NCBI GenBank assembly: GCA_048939995.1
Contig: JBHLOY010000011.1
Location: forward strand, 32,001-96,000
Length of the DNA: 64,000 nucleotides
Direction: 5' to 3'
DNA from: Promethearchaeota archaeon
Lineage (GTDB): Archaea; Asgardarchaeota; Lokiarchaeia; Sigyniarchaeales; SOKP01
In this document: in pieces, positions 1 to 64,000 of the stretch
How the letters are laid out: each line of letters begins with the position of its first letter
Numbering within the stretch: position 1 is the stretch's first letter
Position numbers and translations under genes: made by a program
The notes under the pieces: generated by a model
Database searches by the model: none
What the model was told of the DNA's origin: nothing
What the model saw: the letters and a program-made list of their open reading frames with translations, nothing else

Positions 1-444
1 CATACCTAATAAATAAGTTCCTGCTCGAATCTTCAAGAAGCGACATAACCTAATTACAACTGGAGCTAATATTAATACAACTACAACATCACTAATAATT
101 GAAGCAAGTAATGTTGTGATTAGGCAAATTAGATAAAAAAATAATCTCCTATTTCCCTTCGAAAACTTAAAGAGTTTCACTGCTAGAAATTCTAATATAT
201 TAGAATCTTGAGCTATTTTAGTAATAAGACTCATACATAAGATTACAATAATAGCTTCAAATTCAATGTACTGAATAAAGCCTTTAATATCTACTTTTTT
301 TATTAAACCCGTTATTGTAGCGGCTATAAAACAACCTAGTAATGAAATAGCTACAAAATCCAGACTTTTAGATGAATAACTAATTAAGATGATGGCAAAA
401 ATGCTAAAAATTATAATTAAAAGGATTATATCTTCTAAAATTAT
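1..444 (-). CDS. ArsB/NhaD/SLC13-type (P-protein-like) membrane transporter, 5' part; runs off the window edge
   Basis: Not in the ORF track. Manual translation of the minus strand gives an open hydrophobic frame (IILEDIILLIIIFSIFAIIL...IEFEAIIVILCMSLITKIAQDSNILEFLAVKLFK...LLASIISDVVVVLILAPVVIRLCRFL) that resembles the 5612-7069 paralog. An in-frame TGA at 451-453 limits the 5' end; the putative start is ATA at 444. Confidence 0.75.
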   Translation of the reverse strand, partial: MILEDIILLIIIFSIFAIILISYSSKSLDFVAISLLGCFIAATITGLIKKVDIKGFIQYIEFEAIIVILCMSLITKIAQDSNILEFLAVKLFKFSKGNRRLFFYLICLITTLLASIISDVVVVLILAPVVIRLCRFLKIRAGTYLLGM

Positions 445-580
445 GGCAAATCACAGTTTAGACAAATAATAAATATAGAAACTAATCAATAATAAAAAAT
501 TATTTAATTAAAGATGGGAAAAAAATTCTAATTGAGGCTAAGTATAGATTTTATTAATTATATATTAAAGAAGAATTATT

Positions 581-796
581 TTGAATAGAGAAGTAATTTT
601 TCTCAGATTGACGGATGTAGGACGAAGTATTGATCTAAATAGAGCGAAAAATATATTTCCAGGTATTCCAGATAAACGAATAGTTAAAACAAAAGATAAC
701 CCCTACAATGTTAATATTACTGAAGCGTTAAAGTTAGAATTAACTCAAAATATCTCTTTTTCTAATTTTAGACTTCTTTATATAGAGGTTATATAA
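581..796 (+). pseudogene. Short ORF, probably a truncated N-terminal remnant of a larger protein
   Basis: Protein-like N-terminus (EVIFLRLTDVGRSIDL...FPGIPDKRIVKTKD) that degrades into sequence overlapping the 3' end of the convergent gene. Confidence 0.35.
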
Positions 797-2717
797 ACCT
801 CTTTTCAGCAGAATTTAAGATTTTAGCTAACATATCTTTATATGAAATACCGGCAAATTGTGACATTTTTGCTAAGTGCCCGTCCCAGCACCATCCTGGG
901 TTGGGGTTAACCTCTAATAGTTTTGGATTTCCATCACTATCTAGCCGCCAGTCAAAACGAGCATAATCTTGACATTCTAATCTGGTGAATAACTTTACAG
1001 AAGAGTTCTCAATTGTCTGAATTACTTCATCTGGAAGTTCTGCAGGTATAGATCTGAGATTCCAATAAGGAGAGTCTGGCAACCATTTCGCTTCGTATCC
1101 ACATATGTTTGGTAAACCAGAGGGTAAACCTGAATAATCCTCCTCGATTATTGGGAGCATAATGTAATCATATGGAGGATTTCCTATGATTCCTAAAGAC
1201 AAATCTTTACCCGGTAGGAATTGTTCTATTAGAATTGGTTTATCATATCCAAATTTGTTTCTAATATCTGTTATAGCATTTAATAATTGTTCTCCATTCT
1301 CAACTACACTATTTTGGGTAATTCCAAAACTAGAATCCCCAAAATTAGGTTTAACAATTGCAGGGAAATATAAGGGTAAATCTATAATTTTATCTTCTGG
1401 CTTTATAAATATAGATTCCGGCACTGGTATCTCTAGATCCTTTGCAATGCCTCTAATTAATGATTTATCATAGCAAAATGCCAGGCATTGAGGATTAGAA
1501 CCCGTATATGAAAATTTTAATATCTCTAAAAGAGCAGGTATATGTAATTCTTTCCGAGGATCATTAGAATAGCCTTCATCACATAAGTTAAAGACATAAT
1601 CTACTTTTCCCTTCAATTTTTCTAAATCGTGAATCAAAGTATCATGATTGTTTAAGTAAATAAAGCTATATCCTTTCAATTCTTTTAGAGCAGACTTTAA
1701 CTGATCTATTGTGTAGAAATCATCATCATCGAAAATTGTAGAAGGTTTTATCGTATCTGGTTTATTTGGGTCTCCAAAAAGAACTACTACGTTCTTTAAT
1801 ACTGGTATTCCTTTTTTTTTTGTTTCCGTCCACTCCTTCTTAGCAATAGCTGTTACTATTATTCTTCTTTCCATCATTCCTAAATCTTGTTGTCTTTGAG
1901 AATCTGGTGTTATTGTTCCATGAAATTTAATATCACTGAAACCTGCTTTTTCCAATATTTCTGAAATATTTTTTTTAGAATAGAGTCTTTCAGCATAAAA
2001 TTGATCGACCAGAACTCCTTTATTAACATGGCTAATAACCTCTCTAGAGATTAGCCTTTGATTATCTAAAGATAGTGAACGCTCACGACAAACAAAATAA
2101 TTCTTATCGATCCATTCCCATGAACGTGGTTGGAAATTATCTTTTACATATTCTCCATCTGTAATGTCAATTAATACTTTTCCCCAGGGTTTTAATGTAC
2201 GAAATGTTTCTTTTAATACAAGATAATCATCGTTGATAGATTCAAAATAACCAAAACTATTTCCTAGTATTGTAATAAAGTCAAAACTGTCTGGAGAATA
2301 AGGTAGCTTACGTGCATCTCCTTCTCGAAACTTTACTATTATTCCCATTTTTTTTGCAGTACTTTTAGCTTTTTGAATTAAATATCTTGATCGATCTATG
2401 CCTTCAACATTTTCAAATCCTCGTTTTGCTAATTCAATCGAATGCCTACCTTGACCACAACAAAGATCTAATATATGTTGATCAGGGCGAATTCCCAAAA
2501 TCTTAGAAAAAACATCAATTTCTGTGGAGGTAATCTTCTGATCTTCAACCACATCCCCATCGGTTTTTAAATAATATGCATTAAAGATATTTCTCCACCA
2601 GTCTTTTTTTACAAATTCCTCCAAATTCGAGACTGGGCCAAGACAAACAGGTTTTAATGTCTCCCTTTTACTTGTTAAAGATTTTTTATTCCCAGGATTA
2701 TTTTGCTTTAGTGACAT
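789..2717 (-). CDS. Class I SAM-dependent methyltransferase fused to a D-Ala-D-Ala-ligase-like ATP-grasp domain
   Basis: N-terminal LDLCCGQGRH SAM motif I and GDARKLP. C-terminal Ddl-like motifs FNLCDEG, YTGS, DKS, IVKPNFGDSSFGI, EQFLPG, RFDWR and LLEVNPNPG. Confidence 0.85.
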   Translation of the reverse strand: MSLKQNNPGNKKSLTSKRETLKPVCLGPVSNLEEFVKKDWWRNIFNAYYLKTDGDVVEDQKITSTEIDVFSKILGIRPDQHILDLCCGQGRHSIELAKRGFENVEGIDRSRYLIQKAKSTAKKMGIIVKFREGDARKLPYSPDSFDFITILGNSFGYFESINDDYLVLKETFRTLKPWGKVLIDITDGEYVKDNFQPRSWEWIDKNYFVCRERSLSLDNQRLISREVISHVNKGVLVDQFYAERLYSKKNISEILEKAGFSDIKFHGTITPDSQRQQDLGMMERRIIVTAIAKKEWTETKKKGIPVLKNVVVLFGDPNKPDTIKPSTIFDDDDFYTIDQLKSALKELKGYSFIYLNNHDTLIHDLEKLKGKVDYVFNLCDEGYSNDPRKELHIPALLEILKFSYTGSNPQCLAFCYDKSLIRGIAKDLEIPVPESIFIKPEDKIIDLPLYFPAIVKPNFGDSSFGITQNSVVENGEQLLNAITDIRNKFGYDKPILIEQFLPGKDLSLGIIGNPPYDYIMLPIIEEDYSGLPSGLPNICGYEAKWLPDSPYWNLRSIPAELPDEVIQTIENSSVKLFTRLECQDYARFDWRLDSDGNPKLLEVNPNPGWCWDGHLAKMSQFAGISYKDMLAKILNSAEKRFI

Positions 2718-3252
2718 TTTTAAATTCTTATTATAGATGTATTTGAATAACGAAAATTTTAATAATTCTTTTTAGAAATAGATTTTGAATACGATTTATA
2801 GGTGATATTCTTTTATTCATCAATTTTATTTTTCATGATGTTTAATGAAAAGTGCTTAGATTTAAATGAAGTATATCAATTATTTAAAATTTTTTATTTT
2901 ATCTTATTAGATAATAAATAAGATTAATTGCTTTTTAGATTCCAAATATCTCCAAAATGGGATAACTGATAATGATTCTTATGTAATCATAAACTATTTT
3001 AAGACTTATTAAAGCTTTAGGTCAATAAAACTAGAGTACTTAAATTATTCTTTTTATTATAAGCATTTTTCTCTAAAATTGGCCTTTTTGAATATTTTTT
3101 TTCTAGATTTTTGCAAACTGGATATAATAATTAATTTCTTTACCTTAAATAGTAATTAAAAATCCAATAAATTGGAAATATTTATATATGATTTTGATTT
3201 CTTACGGTATTTGAAAATATATATAAAATAATCTAAAATAGAGCTGAAAAGT

Positions 3253-3426
3253 TTGAATAATGAAATCACAACAGATTTAGGGAAAGATGAAGATGAGGAT
3301 TGGGATGAAGATGAGGATTGGGATGAAGATGAGGAATGGGATGAAGATGAGGAATGGGATGAAGACGAGGATTGGGATGAAGACGATGATTTAGACGATT
3401 ATGACGATGATGACGATGATGATTAG
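3253..3426 (+). CDS. 57-aa hyper-acidic Trp-repeat microprotein: MNNEITTDLGK(DEDE[D/E]W)5DEDDDLDDYDDDDDDD
   Basis: Manual translation from TTG 3253 (in-frame CTG 3244 is an alternative start) to TAG 3426. Repeat variation falls at third codon positions (GAT/GAC, GAT/GAA). TATA-like TTTATATA at about 3181 upstream and T-tracts downstream. Confidence 0.75.
   Translation: MNNEITTDLGKDEDEDWDEDEDWDEDEEWDEDEEWDEDEDWDEDDDLDDYDDDDDDD
3286..3375 (+). repeat. 18-bp tandem repeat x5 (GATGAAGAYGAGGAWTGG) followed by a GAY triplet run
   Basis: Directly visible; encodes DEDE[D/E]W units. Confidence 0.95.
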
Positions 3427-3530
3427 TAACTAGCAATCGAAATTGAAGGAAGTTTTTCAAATCAGGATTTTTTTAAATTAGATTCTTTTTTTGAATAAAA
3501 ATTTAATTTCAATATGAATTTTGATAACTT

Positions 3531-4199
3531 ATGTCAAAATTAGATAGTCCGAAATATCTTGCGATCCTCATATTAATTGGAGGTAAAAGTACTCGCTTCG
3601 GTACTGAGAAAGCTGTCGTTGAATTATTTGGAAAACCGCTTATCTTACATCAAATCGAAACATTAGCCAAATTCGATCAAAATATCTTCTTAATAGCTCA
3701 CTCAGATGAACAAATCTACAATTATAAGAGTGAAATTGATTTTCCAAGAGAAGTTACTTTTATTGTTGATGATCGCGAGATTTTTAAACATCCCAAAATC
3801 TATCGTCCAATGCTTGGAGTTTATTCCGGATTTAAGGAACTATTTAGACAAAGCTTCGAAAAAGCTTTTGTTTTATCATGTGATATGCCATTAATTAAAC
3901 CTGAAGTAATAGAATTTATGATTAAGCAATCTGCAGGTTATGAGTGCCTAATACCCCGATGGAAAAACGGATTTCTAGAACCTTATTTTGCGATTTATCC
4001 TGTTGAAAAAGGATATCAAAAAGCAAAGGAAATTTTGTTAAGCGAAAACTACGGATTACTTAACTTAATAGATAAAAATTGGAAGATTAATCATATTTCA
4101 GTGGAAGAGGAACTACAACCTTTAGATAAGAATTTATTAAGTTTAATTAATATTAAAGGTCCAATTGATCTACAAAAATTGACAAAATTATATCAATAA
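3531..4199 (+). CDS. mobA: Molybdenum cofactor guanylyltransferase
   Basis: LIGGKSTRFGTEKA, LSCDMP, EPYFAIY and INIKGPIDL motifs of the MobA/NTP_transf_3 family. Confidence 0.85.
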   Translation: MSKLDSPKYLAILILIGGKSTRFGTEKAVVELFGKPLILHQIETLAKFDQNIFLIAHSDEQIYNYKSEIDFPREVTFIVDDREIFKHPKIYRPMLGVYSGFKELFRQSFEKAFVLSCDMPLIKPEVIEFMIKQSAGYECLIPRWKNGFLEPYFAIYPVEKGYQKAKEILLSENYGLLNLIDKNWKINHISVEEELQPLDKNLLSLINIKGPIDLQKLTKLYQ

Positions 4200-4209
4200 G
4201 GAGAAAAAT

Positions 4210-4422
4210 ATGTTAGGATTAACTTTTCAAATTTTTCCTTCAAAGATTCTTATTATTCTGCCATTTTTACTTATACTTATTATTTCCCTAATCATATTAT
4301 TGAAATTAATAATTTCTGAGTTTAAAAATCAATCATCTGAGCAAGAAATATTGATTTGCCTATTTGGGGTCATTTTTTTTTTGTTATTATCGGTAATACT
4401 AGGTATGAGTATAATGTCTTAA
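4210..4422 (+). CDS. Small two-TM membrane protein
   Basis: AGGAG SD upstream, two hydrophobic segments, co-oriented 10 nt after mobA. Confidence 0.6.
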   Translation: MLGLTFQIFPSKILIILPFLLILIISLIILLKLIISEFKNQSSEQEILICLFGVIFFLLLSVILGMSIMS

Positions 4423-4462
4423 GAATAAAACTAAAAAGTTAAAATTTAAGATTTCATATCAA

Positions 4463-4882
4463 GTGATTATAATGGATGGGAAAGAATACCAATTTAATCA
4501 AATAAAAGAGGATATAATCGTTTTAAAAGAGGAATATAAAAAAAAGGGTAAAGAATATGGAATTGTAAAAATGGCCAAGAAACAAATTAGTGCCTTTGTA
4601 GAAGCTATCGATTTAATATCAGTTTCTCCTTCGATATCATCTAAATTTAGTGAAAAAGTAGAAAAATTCATATTTCCTAGATTTATGGAACTTAATAATA
4701 TCACATATAGCGAAAAAACATTACCATCTGAGGTTAGTATCGAGTTATCAAAAGAAAATCAAAAAAATCTTATTAATGCTCTTGAATATTCTAGTGTAAT
4801 TGTAGGATTAGAAGAAAGAGGTTACTCTATTAAAGAGTTAAGAGAGGTTTTGAAAAAGATATCTTTTTTTAAAGAAAAATAA
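4463..4882 (+). CDS. Hypothetical protein
   Basis: 139-aa ORF with normal composition; the true start may be ATG 4472. Confidence 0.7.
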   Translation: MIIMDGKEYQFNQIKEDIIVLKEEYKKKGKEYGIVKMAKKQISAFVEAIDLISVSPSISSKFSEKVEKFIFPRFMELNNITYSEKTLPSEVSIELSKENQKNLINALEYSSVIVGLEERGYSIKELREVLKKISFFKEK

Positions 4883-4965
4883 TAGTTGTTCATTTTTTTA
4901 TGTATATGTATAACTTCAAATTCATTAAAATATTTTATTCTAACTTAAAATTAGTGAGAATATAA

Positions 4966-5583
4966 ATGGTATTTAAAAGTATTAATCGAATTAAAGCTGC
5001 CTTACCAGAAGTAATTCACATCGCAATGTTCTATAATAATGGAACTATTTTTCAAACTACATTTGGATCTGATATAAATATCCCTAAATTAGGTGAAAAT
5101 CTAGCTGAAGCATTACATCACATGCAAAAAATATATGAATTTTGTAATTTAAAAGCTGAAGAATATAAAAAGCTTATATTTGAAACGGAAGATATGTCTT
5201 CGATAATCTTAAAGCTTGGAGAAGACAGTAATATCGCATTATTTTTTAAAAAAGAAGAAGATAAAGAATTAAGAATAAGTGCTATTAGAAGATATCTAAA
5301 CAAAATTGAAGACATCATGGATATGGATGCAAATGAAATATTATTCCAAGAAATCCTAGTTAAGGAAGAAGAATTAAAAAAGTTAAATAATGATCTGCAA
5401 AAAAATCAAGAAGAAATTAATATCTTAAATGAAAAAGTCAAAGATTCTGGAATGTCTCAGGAAAGACAAATGGTTTTAAAGAAAATAAATGAAAACACTG
5501 AGGAATACTTTAAAATTAAGAAGCAGATTGAAGAAGTTAACTCTGAAATTGAAAATCTTAAAAAGGAAATTGTGAATAAATAA
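4966..5583 (+). CDS. Roadblock/profilin/longin-like N-terminal domain plus C-terminal coiled coil
   Basis: Helix, then beta-hairpin (HIAMFYNNGTIFQT), helix, and three strands (KLIFET, SIILKL, IALFF), followed by an E/K/N-rich heptad tail. Confidence 0.55.
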   Translation: MVFKSINRIKAALPEVIHIAMFYNNGTIFQTTFGSDINIPKLGENLAEALHHMQKIYEFCNLKAEEYKKLIFETEDMSSIILKLGEDSNIALFFKKEEDKELRISAIRRYLNKIEDIMDMDANEILFQEILVKEEELKKLNNDLQKNQEEINILNEKVKDSGMSQERQMVLKKINENTEEYFKIKKQIEEVNSEIENLKKEIVNK

Positions 5584-5611
5584 ACAAGACAGAACTTTAA
5601 AGAAAATTACA

Positions 5612-7069
5612 ATGTGGATTAGTAATGTCATCATTTTAGGGTGTTTTGTAGGCGTAGTTCTTCTAATTTTAACAAATAAATTAAACAGAGCAATCGCAGC
5701 TTTACTAGGCGCATTAATTGCATTTTTTACATTAATATTTATTGAAGATCTAGCTTTTCCAATAATAGTAGAATTTCTATTTGGGAGTCCGCCTCCAGGG
5801 GGAGATAATTTTGTTAATTTACACTCTCTAATTTTAATATTAAGTATGATGATTATAGTTCAAATTGCTCATGAAGCAGGATTGTTTCAATTTATTTCAA
5901 TAAGTTTAATAAAATTAACTGGTGAGAAACCAATTTATATTCTAGTAATTTTTTCAATTATAACAGTTATTCTTTCTTCAATTTTAAACAATATCCTAAC
6001 TGTTATCATTTTGATTCCCTTGATAATTACTGTTTCTCGTATTTTAAGTGTAAATCCATCTCCATATATCCTCACTCAAGCGATTTTAGTAAATATTGGA
6101 GGAACTTTTTTTTCCATCTCATCAATACCTAATATCTTAATAACCAGTTATGCACAAATCTCATTTATAGATTTTTTTTTAAACGTGGGCATAATTTCAT
6201 TATTTACATTTCCTCTAACTTTACTCTTTTTCATTTTTCTTTATAAGAAGGATTTGGAGGTGCCTACTGGGGGTTTTGAAATTTTAAAAGAATTTAATAT
6301 CTGGAATTTTGTACAAAATAGAGTCCTCTTATATAAATCAGCATTTGCTTTAGCCATTACTCTTACTCTTTTCATTGTTATACCTCCCTCACTTATTTCA
6401 ATTGACATTATTGCTCTAACGGTAGCAATAATATTGATAATTACTAGTAAATTGAATGCTAAAGTTATAATTGGAAAAATAGATTTTGAATTATTGCTAT
6501 ATCTTCTCGGAATTTTTATTATCTCAGGAGCTTTAGAATATACGGGAATATTAGATTTATTGGGAGCGTGGATGTCAACCATTGTGGGAGGGGATCCTTT
6601 AAGTCAAATCTTAATTATAATATGGTTTTCTGGATATTTGAGTAGTAATATTGATAATATTCCTATTACTAAAGTATTAATCCCTGTTATAAGCAACATG
6701 CCAGATATCCCTTCGCTTGATAATATAAATCAACCTTATTATAGTCTTGCTCTTGGAGCAAATTGGGGAGATAACTTGACTCCTATGGGTGATAATATAC
6801 TGGTTGCTAATATCGCTGAACAAAATAAACGCCCAATTAGTATGAAACAATTCTTTAAATTAGGATTCTTTACAACAAACTTTCAATTGTTAATAGTCTC
6901 TCTCTATTTTACTTTACTCTACCAATTATTTACAGGAGTTCTTATTATTTTGACAATCTTTTCTGCAATGCTAATCCTTTATCTATTTCAAAAAATATCT
7001 TCGAAAAAAGGAGAAATATCAAAGATTAATCGATTAATCACAAAAATTAGGAATTTTATTATTAAATAA
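5612..7069 (+). CDS. ArsB/NhaD/SLC13 family permease
   Basis: About 12-13 TM segments; LSSILNN, NIGG...SIPN, SSNIDNIP and GANWGDNLTPMG motifs. Confidence 0.85.
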   Translation: MWISNVIILGCFVGVVLLILTNKLNRAIAALLGALIAFFTLIFIEDLAFPIIVEFLFGSPPPGGDNFVNLHSLILILSMMIIVQIAHEAGLFQFISISLIKLTGEKPIYILVIFSIITVILSSILNNILTVIILIPLIITVSRILSVNPSPYILTQAILVNIGGTFFSISSIPNILITSYAQISFIDFFLNVGIISLFTFPLTLLFFIFLYKKDLEVPTGGFEILKEFNIWNFVQNRVLLYKSAFALAITLTLFIVIPPSLISIDIIALTVAIILIITSKLNAKVIIGKIDFELLLYLLGIFIISGALEYTGILDLLGAWMSTIVGGDPLSQILIIIWFSGYLSSNIDNIPITKVLIPVISNMPDIPSLDNINQPYYSLALGANWGDNLTPMGDNILVANIAEQNKRPISMKQFFKLGFFTTNFQLLIVSLYFTLLYQLFTGVLIILTIFSAMLILYLFQKISSKKGEISKINRLITKIRNFIIK

Positions 7070-7153
7070 TAGCAAAATCATTGAATAAGTTTTACCACTA
7101 GCAATTTTTAGAAAAACGAAATTGTTTTCTTAAGTGAAAAATTCCTTAAACCA

Positions 7154-9454
7154 ATGTATAATGAGGAATTTAAATTTAAAGATAGAACTATTGATCTGGT
7201 AGAAACAGAACAATTAGATTCTTCCTTTAAAATAAAATCATATAAAGATAAATTACAATTGATGATCCAAAAGCAAATTCCTCAAAAAAAGATTAAGGTA
7301 GTTATTGAGCATTTCTTTTTAAAAAGTAAACTAATATCTGAGAAAACTAAAGCGTCTATATCGAAGATAATTTACTCCCAAGTTGATCGTATCATTATCG
7401 TTTTCACGAAATCTGGAAAAGATATAATCTATAATCGTGAGAAACTAATTCAAAATTATGGTTGGTTTTTCTATATTGAAAAGCCAGAGAAGAGAAAAAA
7501 AGAAAGTAAGAAAAAAGGAATAAAAGACGAAGAGAAAACTCTTAGTACAGAAACATTCTTTTATAATAATCATTCAATAATACTTAAAGAAAAGAGTAAT
7601 ATGCGCTCTCTTTATAATACAAAAGAATACTTTTATTACAAGAAAATCTTGAATTCAAAAGAAATCATCCAAATGCCGATCAAAGATGTTCTAGATGATT
7701 TTTTTCTCGAAAATGACAAAGTACCCGTTAAAGAAAAAGAATCTATAAAGAAAATAATTTATTATCAAGAAGAGAAAGTAATTGTCTTCAAATCCTTAAT
7801 TGGAGATATAATGTATGAAAATCTTAAACAACTTGTCAAAAAATATGGTTGGTATTTTTATATTACGGGAGTACCTGTAGGTGAGAGTGAACTCTCCATT
7901 GCTATTGATAAAATAGAAAAAAGATATGATAATACATATTTTAATAATGTATCTCTTGTTGATGGATTAAATAATTCCGAGGATATATGTCTAACTATTT
8001 ATCCTATTGTACTTAAACCAAATCACAATTGCCACATCTTGGGATTAGGAAATTTAAATATTTTACTAGATTGTGGATTAACAGAGCCTAATGAGGAAGA
8101 AAAAATTGAAGGGGACTTAAGATATATAGAGTTCTATTTGAAAAATTATTATAATTTAATAGAAGAAGAAAAAAATTTTGAGAACCAAGAAATTGATAAT
8201 AAAAAGATAATAAAGGAACATAATAAAAACAACATTAAACCTCCTAATGAACCTAAAATTGATGCGATATATATTTCTCATAGTCATTTCGATCATGTAT
8301 CTGGTTTAAAAGAATTGATTAAACGTTATCCTGATATACCTATCTTATGTTCAAGGATCACTCTTGATTTATATCTACTTCGGGACTCTAATTTCTTAAA
8401 GCAAGAATCACAGAATGAAATTGAAGAAGATGATTATAAAAACATTATAAGGAATGTTATTTACGTCGAAAATGGTACAAAATTAAAATTTAAGGATAAA
8501 GGATGTTATCTCTCTTTTTATCATGGAGGTCATATGCCTGGAGCTTTAATGATTCTGGCAAAGGTAAAAGATTTTAGATTTCTATACACGGGTGATTATA
8601 CTTATTATGATATTACCCCCTTTGCTGGCACCAGAAGATTTCTAGGACAACTCTCTAGACCTATAGATTATCTTCTCATTGATGGAACTAGCGCTCGTGA
8701 AGATTTTGGTAATTTATCAGATCAATTTCATAGCCTTATTCTCTTCTTAGAGCAAAAAGCAGAATATGAAGATAACGTACTAATTGGAGCAGATCCTTCA
8801 AGTCTGGCGATTACATTTATGTTGATTTTTTGGAGGTATTTTAGAAAACTACAACTAAGAAGAGATTTTAAGAAACGCCCGAATATATACGTCGACATGA
8901 TGGTTCGCAAAAACATCCAAGTTATTAACCATAGATATGAATATATATATGGACCAATCTCCAATTTGATTCGTGAAAAAGCAAATCCATTTAATAGTAT
9001 TAAGTTTAGATGGTTTAATCTTGAAGATTTAGACTTTTTAAGAGAGAAAAATAATATCATTATATCCCATCCTCCTGATCTTTCTTATGGAATTATCAGG
9101 AACATTATAAACATCATTGGCCGCAATCCGCATAATCTGGTATTTCTGGCAGGATCTGTCAATGAAAAACCTGGTGAGGATCTTATTAATGGAAGTAATG
9201 AAATAGTTTTCTCAGAAACATGGAGAGTACCTTTTCGAGCATTATTGATTAATACGTTTGTACCATCTCTGAATATTAAACTACATGCAGATAAAAATCA
9301 ATTAACTGAGATGATAAAATATCTTGAACCGAAACATGTATGCTTTTTTCATCAATCCGCGAAAAACCTTGTTGAAGTTGCTGAATATGTAAAACAATTA
9401 GGTGTTGAGAAAGTATCTCTCCCTAAGAAAAGAAAGCTTTCGATAATAAATTAA
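7154..9454 (+). CDS. Metallo-beta-lactamase / beta-CASP ribonuclease-like protein with a duplicated N-terminal domain
   Basis: LLDCG, SHSHFDH, GGHMPG, YTGDY, IDGT, LHAD and FFHQ motifs. Confidence 0.8.
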   Translation: MYNEEFKFKDRTIDLVETEQLDSSFKIKSYKDKLQLMIQKQIPQKKIKVVIEHFFLKSKLISEKTKASISKIIYSQVDRIIIVFTKSGKDIIYNREKLIQNYGWFFYIEKPEKRKKESKKKGIKDEEKTLSTETFFYNNHSIILKEKSNMRSLYNTKEYFYYKKILNSKEIIQMPIKDVLDDFFLENDKVPVKEKESIKKIIYYQEEKVIVFKSLIGDIMYENLKQLVKKYGWYFYITGVPVGESELSIAIDKIEKRYDNTYFNNVSLVDGLNNSEDICLTIYPIVLKPNHNCHILGLGNLNILLDCGLTEPNEEEKIEGDLRYIEFYLKNYYNLIEEEKNFENQEIDNKKIIKEHNKNNIKPPNEPKIDAIYISHSHFDHVSGLKELIKRYPDIPILCSRITLDLYLLRDSNFLKQESQNEIEEDDYKNIIRNVIYVENGTKLKFKDKGCYLSFYHGGHMPGALMILAKVKDFRFLYTGDYTYYDITPFAGTRRFLGQLSRPIDYLLIDGTSAREDFGNLSDQFHSLILFLEQKAEYEDNVLIGADPSSLAITFMLIFWRYFRKLQLRRDFKKRPNIYVDMMVRKNIQVINHRYEYIYGPISNLIREKANPFNSIKFRWFNLEDLDFLREKNNIIISHPPDLSYGIIRNIINIIGRNPHNLVFLAGSVNEKPGEDLINGSNEIVFSETWRVPFRALLINTFVPSLNIKLHADKNQLTEMIKYLEPKHVCFFHQSAKNLVEVAEYVKQLGVEKVSLPKKRKLSIIN

Positions 9455-9534
9455 TTTATCTAAATTAAAGATAATCATTAAAAGTTTAATTTAATAATTC
9501 TTATTTAGATTAAATACAAATAAAGTGATTCTCT

Positions 9535-9912
9535 ATCTATTCAGAAAAAGTTTTAGATCATTTCAAAAATCCTCGAAACATGGGAGAAATGAAGGATGCA
9601 GATGCAATTGGCAAACATGGTAATCCTGTTTGTGGCGATTTGATGTACATATATATCAAGGTAAAGGAAGAAGGTGGAAAGGAAATATTAGAGGATATTT
9701 CTTTCCAAACATTTGGATGTGCTGCGGCTATAGCAACCTCATCGATGATAACTGAGTTAGCAAAAGGTAAAACCCTAGATGAAGCCATAAGGATAACTAG
9801 AGACGATGTGGCTGAGTCATTAGATGGACTTCCTCCTATCAAATTACACTGTAGTAATTTAGCTGCTGATGCTTTACATGATGCGATTGAAAAGTATCGA
9901 AAGAATAAATAG
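9535..9912 (+). CDS. iscU: Fe-S cluster scaffold protein IscU/NifU-N
   Basis: GNPVCGD, FQTFGCAAA and KLHCSNLA motifs. The conserved N-terminus YSEKVLDHFKNPRN lies upstream of ATG 9580, implying a start at ATC 9535. Confidence 0.9.
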   Translation: MYSEKVLDHFKNPRNMGEMKDADAIGKHGNPVCGDLMYIYIKVKEEGGKEILEDISFQTFGCAAAIATSSMITELAKGKTLDEAIRITRDDVAESLDGLPPIKLHCSNLAADALHDAIEKYRKNK

Positions 9913-10091
9913 AAACCATGTAAGGTTAAATTAATTGTAATCTGCACTCTATTAATATTTTAGTTATTAAAAATCAAAATATTTGTGAAATTATTAGAAA
10001 TAAAACCATTTTATTTTAGTTTTATAATCAGTATTTATAATAATTTCATTTACTTACTTTTTTATGGGTGTTACTAAATAGGTGAATTTGA

Positions 10092-13000
10092 GTGGAATCT
10101 AAAGAAAAAGTAAAAATAAAACTTGGCGGTATGACATGTGCTTCATGTGCATTAAAAATAGAAACCAAATTGAAAAGTCTCGAAGGAGTTAGTAGTTCAG
10201 TTGTAAATTTTGCTAATGAGGAGGCCACAGTAGAATACAATCCTTCTAAAACAAATTATAACACATTTAATTCTGCTATACGTAACTTGGGATATAAAGC
10301 ATCACTTGCAAAAATGGATCTGAAGGTAGCTGAAAGTGTAAGTATGGACGATTTTAAAAATCTTGAAACTAAAATCTTAAAGATTAATGGTATTAACAGT
10401 ATTAGGAGCAATTTTGAAACTAAGAAGTTCTTTATCGAGTTCAATGAATTAAAAATAACTGAAAATGAAATATTTTCAACAGTTAAAGGTTTTGGCTATA
10501 AAATTGAAAAAGTAGCCGGAGCTATTGATAAAGAAGTTGAACAACACAAAAAAGAAATGAGATACAGGTTAACTCTGCTTATTATTTCAATAATTTTTGC
10601 AGGAATTATTTCACCAATTAATTTTATTGTTCCTTTCTCCTTTACAAGAAATCTTATACTTACAATTTTAGCAACAGCTAACTATGCAATTTCGGGCTCA
10701 TTTTTCTTGAATGGAGCTTATAAATCTCTCAAAAATAAAACAACAAATATGGATGTTCTAATTGTCTTAGGAACCACTACAGCATATGTATATTCATTAT
10801 TGACAACTTTTTTCATTGAAGGTGAAGTCTTTTACGATGCAATGAGTATGATTTTAGCGTTTATTCTAATAGGTAAATATTTAGAACATAAAACGAAGGG
10901 TCAAGCTTCTGAAGCGATAAAAAAATTAATAGGATTACAACCTAAGAATGCAACTTTAATAAAAGATAATCAAGAAATTGAAATTCCAATCGAAGAGATT
11001 GAGATTGGGGATACATTGTTAGTTAGACCGGGTGAAAAAGTTCCAGTAGATGGGACAGTAATTGAAGGTAAAACTAAAGTCGATGAATCAATGATTACAG
11101 GGGAAAGTAAATATGTCAAAAAAGAGATAGGAGATAATGTCATTGGAGCCACGGTAAATCAAACAGGATTAATTAAGATGACAACAGAGAAGATTGGTAA
11201 AGAAACCCTTCTTTTTCAAATTATAAATTTTGTTAAAGAGGCTCAAGCTCGAAAAGGATCAAGACAACGCTTAGCAGATAAAGTAAGTAGTTATTTTGTC
11301 CCTATTGTTATTATTACCGCAATTACTGCTTTTTTAGGTTGGTATTTCTTTGGAGGCCCAGATATTGGACTTGAAGGAGCATTATTGGTTTTTACGTCTA
11401 TTGTAGTTATATCTTGTCCCTGTGCTCTTGGTCTAGCAATCCCAACGGCAATAATGGTTGGAACTGGAAAAGGTGCTGAAAATGGAATTTTAATGAAAGG
11501 AGGAGATTCTTTAGAAGCTGTAAATGATATTAATACAATAGTTTTTGATAAGACAGGTACATTAACGATAGGAAAACCGAAAGTTACTAAAATCTTTTCT
11601 GAAAAAGATTTAAGAAATACCGGATTGAATTCAAGGGATATTCTTTATTTTGCTGGTAGCGCTGAAATGGGATCTGAACATCCACTAGGACAAGCTATAA
11701 TTGAGGAAGCAAACCAAAAAGGTCTATCACTTATAACCCCTAAAGATTTTGACGCTATTCCAGGAAAAGGAATAATTACAAATATAGATAGTAAGCAGAT
11801 TAGAGTAGGTAATGCAAAATTATTTTCGGAAAATCAAATCTCTTTTAATGAATTTAATTCCAAATATAATGAGTATCAGCAAAATGGATATACAACTGTT
11901 TTAGTTGGCATAGATGATGAAGTTAAAGGATTAATTGGTATAGCTGATAAAGTGAAAGATCAAGCTCCATACGCTTTAGAAAAACTGAGAGAAAAAGGTT
12001 TAGAAATCTACATGTTAACTGGTGATAATATACAAACAGCATTAAGTATTGGAAAAGAGTTAAATTTTGATTCAAACCATATATTAGCAGAAATATTGCC
12101 TAATGAAAAGGCTCTTACAATAAAAAAGATTCAAGAATCTGCGGAAAAAGTAAAAGTGGCAATGGTTGGGGATGGCATAAATGACGCTCCTGCATTAGCA
12201 CAGGCAGATGTTGGAATAGCAGTCGGATCAGGAACTGATGTAGCAATTGAGACCGCTGATATTGTGCTTATGAGAGGAGATTTAAGAAATGTAGTTGCGG
12301 CAATTAATTTATCTCAGAAAATATATCGAAAAATGATAACAAATCTATTTTGGGCATTTATATATAATATTATTGGAATTCCACTAGCAGCTGGGTTATT
12401 ATATGCGTTTACTGGATTTTTCCTTCCTCCATATTTAGCTGCCATATTTATGGCTTCAAGTTCTGTTTCGGTCGTTACAAATGCGTTGTTTTTAAAAAGG
12501 TATGAACCAAAAACTAAACAACAAATCGAAGAAATGAAACTTTTAACTGAAAAGAGAGTAATAGATCCTATATGCGGAATGGAAATTATTCCCAGTCAAT
12601 CAATTGAATACAAATATAATGGAAAAGAATATTATTTCTGTAGTGCAGTATGTGAAAAAGAATTTAAATCAAATCCAGAAAAATATGCTACCTTTGAAAA
12701 TATTAATCCAAAACTTATGCAAAAATCAACAGATTCATCAATATTGGTAACTGATCCTGTTTGTGGAATGACCGGAAAACCAGAAGATTGGATTGAATAT
12801 GAATATTTGGGTAAAAATTATTATTTTTGCAATCAATCTTGTTTAACAGAATTTAAAAATATTCCTGAAAAATTCATTTCTAATAACCAAGATTCTGAAA
12901 AAAATATTAATCAATTACAAAAGGAGGAAATTAAAAAAATGGCAAAATTAATATGTGATGAATGTGGATTCGAACAAACAATCCCAATGCATTGTGGTAA

Positions 13001-13106
13001 ACCAATGCATCAAGAAGGAGACCAACTAGTTTGCTGGATGGGTGATTCTTGTGGTTCTGAACCTATTCCTAAGCATCATGGTAAGGCTATGAAATTAGTT
13101 CAATAA
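10092..13106 (+). CDS. copA: Cu(I)-translocating P1B ATPase with two C-terminal YHS/TRASH domains and a Cys/His-rich tail
   Basis: GMTCASC, TGES, CPC, DKTGT, SEHP, GDGIND, YN and MAASSVSV-like motifs; DP[IV]CGM...YYFC twice. Confidence 0.93.
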
Positions 13107-13111
13107 TTTAT

Positions 13112-14386
13112 TTAACTTTTTTTTCTAATTTTCAACCAAACTTCTAATAGTATAAATATTAAAAGTCCTATTCCCGTAAGTATTGCTGCTACTATAAATG
13201 AGACCTGATATGCAAAATTTTCTCCTATATTTAGTGTAATTATATCTATAAGTGGTCCAGATAGAATTGTAGAAGGTAATCCCCAAGAAAGGAAAAAAGT
13301 GGCATTATACAATCCAAATAGTTTAGCTCGTACTTTTTCTGGAATTAAATTCGATGCAATTGTATAAGAAGAAGCTGAAATGATTACTTCACCTGCTCCA
13401 ATAAAAAAACTACCCATAAAGATTAAAAATACACTCGATGTTAAAGCAGTGATAATTAGAGCAATAATGGCTAAAAGAATGCCGAAAATTAGCGTTCTGG
13501 AATGACCTAATTTTCTACTTAAAAAAGCAGCACAAAATCCAATGATTATGACTGCTACAGAGCGCGTATTAGCAATAAATCCTATTACTACAGAATCTAA
13601 ATTAAAACCTGAAGGCAAAGAAAGGAATGGACTATATGTTGTAGCTATTGAATTTCGTCCGAAATTAATAAAGAATAAAGCTAAAATGAATATTGAAAAA
13701 ATAATTTTATATTTGGATTTAAATTTATTATTTCTGCTTTCTTCACCTTTGTACGCTCCCATACTTTTATGAATACCTCCTTCAGGAGCTAATAACATAG
13801 GAAAAGTCGAGATAAACATTACTGAGGATGCTATTATAAAAAGCATTCCATTTCTGAATCCAAAACCATTATCATAAAGATATCCTCCTATAATAACACC
13901 AATTATCCTTCCAAGACCACCAATACTGGTTAGTTGCCCTATAATACGACTTCTATCATGCGATGGATAAATATCGCTTATAAGAGCACTCCATCCAATA
14001 TTAGACATAGACCAAAAGGCTTCAATACAAGTTAACCCAATAATAATAACTAAACCTGCGAGAAATAAATTATCGAATCCATAATGAATAAACCAAACAA
14101 GAATAGTTCCTATTCCTGCCAATATTTCACCCAGAATTATTAATGTTCGACGCTTCTGGAATCTATCACTAAGGGGTCCCCACACTACATTTTGGAAGAA
14201 TACACTCATTATCATAGGCAAAGTTGCATAAAGTGTAACAAGAGTCATAGAAAGAAATAAAAAGTATCTCATATACAGTGATAAAAAAGTGTAAAACAAA
14301 CCTCTTCTAAACATTGCTAGTATTTGAAAAGATGACAATCCCAGAAAGGTTTTTGTTAGGTTTTTCTTTATCTTGTTTAATACCAC
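13112..14386 (-). CDS. MFS transporter
   Basis: About 12 TM segments; GPLSDRFQKRR (motif A). Confidence 0.85.
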   Translation of the reverse strand: MVLNKIKKNLTKTFLGLSSFQILAMFRRGLFYTFLSLYMRYFLFLSMTLVTLYATLPMIMSVFFQNVVWGPLSDRFQKRRTLIILGEILAGIGTILVWFIHYGFDNLFLAGLVIIIGLTCIEAFWSMSNIGWSALISDIYPSHDRSRIIGQLTSIGGLGRIIGVIIGGYLYDNGFGFRNGMLFIIASSVMFISTFPMLLAPEGGIHKSMGAYKGEESRNNKFKSKYKIIFSIFILALFFINFGRNSIATTYSPFLSLPSGFNLDSVVIGFIANTRSVAVIIIGFCAAFLSRKLGHSRTLIFGILLAIIALIITALTSSVFLIFMGSFFIGAGEVIISASSYTIASNLIPEKVRAKLFGLYNATFFLSWGLPSTILSGPLIDIITLNIGENFAYQVSFIVAAILTGIGLLIFILLEVWLKIRKKS

Positions 14387-14496
14387 TCTAAATATCTCGA
14401 GAAAATAGATTAAAAATTAAAACATTAAAATATTGAATACTTCTTGAATTTTTACGAAAAATTTTATCTTCCCATTTTTGAAAAATTAGAATAATT

Positions 14497-16809
14497 TTAC
14501 GCAAAAATATCTATTTCTTTTTTTGGAAAAATAGCAAAAATCTTAGATATTGATTTTCCAGATAATAACTTCTCTTGAATTTCAGAATAATTTGGAAAAT
14601 ACTCATGCAAAATTTTATAAATATTTTTCCATTGTCGTTGCTTTTCGGTTCTACCTTCTAATCGTTTTCTTATTTTAGAAAATTGAGCTTTTGATTTCTT
14701 CCTTTTAAGATTCCTTATAAATTGTTTTACTATTTCCATCTTTTCTTTTTCAAATTCTTTTGGTCTAAAATTAGCATATGAATAAGCCAAAACCTCATCT
14801 GAAATGGGAGAGAAACTGATAATTTTATCCTCAGGCTCATTGGGATTTTTTAAGAGTCTTAATTCAATATTTTGTTCATTAATAGTCTCAAGTATTGGGT
14901 AAAGTTCTCCAGGTGTAATTTTTGTTTTTAACTGAATTTCTGAAGCTATTTCAGATATGGGAAATTGGAATTTTGGGTATTTGTCTTCATTTTCCATTCG
15001 ATAAATGTATTCATTCTTTAAGATATCAATAATGGAATCCTTTAAAGAGTCTGGAACATCTTTTTCTGTAAAAGAAATTATTGATTCTTTTTGTTTTTTC
15101 TCAGTCACCCTTTCTTCTCTTAGTTTCTTGCTATATGTACTTGTAAGTGAGGATACAAAAATATCTGAAGCTTTATCTTGTTCTGAGCCTTTATTTAACT
15201 TAAATAAATCCGGAGATTTTTTTTTCATTGTTTCATATAATCTCTCAGATAAGTAAGATTTTGCTTTTTTCTGTGCTATTTCCTTCTTATCGAATTTTTC
15301 TATAACTGATACAAAATCTATAAATTTTTGAATCACACCATAATCATCCTTCACCTTTCTAATGAGAACGTCGATATCACCATCAACTAATTCATTAATA
15401 AGTGAATAAATAGCATTTTTAGGGAGATTCGTTGCTTTTATTAACTCTCGATCCATAATTTCAATAGGATAAGCTTCCCCCCTTCGGATATATTCACTTT
15501 TTAATAACTTGTATATGATTTCCATTTTTTCCTCTTCTCTATTAATAGTTTCTTTTTGTAATCGAATAAACATAGAAGTTTCATGTGGTTTTATATAATA
15601 TCCTAATAGAGTAAAACCTAGAAATAAAATCATAAGAATTGAAACAACATATTTATCAAACATTAAAAAATTTCCGATAATGCTCATTTCTTGGTTGGAA
15701 ATTTGGGCTTCTAATCCAAAGCGAGTTAATGTTTGAGCTACAACGCATCCTAAGATCAACATTATCAACCCATCTCTCTTAAACACAAAGATTTGCCATC
15801 CAAGAGATCTCCCTAGTTTTAATATGATCCTATATAAAAATAGCATAGAAATTATAAATTCAAAAATAAAAATAAAGGAAACTGTAGAACTAGTAGCACC
15901 AACTTTAGCTTTTAAAGCGTCTATAGTTTCTGGTCTTAATATTAAGAAAATACTTACCTGAAATATTTGAAAGAAGAAAATAAAGAAAACAATTAATGAA
16001 AAAGTATAATTATCATACACTCCTGCTCTTTTTGTTTCTGCCTTTCTACGAGTGAATATAAATTCAAAGAAAATGAATAATAGTGTCATTATAAGACTGA
16101 AATAAATCAATGGCATTACTAGTCTCATTTCTGTTTGATATACTTCAACAGCTTCTTGAGGAGCTGTGGATCCTAGAAAGTCTAAAGATAGAAATACTAG
16201 TAAGAGTCGATAAAACAAAGCTAATAAAATTAATGAACCTACAATTAAATAAGGAGAGATTCCAGCTAAAAATTTTCGCGTTGTTGAATATTTTGCTATA
16301 AGTTTTGCTTCTAATCTCGTAGCGAATTTTCTGGAATACATATAAAACCTAGCACTCAGTAAAATCAGCCAAATTGTAGATAACAGAAACAAATAAGTCA
16401 TAAAGTTTAAGTTTGTTGAAAATAGATATAGAAAAAGCAAATAAAATATAACTCCTGCTCCTATATAAATAATCAATTGCTTAATCGCCGAATGTTCTTC
16501 AAAAATGAAATGTCTTATCTTATTATGACTGTAAAGAAAAGATAAAAGAATAAATAAAGCAACGATAGTATTTCCAATTAGGAATACTTGTTCAAAAAGT
16601 AATGGAAATGTTATTTCGGATATATTCATTAAAATTAATAATAGTAAAGATATTAAAATAAACATACTATAAATTCCTAAAAATTTTTTACTGAAAGCAT
16701 AAGATTTAGGAGGTTCCTTTCCTTCAACATAAATCTCCTTAATGAATAATCTATTGTAAATTGGTTTTAACTTCTTTCTAATGTTAAGCAGTATCCGTTT
16801 AGATTTCAT
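14497..16809 (-). CDS. Polytopic membrane protein with a cytoplasmic C-terminal region containing two winged-helix-like repeats
   Basis: About 11-12 hydrophobic helices in the first 410 aa; repeated I..ILK.EYI.R...[YF]PI..[MI]..E[LI]...T motif in the tail. Confidence 0.7.
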   Translation of the reverse strand: MKSKRILLNIRKKLKPIYNRLFIKEIYVEGKEPPKSYAFSKKFLGIYSMFILISLLLLILMNISEITFPLLFEQVFLIGNTIVALFILLSFLYSHNKIRHFIFEEHSAIKQLIIYIGAGVIFYLLFLYLFSTNLNFMTYLFLLSTIWLILLSARFYMYSRKFATRLEAKLIAKYSTTRKFLAGISPYLIVGSLILLALFYRLLLVFLSLDFLGSTAPQEAVEVYQTEMRLVMPLIYFSLIMTLLFIFFEFIFTRRKAETKRAGVYDNYTFSLIVFFIFFFQIFQVSIFLILRPETIDALKAKVGATSSTVSFIFIFEFIISMLFLYRIILKLGRSLGWQIFVFKRDGLIMLILGCVVAQTLTRFGLEAQISNQEMSIIGNFLMFDKYVVSILMILFLGFTLLGYYIKPHETSMFIRLQKETINREEEKMEIIYKLLKSEYIRRGEAYPIEIMDRELIKATNLPKNAIYSLINELVDGDIDVLIRKVKDDYGVIQKFIDFVSVIEKFDKKEIAQKKAKSYLSERLYETMKKKSPDLFKLNKGSEQDKASDIFVSSLTSTYSKKLREERVTEKKQKESIISFTEKDVPDSLKDSIIDILKNEYIYRMENEDKYPKFQFPISEIASEIQLKTKITPGELYPILETINEQNIELRLLKNPNEPEDKIISFSPISDEVLAYSYANFRPKEFEKEKMEIVKQFIRNLKRKKSKAQFSKIRKRLEGRTEKQRQWKNIYKILHEYFPNYSEIQEKLLSGKSISKIFAIFPKKEIDIFA

Positions 16810-16938
16810 AGTAAAGAGAATATTTAATTTAAATTTATATAAATGATTTTTTTCTTTTATAAATTAGTATCTTTATGGTCTAAAAAATGTCCTTTAGATA
16901 AAGTCTTTTTAATAAAGTAAAAAAGTTGAAAGCTTAAG

Positions 16939-17250
16939 TTGAAACTTTTAAAAATATTCAAAAATAATAATAATATGAGCATGGAAAACCAGCAAGATAA
17001 AGATACGATCTTAAAATTTGTCAAACAAGCAATTGAGATGCTCTGTGAAAAAAATATTTCTGAGGTAGTTATACTTTCTTCTTATAAAATTAACTCTATT
17101 CTAAAAGAAAATTATGGAGTTGATATTAGAGTTGATAAGATCGGCAGAATTTTGAGTAATATCGCCGAAAGAAATCAATTAAAAAGATTAAACACTAACA
17201 TACCAAAATACAAGTTAAAAATTTCTAAACTTTCATCATTGCAATTTTAA
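16939..17250 (+). CDS. Small basic winged-helix-like protein
   Basis: SSYKINSILKENYGVDIRVDKIGRILSNI pattern; probable start at ATG 16975 or 16981. Confidence 0.6.
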   Translation: MKLLKIFKNNNNMSMENQQDKDTILKFVKQAIEMLCEKNISEVVILSSYKINSILKENYGVDIRVDKIGRILSNIAERNQLKRLNTNIPKYKLKISKLSSLQF

Positions 17251-17261
17251 AAATAGATTTC

Positions 17262-18635
17262 CTATTTTAATTGGCGAAAATCAGATATAACCTTTTGAAG
17301 GCGTTCAATTAATTCTTCAATCTCTTTATACTTTTCTCTAATTGGATTAGAATCTAAATTAAGATCTTCAATCTCTTTATTCAAACTTGCGGTGAACTTT
17401 GAGCTGAGTATTTTATTTTCATTAATCATATTCTCAGAGAGATTATTCATATTTTTATAAACTTCATTAATAATATCTGAAGATTTAAGCACTAAGGGGC
17501 TAATATTAGACTCTGTCTGTTTGATATTATATAGTTTGACCTCTTCATAAGATATTTTTTCTTTTAGATTCTCTACGAGTTCCTGCAAATTCTTTTCGAT
17601 AATAATTTTAATCTCCTCAGAAATCGTTTCAAATGTCTTTGAAATGTCTACTGTAAACTCTTCTTGGGCTTTGATTCTTCTGTTAATATATTCTGAGACG
17701 TTTTTAATGAATACATTTGAAATCTCAGTAAAACTTCGGTCAAAATAAATCTGTATATCTTCAAGACCTTTTTCAATAGAATTTTTCATTTGACTAACAC
17801 TGCTTCGAATATATTCGGTACCTTTTAACGATCCATTGCGAATATCAATCATCCAACGAGTCAATTGTTCTTTGTAGGCGCCTATGAAGGATTCGGCAAA
17901 TTTTGAGGTTCCTTCCTTAAACCCTGAAAAAACTGGTTCGATTTGCGTATTGAATTCATCCAAATCGCCATTTATAGCAACTTCCACTTTTGGTATTTCT
18001 TGAAGTTCTTCAACTGAAGGTTTTCTAATTTCTTCAAATTCATTGATAATAATTGGAGTTTTTCTTTGAGTGTCTTCCACAAGTTCTTTTATCCATTTAT
18101 AGAAATCTAAGGTTTGAGGAATTTCTAACTCATATTGAACTCTCAAATATTCACTATCGGTTCCTTTTGATAAATTTTTCAATCTAAAAATTTCAAATCC
18201 AAAATTATTTTCTATATTCAGTAAGGAACAATCAAAAATTATGATAAATCCATATGGATTTTTTTCATTTTGGAAATATAATTGATTACTTTTGTCTGCA
18301 TGAGAAAGGAAAAACCCTCCTTTTAATCTCGAATGGTACCATCCAATAATTTTAAGATTAGTAGTAGATACTCTCTCCTCGATCTGCATAATTTTTTCAT
18401 GCATTTCCTGGGAAAATCCTAATTCTGCTATATCTCCATGGGATACGGGAATAACATTTAAAATATTAAGTGTTTTTTCTATTGTTTCCCCGATACATAT
18501 TCCCAAAACCTCTTGGTTTTCATCCAATGATTCATTTGAAAATCTTGCTATGTGAGTAAGCATTTTTCTGAAAGCATCATTTTTAATGAACACTTTCCAA
18601 TCGCTTGCTACTTCTATTTGCTTTTCATTTGACAG
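17262..18635 (-). CDS. MPN/JAB domain protein with a degenerate JAMM motif (MPN-) plus a long helical/coiled-coil tail
   Basis: QEVLGICIG...IIGWYHSRLKGGFFLSHAD: the second Zn-ligand His is replaced by Arg. The frame extends upstream of GTG 18593 to CTG 18635. Confidence 0.8.
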   Translation of the reverse strand: MSNEKQIEVASDWKVFIKNDAFRKMLTHIARFSNESLDENQEVLGICIGETIEKTLNILNVIPVSHGDIAELGFSQEMHEKIMQIEERVSTTNLKIIGWYHSRLKGGFFLSHADKSNQLYFQNEKNPYGFIIIFDCSLLNIENNFGFEIFRLKNLSKGTDSEYLRVQYELEIPQTLDFYKWIKELVEDTQRKTPIIINEFEEIRKPSVEELQEIPKVEVAINGDLDEFNTQIEPVFSGFKEGTSKFAESFIGAYKEQLTRWMIDIRNGSLKGTEYIRSSVSQMKNSIEKGLEDIQIYFDRSFTEISNVFIKNVSEYINRRIKAQEEFTVDISKTFETISEEIKIIIEKNLQELVENLKEKISYEEVKLYNIKQTESNISPLVLKSSDIINEVYKNMNNLSENMINENKILSSKFTASLNKEIEDLNLDSNPIREKYKEIEELIERLQKVISDFRQLK

Positions 18636-18650
18636 TTTATAACACTCTCA

Positions 18651-20096
18651 CTATTTTAATTCTTTTTTTAGGTCTCTAATTGTATTATGAAGATTTTTCT
18701 TTTCATTCTCTAACTTTTCGATTTTATTTAGAACTGGACTTTTAGACCCCTCAAGAACTAATATAGCTGCTTTAAGATCAGCTAGAACCTTTTTCAAATC
18801 CTTGTCTAGATCAGAAAAGATCGTTTGAATATTTAAAATTCTTTTCCTAAAGTTACCTAAAATTATTTCTTGATTTTCTTCAATTGCTCCTTTAATTCTA
18901 CTCTTAGTTGGTTCGATCATATTATTAATATTTTCTATTTTATTGTAATTTTCCTCTAAATCTTTTAATATTGATTCATTAGTCTTATGAATTTCATCCA
19001 AATCTTCCAAATTATTATTAAATTTATTTAACATTTCAGTTATCTTAGGTAGAAACTTAAGATCGATTCCTTCATGTATTTGTTTCATAAGATTTTCCTT
19101 AAAAGCATCAATTTGTTGTTTCATGTTAGTAAAAATCTCATCAAGATCATCAAGTTTATCATCAATATAGAAATCTAATCCTTTCAACTTATCTTGTAAT
19201 GAGAAATTATATGACTTTTGAAGTCTAGTGATCCCCCCACTTAAATTTTCTTTAAGTTGGATTAGATCATTCCTTATTTGTGAAGTATTATAATATGTTT
19301 TTTTTATAATTTCTTGACTCCATAAATTAAGAATTTGAATTAGAGGCTCAATAGATGAATCGATAAATATAGAAAAACTTTCTTTAAGATTGTTCAATAG
19401 AACTGGGATTGATATTTCTGGGATTTTGCTTTCTAACTGTTTCTGCTCAGGAAAAAAGATATCCCCAAATAATTCTGTCGTTTCATTTAATTCAAGAATA
19501 GGTGGCTCTTTTGAGTAGATATTATTTATAAGATCAACTATTTTCTCGTAAAATTCAAAACTATCTGGAGGTTCGACTATCGCTTTAACTTCATAATATT
19601 TAGAGTTTAAGCCCTTTGAAGGGTCTAATAATCTGAAAACTCTGAAACCTAAATCACCTGATTTTTCTAAGAAAGCATGATCAAATACAATTCCTAATCC
19701 ACTAGGATTTTTATCTTGCCAAAAAAGCTGGTTAAAGATATCAGTACTAGAGAAAAAGATTCCCAGATTGGGATGTGAATGATACCATCCTACAGTAAAC
19801 CAATTTTTATCACCATGTTCCTCCCAGATTTGCCTATCAATTTCACCAAAAGCACCAAGTTGTTCTGGGGAAAATTTGACCTCTATAGAACCACCATGAG
19901 ATATAGGGATAATATCTTCCACTATAACGTCTTTAATTTCTCCTTCACCAGTTTGATACCCTATTAACATGCCCATAACTTCTTTATATTCATTTACTGC
20001 TTGTGTTTTAGATCCAAATCGAAGAACATGGACTAACATTTTATAATAGGCCATTGGCTTGATAGTAACAATACTAGCGTCTGTAATTTTGCCCAT
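18651..20096 (-). CDS. JAMM/MPN+ metalloisopeptidase (Rpn11/CSN5-like) plus a long helical/coiled-coil tail
   Basis: KEVMGMLIG and GWYHSHPNLGIFFSSTD give a complete E...HxH-x7-S-x2-D motif. Confidence 0.88.
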   Translation of the reverse strand: MGKITDASIVTIKPMAYYKMLVHVLRFGSKTQAVNEYKEVMGMLIGYQTGEGEIKDVIVEDIIPISHGGSIEVKFSPEQLGAFGEIDRQIWEEHGDKNWFTVGWYHSHPNLGIFFSSTDIFNQLFWQDKNPSGLGIVFDHAFLEKSGDLGFRVFRLLDPSKGLNSKYYEVKAIVEPPDSFEFYEKIVDLINNIYSKEPPILELNETTELFGDIFFPEQKQLESKIPEISIPVLLNNLKESFSIFIDSSIEPLIQILNLWSQEIIKKTYYNTSQIRNDLIQLKENLSGGITRLQKSYNFSLQDKLKGLDFYIDDKLDDLDEIFTNMKQQIDAFKENLMKQIHEGIDLKFLPKITEMLNKFNNNLEDLDEIHKTNESILKDLEENYNKIENINNMIEPTKSRIKGAIEENQEIILGNFRKRILNIQTIFSDLDKDLKKVLADLKAAILVLEGSKSPVLNKIEKLENEKKNLHNTIRDLKKELK

Positions 20097-20221
20097 TATT
20101 TGTCACTTAATCTATCAAGTTTAGATATAGTTAACTTTTGTAATATTTATAATTTATCTCATTTAAAAATTGATTTAAGCAATTATAAAAAATAAAATTA
20201 GAGAAGTGTCTAATATCAACT

Positions 20222-20851
20222 TTAATGCGGAAGTTTTCCACCACAATATGGACAATATTTCCAATCTAAATCTTTTCCGCAATGAGGACAGAATATTGAT
20301 GGACCTTCTTCAGCTTTAGGTATAGATGGCAATTCTCTAGAGGTTTTAATTGTTTCAGCTCTTCTTTCTGCTTCTTCTTGCTTCTTGTAAATCATTCGTT
20401 CTTTAAACGCTTGACGTTTTTCTTCATCTAATTCTTGGTTGCCCTTCGTCGCCTCTTGCTTCACCCATCCTACAGATTGAGGTCTCTTTATTTCGCTTTG
20501 TGGAACTTTCTCTAATTCTATCTTTTTAGTTTCTTTCAGAGGAGCCATTACTTTCTTTTGTTCCTTTTTCTCAAGAGCTTGCTTTACTAATGCTTGCGTT
20601 GTTTTCATAACTTGGTGCGGATTTATATTTGGAATAGCAACAGTGCGTAAAACCCAACCTACGATGAGATTCTGATTAGGAAAGCCTCCATCTGCTACAT
20701 CTTCATCTTTATAAACATATGACTCAATAACATTTTGTCCTTTTAATAATCGTGAGGCCCACATTTTATTGATAAGCCCTAATTGAATCCTATAGGAGGT
20801 TCCGGGTATTCCCAACTGACTTGTTAATGGTTCAAAACCTTTATCTGCCAT
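20222..20851 (-). CDS. Hypothetical protein with a charged linker and C-terminal double zinc ribbon
   Basis: CPHCG...YCPYCG at the C-terminus. ATG 20851 preferred over the ORF-track TTG 20860. Confidence 0.75.
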   Translation of the reverse strand: MADKGFEPLTSQLGIPGTSYRIQLGLINKMWASRLLKGQNVIESYVYKDEDVADGGFPNQNLIVGWVLRTVAIPNINPHQVMKTTQALVKQALEKKEQKKVMAPLKETKKIELEKVPQSEIKRPQSVGWVKQEATKGNQELDEEKRQAFKERMIYKKQEEAERRAETIKTSRELPSIPKAEEGPSIFCPHCGKDLDWKYCPYCGGKLPH

Positions 20852-21058
20852 TATAATCAAATGATCTTAATTCTGTCAGAATCAGAAATAATCTGATACT
20901 TGTAATAATATAATGGTAAATTATCAATTTAAATAATTTTATGTTTTAATAGACAAAATGGATATAGATATCATTTGATTTAAGAAAAAAATAGACATAA
21001 ATATAGGTGGTAGTATAAACATATCAATTAGAAAATAAATTTATCTTATGATGTAAAA

Positions 21059-22012
21059 ATGACTGTGATCATTCCGAGAGAAGCTTATTTGACAGTTGTG
21101 GCAGCTTCGGTCAGATTTGCGAATCGAAAAATTTCCCAGAATGATTGGTTAGAGGTTAATGGAGTGTTTATTGGAGAACTTAAAGGAGATGACGTAATAA
21201 TAAAAGAAGCTTATCCTATAATGCACCAAAAATTAGACAAGACTGCAGTAATCGATAAATACGAATGGTCTGCAGAAGATAATATCTCATATACTTTAAT
21301 CGATGAAGAAGCTTTCTCAAGAGGTTTGTTCACAGTCGGCTCTTGGCATTCCCATCCCGGCTTCAAAGTAATGTTAAGCCATATTGACATTAGACACCTA
21401 GCTTTCCATCAAGGAGCAAACCCGAATTATTTTACTTTAGTATTTAATCCAAAGAGATTAATGAGACAAGTAGAAATGCCCGAAAAAAAAGGAGATCCAG
21501 AGATTCAACTAAAAGATGATCCTGGATTTAAAATTTTTAGTTTAGATGATATAAATAGGGGAATTGAAGCCTCTTATCATACAGTGCAGTATCATATAGA
21601 AGGTTATGATTCAATGGAACAGTTAGTTAATTTGAGTCAAAAATTTGTCGTTGAAATAACTAATTTATTCCCCAAGGAGAATCTCTTTAAAGTATATGAA
21701 AATTTCATTATGGAAAAAACACAAAATTTAGATTCTCTTCTTTTAGGCACTGAAGAATATCTAAATACATTGGCAAGGAAAGGAGAATCAAATCGAGTTT
21801 CTGAAGTTTTAGAGAATCAAGCAAAAGAGATTAGAAAATTCATTGCTGAAGCTTATATTAAGATTGACAATATTAAACAATTCATGAACTATTTAGAATT
21901 TAAAGAGAGAGATACTATAATCCCTAAAATAAAAGAACTCTTTTCAAAATGGGATGAGAAAATCTCCACTATTGATTTAAAATTAAATAAGTTAGCAAAA
22001 CAGTATAAATAA
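21059..22012 (+). CDS. JAMM/MPN+ metalloisopeptidase with a helical C-terminal domain
   Basis: LEVNGVFIG and GSWHSHPGFKVMLSHID. Confidence 0.85.
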   Translation: MTVIIPREAYLTVVAASVRFANRKISQNDWLEVNGVFIGELKGDDVIIKEAYPIMHQKLDKTAVIDKYEWSAEDNISYTLIDEEAFSRGLFTVGSWHSHPGFKVMLSHIDIRHLAFHQGANPNYFTLVFNPKRLMRQVEMPEKKGDPEIQLKDDPGFKIFSLDDINRGIEASYHTVQYHIEGYDSMEQLVNLSQKFVVEITNLFPKENLFKVYENFIMEKTQNLDSLLLGTEEYLNTLARKGESNRVSEVLENQAKEIRKFIAEAYIKIDNIKQFMNYLEFKERDTIIPKIKELFSKWDEKISTIDLKLNKLAKQYK

Positions 22013-22134
22013 GTTCCCAAAATTTTTAAAAACCGATTTTTAATCTAAGGATTAAAAGGAAAATCTTTATTTTGGTTGATATTATTTTTAATCAAAAGAA
22101 TGCTTAACTAAATTATTTATTATACAGAATTAAA

Positions 22135-24339
22135 ATGAAAAAGATTAATTTCCCATTTACTGCGATACTTGGTCAAGACAGGATGAAAATGGGACTCATA
22201 CTTAACGTTATTGATCCACAAATAGGTGGGATTTTATTATCAGGCCAGCAAGGAACGGGAAAGTCAACCGCGGTTAGGAGTTTAGTTGAAGTAATGCCTG
22301 AGATTGATGTTGTTAGAGATTGTGCTTTTTCATGTGATCCAAAATCAAGTATTGATGATTTGTGTGAAGAATGTCGCAAAAAAAAGGAAAAAAACAAAAT
22401 AGAAATAAATACACGCGAAATGAAGCTAGTGAACCTCCCACTTGGTGTAACAGAAGATATGGTTTGCGGTAGCCTTTCTATTGATAAAGTATTAACCGAA
22501 GGAATAAAAAGTCTTCACCCTGGGTTACTCGCTAAAGCAAACAGAGGTATTCTTTATATTGATGAAATTAATCTTTTACAAGATCATATAGTTGATACTT
22601 TATTGGATGCCGCATCATCAGGGGTAAATATTATCGAAAGGGAGGGAATTTCAGTCATGCATCCTTCAAGTTTTGTACTAGTTGGCTCAATGAACCCAGA
22701 AGAAGGCGAATTAAGACCACAAATTGCTGATCGCCTTGGATTAGAGGTCAAAATCAAAGCTCCAAGAGATCCTAAGTTAAGATCAGAAATCACACGCAGA
22801 GTAATTGAATTTGATGATAACCCAAAAGATTTTATCAAGCAATATGAAAAGGAGGAAAAAAAATTACGAGAAAAGATTAAACAAGCACGTGAAATTTTAA
22901 AGGAGGTAAAGGTTCCTTCCTCAGTTTTTGAATTTGTGTCAATGATTGTAAATGAGTTAGAAATATTTTCTCAAAGAGCAGATATTACTTTCATACGTTG
23001 TGCTAGAGCTAATGCCGCTTTCAATGGTAGGAGGGAAGTGGTTGAAGAAGATCTAAATATTGCAATGGATTTAGTCTTTGAACATAGAATCCAGTCACTA
23101 CATTATGAAATGACGCCCACAGAAATTAAAGCAAAAATTGCAGAGGTTTATGGAAAAATACAGAAAGCCTATGAGGATCCAAAAGCTTATAAACCGAATA
23201 AAAATACAGAGGGACCATTAAAACATGATGACAATATTCAAAAAGAATTTAAACGTCAGTCAGTAGATCCAAAAAAGGTGAAAATTCCAGAAACTAAAGA
23301 ACAGAAATTACCACCCCCTAAATATCCTGATAATAGAAAGAGAAATCCGGCTCCAGCAGGAGGTTGGAAAGTCAAAAATATTCCTTTTGATGAATTAGAT
23401 TTAAAATTTTTTGACAATGAAGTCGAGGATTTACCCTTAATATACAAGATGGAGCAAAAAATGAGTTCTATCTTGGACAATATCCGTAAAGAACGAAAAA
23501 TTTCCGATTATGGTGGACGTGGTATAGGAAGACGTATCAAAATATCGTCTTCTCAAAAAGGAAAGTATATATCATATCGAACTCCCGTGAATAAGCCCAA
23601 GAGTCTTGCTTTAGATGCTACCATCAGGAATTACTTAAAAAATACTATTTACAACCAAACAGATATTGAATTTCCAATAAAGTTTGATATATATGATTTG
23701 ATGGATAAAATATTTGAATATCGTTCTCCTCTTGTCTTATTTTTTGTACTCGATAGTTCAGCCTCAATGTATTATGTAATCAAACAGATGACCGATGTAA
23801 TTTTATCATTGCAAAAGGAAGGATATAGAAAACGTGATAAAATTAGTTTAATTATATTTCGAGGTAAGGAAGCAATTGTATTTGAAAAACCTACAGTTTA
23901 CTTTAAAAAAGCTTTAATAAAACTAAAAAATATCGAAGGTAAATCATATACACCTATGGCGGCTGCACTTACAAAATGTATTAAATTAATAAATGCCGAA
24001 AAATTGAAAAATAGGAATATAATCCCTGTGATTTTCATATGTTCAGATTGCGGAGCAAATATTTCTGCTAAGAATCCTGAATTAATTGCTCAGATACAGA
24101 GTGATTATACAATAATAATTAACGAGTTGAAGGAATTAACGAAATCACTGTCAAAAAAAGGGGTCCATCTTGTAGTCCTAGAACCCAAAAAGAGTTATGC
24201 TACTCAGGCCTTAGGAGTTAATACATATGCTGCCGATAAAATTAAAAAAAATTTCAAAGAGTTTGGGAAAGCACAAATTTTTCAATTTGATAAATATAAC
24301 CCAGAAAGATTAATATTAGAATTAAAACGAATATTGTAA
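22135..24339 (+). CDS. Mg/Co-chelatase ChlI/ChlD-like AAA+ ATPase fused to a vWA domain
   Basis: FPFTAILGQ, GQQGTGKST, GILYIDEINLL, MNPEEGELRPQIADR; Pro-rich linker; vWA MIDAS DSSAS plus TPMA. Confidence 0.9.
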   Translation: MKKINFPFTAILGQDRMKMGLILNVIDPQIGGILLSGQQGTGKSTAVRSLVEVMPEIDVVRDCAFSCDPKSSIDDLCEECRKKKEKNKIEINTREMKLVNLPLGVTEDMVCGSLSIDKVLTEGIKSLHPGLLAKANRGILYIDEINLLQDHIVDTLLDAASSGVNIIEREGISVMHPSSFVLVGSMNPEEGELRPQIADRLGLEVKIKAPRDPKLRSEITRRVIEFDDNPKDFIKQYEKEEKKLREKIKQAREILKEVKVPSSVFEFVSMIVNELEIFSQRADITFIRCARANAAFNGRREVVEEDLNIAMDLVFEHRIQSLHYEMTPTEIKAKIAEVYGKIQKAYEDPKAYKPNKNTEGPLKHDDNIQKEFKRQSVDPKKVKIPETKEQKLPPPKYPDNRKRNPAPAGGWKVKNIPFDELDLKFFDNEVEDLPLIYKMEQKMSSILDNIRKERKISDYGGRGIGRRIKISSSQKGKYISYRTPVNKPKSLALDATIRNYLKNTIYNQTDIEFPIKFDIYDLMDKIFEYRSPLVLFFVLDSSASMYYVIKQMTDVILSLQKEGYRKRDKISLIIFRGKEAIVFEKPTVYFKKALIKLKNIEGKSYTPMAAALTKCIKLINAEKLKNRNIIPVIFICSDCGANISAKNPELIAQIQSDYTIIINELKELTKSLSKKGVHLVVLEPKKSYATQALGVNTYAADKIKKNFKEFGKAQIFQFDKYNPERLILELKRIL

Positions 24340-24378
24340 ATATCACAAAATTTCTTAAAAGTCAAAAATTTTTATCAT

Positions 24379-25638
24379 TTGATGGAAAAGAAAGGGAACT
24401 CTGTCCTAATAGTCGGTTTTAACACTCGTCCTCTTGCTTATTCTCTCTATAAAGCTGGTTATATAGTATACGTAGTAGATTTTTTTGGGGATTTAGACTT
24501 ATTTCCTTATATTAAAGATGGTTCAATTATAATAAAAGAATTAGGGACTTCATATAAACTAATCCAAAAGAATTACCATCGCTACTTAACGGAATTTACA
24601 ATTAAGCTATTAGAGAGAAATCCTAAAATAGATAATTTAATAATTGCGAGCGGTTTAGATGATCAAATTGAAGAGCGTAATCAAATATTAAGAATAATCA
24701 GAGATAGAAATTACAAGATAAAGAATCTTAATAATGATATTATAAATATTAAAAATGCTCGCAATATCATAGAAGTAAATAAACTTTTAAAGGAAAAGGG
24801 TTACAAAGTTCCTATCACTGAACCATTTGAAAGTATAAACAAAATACCTCCTTCTATAACATTTCCTCTCATTTTTAAAAAAAGAAAGAGTTCTGGAGGT
24901 ATTAATGTGTATAAAATTGAAAATAAAGAAAAACTTATTTTTCTAATTAAAAATCTCGGGAGGAAAGAGTTTAAACCTTCGGATTGGTTAATACAAGAAT
25001 TCATTGAAGGAATTCCAGCTAGTTGTACAACAATTTCTAATGGAAATGAGACAAAAATAATTTCAATTAATCGTCAAGTTATTGGCTTAGACATTTTAAA
25101 CCCTCCTAAAGATTTTATGTATTGTGGAAATATTGTTCCTGGTAACTTCATATCAAGAGCTAAAAAATTAATTGCTGAGATATCTATTGCTTTAGCAAAT
25201 AGGTTAAGATTAAAAGGAATTAATGGGTTTGATTTCGTATTAAGAAGGCAATACCCTTACTTAATGGAAATAAATCCAAGGATTCCTGGTTCTATTAGCG
25301 CTTCAGAACATTCAATGGAACTTAATTTAATAGATTTACATATTAAAAGTTTTAATAAAAATTGTTGGAATGAAATTGTAGAGATATTAGATAACGCCAG
25401 CTACAAAAAATATGCAACTAAATTAATATATTTTGCTCCAAAAGAGGTGGATATCAATAAAATAACAAAAGTCAATCATCTCAAATACATTCACGATAAA
25501 ACTGACCCGATAAAAAGCATAATGCAAGGAGAACCAATATGTTCGATCTTATTTATAGAAAATTCATTTGCTAATTCCTTTTTTGGAGCATTAAAGATAG
25601 CAGATAATATAACTAAGATTCTATCACTTAATTATTGA
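24379..25638 (+). CDS. ATP-grasp domain protein (archaeal carboligase-like)
   Basis: VDFFGDLD, KKRKSSGG, QEFIEG, GINGFDF and MEINPRIPG. Confidence 0.8.
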   Translation: MMEKKGNSVLIVGFNTRPLAYSLYKAGYIVYVVDFFGDLDLFPYIKDGSIIIKELGTSYKLIQKNYHRYLTEFTIKLLERNPKIDNLIIASGLDDQIEERNQILRIIRDRNYKIKNLNNDIINIKNARNIIEVNKLLKEKGYKVPITEPFESINKIPPSITFPLIFKKRKSSGGINVYKIENKEKLIFLIKNLGRKEFKPSDWLIQEFIEGIPASCTTISNGNETKIISINRQVIGLDILNPPKDFMYCGNIVPGNFISRAKKLIAEISIALANRLRLKGINGFDFVLRRQYPYLMEINPRIPGSISASEHSMELNLIDLHIKSFNKNCWNEIVEILDNASYKKYATKLIYFAPKEVDINKITKVNHLKYIHDKTDPIKSIMQGEPICSILFIENSFANSFFGALKIADNITKILSLNY

Positions 25639-26358
25639 CTTAATTTTTGCTATATAAGATCCTAACTTTCTTTCGTCAGCTTCGGGTACCGCAATAGCAA
25701 GAACTCTCGTTTCATCTAATTCATGAATTATAATTGACCCATTCTCCCCACCAATTATGGAAAATTCTAAACTTGCCTCCAATAACACACTTGATAAATT
25801 ATATATCGCAGAAGTAATAGCTGAAAGGATTGGTTCGGGCATTGTCGATTGAATTTTAATTGGTAACCCATCTTTGGTTATAATTGCAATTACTAAGGCG
25901 TTCGGGATTGCTCTTTTTATAGCAACAAAAATTTCCTCTTTAATAAGATCAGAAGTTTCGATTATTGCAGAGATCTGAATCGCAAATTTTTTTAATGAAT
26001 TTATATATGAATCCAATCCTTCAAGTTCAGCTAATTCTCGGTTCAAATATGACATTAAGGCGATATTTTCGGTTAAAATCGAAACTATAATCCTCTTTTT
26101 TCCGGTAATGAGATTATAAGAGAGCCTTTGATTCAAAGAATCATGTAAAATTTTTGAGGAAAGGAAGACCATACTGCTACTTGCGGCAGAAATCTCTGTT
26201 TTGGTTAATGTTATATCTTTTTTGAATTTACTAGCAAGATGGGTTCCACCGTGAGAAGAGATGGAAATACCAAGTATCCCATGCTTTTCATCTATTTCTT
26301 TTTGAATTAATCTAATTAAATCAATTTCTAAATCATTACTTTTCGGTTCCGAACTCAT
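25624..26358 (-). CDS. Tandem (double) Roadblock/LC7 domain protein
   Basis: Two units of helix / beta-hairpin (GISISSHGG; IAIITKDGLPI) / helix (EISAASSS; ILSAITSAI) / three strands / helix. Confidence 0.75.
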   Translation of the reverse strand: MSSEPKSNDLEIDLIRLIQKEIDEKHGILGISISSHGGTHLASKFKKDITLTKTEISAASSSMVFLSSKILHDSLNQRLSYNLITGKKRIIVSILTENIALMSYLNRELAELEGLDSYINSLKKFAIQISAIIETSDLIKEEIFVAIKRAIPNALVIAIITKDGLPIKIQSTMPEPILSAITSAIYNLSSVLLEASLEFSIIGGENGSIIIHELDETRVLAIAVPEADERKLGSYIAKIKSIIK

Positions 26359-26546
26359 GATTTTATAATAAGAGTGATCGCATATAAAAATATTCCTATA
26401 GCCTTTACTTCAATCAATACTAAAGAGACTTCTGTATTCTTAAATAGAATTAATTAAAAAAATTAATTTTTCAAAATTTAACTAAGAAATATAAATGAGT
26501 TCTTTCATAATTATTTATAAATCAGATAAAAAATAGGATATAACCC

Positions 26547-27443
26547 ATGGAAAACAACGATGATCTAAATCAGAAGCACATGAATACAATACAAAAAGAA
26601 ATAGAGCTTAGGGATTTAAAATTAAAAGCGCAAGAACAAATAGTAAAAACTAAAGATGAAATGATCGAAAATTTACAAAATTCTATAAAACTTAAAGAAG
26701 ATCAAATTCAAACACTTAAGGATTCTTTAAAACTAAAATCTGAACAAGTTAATACCTTAGATAATTCAGTTAAGATTAAAGATGAAAAAATCAATACATT
26801 AGAGAAATCAATTGAATTAATAGAAAGACAATTAGAAAATTTAAGTGATACTTCGATTGATAAAAATATCCTTCTTGAACGAGACAAAATAATACAAGAT
26901 CTTGAAGAAAAGATTGAAGCACTAAGTAAGGAGCTGGCAACAGCCGATGAGGATTTAGAGGCAATGGAACAAGAAAATGAAAAGCTAAGGAATCAATTTA
27001 CTGCTGCTTCAGGAGCAAAAATCATTGATTGGACTGAAATCCAGATTCCAAAGTCAAGAATTTTAGAAAAAATGAAAGAAATCTTGATGAAAGCCTTACA
27101 TAATGTCACGATTGCTGTACCGAATATTAAGGATCTACAAAAACTCCTTTTATATGAATTAAAATCATCAGTAAACATGAAAATCTCATGTCTAATAGAT
27201 CCTAGCTTGGAAGAAGATGCAGAACTCTTAGAAGAATTTGAAAGTCTTGATAACATATCAATTCGGATGTATGAGGGCGAAGATCGATATATTTTAGATA
27301 GAGATGGTGAGGAGTTACTATTCGCTGTAATTGGAAAGAATGAGAACAATCATTTAGTGATTCATACGAAGGATCCTAAGCATCTCCGAACCTTTCGAGC
27401 ATTAATTATGGAAAGCTGGCTTCGTTCCAGAAAAATTGAATAA
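26547..27443 (+). CDS. Coiled-coil protein with a C-terminal TrmB-sensor/PLD-like alpha/beta domain
   Basis: N-terminal 14-aa periodic coiled coil (KDE.I..L..S); C-terminal VTIAVP...ISIRMY...ILDRDGEELLFA...ESW with no HKD motif. Confidence 0.6.
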   Translation: MENNDDLNQKHMNTIQKEIELRDLKLKAQEQIVKTKDEMIENLQNSIKLKEDQIQTLKDSLKLKSEQVNTLDNSVKIKDEKINTLEKSIELIERQLENLSDTSIDKNILLERDKIIQDLEEKIEALSKELATADEDLEAMEQENEKLRNQFTAASGAKIIDWTEIQIPKSRILEKMKEILMKALHNVTIAVPNIKDLQKLLLYELKSSVNMKISCLIDPSLEEDAELLEEFESLDNISIRMYEGEDRYILDRDGEELLFAVIGKNENNHLVIHTKDPKHLRTFRALIMESWLRSRKIE

Positions 27444-27473
27444 ATTACTTAGAGATCAAACTATTTATTATCA

Positions 27474-28325
27474 TCAAATTTCAACAGAAAGCATTCTCCT
27501 TTTATTAAAGTAAGCTAATTGATTATATCCAATCTTTTTAACTAATTTAATAATATTTCTAAATTCAAATCCTAACTCGTCTGGATGGTGTGCGTCTGAA
27601 CCAAGTAATATTGGGATATCTAACTCATACATTTTTCTCAAAATAGTTTCGCTTGGATATTGTTCTTTAATTGGCTTTCTTAAACCACTAGTATTTATCT
27701 CGATTACTAGATCTTCTTTCTTTACAAGTTCTAAAGTTTTTAATACTTGATTTTCTATTAATTCTGAAATTACAGGTCTTCTATTAAACTTTTTTGGTAA
27801 ATCTAAATGACTTATTATATTAAAGTTAAAATCAGGTGAGTTAACCATATTTTGTAAAGTTGTATAATAATCTAAATATAAATCTTCTATACTACCATAG
27901 AGATCATAGTTTTTTAAAAACCTACTATCATCAAACGCAAAAAAGCCTGTTTTTCCTTCAAGTATATGGACAGATCCCAATATATAATCTAGTCTTTCAA
28001 TATATTGATTAAGATACTTTTTATGAGCATCAGCTTGAAGTTGTATGAAATCTAGCTCAAAACCAATCTTTATTTCAATTTCTTCCTCATAATTGGATTT
28101 TAATCTTTCAATGGTTGAAATATACATCTCAATTTCATCTAATGGCATCCCGTATTCTTCATAAGGTATTCCTTCAATCCCTTGCAAGAATTCATACGGA
28201 AAATGGTCACTAAATCCGATTAGATCCAAGTTTAATGCAATTGCCCTTCTTGCATAATCATCGAGTATTCCTGTAGCATGCCTACAGAGTGAATTATGTG
28301 TATGCCAATCTTGCAAAAGACTCAT
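27474..28325 (-). CDS. hisK: Histidinol-phosphatase, PHP family
   Basis: DWHTHNSLCRHA, GFSDH, GSVH, SHLD, EINTSG and GSDAHHP. Confidence 0.85.
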   Translation of the reverse strand: MSLLQDWHTHNSLCRHATGILDDYARRAIALNLDLIGFSDHFPYEFLQGIEGIPYEEYGMPLDEIEMYISTIERLKSNYEEEIEIKIGFELDFIQLQADAHKKYLNQYIERLDYILGSVHILEGKTGFFAFDDSRFLKNYDLYGSIEDLYLDYYTTLQNMVNSPDFNFNIISHLDLPKKFNRRPVISELIENQVLKTLELVKKEDLVIEINTSGLRKPIKEQYPSETILRKMYELDIPILLGSDAHHPDELGFEFRNIIKLVKKIGYNQLAYFNKRRMLSVEI

Positions 28326-28387
28326 TATTTGACACTATTAAATAAATAAGATAAAACTTATTATTACTAAATAAAGGTGTAAAATAT

Positions 28388-29197
28388 TTGGAATTTAAAG
28401 AAAAGCAATATGATGGACCTTATGAAGTTTCAGAGGTCGAAATTGATAATAAAAGGCAAATCTTCAGAGGAATTCTTTATTACCCCCCAAAATCTTTCAA
28501 GAAACCTTATCCATTAATAATTTATTTTCATGATTTTCCTCAACTCTTCACTCTAAAAGAACTAGTAATAGAACACCAATATTTATTAGATTTAGGTTTT
28601 GCATTTCTTGTTTTCAACTTTCGAGGTTATAGACATAGTGAGGGTACAATATCGATCGAATCTCAAGCCTCTGATTCAATAAAAGTTACTGAATTTGTGC
28701 GAGTTATGTCAGAACATGGAAATTTTGATATAAATAACATTAATATTTTAGCGAAAGGTTTTGGAAGTTATATTGCGTTAATTCTATGCTCACAAACCAC
28801 TTTTACAAATAAAATTTTATTATTATGTCCAATCTTGGATTTAGAAAAGCACGTATATAGCGAGAATTTTGCACACTCTCTTAACTATATTAACCGTTTT
28901 CTTCCTGGTAACATTCAAGGAATTGAAAATGTTGATCAATTTATTGAAATCACTAAGATAGAATTAAAGGACAAAAATTACAATATTTACAGTTTTATCG
29001 ATTCTGTTCAATTCAATAAGTTAAAAATAATTCTCGGAGAAGCAGATAAAATTACTCCTTTAAGCGAAGTTAAAGATATATTGAAAAATCATTTGAAAGA
29101 TGTTGAATTAGTGATTATTAGAAACATGGAACATGATTGTGTTGATGATAATAATTTCACTAGAATAAATAAAGAAATAAAATTTTTTTTCCAATAA
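28388..29197 (+). CDS. Alpha/beta-hydrolase-fold protein lacking the nucleophile Ser
   Basis: FNFRGYRHSEG, GEADKITP and MEH retained; the nucleophile elbow reads AKGFG instead of GxSxG. Confidence 0.75.
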   Translation: MEFKEKQYDGPYEVSEVEIDNKRQIFRGILYYPPKSFKKPYPLIIYFHDFPQLFTLKELVIEHQYLLDLGFAFLVFNFRGYRHSEGTISIESQASDSIKVTEFVRVMSEHGNFDINNINILAKGFGSYIALILCSQTTFTNKILLLCPILDLEKHVYSENFAHSLNYINRFLPGNIQGIENVDQFIEITKIELKDKNYNIYSFIDSVQFNKLKIILGEADKITPLSEVKDILKNHLKDVELVIIRNMEHDCVDDNNFTRINKEIKFFFQ

Positions 29198-29344
29198 ATT
29201 GCCCTTATATAAAAATCATTAAAATATAAATTAAATCTCAAATTATGTTTATTTTTATGTATAACGCAAAATTTTTTAAGATTAGAAAAAAATCCTATTA
29301 CTTAACATCAATAAGAATAATATATTTTTAGGGTGCGATAAAAG

Positions 29345-32300
29345 TTGAGTTCCATTAAAAAGTTGTCTAATTTGAATTTTTCCAGCTTATTAGGTGATGA
29401 TCAAAAATTAGTTTTCTTTGTAGGTGCTGGTTCATCAACTGATTCACCATCTTTAATGCCTAGTGCCCATGAAACAATGAAAACTCTTATTAAATTTGCA
29501 TGTTCTCAATCTGAAATAGAAAAAGTAACTCAGATTGAGGATTTGAGATTCGAAACATTGCTAGAAATTTTTTATGAAATCCTGGATAATGAACTGTCAT
29601 TAGCAGATTTGTATGTACAGAATAATATTCCGAATGTAGTGCATTTCTTTTTAGTAGAAATGGCTGAGAGAGGCCATTTTATAATGACAGCCAACTTTGA
29701 TTCCCTTATAGAGCATGCGATGATAAAAGCTGAGATTCAAAAGAAGAAAATAATTCCTGTTATAACTGAAAAGGACTATGAGAAGTATTATAACCCAGAA
29801 AAGTTGTTAAAAGGTGGAAAATATGCTATATACAAAATCCATGGTTCCCCGAAAAACATCATTACTGGAGAAGACACTAAAACTGCTTTCTTCAATACTA
29901 TAAGATTATTAGGACAAAATTTTGATAAAAGTAATTTACTACAATTAGAGCCATTTAAAGCTCAATTATTTGATTATATCTCAAGGGATCGAACTTTAGT
30001 AATATTAGGATACTCAGGGAAAAACGATTTTGATATTAGATCCACACTTAAAATAATGAAGTCTTTAAAAAATCTACTTTGGATAAATCATTCAGCAACA
30101 GATACTATAACGGAAGAAATTTATGAAATTGAGCCTAGCAAAAAAGCTATAAAAAAATTGGATGAATTGGACTCTTATTTATTAGAGATCAAACAACTAA
30201 ATGACTCAATTAATGTTTATAGAATGGATACTCACACAAGTAAATTATTAGAGAAATATTTAGAAAAGAAAGACTTAATACCTTCTGAAAAGTTTTCATT
30301 TGACTTAATAAAATGGCTTCAAGAGAATATTAAGAAACCAGATGAAATAAAGAAATTATATTTTACATATAAAATATATTACGAAACTAAAAGATATAAT
30401 GATTCTTTAAGGTGTTTAGAAAGAATTTATCGAATGGCAGAAGATGCAGGTGATGATTTATGGAAAGCCATATCCTTATTGAATATGGGAATTATAAATC
30501 GAGATCAAAAAGAATATGATAAAGCTCTTGATTGGCTAAAAAAGTCTCTTCAGGCACAAATTAAACTTAAAAATACCGAACAGAAAGTTGCAGTTTTTAA
30601 AAATATTGGAATAGTATATAGTAATTTAAGAAATTTTGATGAAGCATATAAATACTTAATGCAAGCTTTAAAGGCAAACGAAAAACTTAAAAACCTTTCT
30701 ACTAAGGCAGAAATAATCGATAATATTGGTTTAATATTTCAAAAACAAGGAAATTACAGCGAAGCTCTAAAGCAATTTGAAAGCGCATATAAAATTAATG
30801 AGAAGCTGTTAAATTTAAAGGAGAAGGCTTTAACTCTTAAAAGTATGGCTAAAGTATACTTAATAAAGGAGAATTATACAGAAGCATTAAAGTATTATGA
30901 AGAGGCTTTTCAAATCAATGATCAATTAGAAAATCTAAGTGAAAAAGGTGAAATACTGAATACTTTAGGGTATATCTATCACTTAAAAGATGATTCTCTG
31001 GTAGGTTTAGAAAAGTGTCATGAAGCCCTTGAGATATTCAATAAACTGCAAATTGTTGATGGAAGTATAAATTCACTACGAAATATTGGGATAATTTATA
31101 GAGATCAATGGAATTATATTAAAGCTTTAGAAAATTTCGAAGAAGCATATCAATTAGCAGAAGAAAATGGGAAAATGGTAAAGAAAGGGGAATTATCGAA
31201 TCAAATTGGTCTTATTTTTCAAAAACAGGATAAATTTACTGATGCCTTAGAATGGTTTGAAAATTCATTGGGAATTTTTGAAAAATTGGAAAATCTTAGC
31301 GGGGAGGTTGAAGTCTTAAAGAATATTGGTTTAATTTATAAAGATAAGAAAAACTTTTCAAAATCATTAACCATTTTTCAACAAACAATACAAATCTTCG
31401 AAAAATTAAAAGATAAAAAAGGGAAAGCAGATTATCTTAATGTTATAGGATTAATACACCTAGAGCAACGAAATTTTACAGAAACCTTGAGAAACTTTCA
31501 AGAAGCTTTAGATATCTATACAGAATTGAATAATCGTGAAGGAATTGCTGACACTTTAAGAAATTTAGGAATTTTCTATCAAGAACAAGCTAATTTTTCT
31601 GATTCCCTAAATAGATATAATGATGCATTGATGATATTCGAAGATTTAGAGTTAGTAGAGAAAAAAGCAGAACTTCTAAATAAAATTGGCACTATTTATC
31701 AGGATCAAGGAGATTATTTAGAAGCTGCTAAATTATTTAAAAAAGCATTTGAAATTTTTGATCAATCAAAGAGTTTAGAGGGTAAAATAGACACACTCCA
31801 TAATATTGGGTTAAATTTTCATTATCAAGGAGATGACACTTCTGCTTTGGAAAATTTAGATGAGGCCGTTAAGTTGTGCGAACAGATTGGAAATCTTCAA
31901 AAAAAATCGAATTGTCTTGTTTTTATTGGAAGCATCTATAAAGATCAGTGGAATTTTCTAGAAGCCTTAAGAAGATTTGAAGAAGCACTTTTAATTGTTG
32001 AACAACTAGGAAATCTCCAAAAACAACTTGAAATTTTAAATATAATTGGAAACATATACCAAACTCAAAAACATTATCCAGAAGCAATAAGAAGATTTCA
32101 AGAAGCTCTTTATGTAGCAGAGCAAATTGGAAATCTAGAAATAAAGGCAGATGTATTAAATAGTATTGGAGATATTTATTATGATGAAGAAAGTTATACC
32201 GAAAGTCTAAAATGGTTCGAAGATGCTCTCAAAATAGATGAACAACTAGCAAATCTAAAAGGTAAGTCAATACGCTTGACTAATATTGGTAATATTTATT

Positions 32301-33400
32301 TAACTCGAAAAAATTATCCAGAAGTATTAAAAAAATATAAGGAAGCATTAGAAATTGAAGAAAAGTTAGGAAATTTGACAAGAAAAGCAACATTATTGCG
32401 AAATATAGGAATGATTTATTATGATCAAAAATATTATTCAGAATCTCTAAAATGGTATGAAGATGCTTACACAGGATTTTCAGAAATTGAAAATTTAGAA
32501 GGAGTTACCGATTGTTTTAACAGTATAGGACTAGTTAATAAGGCTCAAGGAAACTTTAAGGATGCACTTAAATGGTATGAAGAGGCACTAAAAACTTCTG
32601 AAAAAATATTTGATTTTGATAGAAAAGCCAATCTACTTAATGAAATTGGATTAATATATTATCAACGTGGTATCTATAAGGATGCTATTAAGCGTTATAA
32701 ACAAGCATTAGATATTTTTGACAAAACTGGAAATCTCATCGGTAAGACATTCAGCTTAAATAAAATTGGTTTGATATATCAAGATCAAGGTAATTATAAT
32801 GAGGCCTTGAATCATTATGATAGAGCAATCAAATTCTTTAAAGTTTTAGAGGACTCTAAGGAAAAAGCTGAAAATCTATATAATAAAGCATTGATCTTTC
32901 GAGATCAAGGCTTATATCTTGATGCTTTGAAAAACTTTGAAGCTGCTTTAACAATCGATGAAAAACTTCATAATTTTGAACGCAAAGCAGAAAGCTTGAA
33001 TAATATTGGGTTAATCTATTTAGATGAAGGAAATTATCCAGTTGCTTCAAAGAGGTTTGAAGAGGCTATCAAAATTGCCTCCCAAATTAATAATGATGAT
33101 TTAAAGGCTAATTACTTGAACAATTTGGCCTTAGTATATCTAAATCAAGGAGATTATACTCAAGCGTGGAAATCTTGTAATGAAGCTCTTAAGATTTTTG
33201 AGGAAATTACAAATTATGAAGGTTTAGCTAAAACAAATTATAACATGGGTTTAATTTATTTAAATCAAAAAAGTTATGTAGAAGCGTTAAGCAGACATGA
33301 AGAAGCACTTAATGTTTTGAATGATAATCATTTAGGTAAATCTTCACTAGCTAAAGTTTTAAAGAGTAACATAAAAACCATTAAAAATTATATTAAATAA
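29345..33400 (+). CDS. SIR2-like (SIR2_2) domain fused to about 25 TPR-like 40-aa repeats
   Basis: FFVGAGSS, TANFDSLIE, YKIHGS and LGYSGKNDFD, followed by a 40-aa periodic L..IG.IY..Q..Y.EAL..FE.AL repeat. Confidence 0.88.
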   Translation: MSSIKKLSNLNFSSLLGDDQKLVFFVGAGSSTDSPSLMPSAHETMKTLIKFACSQSEIEKVTQIEDLRFETLLEIFYEILDNELSLADLYVQNNIPNVVHFFLVEMAERGHFIMTANFDSLIEHAMIKAEIQKKKIIPVITEKDYEKYYNPEKLLKGGKYAIYKIHGSPKNIITGEDTKTAFFNTIRLLGQNFDKSNLLQLEPFKAQLFDYISRDRTLVILGYSGKNDFDIRSTLKIMKSLKNLLWINHSATDTITEEIYEIEPSKKAIKKLDELDSYLLEIKQLNDSINVYRMDTHTSKLLEKYLEKKDLIPSEKFSFDLIKWLQENIKKPDEIKKLYFTYKIYYETKRYNDSLRCLERIYRMAEDAGDDLWKAISLLNMGIINRDQKEYDKALDWLKKSLQAQIKLKNTEQKVAVFKNIGIVYSNLRNFDEAYKYLMQALKANEKLKNLSTKAEIIDNIGLIFQKQGNYSEALKQFESAYKINEKLLNLKEKALTLKSMAKVYLIKENYTEALKYYEEAFQINDQLENLSEKGEILNTLGYIYHLKDDSLVGLEKCHEALEIFNKLQIVDGSINSLRNIGIIYRDQWNYIKALENFEEAYQLAEENGKMVKKGELSNQIGLIFQKQDKFTDALEWFENSLGIFEKLENLSGEVEVLKNIGLIYKDKKNFSKSLTIFQQTIQIFEKLKDKKGKADYLNVIGLIHLEQRNFTETLRNFQEALDIYTELNNREGIADTLRNLGIFYQEQANFSDSLNRYNDALMIFEDLELVEKKAELLNKIGTIYQDQGDYLEAAKLFKKAFEIFDQSKSLEGKIDTLHNIGLNFHYQGDDTSALENLDEAVKLCEQIGNLQKKSNCLVFIGSIYKDQWNFLEALRRFEEALLIVEQLGNLQKQLEILNIIGNIYQTQKHYPEAIRRFQEALYVAEQIGNLEIKADVLNSIGDIYYDEESYTESLKWFEDALKIDEQLANLKGKSIRLTNIGNIYLTRKNYPEVLKKYKEALEIEEKLGNLTRKATLLRNIGMIYYDQKYYSESLKWYEDAYTGFSEIENLEGVTDCFNSIGLVNKAQGNFKDALKWYEEALKTSEKIFDFDRKANLLNEIGLIYYQRGIYKDAIKRYKQALDIFDKTGNLIGKTFSLNKIGLIYQDQGNYNEALNHYDRAIKFFKVLEDSKEKAENLYNKALIFRDQGLYLDALKNFEAALTIDEKLHNFERKAESLNNIGLIYLDEGNYPVASKRFEEAIKIASQINNDDLKANYLNNLALVYLNQGDYTQAWKSCNEALKIFEEITNYEGLAKTNYNMGLIYLNQKSYVEALSRHEEALNVLNDNHLGKSSLAKVLKSNIKTIKNYIK

Positions 33401-33410
33401 TTTTTTAACC

Positions 33411-34256
33411 TTATTCATGACTTTTATCCTGAATCTCTAACTCATTATTATAATTCTGCTTCCTCACTTTGAGTTTTTTACTGAAATATGGAAGGATCTT
33501 ATCAAATAATAAGTATAAGTATGGAGCTCCTTGGTTAAATAAAATTAGAATTTCATAAAATAAAAATAAAATCCCTGTAGGCCTTATTCCTGAAATAAAT
33601 AGTGGAAACTCCATAAAAAAAGATCCAAGGCAACCAAGTAAAAATACATAAGCAATAACTTTAGGATCTTTTGATTTAAATACATTGGTCCCATAGACTA
33701 TTACTAAAATTAAGTATCCAATAATTATATTTATAATCCAGACTATCATTTGCGTATCCATATGCCTAACAGTTTCTACAATAGTATTATCAAGATCAAT
33801 AAGCTTTGAAAAAATTGGAATTAACAACCAGGATCCAAAGAAAATTAACGTGTATTTGATTATATCTTTGTAATATTTTTTTATATAGTTCTCCACCATA
33901 ATCCAAAACCATGAAAATATGAACATAGAATAAGAGAAGCTCATCATAAAATCAGCTCCGAACTTTGACAACCAATACTCACCGATCGGATGCGGCATTT
34001 TGATCCCACCAATCCAATATTCCCTGATTGTAGTACCAAGAGGGTAATTAATACCTGCTGAGGCATTCCACCACCATACCGCATCAATAATATATACACA
34101 TATCCCCGTTATTAATCCAAATTTCATTGGATTCCATTTTTTATTTTTGATTAATATTGAGATCCAGATCATTAAAAATATTAAATCAATGTAAATATAA
34201 TCATATTCAAATTTCCTGGATGCTTCGTTAAAGGATTGGAGAACGTTATTTAACAA
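33411..34256 (-). CDS. Hypothetical polytopic membrane protein
   Basis: About 7 hydrophobic segments; no recognised motif. Confidence 0.7.
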   Translation of the reverse strand: MLNNVLQSFNEASRKFEYDYIYIDLIFLMIWISILIKNKKWNPMKFGLITGICVYIIDAVWWWNASAGINYPLGTTIREYWIGGIKMPHPIGEYWLSKFGADFMMSFSYSMFIFSWFWIMVENYIKKYYKDIIKYTLIFFGSWLLIPIFSKLIDLDNTIVETVRHMDTQMIVWIINIIIGYLILVIVYGTNVFKSKDPKVIAYVFLLGCLGSFFMEFPLFISGIRPTGILFLFYEILILFNQGAPYLYLLFDKILPYFSKKLKVRKQNYNNELEIQDKSHE

Positions 34257-34364
34257 AATATTTCCTATATATTTACAATCAAATTAATAATATCAAAATC
34301 ACAAGCTTTTTAAAGAGAATGCAATAAATAAACTAATCAAAAATAGGAAATAATTAAAAATCTT

Positions 34365-35048
34365 CTAAGGAGGATTTTGTGTCATATAATTTTTAATATA
34401 GCGTCTAACCTCAGCAGCAGGTTGTATAACACCAAAATGTCCTTCACACAATATGTCTGCTTCTAAATCTAGCAATTTTTGCATAGAAACTTGATAATCC
34501 CTAAGATTTGATCCAAAGCTTGCCATAAATGGTCCATGAATGTCTTGACCAAATAGAATTTTAATCCCTTCAACTTCAATAAATACAGAAATTGAGCCAG
34601 GAGTATGCCCGGGTGTATGAATACATTGAAAAGCTATTTCACCAAGATTTAATATTTCGACTTCTAATTTTAATCGTTTTTCCAATTTAATTGGTTTATA
34701 ATTAATCCCATACCATAATGCTGCTGTTTTTTCATTACTACCTTCTTCTTCAATTGCATCAGCATCTAATTCATGAGCATAAAATTTGATTTTTGCATTA
34801 TATTGTTGGACATACTTCACCAAATCAAAACAGGCTGAAATATGATCTATGTGACAGTGAGTTAGGATGCAGTGTCTGATATCCTCTGGTTTTAGATCGA
34901 TGTTTCTAATCATTTTTATATTTTGAAGACTCATTCCACAATCAATTAAGACTAGGCCATCACTACTTTCAGTATCAACTAGAAACACTGAACAACCCGA
35001 ATCACCCACATGATAGACATTATGAATAATTTCCTTCAAATTCACCAC
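34365..35048 (-). CDS. MBL-fold metallo-hydrolase (glyoxalase II-like)
   Basis: LIDCG, THCHIDH, HTPGHTPG, GQD and EGH; its start overlaps the upstream stop codon (TAGTG). Confidence 0.88.
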   Translation of the reverse strand: MVNLKEIIHNVYHVGDSGCSVFLVDTESSDGLVLIDCGMSLQNIKMIRNIDLKPEDIRHCILTHCHIDHISACFDLVKYVQQYNAKIKFYAHELDADAIEEEGSNEKTAALWYGINYKPIKLEKRLKLEVEILNLGEIAFQCIHTPGHTPGSISVFIEVEGIKILFGQDIHGPFMASFGSNLRDYQVSMQKLLDLEADILCEGHFGVIQPAAEVRRYIKNYMTQNPP

Positions 35049-35836
35049 TAATTATTATTCTTGTAGATTCCTCTATATAGAATTATGGTTATAATTGATG
35101 CCAATCCTGTGGAAAACAGAACATCAGAAGCATAATGGGCTCCTACAATAACTCTTGATAAAGCTACAAACGTGCCCCACCCTAAAACCAAGAATAATAT
35201 TGTTATTTTTAGCCAAATGTTTAATTTCCTTTTTTTAAGGTCTGTAAGAAGGGGCAGAAACATCCATCCCATTGCTGCATGACCACTCGGGAAACTAAAA
35301 TTACCAGTAATTCCAAGGGGAATAAACCATGGTGTAAAATCTCCCCCAGAAAGATCTCGAAAGCGTACTCTGCCCCAAAATAGTTTTATTAACTGAACGA
35401 ATAATAAAGGGTTAATTATCGCTAAAAAGGATATAATAGATGCAATCTTTCTATAGTTTTGCCAATCTTTTTTCCAAGTAACAATTAGATATAAGAGGGG
35501 AACAATGATTAAACCACTTCCTAAAGAAATATCCGTGGTATCATCTTCAAAAATTCCAAGTGTTAAAATTATTACCCCTGTAATGACTGCTAATATGATT
35601 AATAATTTTTGTTTTTTAATATTTCTAATATAGCTTCCTATAAAGGTTGCTAATGCAATAGCTATCAAGATATAACCAGGAACTTCTCCATAATCAGCAC
35701 CAAAATTACCCCAATTAGATTGTTCGTCTACAACTAGAGTAGAAATTTCTAAATCATATATCCCGAATAAGATAGCTAAAAAAATCCAAATAACTATTAT
35801 TAGAATCATTAATTTAACAGAGTTAGTTAACTTCAT
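35048..35836 (-). CDS. PAP2-family membrane phosphatase
   Basis: KLFWGRVRFR, SFPSGH and SRVIVGAHYASD. Confidence 0.88.
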   Translation of the reverse strand: MKLTNSVKLMILIIVIWIFLAILFGIYDLEISTLVVDEQSNWGNFGADYGEVPGYILIAIALATFIGSYIRNIKKQKLLIILAVITGVIILTLGIFEDDTTDISLGSGLIIVPLLYLIVTWKKDWQNYRKIASIISFLAIINPLLFVQLIKLFWGRVRFRDLSGGDFTPWFIPLGITGNFSFPSGHAAMGWMFLPLLTDLKKRKLNIWLKITILFLVLGWGTFVALSRVIVGAHYASDVLFSTGLASIITIILYRGIYKNNN

Positions 35837-35910
35837 TTCATTTCATTATTTTTTATTTCTATTCATATTAGATAAAGATCTATTTAATGATTATTCTTAA
35901 TATTGGTCTA

Positions 35911-36651
35911 TTAAGAATATCGTTTTTTAATTAGCTTTATTAAAGCATCAGGATAATCTGTATAAATCGCACTTACAATTTTATCATTAAATTTTAGGTT
36001 AAGAGTATTCTTCATCTGTGATTTTGAGTTTACCCCCCAAATATAACACTTTAAACCGTTATTAATAATTTCTTGGAAATTATCTTTAGCTCGGCGTCCA
36101 ATTCTGATATTTATTGCTTCAACTTTTAACTCTTTTAATTTTTCAAAATTAACTGATAACTGATTTACTCTAACGATCCATGTTGGAATTGTGTAAACTA
36201 GTTTTACCTCTTCGCTATAATCCCTAACTGAATTTAAGACAGTCAGTCTCATATCTGTTATTGTAACTTTTTCTAATTTTACAAAAGATTTCGCGAGCCT
36301 AATAAGTTCAAAACCAGAATTTTTATCCCTGATATCAAAACTAAACAATAAATGCTTATTTTGAGCAAAGAGTGTAAATAAATCATTTACGGTTGGAATT
36401 GTTCTTTTATCCTTGAATTTTATATTCAACAAATTCTCAAATGTGATATATTTAATGTAGTGAGATTGTGATTTAATTTTTATATAATAATCATGAAAGC
36501 AAACAAGAACATTATCTTCTGTTAATTGAACATCAGTTTCAATTCCCGCACCCATTTCTACCGCTTTCTTAAAACATGGAATTGTATTTTCTACACAATA
36601 ACCCATTGCCCCTCTATGACCATATACTTTTGGACCATTTAAAGATGTCAT
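35911..36651 (-). CDS. Glycerophosphodiester phosphodiesterase
   Basis: YGHRG, ENT, IETDVQ, CFHD and YTDYP; start revised to ATG 36651. Confidence 0.85.
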   Translation of the reverse strand: MTSLNGPKVYGHRGAMGYCVENTIPCFKKAVEMGAGIETDVQLTEDNVLVCFHDYYIKIKSQSHYIKYITFENLLNIKFKDKRTIPTVNDLFTLFAQNKHLLFSFDIRDKNSGFELIRLAKSFVKLEKVTITDMRLTVLNSVRDYSEEVKLVYTIPTWIVRVNQLSVNFEKLKELKVEAINIRIGRRAKDNFQEIINNGLKCYIWGVNSKSQMKNTLNLKFNDKIVSAIYTDYPDALIKLIKKRYS

Positions 36652-36746
36652 AATTAACTTAAAATCAACTGTGATATTATAAAAAATAATTTTATAGAAA
36701 TTAAAATAACATATCTTACTTAAAAGTTTATTAAAAGCTGGTGAGA

Positions 36747-37580
36747 ATGGAGAAAACAAATCATAAAGTACTTGAAAAAAAATCTTTTTCTGAACGATTA
36801 AAACATTATGTTAAAAACATTTTTGATTTCTCGCATTATGATAAAAAAACTATTTTGTATATCATTGTCTTTATTGCATTAGTTATATTCTCGATTTTTT
36901 TGCTTGCTTATTCATTCTTTATTGATAGTACATTTTTATATCGTATAGTTATTGATTGGTTTGTAAATCCTATTTATTATTTAGGAATATTTGGTATTTT
37001 ATTATTTATTATTATAATGGCGATTCAAGGTTTATTAATTCCAATTCCATCTGAAATTATTCTCATAGCTACAGGTATAATCTGGGGTTTGATTGGAGGT
37101 GGAATAATGGGTATTATTGGCTCAATGACAGCAGCATTATTATGTTATTATATTAGTAAAAGGGGAGGTCGTCCATTAGCGAAAAAATTTGTAGGAGAAA
37201 AAGCTATCAATTTAGCTGATAATTTTATTCATAAATATGGTATGGGAGCTATTATAATCGCAAGATTTTTACCAGTTATAGCCTTCGATCCTATTAGTTA
37301 TGCTGCTGGTTTAGTAGATACTGATTTTAAAAAGTATACTATTGGGACATTCTTAGGTTCAATTCCACGAGCTTTCTTTTTCTCTTGGTTGGGCTCAATT
37401 TTAGGTATTACTCCACCTGTGGATTTAGAATCCTTACCTTTGGCTACGATTGAGGCACAAGCTGCGTTTTTTAATAATATATTATTGATAATTTTAGGTT
37501 TATTAGCTATTATGTTTGTTTTATATTATTTTATCAGCTGGTACTATGGTAAGAAGATTACTAAAGAATCAACTTCCTAA
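36747..37580 (+). CDS. DedA/TVP38/TMEM64 (VTT-domain) membrane protein
   Basis: PIPSE, ARFLPVIAFDPISYAAG and GTFLGSIPR. Confidence 0.88.
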   Translation: MEKTNHKVLEKKSFSERLKHYVKNIFDFSHYDKKTILYIIVFIALVIFSIFLLAYSFFIDSTFLYRIVIDWFVNPIYYLGIFGILLFIIIMAIQGLLIPIPSEIILIATGIIWGLIGGGIMGIIGSMTAALLCYYISKRGGRPLAKKFVGEKAINLADNFIHKYGMGAIIIARFLPVIAFDPISYAAGLVDTDFKKYTIGTFLGSIPRAFFFSWLGSILGITPPVDLESLPLATIEAQAAFFNNILLIILGLLAIMFVLYYFISWYYGKKITKESTS

Positions 37581-37683
37581 TCCTCTTTTTATCCGATTTT
37601 ATCTCTAAATTTCTTGACTCTTTTTAGATAATATTATTGTGATATCATTTCCTTTTTTTATCTTTTCTATTTGAATTTGCCAT

Positions 37684-37857
37684 ATGAATAATATAAAGAA
37701 ATTTCTTAATGAAGAAGAAATTCTTGAATACAGTGAATCTTATTTAATAAAGTTATATAAGGATTTGAACAAAGCAATTATTTCTGATGATTTTCAATCA
37801 ATTTGGGAACTTTCTAAGACAATTACAAGGTATCATTTTAAAAAGTTATATGGATAA
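37684..37857 (+). CDS. 57-aa hypothetical helical microprotein (not in the ORF track)
   Basis: Manual translation: MNNIKKFLNEEEILEYSESYLIKLYKDLNKAIISDDFQSIWELSKTITRYHFKKLYG*. Confidence 0.5.
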   Translation: MNNIKKFLNEEEILEYSESYLIKLYKDLNKAIISDDFQSIWELSKTITRYHFKKLYG

Positions 37858-37974
37858 CACAGTGAAAATTTTTAAATAGGTTTTCAGAATACGAAATTAT
37901 TTATAGACACACCCTTCTAGAATATTAGAATATAAGAATCACTTTGAGTTATAATTTTAATAGGGGTTTTTTAT

Positions 37975-38226
37975 TTGTATTATTGCGGGGATTATGATGA
38001 TCTTTTGGAAGATTCTCTTATTGAGGAATTAGAATGGTTAAGAGAAGAATTTGATTTATTATTTAAATTTAAAAAGCATAATACTTCTGATAAAGACAAA
38101 CAACTCGCAAATCAAATGATTAAAATTATTATTAATAAAGTAAAGTTTTCAGATGATAAAAGAATCAATGAAATTCTAATTGAAGCGATTGAGAAAATCG
38201 AATATAACTTTCCAGAACTTTTTTAA
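37975..38226 (+). CDS. Small acidic helical hypothetical protein
   Basis: 83-aa ORF with a GGGG SD-like element upstream and a T-tract after the stop. Confidence 0.65.
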   Translation: MYYCGDYDDLLEDSLIEELEWLREEFDLLFKFKKHNTSDKDKQLANQMIKIIINKVKFSDDKRINEILIEAIEKIEYNFPELF

Positions 38227-38317
38227 TTAACTTCTTTTTTTTAATTTATTTAATCAATAGTCTTAATTATATATTCTACTTCTTATTTTATATCAAAGTA
38301 AATTAAAGATTTTATCT

Positions 38318-39391
38318 ATGGAAAGACTAATCATAGTTCATTGGAATAAAAGTACGGGCCCTGAATCATTAATTCAATATCCTCCAGAGAAAGTATTTCC
38401 TAAAAAAGACTTACTATTAAAAATCTGGGCTCAACATGAATTAGATAAAGAAAACTCTTTAATTGAGGTAGAGGACCAAAATAAACATTTTATTTCGATC
38501 CTTCAAGAATTTGAGAGTGAATTATACTTCCTAGTTCTTGTGTTAAGTGATAAAAGACAAAAAGAAGAAGTAATATCTCCTGATATTCTGGCCATTATAG
38601 GGAAGAATTTAATTGAATTAATGAATACAAATAAAATTACAAGAGCGATTTCTGAAGCATTTAACACGATCAAGAATTATAATAAATTAGAAAGTGAAGA
38701 TTTGATCAATTTTTTTCAAGATAAAATTAGGTTTACTATTTTACAAATTTTAAGAAATGGTGTTATTTCTAAAACAGAATTAAGTAATCAATTAAGATCT
38801 GAATATGGATTTTCAACTGCTAATATAGATTTACTTTTAATATCATTTTTGAGGGAAAATTTGATTTTAAAGAAAAATGTTCCCGGAAGCAAAGAATGTT
38901 ACTTTTTAATTAAAGATATTACTTGTGCAAGAGTCCCTCCTAAAAGAATTCCAAATGAGAATGTTATTGATGAAAAAATCCTAAAAAAGTATAAAAAAGA
39001 ATTTGTAAAATTTTATTCTCACTATAATTGTAGCCAAGAATTAGAAAATAAAACAATTCTTAACATTTTGATAGAAAAAGATGTATATCTTCTGATGAAA
39101 AACCTAAGAAACACCAGTCTCTCTGTAAATGAATGTTTAAGTCTATTAAATAATAGACAAGATCTATTCGATGAATTACTAGAAAAGAGAATAATATTTG
39201 AGGCAAAAGGTACAGTGTATTTGTTCTCAGATATTCGATTCTTAAAATTTTCCCCTTATTATATTATAAAAACATTAATTAATCGGTACCATAACCAAGA
39301 AATTTCTCTAAATCAATATTTGACTCATCTTGAATTATTATTAAATGATTTAAAAGCTGACCCAACTCACCTTAATTATATAGTAATCTAA
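38318..39391 (+). CDS. Longin/uDENN-like (NPRL2-type) N-terminal domain plus winged-helix domains
   Basis: IVHWNKSTGPESLIQYP resembles the F...GP....Q.P N-terminal signature of NPRL2/DENN-type longins; wHTH-like segment ILQILRNGVISKTELSNQL...IDLLLISFLRENLI. Confidence 0.6.
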   Translation: MERLIIVHWNKSTGPESLIQYPPEKVFPKKDLLLKIWAQHELDKENSLIEVEDQNKHFISILQEFESELYFLVLVLSDKRQKEEVISPDILAIIGKNLIELMNTNKITRAISEAFNTIKNYNKLESEDLINFFQDKIRFTILQILRNGVISKTELSNQLRSEYGFSTANIDLLLISFLRENLILKKNVPGSKECYFLIKDITCARVPPKRIPNENVIDEKILKKYKKEFVKFYSHYNCSQELENKTILNILIEKDVYLLMKNLRNTSLSVNECLSLLNNRQDLFDELLEKRIIFEAKGTVYLFSDIRFLKFSPYYIIKTLINRYHNQEISLNQYLTHLELLLNDLKADPTHLNYIVI

Positions 39392-39489
39392 TTTTTAAAA
39401 TTCAAAACAATTATAAACATCTAGAATTAATTAGTATTTAGCTAAAAAATCAAAATTTAATCAAAATTAAAAAGTGGTGCAAATAGACT

Positions 39490-40248
39490 TTGGTTTTAGA
39501 ACTAGTTGATTATTTACAAGGAATTTTCAGTCTTATTTTTGTTATCATATCATTAATTATTGGATTTTCAATCCTTTTAAAATATCCTAAATTTAAGTCA
39601 AGGCTATATATCCTTGTAGGGATATCATGGATTGGAGTTGCTAATCCCTGGTTTCCGGATTCGATTAGCTTTGTAATGTATCTATTTGTCAGAGATTTCT
39701 TGCCAGTAAATTGGTATTTTATCATCGGTAATTGCTTTATTCCAATCGCTCTCTTAGCTTGGTTAATTGCTTTTACAGATATGGTTGGCAAAAAGAGACA
39801 GAAACTAGTTGTCTCAATTACCATTATTCTAAGTATTGCTTTTGAAATAGTGTTTTTTTACCTACTCTTCACAGATTCTACAGCTATCGGAGTTATTGAT
39901 CCCCTAGTAAGACCATTCACAGTGAATTTTGGAGATTTTATCTTATTATATTTAGTTATAGTTATTATTGTCATGTTTTCTACTGGAATAATATTTGCTC
40001 AAAAGTCAGTGAAATCTGAAATTAAAGAAATCCGGGTTAAAGGAAAACTATTAAGAGCAGCATTTATCACTTTTACCATAGCCGCTGTATTAGATTCAAT
40101 GCTAGGTACTATCTTTGGGGATCCTACTGACCCTCTACTAGCAATAATGGTCGTAGTTGTAAGGGTGCTATTAATATTTAGTGCTATAGAATTTTATGGT
40201 GGATTTTTACTTCCCAAATGGATGCATTCAATCTTCATAAGAGACTAA
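39490..40248 (+). CDS. Stand-alone 7-TM membrane protein
   Basis: Seven hydrophobic helices, no cytoplasmic output domain and no obvious retinal-binding Lys in TM7. Confidence 0.75.
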   Translation: MVLELVDYLQGIFSLIFVIISLIIGFSILLKYPKFKSRLYILVGISWIGVANPWFPDSISFVMYLFVRDFLPVNWYFIIGNCFIPIALLAWLIAFTDMVGKKRQKLVVSITIILSIAFEIVFFYLLFTDSTAIGVIDPLVRPFTVNFGDFILLYLVIVIIVMFSTGIIFAQKSVKSEIKEIRVKGKLLRAAFITFTIAAVLDSMLGTIFGDPTDPLLAIMVVVVRVLLIFSAIEFYGGFLLPKWMHSIFIRD

Positions 40249-40275
40249 TAATCTCTTTTAAACCTTTTATCTTAA

Positions 40276-40968
40276 TTATATATCTAATAATGAACTATCA
40301 GTAATTTCTCCCTCAAGAGGAGCTTTTCCATCTCCATAAATTTGATATAAGGCTGTTCTTCTAGCACACTCATGGAAACTGCGATATATATCTTTCTTTT
40401 GATCATATAAAGCACAAGTTTCATAGATTATGGGATTCCAGCGATTTAGTTTGTTTTCAAGATTATACCATAGTTTTTCATTTCTTAATATTTGAATAAA
40501 TACGTCTTTATTAATTACTTCTTTAAGATCTTGCTTATTAAGCATTACAATAAATGGAATCTCTTTTATCAACTTATTATCGACGATACTTTTTAATTCT
40601 CTTAGCGATTCTATATTATCCTCAAGATACTTCGTTTGAGAATCAGCAACGTAAATTACAGCATCGGTCTTGTCTTCTGGTCTATTAAACAATTTCTTTC
40701 TAAGGGGAGAAAAACTAGTTTGTCCCGCAACAGTAAAAACTCTGTAATAAACTTTTTTCTGCTTTGTAGATTGGAATAAACCTCTATCGAAGTATAAAGT
40801 TGCTCCACTTTCTCTGGCAATGATTTGTAAATTACCAATTGGAACAATATCTTTTTTTGTTTCTTTTGTTAATTTATAGAGCGTTTGAAGTATTGTGGTT
40901 TTGCCTGAACCTGCCATGCCCCAATAAACAACTTTTAAGCACACTTTCCCATCTTTGTAGAGAACCAT
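40276..40968 (-). CDS. MglA-like small GTPase
   Basis: KVVYWGMAGSGKTT, TLYFD, TVAGQ, NKQD and TCAL. Confidence 0.85.
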   Translation of the reverse strand: MVLYKDGKVCLKVVYWGMAGSGKTTILQTLYKLTKETKKDIVPIGNLQIIARESGATLYFDRGLFQSTKQKKVYYRVFTVAGQTSFSPLRKKLFNRPEDKTDAVIYVADSQTKYLEDNIESLRELKSIVDNKLIKEIPFIVMLNKQDLKEVINKDVFIQILRNEKLWYNLENKLNRWNPIIYETCALYDQKKDIYRSFHECARRTALYQIYGDGKAPLEGEITDSSLLDI

Positions 40969-41239
40969 AGTAAAATATCCTGGTTGCTATCGCCTTAGTT
41001 TTGGATTTATAATTAGTATTTTATATAATGATGTTTGTAAAAAAAATTTCTTAAATAATAAATATTATCTTTTTTATTGCTGTACACAGTGCCAGTTAAA
41101 TAATTTAAGTTATAACCGTTTGAAATTAAATAATATTAACCTACTTAATTACAAAATTTAATCCAATAATTTTTTTAGTATGAACTATGATTAAACCATA
41201 GCTAAAGAAAAACAAATTTAAATAACTTTTATTCATATC

Positions 41240-41761
41240 ATGGACGAATATTCAGATGCAGAATGGAACTGGGATTTCTATAAAGAACTTTCTGAAGACG
41301 TCGACGAAAATAAAAATTTAATCCAATGCATTAGCTGTGGAAAATGTGTAGGGGACTGCCCAGCAGCTAAAGTTTCTAATTTCAATATTAGAAAAATTAT
41401 TCAAAAAGTTCTACGAGGAGATAAAAGTGTTCTTATGGATTCGGATATTTGGTACTGCTATTTATGTGAACGATGTAAAAGAGTGTGCCCGAGAGAAGGA
41501 ATTAACATACCAATGCTTATTATAAATCTAAGGAATGAATCATTCAAAAAGGGGTTTGGTCCTAAATATAATGATCTGCGAAAATATGTTGAAATGGCTG
41601 AGAGATTCCTTACAAGTGGAGTTGTCTTAGAAGAACCATTAGGAGAAAAATTACCGAAGCAAAGAATCGATGAATTAAATGAAATATGTAATTTTGCTCG
41701 TATAAAGTATGTGTTTAAAGCAAGTAAAAATAAAGGAAAAAAAGGAAAGAAAATAAAATAA
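41240..41761 (+). CDS. hdrC: Heterodisulfide reductase subunit C-like
   Basis: CISCGKCVGDCP and CYLCERCKRVCP; adjacent to hdrB. Confidence 0.85.
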   Translation: MDEYSDAEWNWDFYKELSEDVDENKNLIQCISCGKCVGDCPAAKVSNFNIRKIIQKVLRGDKSVLMDSDIWYCYLCERCKRVCPREGINIPMLIINLRNESFKKGFGPKYNDLRKYVEMAERFLTSGVVLEEPLGEKLPKQRIDELNEICNFARIKYVFKASKNKGKKGKKIK

Positions 41762-41785
41762 ATCAAACAAAGTAGATAACTAATT

Positions 41786-42799
41786 ATGGAAACATATGAT
41801 CTAGTACTCAATGTTGAAGAAATTGAACAGAAATTTCCAGAGAATCCCATAGATTTCTTTAAAGGCAAGCGGATGTGTCTATTTAAAGCATGTTTAGAGA
41901 AATATTTTCCGGGGGTAAGGTGGGGTATTCAAGATCTACTTGAGTTTTTTCAACTGGATATATCTACTTGTAAAAACCAATCTTGTTGCACTGGAACCTT
42001 TTTTCAAAGAAATCTAATAACCAGAGCCCAATTTGCTGCCATAAACGAGCGAAATTTAAATGAAATCAATCAACAAGCAGATATTTTGCTTTTCTCATGT
42101 AATGGATGCTATAATTCTCTCTTGAGAGGAAGGGAATTTTTACAATCGCCTCAAGTCAGGAATAAAACTCAAGAAATCTTAGATCAACTAAAGAAGAACT
42201 CAAGAGGAGATAATTATCCCGGTAAATACGATATTCTAGAGAATCCAAATCTTAGATTCATCCATGATTTAGATTTACTCTATTTGATAAGAAATGATGT
42301 TGTAAATTCATTAAAATTTGATTTGAGTGGACTTAATGTTGCTATTCATTATGGGTGTCATTACCTAAACTTATCTCGTGATAAAAGAACATTTAATCAC
42401 TATTTAAAAGATAAAACCAAAATAGAGGAATTAATCAACCTCTTTGGTGGTAATCCTGTTGATTACCAAGAAAGAGAGGCTTGTTGTGGATGGGGTGCAT
42501 CCCAATTATTGATAAATCCCCGTGAAGCATTGAAAGTTACTGCTAATAAATTGAAAAGTGCTCAAAATGTTGGTGCTGACTTTATCGTAATGCCATGCCC
42601 AACTTGTTTATACACTTTAAGTAAACCTGAGTATAGAGAAAAAATGAATAAATGGTTTAATGAAAAATTAGATATTCCTACTATTCACATTAATGAATTA
42701 ATTGCAATTTTACGAGGTTGTGAAGAAGAACGTTGTATTACTTTGCGAAGAAAAACGCCACGATTAGAAGAAATATTCAATATAATAACTCAACAATAG
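41786..42799 (+). CDS. hdrB: Heterodisulfide reductase subunit B-like (two CCG domains)
   Basis: QSCCTG, SCNGC, HYGCH, ACCGWG and PCPTC. Confidence 0.87.
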   Translation: METYDLVLNVEEIEQKFPENPIDFFKGKRMCLFKACLEKYFPGVRWGIQDLLEFFQLDISTCKNQSCCTGTFFQRNLITRAQFAAINERNLNEINQQADILLFSCNGCYNSLLRGREFLQSPQVRNKTQEILDQLKKNSRGDNYPGKYDILENPNLRFIHDLDLLYLIRNDVVNSLKFDLSGLNVAIHYGCHYLNLSRDKRTFNHYLKDKTKIEELINLFGGNPVDYQEREACCGWGASQLLINPREALKVTANKLKSAQNVGADFIVMPCPTCLYTLSKPEYREKMNKWFNEKLDIPTIHINELIAILRGCEEERCITLRRKTPRLEEIFNIITQQ

Positions 42800-42809
42800 A
42801 TTAAAAGTT

Positions 42810-42845
42810 TGAAAAAAGTGGAATTTTACATTTCCACTTTTTTCA
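42810..42845 (+). terminator. Hairpin / putative terminator after hdrB
   Basis: 14-bp inverted repeat TGAAAAAAGTGGAA / TTCCACTTTTTTCA with an 8-nt loop, 10 nt after the stop codon. Confidence 0.65.
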
Positions 42846-43214
42846 TCTTTGTAAAAAACAAATTGGCTACCTTAAGATCGTTTTCATAAATATAAACATT
42901 TGCTTTGAGAAAATTGTATTATTTTACATAAAAACTGTATTGCTTTCTTTTGATTACATACATCAACACAAACTTTTCTTAATAAAATTGTTTTGTTTAC
43001 TTAATTATGTTATGCTCCTGAATTTTTACCCCAACAGAATTCTCTTTTTTACCACAAGAAATAAACCAAATTTCACACAAATTCCTTAAGATAATCTGGG
43101 ATGAATACCCTATTTTTCCTACTTTTCCTAGGAAATAGTAAATTTTATATATTAAAATATAGTTAATTATTAAATATTGCTAGGATATATCTTTTGATTA
43201 ATCTTGGTGATATA

Positions 43215-43255
43215 TGAAATGTTGCAGAGTGGTACGCCACGGAATTAACATTTCA
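43215..43255 (+). promoter_or_regulatory. Structured 5'-leader element upstream of the first peptidase gene
   Basis: Outer stem TGAAATGTT/AACATTTCA and inner stem GTGG-TACG-CCAC with a UNCG-type loop. Confidence 0.5.
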
Positions 43256-43335
43256 AATCTTAAAGAAACTAATAACTAAATAAAATCTAACAACAAAGTT
43301 AAAATAATTAAAAAACAAATTGGCGAAAAAAAATA

Positions 43336-45471
43336 ATGAGAAATATAAAAAAAACTCCGATTCTCATTCTCTTCTTAATGATTTCCTCGTTTGCAATGGG
43401 ATTCTTAGGATTTGTTATTATTACTTCCAGTAAAACAACTCCTTTTGATACAGAGGCTATTGATTTAGGATATAAAATAAGAGACGCTCATTATGGGTTA
43501 GATACTAACTTGGAATCACTCCCAACCGGGGTAAATCTTCCAAAATCATCTCCTAGTCCATACTATGATATTGGAGCTGTGCTTCCCTGGGTTGCTTTAA
43601 ATGATTATGAAGGATATTATTACTTAACCTATTTCGAGTTAAGAGCAATTGGTACTACTGCTGAAGTCTGGGTTGCCACCAATCTACTTTATCCAGCAGG
43701 TGATCCTAGGAATGATCCTTGGTATACAGAAGATGATCGATATTATTACCCTGAAGTTACTGATGAGGCTATTCTCTATCTATTAGGTGAATTTGAGAAT
43801 AATATTATGCCTACCCTGCATTCTGTATATGGAGAAGCAGATTTTCATGATGGAAGCAATGCTGGATTATCTTACGATTATTATGAAGAAACAGGTAGAA
43901 GTGTCATTCTCGTTTCTAATATTCGAGATACTGCTTACTATAATGATTGGTATCCTTATTTCATAGCTGGATTCTTCTCAAGTAGTATTGAAGGTTGGAC
44001 TGATAGAAATGTTATTTCCATTGATTCTCATCAATGGTATAGACGAACCGGTCCTGAAGGTACAGAATGGTATTCCGAAGTAAGGGATCAATTTGATCCT
44101 CCAGTTGATCGTCCATACATGTATGAAACTCTTATTGCCCATGAATATCAACATTTACTTCACCGTGATTACAATCCAAATGATCCAAGCTTTATGAATG
44201 AGGCTTGTTCACTGTATGCAGAAACTCTTGTCGGTTACCCATGGGAAACCGGTGATATTGAAAGTTACTTAGCCACTCCTGATAATTCTTTAATAGAATG
44301 GGGTGATCAAGGGGATATTAATATCTTAGCAGACTATGGTGCTTCTTTCTTATGGGCACTTTACTTAAGTGACCATTTTGGAGGTGTTGACTTTATAGGT
44401 CATTTTGTTCAAGCAGGAATTCCAGGAATTGATGGTGTAAATGCAGCATTAGCTCATTTCAATATTCAAATGGATTTCAATGATGTTTACCACGATTGGA
44501 GAATTGCGAACTTGATTCATTCGGATGTACCGGGTGGTGGAAGATATAATTATGAATCCGTGGATTTAGGAGCTTTAGACCAACAAGCAAGAGTCTATTG
44601 GGCTGATGGTGAAGATCGTGGAACCGATTTTGGAAATACCATTACTATTCTTGGTTACGATACGTTAGAATCAAGGATGAGAACATATGGTACAGATTAT
44701 ATTGGATTTAATGATCTGAGAAAATTAAGTCTATTTCTGTTCAATGGAGATGATTATGCCACCTTTGTAGAGGCCGGTTGGGAATATGTTGAGCCATATT
44801 GGTATTCTGGAACAGGAGATCTTTTAAATACATTAATTGGTACTGAAGTATATGTTGATCCTGCCGATCCTACTTTAGAGTTAACAACCTATTGGGACAT
44901 TGAAGATTTCTGGGATTTCGGATTTGTACAGGTTGCAGATGATGGTTTAGGTGCTTGGGAATCCGAATGGACTTCATTGGCAAATGAATATACTACAATG
45001 GATCACGATCCTGCTGCTCATCCGGATATAGTAGCGAACTTACCAGGGCTTACAAGCTGGAGTGGTTTCTTACCTGAAGGTCCATGGGTTACTATGACTT
45101 TTGATTTATCTGCTTGGGCAGGTCAAACCATTCATCTTGGCTTCCGTTATATGACTGATTGGGCATTTACCTATGAGGGTTGGTATCTTGAGAACGTTAT
45201 GGTAAGTGGAGTAGAATATATTGGTTCACTAGAAGTTCTATTGCCAACTGTCCCCCTAAGTTTCATGGTTACTATAGTAGAAGAAAGAACTTTACCAAAT
45301 GGTAAGACCTTTTATCACATAGATGATGTCCGAATATGGGATGGTTGCAACTTTGGTATGGATCTTGCGGTTATTTCTAAGAAAGAAGTAGCATATCTAT
45401 TAATAACCCCCATTATGGAGACGGGCTTCGCAGATTACTGGTTCAATGCCTATAGTCATAAATGGTGTTAA
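43336..45471 (+). CDS. Secreted zinc metallopeptidase (M6 immune-inhibitor-A / M30-like), paralog 1
   Basis: N-terminal signal/TM segment, AHEYQH...MNE zinc motif and C-terminal WDFGFVQV...FRYMTD beta domain. Confidence 0.82.
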   Translation: MRNIKKTPILILFLMISSFAMGFLGFVIITSSKTTPFDTEAIDLGYKIRDAHYGLDTNLESLPTGVNLPKSSPSPYYDIGAVLPWVALNDYEGYYYLTYFELRAIGTTAEVWVATNLLYPAGDPRNDPWYTEDDRYYYPEVTDEAILYLLGEFENNIMPTLHSVYGEADFHDGSNAGLSYDYYEETGRSVILVSNIRDTAYYNDWYPYFIAGFFSSSIEGWTDRNVISIDSHQWYRRTGPEGTEWYSEVRDQFDPPVDRPYMYETLIAHEYQHLLHRDYNPNDPSFMNEACSLYAETLVGYPWETGDIESYLATPDNSLIEWGDQGDINILADYGASFLWALYLSDHFGGVDFIGHFVQAGIPGIDGVNAALAHFNIQMDFNDVYHDWRIANLIHSDVPGGGRYNYESVDLGALDQQARVYWADGEDRGTDFGNTITILGYDTLESRMRTYGTDYIGFNDLRKLSLFLFNGDDYATFVEAGWEYVEPYWYSGTGDLLNTLIGTEVYVDPADPTLELTTYWDIEDFWDFGFVQVADDGLGAWESEWTSLANEYTTMDHDPAAHPDIVANLPGLTSWSGFLPEGPWVTMTFDLSAWAGQTIHLGFRYMTDWAFTYEGWYLENVMVSGVEYIGSLEVLLPTVPLSFMVTIVEERTLPNGKTFYHIDDVRIWDGCNFGMDLAVISKKEVAYLLITPIMETGFADYWFNAYSHKWC

Positions 45472-45591
45472 TTAAATCAATATTCAATTAAATTCTTTTT
45501 TTTTATTTTATATTTTTTCAATATGAGCATTAATAAGGTTTAGTAGATTATTTTTTATATTTTAGAGCTTTTATTTGATTTTCGAGTTTCT

Positions 45592-46500
45592 ATGAATGGT
45601 AGTACAGAAAATAACAAATCTTATAAGAACATTTTAGCTAATATCCTTCTGGTTTTAACAACTGTACTATGGGGTACTACGTTTATAATTACTAAAACTC
45701 TTACCCAAGAGATTCCAATTTTTTTATATCTTGGTTTAAGATATTTAATTGGAACAATTGGTTTCATTCCCTTATTTTTTCATTTTAAATTCATTAATAA
45801 AAAAATCATATTTTTGGGGATTTTAACTGGTTTTATTTATTTTCTTTCAATGGTGTTTCAAACATATGGACTTCAGACTACTACCGCAGGTAAGGCAGGT
45901 TTCATTACAGGACTCAGCACAATAATGGTTCCATTTTTAACATGGTTGATATATAAAAAACGAGTGAATTTCCGAATTTGGATTGGAGTAGCTTTATCTG
46001 TGGGAGGTATGGCTTTTCTATTATTGGAAACTGAATCAGGGATGCTAATAGGGGATTTATTAGTGTTAGTATGTGCTGTTTTTTGTGCACTTTTTATCAT
46101 ATTCAATGATAAGAATGTTCAAATTGTTGATGTATATCTTTATACAATTTTACAGTTAATAACTTTAACATTATTATGTTTTTTATCGTCATTATTACTC
46201 GGTGAATCATATAATCTATTATCATTTCAGTTGGATTTCTGGCTTATAATAGTTTATATGGGAATTGGAGCAACTAGTTTAACATTTATTTTCCAGAATT
46301 GGAGTCAAAAGTACCAAGGCCCTTCTCAAACAGCAATTATTTTTACTCTTGAACCTGTATTTGCAGCCCTATTCGGAGTCCTACTTGGAAATGAGATATT
46401 AAGCATCTTAAAGTGGATAGGAATGATTATGATTTTTACAGCAATTCTAATTACTGTAATTAAAGTTAATAATAAAAAAACTGGGACGAAATTGAAATAG
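45592..46500 (+). CDS. EamA/DMT family transporter
   Basis: LWGTTF, GLQTTTAGKAGFI, GDLL and IFTLEPVFA; 10 TM segments. Confidence 0.9.
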   Translation: MNGSTENNKSYKNILANILLVLTTVLWGTTFIITKTLTQEIPIFLYLGLRYLIGTIGFIPLFFHFKFINKKIIFLGILTGFIYFLSMVFQTYGLQTTTAGKAGFITGLSTIMVPFLTWLIYKKRVNFRIWIGVALSVGGMAFLLLETESGMLIGDLLVLVCAVFCALFIIFNDKNVQIVDVYLYTILQLITLTLLCFLSSLLLGESYNLLSFQLDFWLIIVYMGIGATSLTFIFQNWSQKYQGPSQTAIIFTLEPVFAALFGVLLGNEILSILKWIGMIMIFTAILITVIKVNNKKTGTKLK

Positions 46501-46732
46501 AATAATATAAATATATGTTTAGAAATTAAAACTTAATTGTTTTAAATAATTTTTAAGCATAAGTTGTTGTCAATATCTCGACTTTCTTTTGATAACGTAA
46601 ATTTATTAATGTTTAACCTATGTAATAAACATTACATAAGTGTTAATATCGTTTAACACTTTTTTGTAGAAAAATATGATAAGAATATAAGTAGCTTTCA
46701 ATCAAATCTTAATTCACATACTTCCAACAGCA

Positions 46733-46888
46733 ATGCAAAAACTAAAGGGAAAAGGTTTGAACATCTGCAGTAAATGTGGTAACGTTATGGTCACCAGGAT
46801 CGTAAAAAGAGGGGCAAATCCTAAAAGTGGAGAGTTAGAGAAGATCCTTCAATGTATAGTCTGTAAACATTGGGTAGATATTGACTAA
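46733..46888 (+). CDS. 51-aa C4 zinc-ribbon microprotein (not in the ORF track)
   Basis: MQKLKGKGLNICSKCGNVMVTRIVKRGANPKSGELEKILQCIVCKHWVDID*; two CxxC pairs. Confidence 0.7.
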   Translation: MQKLKGKGLNICSKCGNVMVTRIVKRGANPKSGELEKILQCIVCKHWVDID

Positions 46889-46949
46889 TCCTCAAGTAGT
46901 ATTTTAAAATTTAAATTATTTGTTTATTCTAAACATTATTAATTTTGAA

Positions 46950-47133
46950 ATGAAGTTTTGTTATCACATAAAAATGAAGAAGTAGAAGGGAACGATCGTT
47001 TGAGCAAAAAACAAAATCAGGGAGAGAATTAAACTCAAAGAGTTTAATAGAGGGCGAAATCCAATGTTAGCTCAAATTATCGTATTAAATTCCCTTCCCA
47101 ATGAGTAATGTGATTTCATCTTTAAAAATTCAT
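46950..47133. ncRNA. Candidate structured non-coding RNA or long imperfect inverted-repeat element
   Basis: Nested complementary blocks: 46963-69/47108-14, 46985-92/47090-97, 46992-96/47079-83, 46999-47005/47070-76, and the 9-bp hairpin at 47028-48. Confidence 0.45.
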
Positions 47134-47287
47134 GTATTATAAAATAAAGGATTCTTAACATTTTGACTCTAATTGAAATCTTCTTTTTTTAATGAATCCG
47201 TATCTTTTATATCTGAGAAAAATAAAAATATTATAAAACTTATAAGTTTTCAAATCTAGTCCTCAAATACACATTTTAACGAAGGCT

Positions 47288-47313
47288 TCTTGAAATCACA
47301 TGAAATTTCAAGA
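47288..47313 (+). promoter_or_regulatory. Inverted repeat upstream of the second peptidase gene
   Basis: TCTTGAAAT-N8-ATTTCAAGA. Confidence 0.45.
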
Positions 47314-47410
47314 CTTTCATTTTGTGTCCAAAACAAACAATATTTATATAAAAAGAATTAAATTTTTGAATACAAAAAAGAAAAAGTGTAAAAAAAAAGA
47401 GATGTAAAAA

Positions 47411-49420
47411 ATGAGAAAAAAATCGATAATCTTAATACTAGTAAGCTTTATGTTTTTAAACTTTGGAGCATTTGGACTAATGTTTCTTCCTGTTTCTGGT
47501 AAACCTATCGAATTTCCTGAATATCAACCAATTGATATTGGATATGAAATAAGAAATTCTGATCTCCCTTTAGAAATGGGTGATCTACTCTTAACAAATT
47601 CTTTAAGTACTGCAGCTACTGAAGCAGATATCGGGACTCAAAGGCTATATGTTTCAATTAACTATTATTATGGCTATTACTTTACGACTTGGATGGAATT
47701 AATGGCGGTAGGAGAAGAAGCCGAAATTTGGGTACAGACTGATCTATCTTGGCCTGAAGGAGATCCAAGACCAACTCCAGTAATAACAAGTGAACAGTGT
47801 GAATATCTTGCAGATGAATTTGATTCAGTAATTTATCCGTTGACCACAAGTTATTTTGGAATGCCAGATTATAAGGAAGGATGGGATTCACCATATTCAC
47901 ATATGGTCGGAGCCCCTCCAGATTATACTTATGATCCTGAAGGTAAAAGCGTTGTATTAGTATCGAATATTAGAGACGATAACTATTACGATTATACCTA
48001 CCCATATTTTGTGATTGGTGTTTATAGCCCCACAATTGAAGGTTGGTTTGATAGAAATGTAGTATCTCTTGATGGAAATAATTGGCAAAATTACTTAGCT
48101 GGACCTGGAGGCCAATATGAAGGAACACTTGCACATGAATATCAACACCTTATTCATGATGATTATCAAGCAATAAAAACACCTTTCATGAATGAAGGAT
48201 GTTCAATGTTCGCCGAACTTCTATGTGGCTATCCTACAGCTTGGAATGACATTAATAGCTTTCTCGCAACTCCAGACAATTCCCTTACTGAATGGGGAGA
48301 TCAAGGTGGGATAAATGCCTTAGCCGATTATGGTCAGGCGTTACTCTGGGCAACTTATTTAGTTGATAATTATGGAGATGAATTCTTAAAAAATTATGTT
48401 CAAAATGGAATTACTGGTGTTCCCGGCGTCGAAGCTTTACTTCCTGCAGGTGTGAGTTTTGATGATGTATATCGTGATTGGACATTGGCAAACTTTATGC
48501 GAACAGGTTATACACGTATTGATTTTAATGATAAAGCAGCTAATGATGTAAGAGTCTATGAAGTTAAGGATAAATGGCCAACAGATGTTTATGGAACTGA
48601 TTTTGGTGATACTATCACAATATTGGGCTATAACACCGGTGTGTCTATGGTTGGCTCATATGGAACAGATTATATCCTCCTAAGTAAACTAAAATGGCAA
48701 TATTCATCTGAATTATGGTTTAATGGAGAAGATACAGCTTGGCAACCACATTGGGACAAAGATGGTACAGCTTGGTATTCTGGTTCCTCTACCTCTGAAA
48801 GTGCTTTAAACCTCTTTTTTGATTTCGATGCAACGGGAGTTTCAGCCTTAACATTTGATACACAATATATAATCGAGACAGGTTGGGATTTTGGAGCTAT
48901 TCAGATTTCTACTGATGGAGGTATGACATGGACTTCATTATCAAATGAATATACAACCTCTGACCACCAAGGTACACACCCAGATATTATTCCAAACCTT
49001 CCAGGATTAACAGGTAGAAGCGATGGCTGGATACCCATGAGCTTTGAGTTATCTGCATATTCAGGACCAGCAATCATTCGTTTCCGGTATATGACCGATT
49101 GGGGTACTGAATGGGATGGCTGGTGGATTGATAACGTCGCTCTCGATGGAGATCTTGTAGAAGAAGGTGATTTTTATACAGATTATAATCCACCCTTGAC
49201 CAGCTTTATTGTAAGTGTTCTAAGACAGGATTTCTGGGACGGTGATTATTATTATAATTTAATAGCTGAGTTCGATGTATCCGGACCTAATGAATTTGTC
49301 TTAGATTTAGCAAATTTCCTTTCATCTCCAGGCAAAGATCTTAGATACCCTGATGTTGTGTTAGCTATAACTCCTCGAGTTGGAATAGCAGATTATTCAT
49401 TCTCTGTAGTTCGTACATAA
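47411..49420 (+). CDS. Secreted zinc metallopeptidase (M6/M30-like), paralog 2
   Basis: Signal peptide, AHEYQH...MNEG and WDFGAIQI...FRYMTD; collinear with 43336-45471. Confidence 0.82.
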   Translation: MRKKSIILILVSFMFLNFGAFGLMFLPVSGKPIEFPEYQPIDIGYEIRNSDLPLEMGDLLLTNSLSTAATEADIGTQRLYVSINYYYGYYFTTWMELMAVGEEAEIWVQTDLSWPEGDPRPTPVITSEQCEYLADEFDSVIYPLTTSYFGMPDYKEGWDSPYSHMVGAPPDYTYDPEGKSVVLVSNIRDDNYYDYTYPYFVIGVYSPTIEGWFDRNVVSLDGNNWQNYLAGPGGQYEGTLAHEYQHLIHDDYQAIKTPFMNEGCSMFAELLCGYPTAWNDINSFLATPDNSLTEWGDQGGINALADYGQALLWATYLVDNYGDEFLKNYVQNGITGVPGVEALLPAGVSFDDVYRDWTLANFMRTGYTRIDFNDKAANDVRVYEVKDKWPTDVYGTDFGDTITILGYNTGVSMVGSYGTDYILLSKLKWQYSSELWFNGEDTAWQPHWDKDGTAWYSGSSTSESALNLFFDFDATGVSALTFDTQYIIETGWDFGAIQISTDGGMTWTSLSNEYTTSDHQGTHPDIIPNLPGLTGRSDGWIPMSFELSAYSGPAIIRFRYMTDWGTEWDGWWIDNVALDGDLVEEGDFYTDYNPPLTSFIVSVLRQDFWDGDYYYNLIAEFDVSGPNEFVLDLANFLSSPGKDLRYPDVVLAITPRVGIADYSFSVVRT

Positions 49421-49462
49421 TAATGGAGAAAAAGTATAAATTAAAATCCTTAAATTTTTTTT

Positions 49463-50272
49463 TTAATCTATCATTTTAGTAATTTTTAACTTTAAATTAT
49501 CTTCAGCAGCAATGACATTTTTAATTCTCGTATTCTTTTTCAATTTCTCAACTTGACTTGGTATAAAATTCTTTAATGAAATCTGAGAATCCATGTATGC
49601 TCCAAAATGTGTAATTATTAAAGCATTTAAAGTAGGTTTTATATGGTTGAGATATGGAATTACTTCATCAGTACATAGATGTCGTCGACACTTAATTGAA
49701 TCGGGTCTTAATAAGTTTAAGATAAGTATATTTACTCCGTTGAATTGCTCTGAAAACCCATCGAATACCATAGTATCACTCGTAAATGCTATAGAGTAAT
49801 CCTCAAGGTTAAACCTAATACCAAATCCCTCCATTTCAGGAGAGTGAATAACTTTAGTTCCTATTATCTCAGCATTCTTATATATAAGGCTCTCTCCAAT
49901 CTTAAATGGAATTACTTTTTCCAACATATTGATATGATATTCAGAGATAAACTTTAAAACCTCTTTGGTTGTTATTAAGGTACCTTTCTTATAATAATTA
50001 TAATGCTTATCATGTAAAACTTCCCGTGAACTTTCTATAAGAGCTGCTAAATCATTATAATGATCAACGTGTGGATGAGTTACGATAAACAAATCTGTCT
50101 TGGTTGGATCTTCACCATACTGGTTAATTCGGACAATGGCACCAGGACCAGGATCTATGTGAGCTTGAGATCGGTTAAATTTGTATAGAATGCCACCTGT
50201 AGCTCTATACTGAGTTCTAATATGATGTCTCCCTCCTCCAGAGCCAAGAATAACTAATTCATCATCCATCAT
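49463..50272 (-). CDS. MBL-fold metallo-hydrolase (PhnP/RNase Z-like)
   Basis: LGSGGG, IDPGPG, THPHVDH, TSDT, RHL and THFG. Confidence 0.85.
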   Translation of the reverse strand: MMDDELVILGSGGGRHHIRTQYRATGGILYKFNRSQAHIDPGPGAIVRINQYGEDPTKTDLFIVTHPHVDHYNDLAALIESSREVLHDKHYNYYKKGTLITTKEVLKFISEYHINMLEKVIPFKIGESLIYKNAEIIGTKVIHSPEMEGFGIRFNLEDYSIAFTSDTMVFDGFSEQFNGVNILILNLLRPDSIKCRRHLCTDEVIPYLNHIKPTLNALIITHFGAYMDSQISLKNFIPSQVEKLKKNTRIKNVIAAEDNLKLKITKMID

Positions 50273-50322
50273 GTTTAAAGTATAGAATCAGATTAATTAT
50301 GAGAATAAATTAATAGTATAAT

Positions 50323-50847
50323 CTAATATTTTCCTTTTCGCATTAATTTTTTCGCAATTAATTCAAATACAATATTAACATTGTGCCCCGTTTTAGAAGA
50401 TGTTTTGATGAAATCTAGCATATTAAAGGTATTTTTAATATCTAAAGCAGTATCATCATCCATGCTTATTGCGTCCTCAAGATCTAGTTTAGTTCCTACA
50501 AGAATAATGGGGAGGTTTATATCATGAAGCCTAATTATATTCACCCAATTTAATACATTACCCATCTGAGGCATTTTAGTGAGATCTATTAGAAGAAGGG
50601 ATGCTCTTGCGCCCATTACAAAATTGCTAAGTAAGTGTCTGAATCTCTCTTGGCCACCTAAATCCCATAATTGTAATGAACAATTTCCCTCTTCTAGATG
50701 AATTTCTTTAAGAAAAAAGTCGACACCAATAGTGGTTATTGTTGATTCATCAAAGATTCCATCCACGTATCTCCTTAACAAAGTTGTTTTACCAACTCCA
50801 CCATCTCCAGCTACAAGCAACTTAAATACGAAATTTCTAGGTGGCAT
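50323..50847 (-). CDS. Rab/Ras-like small GTPase
   Basis: GDGGVGKTT, TIGVDF, WDLGGQERF, TKLD (G4) and TSSK (G5). Confidence 0.92.
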   Translation of the reverse strand: MPPRNFVFKLLVAGDGGVGKTTLLRRYVDGIFDESTITTIGVDFFLKEIHLEEGNCSLQLWDLGGQERFRHLLSNFVMGARASLLLIDLTKMPQMGNVLNWVNIIRLHDINLPIILVGTKLDLEDAISMDDDTALDIKNTFNMLDFIKTSSKTGHNVNIVFELIAKKLMRKGKY

Positions 50848-50929
50848 TCTCTTAATACAATTTTGGATATTTAATTTATCATAAGAAAATTATCAATTTT
50901 ATATTTTAATATAATATTACCTTATTATT

Positions 50930-53179
50930 TTAGGCTTGGAATTCCTTTTCTACAACTTTATCAATTTCAGTTAGGAGAGGTTTTAGTTCCTTACTAACAA
51001 GTTTTTGTAGTCTTGCTTTTGAGGGGATTTGTTGTGTTGTTTGAATTAAATTTTGGTAAATATTTTTAGCAATAAATTGTCCTTTCTTACCCAAATCAGA
51101 TAGAATTGTATGATTTTTATTCTTAAAATTAAATTTTCTTATGGGATTTTCAAATGGTAATTTGAATATGTGCCTTGAACTTTTTTTAATTCTGACTTGA
51201 TTGTTAATTAAGGGTGAATTTAGAACTGCTGATAAATAATATGCTTCATCAATAGTACTTGGATTATAAAAAGTCAAATCTCCGGTGATTAAATAATCTC
51301 CTTCGATAACTGCTGAGCTTAGAACGGATCCCGAGTTATTGTAAACAACTTTTATTTTAGCTTGCTGTCGACTGTTAATCAACTTTGACCAACGATTCAA
51401 ATTGTCCATCAGTGACTTGTTTTTAGTACTTACTTTTTTATGTTTTAAATATATTTGATTAATTTTATCATAGAAATTTTTAGCATTTTCACTTAATTCA
51501 TCATATGTAAAGCTAAGATCTTTCTTTGAAAGCGGTAGAAAAACTCGATAGGAATCAAATATTAAAAATTTTATCAGTTCTGTACTTTTAATAACATTAA
51601 AAATATAATTCTTCTCAACCTTCTCATCCTCAAATTCAACAATATTCCAAGGTGGTTTAGCTCTTTCAAAAATCTTTGGTTCAGGATTAATTTTAACTAG
51701 TGAATCATTATAGTTTATACACCTAATAAAGATTAAATTTCTGGGATTTAAATCCGCTCCTTTATGAAATAATTTCTTATAGATACTAGGCTTAATAGGA
51801 AGTAGTTTTTGAAATTCTTCTTTATTTACTAATTTTTGAACATAAGCTTTATCTCCTTTTCTTTCAACATGATATGGAATGAAGATTTCCTCTCTATTCA
51901 AAATAAGCTCAATATTGTCAAAATAATTGATTTTATTGTTATTTTTTACACTAAGATAATAAACGGGAATTTCAAGTTCTTTATTAACTACTTCAGAATT
52001 AGAATATTCCGCGTATAAGCAGATGAAATCAATATTGAACACTTTTTCTATTTTTGGGTCAAATTTCCAAATTTTTATATTCTTAAATCCACAAAAGTTT
52101 CGAAAACGAGATGCATGGGATCCAGTAATAATTCCTTTGGTCATAACAAAAAAGATTTTAGAATTTTTCTTCAAATATTCCTTAGCTTTGTAGAAAAACA
52201 AAGTTGAAATTTCAATATTTAAAACATTTTTTGGGGACGGCTTAATTTTTAATTCCTCTGCTAAAAATTTTATTTTATTCTGGTATTCAATTGAATTTAT
52301 ATCTCTTAACGTATACCAAGGGGGATTTCCAATAATCAAATTAAACTTTTTATCATGATCAATCTCTCCTAGGAATAATGAATCCTTTACAAAGAAGTTT
52401 AATTCAATTTTTGATACATTTTCTCCCAATAACAAGAGAAAATTAACCTTTGCTATAAATATAGAAATCGGGTTAATATCATACCCGTACAACCTACTTA
52501 TTGCTAAAAATTTTTCACTTTCTGGTTTATTAGCATGAAGGATGGTTTTCACGATTTCAATTAGAAAGTTAGCAGAACCGCAGCTAAGATCAAGTACCAT
52601 TTCTCCAAATCTGTAAGTAGTTTCAACCATTTTGTTTGTTAAAAACCTTGGAGTGTAGAATTCTCCGGATTTATGTCTAATTACATTTGATAGAAAGGTT
52701 TGGATAAGAAAATCAAAGAAGTATTCATTAGGAATTTTTAATGAAAATAAATCCTTTTCAATATAACTTAAGAGTTCCTTGTAATCATTTTGACTTGACT
52801 CCTCAAAAATCTGAAAAAAAGGATCAAAATAATTCTCTTGAAGAAAAAGAGCTCTATGATACTCAATTCGAATCTTTTCTCTTTTCTTATCAAACTTTTC
52901 CAATGAAAAAATCTTGAAATGAGTTGAAATTTTAATATTTAATACAATTTTAAAAATAAAAAGGTATCCAATGAAATAGATGAGACCAAATAAAATATAT
53001 AAATGTAGATTTGCAAGTTTAGTTCCATAAATTTGGGCAAAACAATTAAACCAATGATTGTATTCACTTGTATTTCTAATATTTTTTGATTCTAATAATT
53101 CTTCTAACTTTTTAACTAATTTTTCGATCACTTTGAGATGAGCTACTTTATTTTGTTCAAATGCTAAAATATCAACCAT
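50930..53179 (-). CDS. N6-adenine DNA methyltransferase (Eco57I/type IIG-like MTase-TRD) with no evident nuclease domain
   Basis: GEFYTP, LDLSCGS, GYDINP and IIGNPPW; TRD-like YYLSAVLNS. Confidence 0.82.
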   Translation of the reverse strand: MVDILAFEQNKVAHLKVIEKLVKKLEELLESKNIRNTSEYNHWFNCFAQIYGTKLANLHLYILFGLIYFIGYLFIFKIVLNIKISTHFKIFSLEKFDKKREKIRIEYHRALFLQENYFDPFFQIFEESSQNDYKELLSYIEKDLFSLKIPNEYFFDFLIQTFLSNVIRHKSGEFYTPRFLTNKMVETTYRFGEMVLDLSCGSANFLIEIVKTILHANKPESEKFLAISRLYGYDINPISIFIAKVNFLLLLGENVSKIELNFFVKDSLFLGEIDHDKKFNLIIGNPPWYTLRDINSIEYQNKIKFLAEELKIKPSPKNVLNIEISTLFFYKAKEYLKKNSKIFFVMTKGIITGSHASRFRNFCGFKNIKIWKFDPKIEKVFNIDFICLYAEYSNSEVVNKELEIPVYYLSVKNNNKINYFDNIELILNREEIFIPYHVERKGDKAYVQKLVNKEEFQKLLPIKPSIYKKLFHKGADLNPRNLIFIRCINYNDSLVKINPEPKIFERAKPPWNIVEFEDEKVEKNYIFNVIKSTELIKFLIFDSYRVFLPLSKKDLSFTYDELSENAKNFYDKINQIYLKHKKVSTKNKSLMDNLNRWSKLINSRQQAKIKVVYNNSGSVLSSAVIEGDYLITGDLTFYNPSTIDEAYYLSAVLNSPLINNQVRIKKSSRHIFKLPFENPIRKFNFKNKNHTILSDLGKKGQFIAKNIYQNLIQTTQQIPSKARLQKLVSKELKPLLTEIDKVVEKEFQA

Positions 53180-53291
53180 TTGTTTACTTCACTATTGTGT
53201 GAATTACCAATGATTTAATATTTAATTTTAAATTTATTTTTCTATATTTATGTATTAATTAGAATTAATTTTAATATGAAATAAACTTCTT

Positions 53292-53894
53292 TTGACATCT
53301 AAAGGGATTAAAGTTTCTAAATTCTTGGAAAAAGGAATTGAATTTTCATGCCAAATGTGTGGAGATTGTTGTAGAGGACTAAAAGAGGGTGAAGTTTACC
53401 TTTTTAAAGATGACATACGACGATTAGCACATCACTTAAATTTAAAGGGAGAAAAAGGATATAGAGAATTCGTGAAGCGGTATCTTAAAGTGATTGAAGA
53501 TTCCTTTTTTTGGAAGGCTGAGAATCAAACGAGAGGAAAAAACTACAAATTTAAAACTTTAGCGTTTAGATTTACAGGAAATGATGAGCATTGCCATTTT
53601 TTAATAGATAATATTTGTACTGTTCATGATGCACGTCCGTTTCAATGTAGATGCTTCCCCTTTTGGAAGATGATGGTTACAAACAAAAAAAATCTGATTA
53701 ATTACTCAAAAAAGTGTAAGGGGCTACAAATCTTAAAAGGACGTTATTATTCTAAAGAAGAGATTTTACAATGGGCGAGAAAAGAATATAAAATCGAGAA
53801 AGAATATTTCCTGGAGATGAAGCAGCATAATTTTGATATTTTAAAGGTTTATCCCTTTCTCACGAAAGAAATAATAGAAGAATTAGAGCAATGA
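53292..53894 (+). CDS. YkgJ-family (CxxCxxCC) cysteine-cluster protein
   Basis: CQMCGDCC, CHFL, CTVHDARPFQCRCFPFW. Confidence 0.85.
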   Translation: MTSKGIKVSKFLEKGIEFSCQMCGDCCRGLKEGEVYLFKDDIRRLAHHLNLKGEKGYREFVKRYLKVIEDSFFWKAENQTRGKNYKFKTLAFRFTGNDEHCHFLIDNICTVHDARPFQCRCFPFWKMMVTNKKNLINYSKKCKGLQILKGRYYSKEEILQWARKEYKIEKEYFLEMKQHNFDILKVYPFLTKEIIEELEQ

Positions 53895-54059
53895 ACAAAT
53901 TGCTATTTACTATTAATAAGTAATAAGCAAGAAACTAGATTTCTTTATATTTAGGAAAAGTTAAAATTAATTTATTTACCTTATTAGCATTAATTAAGAA
54001 ACTTAATTTGTTATATATCATTAGGTTGCGTAAATTCAATCATATTAGGTGGTTTTAAA

Positions 54060-56459
54060 CTGAAAATTGGATTATTTATCTGTGATTGTGGCAAAAATAT
54101 TAGCGGAGTAATTAATAATAAAGAGCTTATAGATTATTTCTCTAAATATGCTAATTTACATGTTATTGGAGATCAATATCTATGTTCTGAGACCGGATTA
54201 AATAAAATCATTGAGGAAATAAAAGATAATAAGGTGGATCGTGTAGTGGTTGCGGCATGTTCTTTTAAATTACATGGGTTGTTATTTCGAAAGACTATTG
54301 AAAAAGCTGGTATAAATAGATTTCTGATATCATTTGCCAATATCCGTGAACAAAATTCTTGGGTACATAGTGACGAACCAGAGAGAGCAACAAAAAAAGC
54401 TATAGATCAAATAAGTATGGCAATTGAACAAGTAAAGCTTCTAGAACCACTAGAAGTCCAGTTTTCAGAAGTTTATCCCTCCGCTTTAATTATTGGGGGG
54501 GGTATTGCTGGTATTAAAGCCGCATTAGTTATAGCTGACGCAGGGTATAAAGTATATCTAGTTGAGAAAGATTTGACTATAGGTGGCCATATGGCGTTAT
54601 TTGATAAGACATTTCCAACTCTTGATTGTTCAATTTGCATTCTTGGACCTTTAATGAGTGAAGTAAAAGATCACCCTAACATTACTCTATATAGTTATTC
54701 TGAAATCCAAAAAGTAGAAGGATATGTAGGGAATTTTGATGTAACAATTATAAAAAAGCCTCGGTTTATAGTTGAGGAAAATTGTGTGGGATGTTTCGAT
54801 ATATGTAGAGAAGTTTGTCCTATTGATGTAAAAGATACTTTTTTCCCTCGGAAAGCGATTGATGTTCCATATCCTCAAGCTATTCCTCTCTTTCCAAACA
54901 TTTTAGAAGAATATTGTGTTGGTTGCAAGGCATGTGCTCAAGCGTGTGATCGAGATGCTATTGATTTTGAACAAAATGAAGAAGAAATTAGATTTAAAGT
55001 AGGTTCTATAATTGTAGCGACAGGTTTTAAAACTTTTGATCCTAGCATTCTTGGAGAACTTAATTATGAGAAATACCCTGATATAATTACAACCTTACAA
55101 ATGGAGCGTATGTTAAATAATGATGGTCCTACACGAGGGAGAATCGTGAGACCTTCAAGTGGAAAGCCTCCAAGAAAGGTTTCTTTTGTATTATGTGTTG
55201 GATCCAGAAATCAAGTAATTCATCATGATTATTGTAGTCAAGTATGTTGTAATGTTGCCATTAAAGAAGCGATCTTGATAAAAAAAGAATTTCCTGATGT
55301 AAAAGTTACTATTTATTATAATGATATAAGAGCCATTGGAAAGAATTGCGAAGAATTCTATAACAGGGCTCGGGAAGATTTTAAGATTAGATTTATTAAA
55401 AGTAATATCTCTGCTATATTAAAAAGCGATATCTCTACTGATAATGAGTTAATTATACGTGGGGAAGATGTAACTGAAGGAAAATTATTTGAAAATCAAA
55501 CAGATTTAGTCATTCTAGCGGTTGGAATGGAACCCGCGGTAGATACAGATAATTTAAGTAAAATTTTAAATATTTCCCAAGATACGTATGGATTTTTACT
55601 TGAGAAGCACCTAAAAATAAGACCTTCTGAGAGTTCTATCAATGGGATTTTCCTAGCAGGAGCAATACAAAGCCCAAAAGATATTCCTAATAGTATAGCT
55701 CAAGCAGAAAGCGCTGCTTCAAAAACAATAGCTTTAATTTCTAAAGGAAATGTGGAACTAGATCCACATATAGTCTATTTCAATGCAAAAGATTGTGATC
55801 TCTGTAGATTATGTGAGCAGATTTGTATTTATAATGCCATAAAAATAGAAGGGAATGAATTAAAGCTTATACAAGCGAATTGTTCTGGTTGTGGTGCATG
55901 TGCGGCAATGTGTCATAATGGTGCTCTTTATATCCCAGGCTTTAAAAAGAACCAGATTTCCACTCAAATAAGAACAGTATTAAGTAGAGAAAAGGCCGAA
56001 TACCCTTTAATTATAGCTTTCTTATGCGACTGGTGTGCTTATATGGGGGCAGATCTAGCAGGTACGAGTAAAATTAACTATCCATCGAATATAAGAGTCA
56101 TCCATGTTATGTGCACTGCCATGTTAGATCCAGCTTTAGTTTTTGAAAGCTTCTTCTTAGGTGCAGATGGTGTCTTAATTGCAGGGTGTCATAAACAAGA
56201 CTGTCATTATGAAACGGGGTTTATCAAAGCAACAACGCGTTATAGTAGCATTAAAGAGATGTTAGGAGAAACTGGTATTAATGAAAATCGCTTAAGAATT
56301 ATTAGTATTTCCGCCGGTGAAGGTGAAAAATTTGCAAAAAATATTATAGATTTTAAGAGAGAATTGGACAAGTTAGGTCCAATAAAGCCTGGAGAATTCA
56401 TTAAACCTACTGTAAAGAAGGATATTGCTAAAGAAAAAGCAAAATTAGATGAATTATAA
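54060..56459 (+). CDS. hdrA: Heterodisulfide reductase subunit A fused to a C-terminal MvhD domain
   Basis: N-terminal KIGLFICDCGKNI...YLCS in frame from CTG 54060, GGGIAG, FPTLDCSICIL, ferredoxin motifs; MvhD motifs FLCDWCAYMGAD, VMCTA and GCHKQDCHY. Confidence 0.9.
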   Translation: MKIGLFICDCGKNISGVINNKELIDYFSKYANLHVIGDQYLCSETGLNKIIEEIKDNKVDRVVVAACSFKLHGLLFRKTIEKAGINRFLISFANIREQNSWVHSDEPERATKKAIDQISMAIEQVKLLEPLEVQFSEVYPSALIIGGGIAGIKAALVIADAGYKVYLVEKDLTIGGHMALFDKTFPTLDCSICILGPLMSEVKDHPNITLYSYSEIQKVEGYVGNFDVTIIKKPRFIVEENCVGCFDICREVCPIDVKDTFFPRKAIDVPYPQAIPLFPNILEEYCVGCKACAQACDRDAIDFEQNEEEIRFKVGSIIVATGFKTFDPSILGELNYEKYPDIITTLQMERMLNNDGPTRGRIVRPSSGKPPRKVSFVLCVGSRNQVIHHDYCSQVCCNVAIKEAILIKKEFPDVKVTIYYNDIRAIGKNCEEFYNRAREDFKIRFIKSNISAILKSDISTDNELIIRGEDVTEGKLFENQTDLVILAVGMEPAVDTDNLSKILNISQDTYGFLLEKHLKIRPSESSINGIFLAGAIQSPKDIPNSIAQAESAASKTIALISKGNVELDPHIVYFNAKDCDLCRLCEQICIYNAIKIEGNELKLIQANCSGCGACAAMCHNGALYIPGFKKNQISTQIRTVLSREKAEYPLIIAFLCDWCAYMGADLAGTSKINYPSNIRVIHVMCTAMLDPALVFESFFLGADGVLIAGCHKQDCHYETGFIKATTRYSSIKEMLGETGINENRLRIISISAGEGEKFAKNIIDFKRELDKLGPIKPGEFIKPTVKKDIAKEKAKLDEL

Positions 56460-56521
56460 TATATCTTATTAATGAGCGTTCTTTATAAATACATCAGTTA
56501 AAAATAAAAAACTAGAATCTC

Positions 56522-57805
56522 ATGAGAATTCGAGCAATTACAATTGGACAAAAATTACCTTTTTTAGTAGAAGATAAAGATTTACAAACCACATTAGATG
56601 GAAAACTTGAGATGTTTTATTCCCTAAATAAAGATTTGACAAGAAGATTTAAGGATATCAATATTGAAGTTCAAACTAAACGTTTATGTTCTCAACCAAT
56701 GTTAACATATGAACAACAGGTCTATGAAAAGAATTTAAATGAGACTCTTGCAAGATTACATAATCAACTTGAAATTATTGAGCGATTAATAAAAGAGTAT
56801 GAAATAGATTATTTTGCTGCTTGTACGGTCCTTGCAGATATTCAAATTGAAAAATATGGAATATATGAAAAACTCTTTCTAAATGAAGTTCCACAATTCA
56901 TTACTCGAAGAGAAAACTTTTTTACTTCTCTCCACGTGGCTTCAACTGATCATGGTTTAAATCTATCCGCTCTCAGATCCGCAGCAAGAATTATAAAAAC
57001 TCTCTCAGAACCAGATCCTTTTAATAACTTAAAATTTTGTGTTAGTTCCAATGTAACCCCTGATACACCATTCTTTCCAGCCGCATATCATTTAGCTGAA
57101 CGCCCTTCATTTGGACTTGCTTTAGAAATGGCAGATGAAGTCATTAAAGTCTTTGAAAGTTCTAAAACTCTGGAGGACGCTCAAAGGAATCTAAAAAGTA
57201 GGTTTAATGAAATCTACGATGATTTGGTAATAATTTGTGAGCAAGTTGCCAAAAGCCATAATATTGAATTTCATGGAATAGATTTTTCGCCAGCTCCTTA
57301 TCCTACTGTTGAAAAAAGCATTGGAACTGCCTTTGAAAAATTAGGTTATGAATATTTTGGAGCTCATGGTTCATTAATAGGAGTTGCATTAATTAAAAAT
57401 GCAATACCACGGAGAGAAAAAGTAATTGGATTTTCAGGATTCATGCCATCGGTGTTAGAAGACTTTATAATTTCTAAAAGCATTTCTGAGAATAAACTAA
57501 ATTTGGATACCCTCTTGTTATACTCTACTATATGTGGAACAGGACTTGATTGTGTCCCTTTACCAGGAGATATTTCCCTGAAAGAATTATTTTATATTCT
57601 GTTGGATATGTGTACAATTTCAATTAAGTTTGATAAACCATTGACCGCAAGATTAATTCCGATCCCTGGCAGAGGAAGTGGAGATTCAGTAGATTTTGAT
57701 TTTGAGTATTTTGCTTCATCAAAAGTTATGGATGTTAGAAGATTAATAGAGTCAAAAAAAGATGATCTTTTTTCACGAAAAGAAAAAAGTTTTCGGTTTA
57801 TTTGA
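56522..57805 (+). CDS. DUF711/UPF0210 family protein
   Basis: MRIRAITIG, PFFPAAYH, GIDFSPAP, GFSGFMPSVLED, CGTGLDCVPLPG and KPLTARLIP. Confidence 0.8.
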   Translation: MRIRAITIGQKLPFLVEDKDLQTTLDGKLEMFYSLNKDLTRRFKDINIEVQTKRLCSQPMLTYEQQVYEKNLNETLARLHNQLEIIERLIKEYEIDYFAACTVLADIQIEKYGIYEKLFLNEVPQFITRRENFFTSLHVASTDHGLNLSALRSAARIIKTLSEPDPFNNLKFCVSSNVTPDTPFFPAAYHLAERPSFGLALEMADEVIKVFESSKTLEDAQRNLKSRFNEIYDDLVIICEQVAKSHNIEFHGIDFSPAPYPTVEKSIGTAFEKLGYEYFGAHGSLIGVALIKNAIPRREKVIGFSGFMPSVLEDFIISKSISENKLNLDTLLLYSTICGTGLDCVPLPGDISLKELFYILLDMCTISIKFDKPLTARLIPIPGRGSGDSVDFDFEYFASSKVMDVRRLIESKKDDLFSRKEKSFRFI

Positions 57806-57900
57806 ATTTTAGATTGATTTATGCAATAATAAGTTTTAAAACGAAACTATACTAGATTTCATAAGAAAAAATTTTTTTTAGGATAATATTACCCCAAAGA

Positions 57901-58341
57901 ATGACTGAAGAAAAAATAACTAAGAAGGAGAAACCAAGCCAACTTTTTAATGAGGCTTTTGAATATTTTGAAGGAGATTTTGAAAATAATGAATCCGATT
58001 CTCCCCAATCTACGAATATTTTGCGGGATGAAATGCTCGAGGGATTAAACCAGTTAAAAGAAGTTATAATTAATAATCCAGACTCAAAATTTCAATCTTT
58101 AAATGAATGGGAAAAAGCACAATTTTTTAATTTTATTGAATACTACTCCAGTTGCCCCATATGTCGAAAATCTAATCACCATTCTAACCTAAAGAAAATT
58201 TACTTCAATGAGAAATTAGAGTCAATTAAACGAATTCTTATTCGAATCATGAATATTGATGTTTCTAAAGGAACTGATTTTGATTTAAATTTTGGTATTC
58301 CTTGTTGTAAATGCTATAAGAAATACTTTAATGAGATATAA
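57901..58341 (+). CDS. Hypothetical zinc-binding protein
   Basis: CPIC ... GIPCCKC. Confidence 0.7.
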   Translation: MTEEKITKKEKPSQLFNEAFEYFEGDFENNESDSPQSTNILRDEMLEGLNQLKEVIINNPDSKFQSLNEWEKAQFFNFIEYYSSCPICRKSNHHSNLKKIYFNEKLESIKRILIRIMNIDVSKGTDFDLNFGIPCCKCYKKYFNEI

Positions 58342-58345
58342 TTAC

Positions 58346-58672
58346 TTAACGTAGATATTCCACAACTTTTCCAGATTGGGTTATAATGTATTTTACCTCA
58401 CCATCTACTAATCCTTTTTCAATACATAATGCTTTAAGGAGAAAATCAATATGATAATCTAGAATAGAATAATCAGTTAATAAGTTCTTTTTAGATAAGA
58501 TATCAAATAAGTTATTTCTCGAAATACTTTTTGCTTTATTTACAATATTTAGAATTTCTTTCCTAATAGGATGATTTACTGCCTTTAAATAAAGAGCATG
58601 ATATTCTCGACTTCCATCAAGAGTTTCAGATGCCTCCTCTACGGTTTCATAATCCCTCAACTTCTTTGGCAT
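58346..58672 (-). CDS. ArsR-like winged-helix protein
   Basis: KAVNHPIRKEIL...LDYHIDFL...YIITQSG. Confidence 0.8.
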   Translation of the reverse strand: MPKKLRDYETVEEASETLDGSREYHALYLKAVNHPIRKEILNIVNKAKSISRNNLFDILSKKNLLTDYSILDYHIDFLLKALCIEKGLVDGEVKYIITQSGKVVEYLR

Positions 58673-58762
58673 ATATAATAAAAAATATCAATTAAGAAAA
58701 ACTTTTACTCTTTAATCCACTTAAAAAATGAATTAAAAAAACTTGAAATAGATGATCTAGAT

Positions 58763-59824
58763 ATGAATTTTAATGAAATTAAATCAATTCTCGGAACAGA
58801 AACAGAAGACTTATTAAACTATGCTTGTACAGGAATTCCAAAGAATATGATTCACCTCCCAGGTCCTGATTTTATTGAAAGAATCTGGGAAAAATCTGAC
58901 CGTAATAATTTAGTTTTGGGAAATATGGAGCGTTTATTTAACCAATGTGGAAGATTAGCAGGTACAGGTTATCTATCCATTTTACCGGTTGATCAAGGAA
59001 TTGAGCATAGCGCTTCAGCAAGTTTCGCAGTCAACCCCTCATATTTTGATCCCGAGAATATTATAAAACTAGCCATTAGCGGAGGGTGTAATGCTATTGT
59101 TTCTACTCTTGGTGTTCTAGGAATAATGAGTCGAAGATACGCAAGAAAAATCCCAAATATTGTAAAAATTAATCATAATGAACTTTTGACCAAACCAGAA
59201 CTTTCTGATCAAACTCTCTTCGCAAATGTAGATCAAGCGTGGAGTTTTGGAGCGATTGGTGTAGGAGCAACAGTTTATTTCGGATCCACAGAATCTCGAA
59301 GACAAATTCAGGAAGTTAGCGAAGCATTTAGATACGCTCATGAACTTGGATTAGTCTGTATTTTATGGTGTTATTTAAGAAATAAAGATGAATTTATTAA
59401 AGATGGGAAAGATTATCACACAGCGAATGATTTAGAAGCTCAAGCGAATCATATTGGAGTTACTATTGAAGCTGATATAATAAAGCAGAAAATTTCTACA
59501 TTAAGTAGAGGTTTTATTGATCTCAAATTTGGAAAAACAGATAAACTTGTTTATGAAAAATTAGCAAAAGATCACCCATTGGAGTGGAATCGATACCAAA
59601 TTGCTAATTGTTATATGGGTCGTGTAGGTCTAATCAACTCTGGTGGGGAATCAGGGGGCAATGATCTGCAAGATGCAGTAAAAGCTGCTGTGATAAATAA
59701 GCGTTCAGGTGGTATGGGGCTCATTCTGGGAAGAAAAGCGTTTAAAAAGCCTACTCCTGAGGGTATTAAAATTCTTAATGCTGTACAAGACGTGTATTTA
59801 TGCCAGGAAGTTACAATTTCATAA
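58763..59824 (+). CDS. fbaB: Class I fructose-bisphosphate aldolase (FbaB/DhnA type)
   Basis: [34 protein letters not shown] and GLILGRKAF. Confidence 0.92.
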
Positions 59825-59980
59825 TTAAATTTTTTTCAACTCTTATTTCTCTTTTTATAATCTCTGTCAGTCAATTTTGAAATAAATATTGGACTACAAT
59901 AACTTAAATAAATGTAATTTTCATATAGATCATAAGCTAAAAGAAGATAAAAAAAGTAACTAATATAAGAGAGAAAAAAA

Positions 59981-60637
59981 ATGGGTAAAGAATATTATCG
60001 ACCTTCAGGAGATAATCCTTATAAGGTAAGAAATGTGCCCTCAAATGTGCAAAATCAAACCCCACCAAAAGATTCTCCTATAAACTTTAAAACCGATCGT
60101 ATTTGTCCTGCCTGCGGAAAAATTATTAAAATTAGCCATAATTTTTGTAAGTTCTGTGGAATTGACTTGAGTACTATTATCCCATTAGGAGATTCAGACA
60201 GAACATTAATTGAGTTAGCCAAAACAGCACTAACAGATCAAGATGCTGATGTGAGGAGAGATGCTGTAGATACAATTGGAGACTTAGGAGAACGTGATGT
60301 TCTTGGTATTTTAACCTATATTTTAATGAATGATATTGATGCTTTGGTAAGAAAAGAGGCTGCTGATGAATTAGGAAATAAACATAACCCAATATCCATC
60401 GATATTTTAACTAAAGCTCTTAAAGATAGAAGTCCGATTGTAAGAAAACAAGCAATTGAAGCTTTAAAAAAAATTAAAAAAATGGCTACACCTGAACAAA
60501 AACCAGAAATTATTATTGAAAAACCCACAGAAATTAAGCAAACTGACTCTGAACAAAAAAATCATGAAGAGAAGGACGAATCAGAAGATCCTCTTACAGA
60601 AATTGACCCTGAGGATGACAATTTCTATAAAGTATAA
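59981..60637 (+). CDS. Zinc-ribbon plus HEAT-repeat protein with an acidic tail
   Basis: CPACG...FCKFCG; three D..VR..A...LG repeats. Confidence 0.8.
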   Translation: MGKEYYRPSGDNPYKVRNVPSNVQNQTPPKDSPINFKTDRICPACGKIIKISHNFCKFCGIDLSTIIPLGDSDRTLIELAKTALTDQDADVRRDAVDTIGDLGERDVLGILTYILMNDIDALVRKEAADELGNKHNPISIDILTKALKDRSPIVRKQAIEALKKIKKMATPEQKPEIIIEKPTEIKQTDSEQKNHEEKDESEDPLTEIDPEDDNFYKV

Positions 60638-60648
60638 ATTAATTTAAG

Positions 60649-61554
60649 TCACTTCTTCTTACTTGGAATTTTAGGTAATTCTCTTTTTCCAGACTTAGGT
60701 TTTTCTTCTACGCTTTTTTGTGTTTCTTTTTTTTTTAAAACCTCAATTGCTTCTATTATCCCTTTTTTTTGATCAAAATAGATCCTAAACTGATGGTTAT
60801 CTAGTATCATTACTTCTTTTGGGAGTTTTTTAACTTCTTCCCACGTAATGTCTACCACACTTTTTCCAAACACTTCTACTTCTTTAGAAACAGCTCCATA
60901 AAGAGAATGTCCTAAAATTAAATTTTGTCTCTCATAATTATTTGGAACCTCTAATTCTAAGATCTTCTTTTTTATCTTTTCTCTCTCCTCTTCTGATAAG
61001 TCTGTTTTTTTTTTCACATAAGGTGTTTTTCCAAGTTGAGCATTTGATCTCTTTGCTTGGGGAGTTCCCAAAGCAAATGAAGAGATAACTGTATTATTTG
61101 TTATATCCTCTAAACCAGGAGAATAGTAATTCTCTTTTACATTGCTCCTATCTAGTTTATCAATGCGTTCCAACTGTTGTTTTTCAATATTTCGGACATA
61201 ACGCATATCTGGTAATCGCTCTTTCACTTCCATTGACTCCAACTTAAATGCATTCAGAAATTCTTGCAACTCATCACCTTGATCGATAGAAACAATTTTA
61301 CATCTATGATATCGTGGATCAGTTATAAGTTCTTTTTGTAATTCTTGGGCAACTTTTGAACTAATAAACCTTTTCCTTACAGGAGATTTTGAGCCTTTCC
61401 ATATATAAATTCTTCTTAAATCTTCGCGTATAATAATCAAAACTTGTTCAGGACTTAGATGAGTTTGAAGCTCTTCTTGCTTTATCTTAAGTTTTTTGCG
61501 TTCTCCAGTGTTTTCTAAATCAAATACTATGAATTCATCGTACACTTCTGCCAT
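60649..61554 (-). CDS. Asgard gelsolin-domain protein (single gelsolin domain plus C-terminal domain)
   Basis: EQVLIII...IYIWKGSKS...AQEL...IVSIDQGDE..EF is the gelsolin repeat signature. Confidence 0.82.
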   Translation of the reverse strand: MAEVYDEFIVFDLENTGERKKLKIKQEELQTHLSPEQVLIIIREDLRRIYIWKGSKSPVRKRFISSKVAQELQKELITDPRYHRCKIVSIDQGDELQEFLNAFKLESMEVKERLPDMRYVRNIEKQQLERIDKLDRSNVKENYYSPGLEDITNNTVISSFALGTPQAKRSNAQLGKTPYVKKKTDLSEEEREKIKKKILELEVPNNYERQNLILGHSLYGAVSKEVEVFGKSVVDITWEEVKKLPKEVMILDNHQFRIYFDQKKGIIEAIEVLKKKETQKSVEEKPKSGKRELPKIPSKKK

Positions 61555-61700
61555 ACGTAATTCCCTATTTTTTAAGTTCCAATAATTATTAAAAAATAAG
61601 TAAATTGTTTAGTTTACCAAAATATAAAATTACTAAAATAAAAATTTATTTAATCAACTAAATGGGTAAAACTATATCTTATATACATTCTGTAAATTGT

Positions 61701-62501
61701 TTAGAAGGGTCTTGGAAATCTTCCACCTCTTCGTATAGGACCTCTCCAAATGGGTCCCGGTCTAAATCCTGGTCCCATTCCCATTGTATCATGCAAAACA
61801 TTATCTATAGATAATACAAATCCTACTAGGATGCGACGATCAGTTTCATTATCTAAGATTTTTAAAGCATAACTATCTGCGAAGTCGAAAACCCCTCCTA
61901 GGAAGACATCACGCCATCGGTCTGCCTTTTCGATTTCTGCAACCAACTTTTGTGATGCAACTTCAAAGATCTTAAATGACCATCCCATAAAATCACCCTC
62001 AGCGGTATACCATCTCTGTCCAGAAGGATCTTCAAGATAGAACACATTTCGAAAGAAAGTTAAAATCTTTCTTTTTATTCTTGCAATCAAATTCCCTGAA
62101 TGATCTTTTAAATCTTGGGCTCCCCGAGCTGAAATAATTTTACTATGGATTGTAGCTGCAACAGTTCCGTCAACTTCTTGAAGCTCAACTCGACGTCTAA
62201 TGCTGAAAATGACTCTATTCATCTTCCCAATTAACTTTCCCTTCTCATCCATTATATCACCAAATCCCATGTCCCACATTCGTTCTTTAATCAAATAGTA
62301 ATTCCTACTAATATCAAATAAGCTTGCTCCTTCAAGTTGTGATGGTTTAGAAACAGTATTCTCTTTTTTGGGCTTAGAATTCTTCCCCTCCTCTTCTTTA
62401 ATTGGTCTCCTTAATTCAGATCCACATTTTTCGCAATATTTTTGATCATTGTTAGCTATTTTTTCACCACAGTTCTGACAAAACATCTCTTTTGACTCCA
62501 A
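61701..62501 (-). CDS. Zinc ribbon plus LURP-one/scramblase (tubby C-like) domain with a Gly/Arg/Pro-rich tail
   Basis: CQNCG...CEKCG; beta-barrel repeat pattern; EGDFMGWSF; DSYAL...VLSID. Confidence 0.78.
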   Translation of the reverse strand: MESKEMFCQNCGEKIANNDQKYCEKCGSELRRPIKEEEGKNSKPKKENTVSKPSQLEGASLFDISRNYYLIKERMWDMGFGDIMDEKGKLIGKMNRVIFSIRRRVELQEVDGTVAATIHSKIISARGAQDLKDHSGNLIARIKRKILTFFRNVFYLEDPSGQRWYTAEGDFMGWSFKIFEVASQKLVAEIEKADRWRDVFLGGVFDFADSYALKILDNETDRRILVGFVLSIDNVLHDTMGMGPGFRPGPIWRGPIRRGGRFPRPF

Positions 62502-62632
62502 TTGAAAATCTTTTATTATATTTAAGCAAGAAAAGGTAACTTAAATTAATAAATTTAAGGATGGCAGGTAAAGGAAATTTTTTAATAAACTAAGCTTTTA
62601 TTTATAATAAAAATATTATTAATTACTACTTT

Positions 62633-63406
62633 ATGTCTACTATTCCGAAGTTATTAAAACTGAAAGATTATATTACATTGGTTGGTACTACCTTAGGAGT
62701 GCTTGCTATTATCTATGCTTGCGTAGGGTTGCGTGATGCAATATCTTTCGGCTTTTTTCTTATTACCATTTCTCTTGGTACCGATTTGATCGATGGATAT
62801 ATTGCTCGAAAAACAGGTACAGTAAATGAGATGGGAAAACATCTTGATTCATTAAGTGATAGTTTAACATTTGGAATTGCTCCAGCAATTTTAGTTTTTC
62901 AAGCCTTTAAAAGGGGGAATCCTTATGATATAGTGGTATTAATAGCATGTATTCTTTTTGCCATGGGTGCTATGTTAAGATTGGCTAGATTTAATCTACA
63001 AGAAGGAAAAGGTTATACTGGAGTTCCAAGCCCCGCAAGTGCTTTATTGATGATTGCATATTTTTATGCCAATTATTTTTATTCATTTGCAATAGGAGGA
63101 ATTAACCATCCTTTTCTTGAAATAGCCTATTATGCAATTCCTTTTTTCTTAGTGTTTATTGGCTGGTTGAATATAACAACTCATATTACATTTGGAGAAA
63201 AAGGAAGAACTACGTATATAATTATTATTCTATTTGCTCCCTCTTGTCCTGTTTTTGGTATTATTGGAATTTTGAACCCAAATTTTGTGATATCAATTAT
63301 AGCTGCTATATTTTTCATTAGCTCTTTTTTTGGGTTAATAATTTATATTGTTTACAGATTTTTCCATAAATTTTTCGCTGCAAAAAGAGATAATGTTGCT
63401 GCTTAA
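62633..63406 (+). CDS. pssA: CDP-alcohol phosphatidyltransferase (archaetidylserine synthase-like)
   Basis: DLIDGYIAR...GKHLDSLSD..TFGIAP, LRLARFN and GVPSPA. Confidence 0.82.
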   Translation: MSTIPKLLKLKDYITLVGTTLGVLAIIYACVGLRDAISFGFFLITISLGTDLIDGYIARKTGTVNEMGKHLDSLSDSLTFGIAPAILVFQAFKRGNPYDIVVLIACILFAMGAMLRLARFNLQEGKGYTGVPSPASALLMIAYFYANYFYSFAIGGINHPFLEIAYYAIPFFLVFIGWLNITTHITFGEKGRTTYIIIILFAPSCPVFGIIGILNPNFVISIIAAIFFISSFFGLIIYIVYRFFHKFFAAKRDNVAA

Positions 63407-63411
63407 GAATA

Positions 63412-64000
63412 TTATAGAATACGCTTCTTCCATTCTTCAATATTTGTAATAATTTCTCTTACATTATCTGGAGTTAAAAGGGCTATTTGTTCTTTGTATT
63501 TATTTATCGTACTTCTTAGTTTATGAAGTGTAACCGAAAATCCCTTTTTTTCTAAAATCAAATCTGCGACTTTTTGCAACTCCATACTAAATTCTTTTCC
63601 ATTGAATGTTCCCAATTTCTGTATTAAGGTATTAAATGCATTATTTATTAAATTGGAGGACTCATCTAATACTTTAGGAGCTATTTTTGACATAAATTCG
63701 GAATGTTGCTGAACTTGTTGAGGTAAATGTATATCTGCCATTCCTTTAAGGGGAACTTCCTGTGGTGGTGGTCTTTTAGGCCATTTTTCTTGAATTGGTT
63801 TTGCTTCTTGAATATCTAATGTTTTGGGAACATTTACACTTCCAGTTTCTTGTTTTATGGGTTTTGTACTAGAAATATATTTTGGAACATGTGGCATTTC
63901 AGTAGCTGCATTTATCCACATTGACTCTATGAAGGGGGTCAATAACTCGATAAAGGGCTTATAGGTTGTGCTAATACCTACGAAATTATTAAGTACGTTT
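63412..64000 (-). CDS. 3' part of a larger hypothetical protein that starts outside the window
   Basis: The frame stays open upstream of TTG 63942 to the window edge (NVLNNFVGISTTYKPFIELLTPFIESMW), then a Pro-rich linker and a helical C-terminal domain. Confidence 0.7.
   Translation of the reverse strand, partial: NVLNNFVGISTTYKPFIELLTPFIESMWINAATEMPHVPKYISSTKPIKQETGSVNVPKTLDIQEAKPIQEKWPKRPPPQEVPLKGMADIHLPQQVQQHSEFMSKIAPKVLDESSNLINNAFNTLIQKLGTFNGKEFSMELQKVADLILEKKGFSVTLHKLRSTINKYKEQIALLTPDNVREIITNIEEWKKRIL

Follow-up and report, generated by a model that had tools for sequence, protein, structure and literature searches.

Pup is a disordered tag that is joined to lysine residues of its targets (PMC5286830), and PafA is the ligase that attaches it (PMC10465538). 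LysW carries its cargo on a C-terminal Glu via LysX (PMC12998189), and TTLL4 glutamylates acidic disordered regions (PMC10987829). Here, we compare these systems with a locus in a 64,000-nucleotide stretch of DNA from a Promethearchaeota archaeon (the window), in which a gene for a hyper-acidic, Trp-repeat microprotein stands divergent from a gene for a methyltransferase fused to an ATP-grasp ligase.

In the Pup–PafA–Mpa system of Actinobacteria, a small disordered acidic protein is likewise accompanied by a carboxylate-amine ligase that uses ATP and by a proteasomal AAA+ ATPase homologous to PAN. A disordered protein whose gene is linked to those of a ligase and of a proteasomal ATPase is found here as well, but by analogy only; in the window's genome, the PAN genes are unlinked. 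Moreover, the ligase is a Ddl-like ATP-grasp enzyme fused to a methyltransferase, the microproteins lack the conserved GGQ/GGE C terminus, and the PAN gene is linked in some species only. Neither the Pup profile (PF05639, E ≤ 1) nor the Pup-ligase profile for PafA/Dop (PF03136, E ≤ 0.01) matched anything in the genome.

The LysW/ArgW–LysX/ArgX systems also feature a small, very acidic protein, whose acidic-Trp tail is recognized by an ATP-grasp ligase and whose cargo resides on a carboxylate (PMC12998189). In contrast to LysW and ArgW, the 57-residue protein encoded in the window has no zinc ribbon (CxxC...CxxC) and no Cys, the microproteins lack a conserved C-terminal Glu (EDWGE), and no LysW model of NCBIfam matched this protein or its paralog. 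The adjoining ATP-grasp ligase is of the Ddl type rather than the RimK/LysX type, and there are no LysJ/K/Y/Z-type pathway genes near the microprotein gene. Long (E/D)nW tails do occur on LysW-like zinc-ribbon proteins, and unrelated zinc-ribbon/(E/D)nW proteins match NF041070.

Enzymes of the TTL family have an ATP-grasp fold. The TTLL glutamylases (tubulin tails, Nap1, Npm2) are ligases that act on poly-acidic, disordered, aromatic-anchored, DNA-mimetic stretches (PMC10987829), and many of the microproteins end in ...EEY or ...DY, as tubulin tails do. However, the enzyme here is Ddl-like and not a member of the TTL family, and it would act on a free-standing microprotein. RimK is an ATP-grasp ligase that extends the C terminus of an acidic protein, S6 (PMC10375531), whereas the enzyme described here belongs to another subfamily, and the microproteins have no S6-like fold and variable C termini.

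A hyper-acidic Trp-repeat microprotein

The first-pass annotation of the window had reported an ORF of 57 residues, 41 of them Asp or Glu, with five evenly spaced Trp residues encoded by an 18-bp repeat and with an antisense shadow ORF. Its coordinates and content proved exact, and the shadow ORF exists.

3253..3426, + strand: hyper-acidic Trp-repeat microprotein CDS (TTG start, TAG stop, 57 aa)
3286..3391, + strand: 18-bp tandem repeat, unit GATGAAGATGAGGATTGG = DEDEDW, 5.9 copies (Tandem Repeats Finder: 95% matches, score 177)
3266..3460, − strand: antisense shadow ORF of 64 aa, rich in His and Pro, no gene (ORF ends vary in orthologs)

The protein contains 27 Asp and 14 Glu residues (41 of 57), carries a net charge of about −40, has Trp at residues 17, 23, 29, 35, and 41 (a period of six), and terminates in a run of seven Asp residues. 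The 18-bp repeat is the slippage-prone core of the gene, and the use of Asp and Glu codons is similar to that of the genome. Because the antisense frames in orthologs have unrelated ends and no conserved start, the shadow ORF was not considered a gene.

Gene callers pass over the microprotein ORF. Its earlier description as unannotated agrees with the absence of the exact sequences of the ORF, a paralog, and two orthologs from a collection of ~15 billion predicted proteins. Searches of Pfam and NCBIfam at E ≤ 10 returned nothing for the family but one meaningless 7.5-bit match, and hmmscan at the same threshold gave no matches for six family members. A word-based homology search with the paralog yielded 750 candidates, none with E ≤ 0.01, and a single-protein search of the genome with the microprotein missed even the paralog. 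Because the extreme composition defeats such word-based and single-protein searches, we employed degenerate DNA patterns instead.

The paralog is present in the ESM Atlas, where its model has a pLDDT of 0.26, and the family is predicted to be disordered. Structure matches of this model were disregarded, and the protein atlas held only unnamed clusters with scores <0.9. Two readings of short motifs were rejected. An EF-hand-like reading of DWDNDGDYEED, made by eye, fails in register in subtype B (DDYNDGEW) and has an aromatic residue at position 12, and the hydrophobic +3 position of a LIR/AIM-type (W-x-x-L) reading varies.

Orthologs, flanking signals, and the wider family

A synteny search upstream of mobA, as had been proposed, recovered orthologs in four other species, with mobA downstream and the reading frame intact. 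Their start codons (ATG, GTG, GTG, and ATG) are identical in position to the TTG of the window ORF, and they contain two or three Trp units with Phe, Ile, or Thr variants. Pairwise differences in the five-species comparison number 74, 57, and 191 at the first, second, and third codon positions, and thus third positions dominate. Frame-disrupting repeat variation, which the first-pass annotation had named as grounds for doubting the gene, was looked for in these relatives, and the variation observed keeps the frame. The ORF is surrounded by the following elements.

3176..3210, + strand: conserved upstream block with a TATA-like box (TTTATATA, 3181–3188), from the five-species DNA alignment
3240..3247, + strand: Shine-Dalgarno-like element AGAGCTGA, 5 nt before the start codon
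3453..3492, + strand: oligo-T tracts (T5, T7, T7), read from the sequence, 27–66 nt past the stop codon
2718..3252, no strand: divergent intergenic region from the ligase gene to the small gene, 535 bp, very AT-rich (17–21% GC)
3531..4199, + strand: mobA-like nucleotidyltransferase, the syntenic downstream neighbor in genera g1 and g12

The block at 3176..3210 is the most conserved noncoding stretch of the five-species alignment and is probably the archaeal promoter of the small gene. The Shine-Dalgarno-like element reads GGAGCTGA in three orthologs and AGGAGAG in the fourth. The oligo-T tracts, which are partly kept in L003 and L005, probably constitute an archaeal terminator between the small gene and mobA, which starts 104 nt downstream of the small gene on the same strand. 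Judged by its sequence, 3253–3426 is very probably a real translated gene.

Family members are acidic/aromatic microproteins of 31–83 residues (median 49), and a Shine-Dalgarno-like motif precedes the in-frame start of 41 of 53 small ORFs, versus 8% per random position. N-terminal GP-Lys or GLKK motifs are conserved, NDG[DE][WYF] occurs in 30 of the 53 members, and a C-terminal aromatic residue is present in 39; the C termini themselves (n = 53) include Y 18, D 16, S 7, F 5, and E 1. The acidic core contains no Thr or Ser, and Lys is exclusively N-terminal. Subtype C ends in F/I/Y-Tyr-Ser, which is of the Hb-Y-X type and resembles the end of the genome's canonical PAN (...RLYS). Each genome has one to several loci, among which the window copy is the locus-conserved one. 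A paralog with an ATG start and GGAGG is located at G000:C17, paralogs B, C, and D reside in unrelated gene contexts, and the genes after the paralogs are convergent.

The strict motif [DE]3-W-[DE]4, sought as a degenerate DNA pattern and serving as a crude proxy for the family, has seven matches in the window's genome and is present in 74 of 130 related genomes. Since the reversed-pattern control gave no match in any Asgard genome scanned for this pattern, the motif occurs above chance. The family is fast-evolving, slippage-prone, and widespread in one Asgard (Loki-type) family. The earlier proposal of a multivalent disordered adaptor therefore holds insofar as the gene encodes a conserved, multivalent, acidic/aromatic small protein that is predicted to be disordered, but the eukaryote-like analogies attached to it are unsupported. 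Acidic-Trp runs are common in bacteria too, so that a likeness to the WASP/WAVE acidic motif (Arp2/3 complex) or to the W-acidic motif bound by the TPR domain of kinesin light chain does not identify a eukaryote-type signature. No connection of the gene with actin regulators, or with TPR or MPN proteins, emerged.

A divergent ligase gene and a variant PAN gene

The first-pass annotation had overlooked the informative context of the gene, in which a methyltransferase/ATP-grasp ligase gene is divergent from it and is often accompanied by a PAN-like gene.

789..2717, − strand: SAM-methyltransferase/ATP-grasp ligase gene, 642 aa (Pfam, NCBIfam, and PDB matches)

The enzyme joins a class I SAM methyltransferase (residues ~40–265) to a D-Ala-D-Ala-ligase-like ATP-grasp domain (~340–640), which matches Dala_Dala_lig_C and not RimK-type models. 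Its first 30 residues are rich in Lys and Arg, counted from the N terminus of the enzyme. Among the weak PDB matches of the methyltransferase domain are the peptide-tailoring enzymes LahSB, CypM, and MccD. Assignment as a true D-alanine-D-alanine ligase was rejected, because the best NCBIfam score is 124 bits versus a cut-off of 243 for that family and the D-Ala pocket (Glu15, Tyr216, Ser281, Leu282) is unconserved: relative to DdlB, the substitutions are Y216→W, S281→G, and L282→H, and the Glu15 segment is unaligned. The ATP and catalytic residues are intact in the same comparison, and from its aligned residues the enzyme appears to be a ligase that is intact but has a changed substrate pocket.

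Among the neighbors of the acidic genes, the ligase gene is the most frequent (13 loci), and at 21 of 30 enzyme loci an acidic Trp ORF lies 300–1050 nt away on the 5′ side in divergent orientation. In genera g16 and g17, the acidic gene precedes the enzyme gene in tandem on the same strand, with a spacing of −7 to 130 nt, and the adjacency thus persists across four genera despite divergent versus tandem orientation. mobA is missing from the tandem arrangement and is probably not a functional part of the module. In three genomes (G006, G016, and G023), both genes are jointly absent between the transporter and mobA.

Motif and enzyme also co-vary. On a SecY tree of 96 genomes, their 2 × 2 table is 54/9/7/26, and 16 independent contrasts gave ~10.6 concordant versus 0.1 opposite (median p 0.002), with a high turnover of the module (at least 27 gains or losses among the 96 genomes). 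Note that physical linkage, or the loss of a single contig from a MAG, can account for much of this pattern. When only unlinked loci were counted, the contrasts were 6.2 versus 0.8 (p 0.07, not significant), and in the window's genus the unlinked paralogs are almost confined to genomes with the enzyme (17/21 versus 1/10, unlinked loci only).

Their distribution argues against an obligate link, and each partner occurs without the other in further Asgard families. Full-length enzymes with 65–68% identity are encoded in four other families (f6, f7, f11, and f22), where no acidic small ORF lies within 2.5 kb of the enzyme loci; therefore, the enzyme does not need the microprotein everywhere. A looser motif searched genome-wide gave no match in f6 and one stray match in f22. 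The motif in turn occurs in families that have no detected full-length enzyme (46/59 in f10, 11/16 in f25, and 8/19 in f15), with one weak ATP-grasp-only match each in f10 and f25. Bacterial acidic-Trp ORFs have a ligase neighbor at 1 of 119 loci, with 26% identity to the ATP-grasp domain, and this neighbor is taken from its sequence to be an ordinary Ddl.

A gene for a variant PAN proteasomal AAA+ ATPase directly follows the enzyme gene in 25 genomes (gap 20–102 nt), and two genomes, G138 and G117, have the acidic gene in divergent orientation to the variant PAN gene. A Hb-Phe-X form occurs among the PAN paralogs. Possession of two PAN paralogs co-varies with both the enzyme (p 0.04) and the motif (p 0.01), and microprotein, enzyme, and variant PAN co-vary on the species tree. 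In the window's genome, neither PAN paralog is near the module. The module itself showed no 20S genes. The context of ligase and variant PAN hints at a protein-modification or proteostasis module.

Possible roles of the microprotein

We regard functional coupling of the microprotein to the ligase module as an even prospect. Our preferred reading, held tentatively and by analogy, is that the microprotein may be a polyanionic protein partner of this module, whether as substrate, tag, or regulator, for which Pup–PafA–Mpa, LysW–LysX, S6–RimK, and TTLL-modified acidic tails would be the models. We infer a physical interaction in which the microprotein would bind the methyltransferase/ATP-grasp enzyme through its dense carboxylates and its Trp anchors, and the docked microprotein would then be modified or ligated as a substrate, carrier, or tag; alternatively, it might regulate the enzyme. 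Covalent modification or ligation is in itself doubtful. The unconserved C terminus of the microproteins (Y, D, F, S, and others), unlike that of LysW or Pup, counts against our preferred reading. A bolder version, which we consider quite unlikely, is a conjugation or tail-modification system independent of ubiquitin and Pup. The enzyme would activate carboxylates of the microprotein and attach it to targets, or else extend and cap it, which could create a C-terminal Hb-Tyr-X-like docking tail, and the product would be handed over to the variant PAN unfoldase.

Alternatively, the microprotein could be a free-standing polyanion that mimics nucleic acid or chaperones basic surfaces (histones, ribosomal proteins, or others), with ligase adjacency reflecting inherited gene order of no functional significance. 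The first-pass annotation had suggested a nucleic-acid mimic or histone chaperone, and this is possible given that the window's genome has five histone-fold genes and that related Asgard lineages carry acidic-Trp tails on PCNA and on an Spt5-NGN protein, but the histone genes were checked and none adjoins an acidic gene. Acidic disordered regions with aromatic anchors are DNA mimetics for histones (PMC10987829), and acidic-Trp runs are generic: unrelated phyla have them in 42 small ORFs and, among larger proteins, in 77 tails or linkers. The unrelated contexts of paralogs B, C, and D and the lack of phylum-wide co-distribution of motif and enzyme fit this explanation as well. We nevertheless judge it somewhat unlikely, because the ligase adjacency outlasts the change of orientation across four genera, enzyme and motif shift together in independent contrasts, and unlinked paralogs in the window's genus occur almost only where the enzyme is present. 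It is highly unlikely that the ORF is non-functional, either a GA-rich microsatellite open by chance or a cis-acting leader that tunes downstream mobA by translation. Acidic runs in nascent peptides destabilize ribosomes, the ORF lies upstream of mobA on the same strand, gene callers skip it, and slippage cannot break a frame whose 18-bp unit is a multiple of three. However, the start codon, Shine-Dalgarno-like element, and promoter-like block are all conserved, as are the non-repeat motifs GP-Lys and NDG[DE][WYF], and the protein diverges by substitution with third-position bias while remaining rich in Asp and Glu. A leader peptide for mobA is unlikely, since oligo-T tracts stand ahead of mobA, the convergent genes after the paralogs leave nothing to regulate, and in g16 and g17 it is the ligase gene, not mobA, that follows.

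Two further assignments compare the microprotein with described families. As in graspetide loci, the neighbor of a short, hypervariable peptide gene with repeats is an ATP-grasp enzyme, here fused to a UbiE-like methyltransferase, and UbiE-like or O-methyltransferases are frequent in such loci (PMC8939145). A RiPP-type precursor, with a leader and a repetitive core cross-linked or methylated by the enzyme, would also accord with the weak matches to LahSB, CypM, and MccD and with the high turnover of the module. We deem it very improbable, because the ATP-grasp domain is of the Ddl type and outside the RimK/MdnB/MdnC clade, the core has no Ser or Thr and Lys only near the N terminus, so that the usual ester and amide partners are missing, no protease or export genes recur at the locus, and the companion gene encodes an intracellular unfoldase. 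An archaeal Sem1/DSS1 homolog that binds PCI-domain or OB-fold proteins, a likeness drawn in the first-pass annotation, would likewise be a small, disordered protein whose acidic patches contain Trp or Phe, and DLGK-DEDEDW and NDGEWDDD loosely resemble DSS1 motifs. This assignment is extremely improbable and, at the level of sequence, largely refuted. At E ≤ 10, the DSS1/Sem1 model (PF05160) has no match anywhere in the genome and the six family members lack any hmmscan match; the family, with its repeat architecture, varies widely in length and in the number of repeats, and the conserved C-terminal helix is absent. Moreover, matches of the PCI model (PF01399) are to repeated winged-helix proteins, and 4 of 14 control prokaryotes yield matches to this model as well.

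When a small protein has an extreme composition, it eludes both gene callers and homology tools, and in this way a whole family has gone unannotated in the archaea most closely related to eukaryotes. The recurrent genetic coupling of the microprotein to a ligase and to a second, non-canonical proteasomal ATPase offers an experimental entry into protein modification and proteostasis in Asgard archaea. Should the microprotein be a substrate or tag of the ligase, then small-protein tagging or the modification of acidic tails would have been invented independently for a third time; if not, the gene would still illustrate how a disordered polyanion under selection can be driven by slippage while locked in frame.

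A probable acidic tryptophan-repeat gene upstream of mobA

The first-pass annotation had described a hyper-acidic Trp-repeat ORF with an antisense shadow, and both are indeed present in the window, which corresponds to G000:C7:32001-96000 of a 3.75-Mb genome with 30.5% GC. The 57 codons are open from a TTG start to a TAG stop and specify 27 Asp and 14 Glu (41/57), a single Lys, and Trp at residues 17, 23, 29, 35, and 41 (five), for a net charge of approximately -40.

3253-3426, plus strand: microprotein ORF
3286-3391: 18-bp tandem repeat, unit GATGAAGATGAGGATTGG (DEDEDW), 5.9 copies, TRF score 177, 95% matches
3266-3460, antisense: His/Pro-rich ORF opposite the microprotein gene
3' of the microprotein stop codon, before mobA: oligo-T tracts T5, T7, and T7, read from the sequence

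Orthologues of mobA were fetched from 22 species of the genus. In the four closest relatives (mobA 79-87% identical, tblastn), an acidic ORF occupies the equivalent site on the same strand, 100-140 nt 5' of mobA, which provides the synteny that the first-pass annotation had proposed to look for. The start codons aligned with the window TTG are ATG, GTG, GTG, and ATG, and 5-12 bases 5' of the start lies GGAGCTGA (window version AGAGCTGA), near the anti-Shine-Dalgarno (SD) complement. The best-conserved non-coding block is located ~45-75 nt 5' of the start and holds a TATA-like box (TTTATATA). Frame-disrupting repeat variation, which had been named as grounds for discarding the gene, was not observed among these orthologues; all are open, encode 43-59 aa, and vary by substitution, with W/F/I/T at anchor positions and D/E swaps. 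Pairwise differences at codon positions 1/2/3 are 74/57/191, and D/E codon choice (GAT 0.81, GAA 0.64) is close to the values for the genome's long genes (0.86, 0.77). Note that frame preservation alone is weak evidence, because slippage of an 18-bp unit leaves the frame intact in any case. The argument is carried by conservation of the start codon, the SD, the promoter-like block, and motifs outside the repeat, from which we judge that the gene is very probably real and, with high confidence, that 3253-3426 is translated.

A family of acidic microproteins

A six-frame scan of G000 for 25-residue windows containing 17 or more D/E returned seven matches, one of which is a second small acidic ORF (C17:427796-427996(+), or L032:3297-3497) encoding 66 aa from an ATG with GGAGG at -7 and with an architecture like that of the microprotein. 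The Atlas model of this paralogue is disordered (pLDDT 0.26). It carries LDDYNDGEWDDDFEY and a D16 run, and it is flanked by a divergent coiled-coil/HEAT-repeat gene and by a convergent 158-aa gene that appears cyclophilin-like by eye.

Because this acidic composition defeats both profile and word searches, we adopted the degenerate DNA pattern GANGANGANTGGGANGANGANGAN, representing [DE]3-W-[DE]4, with the reversed pattern as a control. Matches were found in 24/42 genomes of the genus (the window's included), 74/130 of the taxonomic family, and 2/19 of those from sister families within the order; the control gave 0 matches in all of these genomes. The surrounding ORFs are mostly 31-83 aa (median 49), with 43% D, 19% E, 5.8% W, and a modal aromatic spacing of 6. 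An SD-like motif precedes an in-frame start in 41/53 ORFs versus 8% per random position. Common features include an N-terminal [FLY]-x-GP-(K/R)3 or GLKK, a turn-like NDG[DE][WYF] motif (30/53), and an aromatic residue among the last four positions (39/53). At least four subtypes can be distinguished.

Subtypes of the microprotein family
Subtype A: mobA/ligase-linked; includes the window gene
Subtype B: has LDDYNDGEWDDDFEY, as does the paralogue
Subtype C: ~42 aa; ends F/I/Y-Tyr-Ser
Subtype D: Lys-rich head

The neighbors of subtype B are unchanged in 10-11 loci. Subtype C loci (L034, L036, L040, L041, L044, and L054 (genus g1), and L091) encode ~36-56 aa, and all seven except L091 are convergent with a deoxyhypusine synthase gene (Pfam DS). 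Their ending is of the Hb-Tyr-X type, as in the genome's canonical proteasomal AAA+ ATPase (PAN; ...RLYS, L408).

No Pfam or NCBIfam family matches the members, and a search for four of them as exact sequences in ~15 billion collected proteins found none, in keeping with the earlier description of the window ORF as unannotated. As judged by these comparisons, the family is new and without detectable homology to named families.

A methyltransferase/ATP-grasp enzyme is the commonest neighbor

When the neighbors of 53 small acidic ORFs were clustered, the commonest (13 loci) proved to be a homologue of the product of the divergent window ORF.

789-2717, minus strand: 642 aa; class I SAM methyltransferase (~40-265) and D-Ala-D-Ala-ligase (Ddl)-like ATP-grasp (~340-640)

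Public annotation reads only "methyltransferase domain-containing protein" or "D-alanine-D-alanine ligase". Alignment to Ddl structures shows the ATP-grasp catalytic set to be whole (equivalents of DdlB K97, K144, S150, E180, K215, R255, D257, E270, and N272), with pocket changes Y216 to W, S281 to G, and L282 to H and with the N-terminal Glu15 segment unmatched, and the protein scores far under every Ddl cut-off. Because the catalytic set is kept, the pocket residues are changed, and the cut-offs are missed, the enzyme is predicted to be an active carboxylate-amine ligase with a substrate other than that of Ddl.

Beside it, a 71-aa ORF at 581-796(+) resembles what is left, after truncation, of the 5' part of a gene that encodes 370-405 aa and adjoins the ligase gene in L100, L103, L116, and L129; it has no Pfam match and is probably a pseudogene in the window.

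Linkage and co-variation

At 21/30 enzyme loci, the strand opposite the enzyme gene carries an acidic Trp ORF 300-1050 nt from the enzyme's 5' end. Of the nine exceptions, two or more are truncated by a contig edge on that side, and in others the acidic gene is 2-5 kb off. In genera g16 and g17, it is co-oriented with the enzyme gene and sits immediately 5' of it (-7 to 130 nt), and in three genomes (G006, G016, and G023) both genes are jointly absent between a transporter gene and mobA. At L068-L073 and L080 (g16, g17) and L091 (g12), the gene divergent from the acidic gene encodes a 140-240 aa protein with no Pfam match and, by eye, a ribbon-helix-helix-like N-terminus (...FLGLRLSEKTLKRLDLVA...), which could be a local regulator.

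For the 96 genomes of the family with a completeness of 85% or more, enzyme/motif counts are 54 (+/+), 9 (+/-), 7 (-/+), and 26 (-/-), and each character undergoes at least 27 changes on a SecY tree. Well-supported branches provide 16 independent contrasts; enzyme and motif change in the same direction in ~10.6 of these and in opposite directions in 0.1, and the remaining 5.3 show no motif difference (median p 0.002 by sign test). Because a single deletion or a single unassembled contig can remove adjacent genes together, we repeated the test counting only motif matches on another contig or >10 kb from the enzyme. The contrasts were then 6.2 same, 0.8 opposite, and 9.1 without difference (median p 0.07), which is a trend short of significance overall. 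In the window's genus alone, the unlinked motif counts are 17/21 versus 1/10.

The genes adjoining displaced acidic genes in genomes G138 and G117 encode PAN-type ATPases (AAA, AAA_lid_3, and Prot_ATP_ID_OB_C domains). In 25 genomes, of which 21 belong to g12 and 4 to the window's genus, a co-oriented PAN-like gene begins 20-102 nt (median 45) 3' of the enzyme gene. These ligase-linked PANs have a Walker A of G[F/L/Y]PGTGKT in place of GPPGTGKT and end Hb-Phe-X rather than Hb-Tyr-X; their opening of the 20S gate may not be canonical. Variant loci include L113, L107, L110, L115, L117, L119-L122, L126, and L127. Possession of two PAN paralogues tracks the enzyme (47/16/9/24, median p 0.04) as well as the motif (median p 0.01). 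In the window genome, both PAN genes are unlinked to the enzyme/microprotein module (C27 ends ...RLYS, C26 ends ...ELFS).

Enzyme and acidic proteins also occur apart. Four further Asgard families (f6 4/4, f7 2/2, f11 4/5, and f22 6/6) encode the full-length enzyme at 65-68% identity with no acidic small ORF within 2.5 kb of it, and a looser motif searched genome-wide gave zero matches in f6 and one stray match in f22; therefore, the ligase would have some substrate independent of these microproteins. Full-length enzyme was not found in f8, f10, f15, f17, or f25 (single weak ATP-grasp-only matches in f10 and f25), and the motif occurs without it in f10 (46/59), f25 (11/16), and f15 (8/19); acidic-Trp proteins therefore can work without the ligase. 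The coupling looks like a lineage-specific addition.

Acidic-Trp runs in other proteins

A doubled-motif scan of one genome per prokaryotic species found at least 119 loci, with Planctomycetota, Gemmatimonadota, Chloroflexota, Thermoproteota, and others among the phyla listed; small ORFs make up 42 of the 119 matches listed, and in the other 77 the run is a tail or linker within a larger protein. The LysW/ArgW carrier model is the best match, below the curated cut-off, for two zinc-ribbon proteins whose long tails are of the (E/D)nW type (E 6e-7 and 2.6e-10). Within the Asgard phylum, the motif occurs in 127/251 genomes; it forms a C-terminal PCNA tail in f25 and the tail of an Spt5-NGN protein in one f1 genome. 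Acidic-Trp runs are thus a general device. They are common in bacteria and not specific to Asgard archaea, and the first-pass reading of a eukaryote-type interaction signal is weakened by this spread.

Several individual cases were recorded. In LysW-like zinc-ribbon proteins L157 and L165 (Chloroflexota) and L193 (Methanomethylicia), long repeat tails replace the short EDWGE tail, with the same sub-cut-off NCBIfam best match. The PCNA tails (...ADEDWDEDEDEDEDWDEDEE) are at L276, L278, L281, L282, L284, and L285, with PCNA_N/PCNA_C confirmed for L276 and L284. The Spt5-NGN protein (L066:787-1548(+), ~255 aa) carries an extended acidic tail with the terminus ...EEWEEDDEWSKFDGF, and an ORF of the window genome (C37, start near 41806(-)) that ends ...EEDDEWAKFDGF appears similar. 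Tiny f15 ORFs (L286-L293; 25-40 aa, e.g. 'M.DYRYPPEDDEEEWEE..EEDW'), many with SD-like motifs and all ending in Trp, may be a distinct acidic micro-ORF family. An acidic-Trp stretch ~3.2 kb 3' of mobA (G019:C67:7663-7742(-)) is probably an insert in a beta-CASP/metallo-beta-lactamase gene; the L013 orthologue has an acidic insert at the equivalent site.

A candidate partner for the ligase

Under the best-supported reading, the microprotein would be a protein partner dedicated to the ligase and, where there is one, to the PAN paralogue. It would dock on the ligase through charge and Trp anchors, whereupon its carboxylates would be the site of modification or ligation, or it would modulate the enzyme. 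Pairings of a small acidic or disordered protein with a carboxylate-activating ligase have precedents in LysW-LysX (PMC12998189), in S6-RimK (PMC10375531), in TTLL4, which acts on DNA-mimicking acidic disordered regions (PMC10987829), and in Pup-PafA-Mpa (PMC5286830, PMC10465538). Membership in the LysW, S6-RimK, TTLL, and Pup families was rejected. Unlike LysW, the microprotein has neither a zinc ribbon nor a conserved C-terminal Glu; in contrast to Pup-PafA-Mpa systems, the window's genome yielded no Pup or PafA; and, unlike in RimK/LysX and MdnC systems, the ATP-grasp partner is of neither RimK nor MdnC type.

Rival readings of the ORF differ in what they take from these data. A free-standing nucleic-acid mimic or chaperone would suit families that carry the motif without the enzyme, and it would leave the co-variation of the two aside; a RiPP precursor would likewise be a small protein beside an ATP-grasp gene, here one that is not MdnC-type. 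A non-functional repeat or leader ORF would draw on the repeat itself, to be set against the conserved start and upstream signals. The Sem1/DSS1 analogy, offered by the first-pass annotation for a small acidic protein, did not hold up, as the profile test gave no match and the PCI matches were unconvincing. With ligase partnership as the preferred reading, a specific, testable partner hypothesis for the microprotein is now in hand, and the function that we assign to it is a proposal.

Follow-up and report, generated by a model that had tools for sequence, protein, structure and literature searches.

A tandem pair of MPN-domain genes in Lokiarchaeia-type archaea, predicted to join an active JAMM protein with a degenerate paralog

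In the window, the 64,000-nucleotide stretch of archaeal DNA that we analysed, two adjacent genes encode MPN-domain paralogs, a predicted active JAMM protein (A) and a protein with a degenerate JAMM motif (B). On balance we consider it likely that A and B belong to one complex of an active enzyme and a non-catalytic paralogous partner, that they are encoded in an operon with the gene before them (Z-A-B), and that the arrangement originated in parallel to the eukaryotic one. Pairing of an MPN+ with an MPN- protein, as in Rpn11-Rpn8, CSN5-CSN6, BRCC36-Abraxas and eIF3h/f, counts as a hallmark of eukaryotes. According to a 2018 structural study of archaeal Rpn11, the MPN+/MPN- organisation was not known in archaea (PMC6043591), and we found no paper describing the A-B system.

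The two genes and their catalytic motifs

The pair, its motifs and its spacer lie as follows.

17262 to 18635, minus strand: gene B, MPN paralog of 457 aa with a degenerate JAMM motif (ORF, Pfam JAB)
18294 to 18335, minus strand: HSRLKGGFFLSHAD in B, second Zn-ligand His replaced by Arg103, codon AGA (sequence and alignment)
18489 to 18512, minus strand: EVLGICIG in B, Glu kept here, Gln in two other B lineages (alignment)
18636 to 18650, minus strand: A-B spacer of 15 nt with a GTGA-type, ribosome-binding-like element inside (sequence inspection)
18651 to 20096, minus strand: gene A, MPN+/JAMM protein of 481 aa (ORF, Pfam JAB, AF2, Foldseek)
19740 to 19781, minus strand: HSHPNLGIFFSSTD in A, Zn-ligand part of the JAMM motif, H106-S-H108-P-x6-S116-x2-D119 (invariant columns of the A alignment)
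19959 to 19982, minus strand: EVMGMLIG in A, catalytic Glu39 (invariant in the A alignment)

The preliminary description of this locus had reported two co-oriented paralogs 15 nt apart, a complete JAMM motif in the upstream gene and HSR in place of HSH in the downstream one. All of this was confirmed. Both ORFs are on the minus strand, the spacing holds with B read from CTG 18635, A contains E39, H106, H108, S116 and D119, and Arg103 of B stands at the second Zn-ligand His. With a common start codon the B ORF begins at GTG 18593 and encodes 443 aa; its frame is open back to TGA 18648-18650, and CTG 18635 aligns exactly with TTG in the orthologs L008 and L009 and with ATG in L010, L012, L013 and L014. 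The same GTGA-type element precedes these ortholog starts and CTG 18635. Both proteins exceed the 22.5-bit gathering score of Pfam JAB/MPN (PF01398; 45.3 bits for A, 47.9 bits for B). They are 31% identical over 329 residues (E = 2e-38), with similarity extending into the tails.

The A motif (EHHPSD) was complete in 38 of 38 genomes and 120 of 120 database representatives; one subclade (L018, L024, L033) has 3 additional residues in the spacer of the JAMM motif. All catalytic residues are among the 50 invariant columns of the A alignment, while the 13 invariant columns of B include no Zn ligand. The AF2 model of A (mean pLDDT 76, pTM 0.44) consists of an MPN domain (1-192), a low-confidence linker (195-240) and a helix (242-480); the linker counts 59 aa, a length that is invariant, and the helical tail about 240 aa. 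In a Foldseek comparison, which the preliminary description had proposed, the fold and architecture of A came nearest to BRCC36, CSN5 and Rpn11 (E = 2e-12). The best match was BRCC36 in BRCA1-A and BRISC (6gvw_B, 5cw3_A), followed by CSN5, Rpn11 and CsRpn11, and the alignments with BRCC36 continued into the helix after the MPN domain. A is predicted to be a zinc isopeptidase of the Rpn11/BRCC36/CSN5 type.

B of the window retains E42, H101, S111 and D114. It is most probably inactive in this genome because one of three Zn ligands is gone, the established ligands of JAMM enzymes being two His and an Asp. The Arg103 codon, AGA, is at least two base changes from CAY and is thus no single-base error. 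This distance, the presence of HSR in 19 database clusters and a dN/dS well below 1 led us to reject a sequencing error or a pseudogene. For well-diverged pairs dN/dS was 0.11-0.24 in B and 0.08-0.18 in A, and the B ORF was intact in the sampled genomes. The B values indicate purifying selection and show that B is still a working protein.

The B tail is helical and extends about 197 aa after W261 (195-199 aa across the main family, f1; 191 aa in L045, a copy from the sister family f2). The A tail is variable (219-277 aa; 201 aa in L045). Co-variation of the two lengths was considered as evidence that the tails zip together and gave no signal (r = 0.32), B being fixed at about 197 aa. Both tails resemble amphipathic apolipoprotein-like helices.

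Conservation, decay of B and origin of the pair

In family f1 nearly every searched genome had the A-then-B tandem; so did some genomes of its two sister families f2 and f28, with the genes again adjacent. Synteny across relatives, on which the preliminary description had made its reading depend, was strong: A lies immediately upstream of B on one strand in 36 of 37 loci holding both genes. The gap has a median of 3 nt, does not exceed 48 nt in 36 of 37 genomes, and in most is 0-12 nt or an overlap. A 6-kb insertion lies between the two genes in genome L016, and both ORFs are still open there. Neither gene was ever seen alone in a complete locus. Orthologs of A were seen in about 130 genomes, all of one order, plus one weak match in the same class; none was found in about 250 other Asgard genomes searched, and the best 120 matches listed in a homolog search with A were Asgard A orthologs only.

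The His-to-Arg change fared differently. The preliminary description had asked for its conservation across Asgard genomes to be tested and would have given up its reading if orthologs of B mostly kept HSH. The change is restricted to the subclade of the window (7 of 40 sampled genomes, 19 of 61 database clusters), and we rejected it as the defining change of B because it is subclade-specific. HSH is kept by 19 of 39 sampled B proteins, which on paper speaks against that reading; many of these carry another lesion (E to Q, S to T). The B motif was fully intact in only 9 of 40 orthologs, for instance those of the L019/L022 type, with four more having Ser to Thr, and at least one Zn ligand or catalytic residue was missing in 27-31. 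The lesions vary by lineage and include HSR, E to Q as in the L024 type, replacement of the first His by S, V, I, L or C, and replacement of D by E, A, T or N. On a tree rooted with the f2 copy, His-to-Arg had 3 origins and a loss-only count gave at least 8-9 independent clades in which every B is broken. Binary parsimony of intact versus broken B needed only 3-4 changes if regain was allowed; we used the loss-only count because regain of several catalytic residues was judged implausible.

In the HSR subclade a His directly follows the Ser (SHAD), and this His is absent from the remaining B sequences in the alignment. Elsewhere in the B family it is the Glu, the first His, the Ser or the Asp that was lost, with no such change beside the site, which shows that catalysis by B is dispensable in general. 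Where B still has all its catalytic residues, as in nine sampled orthologs, both members of the pair may be active enzymes. B evolves faster than any other gene of the locus (median identity 35%, compared with 46% for A, 65% for Z and 80% for gene D described below).

A quick tree of MPN sequences without eukaryotic members gave SH-aLRT support of 96 for the A clade, 95 for the B clade and 90 for A and B together; a third MPN+ paralog, C, formed a separate clade (99). The best sequence match of both profiles was CsRpn11 (1.3e-14 with A, 5.3e-14 with B), and both matched Rpn11 at about 1e-12 to 1e-13. The B profile matched CsRpn11 at 5e-14, Rpn11 at 6.5e-13, BRCC36 and CSN5 at 1e-10, and Rpn8 at 2.9e-5. 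Because B matches Rpn8 far worse (3e-5) than Rpn11, it appears not to be an ortholog of Rpn8 or CSN6. We rejected orthology with Rpn8, CSN6 or Abraxas on the same grounds, since B is closer by profile to the active JAMMs and is sister to A. The pair seems to have arisen by a duplication inside this Lokiarchaeia-type order: A and B are sisters, both resemble Rpn11, BRCC36 and CSN5, and B is far less like Rpn8, which argues for a parallel invention. The pre-eukaryotic stage proposed in the preliminary description is unlikely in view of the sister relationship, the profile matches and the restriction of A to one order, and we set the precursor reading aside.

The pair can be compared with known systems without implying orthology. 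BRCC36-Abraxas and BRCC36-KIAA0157 (ABRO1), the cores of BRCA1-A and BRISC, also combine an MPN+ enzyme with a paralogous MPN- partner, and helices following the MPN domain contribute to their pairing (PMC4579573); A and B have C-terminal helices too. In contrast to that system, A and B are each other's closest relatives, their tails (about 200-240 aa) are far longer than the BRCC36 helical bundle, and nothing like BRCC45 or MERIT40 was seen as a partner. The pseudo-enzyme state is fixed in Abraxas and KIAA0157, whereas the active site of B is still intact in some species. Rpn11-Rpn8 of the proteasome lid and CSN5-CSN6 of the COP9 signalosome likewise join an active JAMM to an inactive MPN paralog; the A-B pair has no linkage to proteasome genes. 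No PCI-domain gene was found in the A-B locus; matches to PF01399, a model that also hits unrelated prokaryotes in controls, occurred only on contigs 13, 22 and 28 and not on contig 7. The Caldiarchaeum subterraneum protein CsRpn11 (PDB 6fjv/6fju) resembles A and B in being a eukaryote-like JAMM from an archaeon and in having C-terminal helices. It is encoded by a single gene in a Ub/E1/E2/E3 operon, is active alone, forms a homodimer in the crystal and has no inactive paralog (PMC6043591), whereas A and B have long tails and are encoded in tandem away from the Ub operon.

Neighbouring genes

The following genes accompany the pair.

14497 to 16809, minus strand: M770, multi-pass membrane protein of 770 aa, conserved neighbour (ORF, synteny)
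16939 to 17250, plus strand: s103, small conserved convergent gene of 103 aa that always adjoins B (ORF, synteny)
20222 to 20860, minus strand: gene Z, about 209 aa, conserved, directly upstream of A (ORF; ortholog starts at ATG 20849-20851)
21059 to 22012, plus strand: gene C, third MPN+ paralog of 317 aa, divergently transcribed (ORF, profile search)
22135 to 24339, plus strand: gene D, AAA+ (ChlI/BchI-like) plus vWA protein of 734 aa with ChlD-type architecture, downstream of C

Z and C were omitted from the preliminary description. In Z, a charged linker connects a nearly invariant N-terminal domain (about 95 aa) to a CPxCG...CPxCG zinc ribbon at the C-terminus; the gene is separated from A by a median of 222 nt. 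Some other proteins carry this N-domain fused to a Ras-family GTPase. The AF2 model of Z (pLDDT 58.5, pTM 0.27) was too poor for a structure search, and an Atlas search with Z returned only its own cluster. C lies 960 nt upstream on the opposite strand. Its helical tail is shorter and its JAMM motif complete, as it is in 23 of 25 orthologs. D scored 578.7 bits with TIGR02442, under its cut-off of 779, and is 75-95% identical across the family. M770 had no family match, and a comparison with NCBIfam was uninformative for A, B, C, Z, s103 and M770 alike.

C, the AAA+-vWA gene, an ATP-grasp ligase gene and roadblock genes are conserved beside A-B. In genus g4, Z-A-B-s103 stand together without C, D or the ATP-grasp gene alongside, which suggests that A-B is not tied to that module. 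D is best taken as genomic context of the A-B unit.

One complex and the alternatives

Complex prediction for A-B gave an ipSAE of 0.49 (runs 0.51, 0.49 and 0.42), and the best of 3 controls gave 0.00. At least 48% of contacts agreed between runs, and the partner pLDDT was at least 68. The mark used was reached by 58 of 80 solved complexes and 2 of 110 mismatched pairs in a benchmark, counts that hold only roughly for A-B because we used our own alignments. Scores of 0.60 or below comprised only 7 of the 80 solved complexes and both passing mismatches, and 0.49 is in a band where, unless the prior is strong, the tool expects most passes to be wrong. Solved MPN-MPN heterodimers exist, and the pass may reflect memory. 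Because paralogs can pass for a true partner, the score does not separate hetero- from homodimers. The prediction thus lends weak support to a physical A-B heterodimer. Of the active/inactive heterodimer operon put forward in the preliminary description, the paralogy, the tight and conserved operon, the invariantly MPN+ A and the maintenance of B with dispensable catalytic residues all stood; the physical pairing was left with this weak score.

In the arrangement that we favour, Z, A and B would form, in this order, one translationally coupled operon, and A and B would be subunits of one complex. Catalysis by B would be dispensable and B kept for a non-catalytic role. It would probably bind A by way of the MPN domains and long helical tails, and position or regulate it. 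These roles are modelled on the eukaryotic MPN+/MPN- pairs, as is a possible activating effect of B on A. The substrates may be the organism's own ubiquitin-like proteins, in conjugated or precursor form. An operon elsewhere in the genome, on contig 23, encodes ubiquitin, E2 and a separate JAMM, which we counted toward the plausibility of such substrates; Ub and E2 are found on contigs 23 and 17, each with its own MPN genes.

It is improbable, in our estimate, that A and B are merely co-expressed from the operon, with B a new non-catalytic binder or receptor, for example of the tag removed by A or of a membrane or GTPase partner. Purifying selection on B without need of an active site would fit such unpaired proteins, as would the weak complex prediction, the independent tail lengths and the persistence of both ORFs across the L016 insertion. 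Against this, gaps of 0-12 nt or overlaps fit translational coupling, typical of stoichiometric subunits, and complete loci never contain one gene alone. To our knowledge, all characterised MPN- proteins act while bound to an MPN+ partner or a scaffold (PMC4579573, PMC6043591). Far less probable still is a pair of two active enzymes differing in substrate or linkage specificity, in which the His of SHAD or some other residue would replace the lost ligand and keep B a metalloprotease. That B retains four of its catalytic residues, that the neighbouring His occurs in every HSR ortholog examined and in no other aligned B, and that 9 of 40 orthologs are intact would suit it, and pseudo-enzymes with 'migrated' residues are known (PMC10211241). 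However, the JAMM-site Zn ligands are two His and an Asp (PMC300881), a residue one position after the Ser on the same helix should by our reasoning face away from the Asp three positions on, and the other B lineages lost their residues with no such neighbour change.

A real pair acting on something other than ubiquitin is also unlikely. A, with B, would then remove another peptide tag or process another protein, linked to the ATP-grasp ligase and AAA+-vWA module or to small-GTPase and membrane machinery. The ATP-grasp ligase, AAA+-vWA, roadblock and Z-domain neighbours do suggest that the substrate or process could be a different one. The A-B locus lacks genes for ubiquitin, E1 and E2, the Ub operon on contig 23 has its own JAMM, and the Z fusions to GTPases and the amphipathic tails point the same way. 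In the other direction, the MPN domains of the pair are closest to the ubiquitin-specific CsRpn11, Rpn11, BRCC36 and CSN5 (1e-10 to 1e-14), with desampylase only at about 3e-3, and g4 keeps Z-A-B-s103 without the neighbouring module.

The favoured complex of active A and non-catalytic B would be an enzyme with a dead twin in the archaeal group closest to eukaryotes, reached through a separate duplication. Such an origin suggests that JAMM enzymes evolve toward this design easily, and cautions that eukaryote-like features of Asgard genomes are not always ancestral. Beside an unchanging A, the B of different relatives is intact, singly damaged or fully dead, so the family offers a graded natural series in which to test when and why catalysis by a partner becomes dispensable, and whether a dead partner activates a live one. 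A bolder version, which we regard as doubtful, is that the order independently invented a stalked deubiquitinase/pseudo-deubiquitinase heterodimer, that living species keep all stages of decay (intact, Glu lost, one His lost, all ligands lost), and that Z and the conserved membrane protein tie the complex to membrane/GTPase signalling. If true, it would be a natural experiment on the origin of allosteric pseudo-enzyme partners.

A minor observation concerns an insert in gene C. The single-sequence BHB fold of the insert in L025 was no better than shuffles (z = 0.11); the case for a putative intron rests on position, length and hairpin changes across four genomes.

Gene structure of the MPN pair

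With a GC content of about 29%, the window is AT-rich. Its genome, 3.75 Mb in size, is 98% complete, and close homologs carry the labels Promethearchaeota or Lokiarchaeota. The genes at the centre of the locus are as follows.

20222-20860, minus strand: gene Z, zinc-ribbon protein, co-directional with A and B
18651-20096, minus strand: gene A, 481 aa, with E39 and HSHP-x6-S-x2-D
from GTG 18593 as listed, alternative start CTG 18635, minus strand: gene B, with E42 and HSR-x7-S-x2-D

The preliminary description of a tandem MPN pair, with a complete JAMM motif in A, HSR in B and a 15-nt spacer (CTG 18635 start), was confirmed from the open reading frames, Pfam and the ortholog starts. Pfam recognises a JAB/MPN domain in both proteins with scores over its cut-off, and the two are 31% identical over 329 residues, with similarity continuing into the tails. 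The Arg that replaces the second Zn-ligand His of B is encoded by AGA. Upstream of GTG 18593 the B frame is open as far as TGA 18648-18650, and CTG 18635 (18633-18635) is the exact start position of the 463-471-aa B orthologs. The codon at this position is CTG in the window, TTG in the closest relatives and ATG in others, preceded by the same GTGA-type element. B appears to start at CTG 18635; a start at GTG 18593 would give a protein 14 residues shorter and trim its first MPN strand. The AlphaFold2 model of A (pLDDT 76, pTM 0.44) has an MPN domain at residues 1-192, a low-confidence linker and a helix at 242-480.

Conservation of the tandem and loss of the B motif

B was used as query against 201 genomes of the phylum, and A afterwards against 400. 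At E of 1e-40 or less, A orthologs are present in 123 of the 134 genomes searched from the window's family; two sister families within the order have them in 4 of 14 genomes and 1 of 1. The A query gave one further weak match in the same class and, across some 250 genomes from other families, no ortholog. Among the 40 loci pulled for comparison, the A-B tandem is kept: A lies directly upstream of B in 36 of the 37 having both, the space between them ranging from -19 to 48 nt with a median of 3, and a 6-kb insertion separates them in the remaining one (L016:7826-13868, genome G144), where both ORFs are still open. The conserved order is P-type ATPase, MFS transporter, 770-aa membrane protein, 103-aa gene, B, A, Z; beyond Z, divergently, follow C (a third MPN+ paralog), an AAA+-vWA protein (D), an ATP-grasp ligase and a roadblock-domain protein. 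Genus g4 keeps the core Z-A-B-103-aa unit together without C and D beside it.

The JAMM motif of A is complete in 38/38 genomes and 120/120 database representatives, and all catalytic residues are among the 50 invariant columns of its alignment. The B alignment has 13 invariant columns, none of them a Zn ligand, and only 9 of 40 copies have a fully intact motif (in another 4 the Ser is replaced by Thr). The His-to-Arg change noted earlier holds for the window's subclade and two other independent cases, but other lineages carry other lesions: Glu to Gln in two lineages, the first His replaced by Ser, Val, Ile, Leu or Cys, and the Asp by Glu, Ala, Thr or Asn. When the tree was rooted with the sister-family copy and losses alone were counted, B formed 8-9 independent all-broken clades, one with two different lesions. 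In one subclade the HSH-to-Ser loop has changed in both partners; A (L018, L024, L033) is 3 residues longer there (HSHPLLFQHKIFFS), and B (L018, L024, L033, L046, L047) has 1 extra residue together with Glu to Gln.

B shows no sign of gene decay: its ORF is open, its dN/dS in well-diverged pairs is 0.11-0.24 versus 0.08-0.18 for A, and the length of its helical tail is held (195-199 residues across the window's family; 191 in the sister-family copy L045). It is nevertheless the fastest-evolving gene of the locus. Most simply, ancestral B would have been an active enzyme, whose catalysis became dispensable because A supplies it, and B was kept for another role.

Proposed pairing, and origin, of A and B

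The prediction of the full-length A+B complex, run with alignments made for this analysis, scored 0.49 (0.51, 0.49, 0.42), whereas the highest of three controls reached 0.00, with contact agreement of at least 48% between runs and partner pLDDT of at least 68. Among 80 solved complexes, 58 reach the mark for this score, as do 2 of 110 mismatches; of those passing, just 7 of the 80 solved complexes and both mismatches score 0.60 or under. The outcome was graded as weak support. MPN heterodimers have been solved before, and one paralog may stand in for another in such predictions; the result says little beyond "compatible" and does not separate hetero- from homodimer. The tight coupling of the two genes is the better argument for pairing. 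The proposal of an active/inactive heterodimer is partly supported; the conserved tandem, the intact A motif and the repeated loss of the motif in a maintained B are what such a pair would be expected to show.

In a Foldseek search, the closest structural match of the A model was BRCC36 in BRCA1-A and BRISC, and the alignments take in the helix after the MPN domain. The BRCC36 enzyme is switched on by its pseudo-DUB partner (PMC4579573).

The suggestion that the pair is a pre-eukaryotic stage of the eukaryotic architecture was not borne out. In a quick MPN-domain tree the A, B and C clades have support of 96, 95 and 99 respectively, and a joint A+B clade has 90. The solved proteins matched by the A and B profiles are identical and rank alike (Caldiarchaeum Rpn11 homolog, yeast Rpn11, BRCC36, CSN5); B matches Rpn8, an inactive eukaryotic subunit, far worse, at only 3e-5. 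The sister family already holds both genes. Taken together, these data point to a duplication that is old within the order yet specific to it. With the tree covering non-eukaryotic sequences, the pair would fit a parallel invention and fits poorly as a forerunner of the eukaryotic pairs; A-B is an independently evolved version of a known kind of MPN system. No account of an archaeal MPN+/MPN- pair turned up in full-text literature searches.

Genomic setting and possible substrate

The genome shows a marked expansion of MPN proteins. It has seven MPN genes, of which B alone has a degenerate JAMM motif. Besides A, B and C, four MPN+ genes are on contigs 37, 28, 23 and 17 (L003, L004, L006, L007). 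One of these proteins (about 355 aa) has a coiled-coil tail and another (about 508 aa) a TPR-like tail; a third gene belongs to the ubiquitin/E2 operon, and the fourth, coding for 170 aa, is beside an E2-like gene. The ubiquitin/E2/JAMM cluster on another contig and the second E2-like/MPN pair elsewhere make ubiquitin-like conjugates a plausible substrate.

Z is conserved far better than A or B, and the family shows almost no variation in its N-terminal domain of about 95 aa. A profile search gave more than 100 clusters of this domain at E below 1e-10; it lies behind a Ras-family small GTPase domain in some proteins and stands alone in others. Proteins noted with the domain are P0197, P0216 and P0276. 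No model in Pfam or NCBIfam covers it, and the structure model of Z was too poor for use. In profile searches the A and B tails gave matches to amphipathic, apolipoprotein-like helices. With the Z domain, these tails, the membrane-protein neighbor and the roadblock gene as hints, a membrane or GTPase-linked role is conceivable.

21059-26358: conserved neighbor module of C, AAA+(ChlI-like)-vWA protein, ATP-grasp ligase (PF02655) and, on the opposite strand, roadblock/LC7-domain protein

The AAA+-vWA protein resembles TIGR02442 with a score below cut-off, and the module may be a tagging or remodelling system in its own right. In four g2 genomes, the JAMM motif of the ortholog of window C (21059-22012) is broken between HSHPGF and KVMMSHID by an insert of 30-31 nt (L025:11662-11692; same site in L026, L027, L030), which is absent from the window and L022. 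The insert has an in-frame stop at its beginning, TAA at its end and a hairpin inside, whose stem varies compensatorily between genomes; folded as a single sequence it was no better than shuffles. It looks like a bulge-helix-bulge-type mini-intron.

In the sister-family genome G250 (C57:7024-9729), a 923-aa open frame with a single TAG inside lies over the A match; since B (7024-8325) and A (8326-9729) are directly adjacent, this frame probably covers the two genes. In L015 (1014-3259) the AAA+-vWA gene is divided into two overlapping frames. Both oddities could be due to read-through, frameshift, intron or assembly error.
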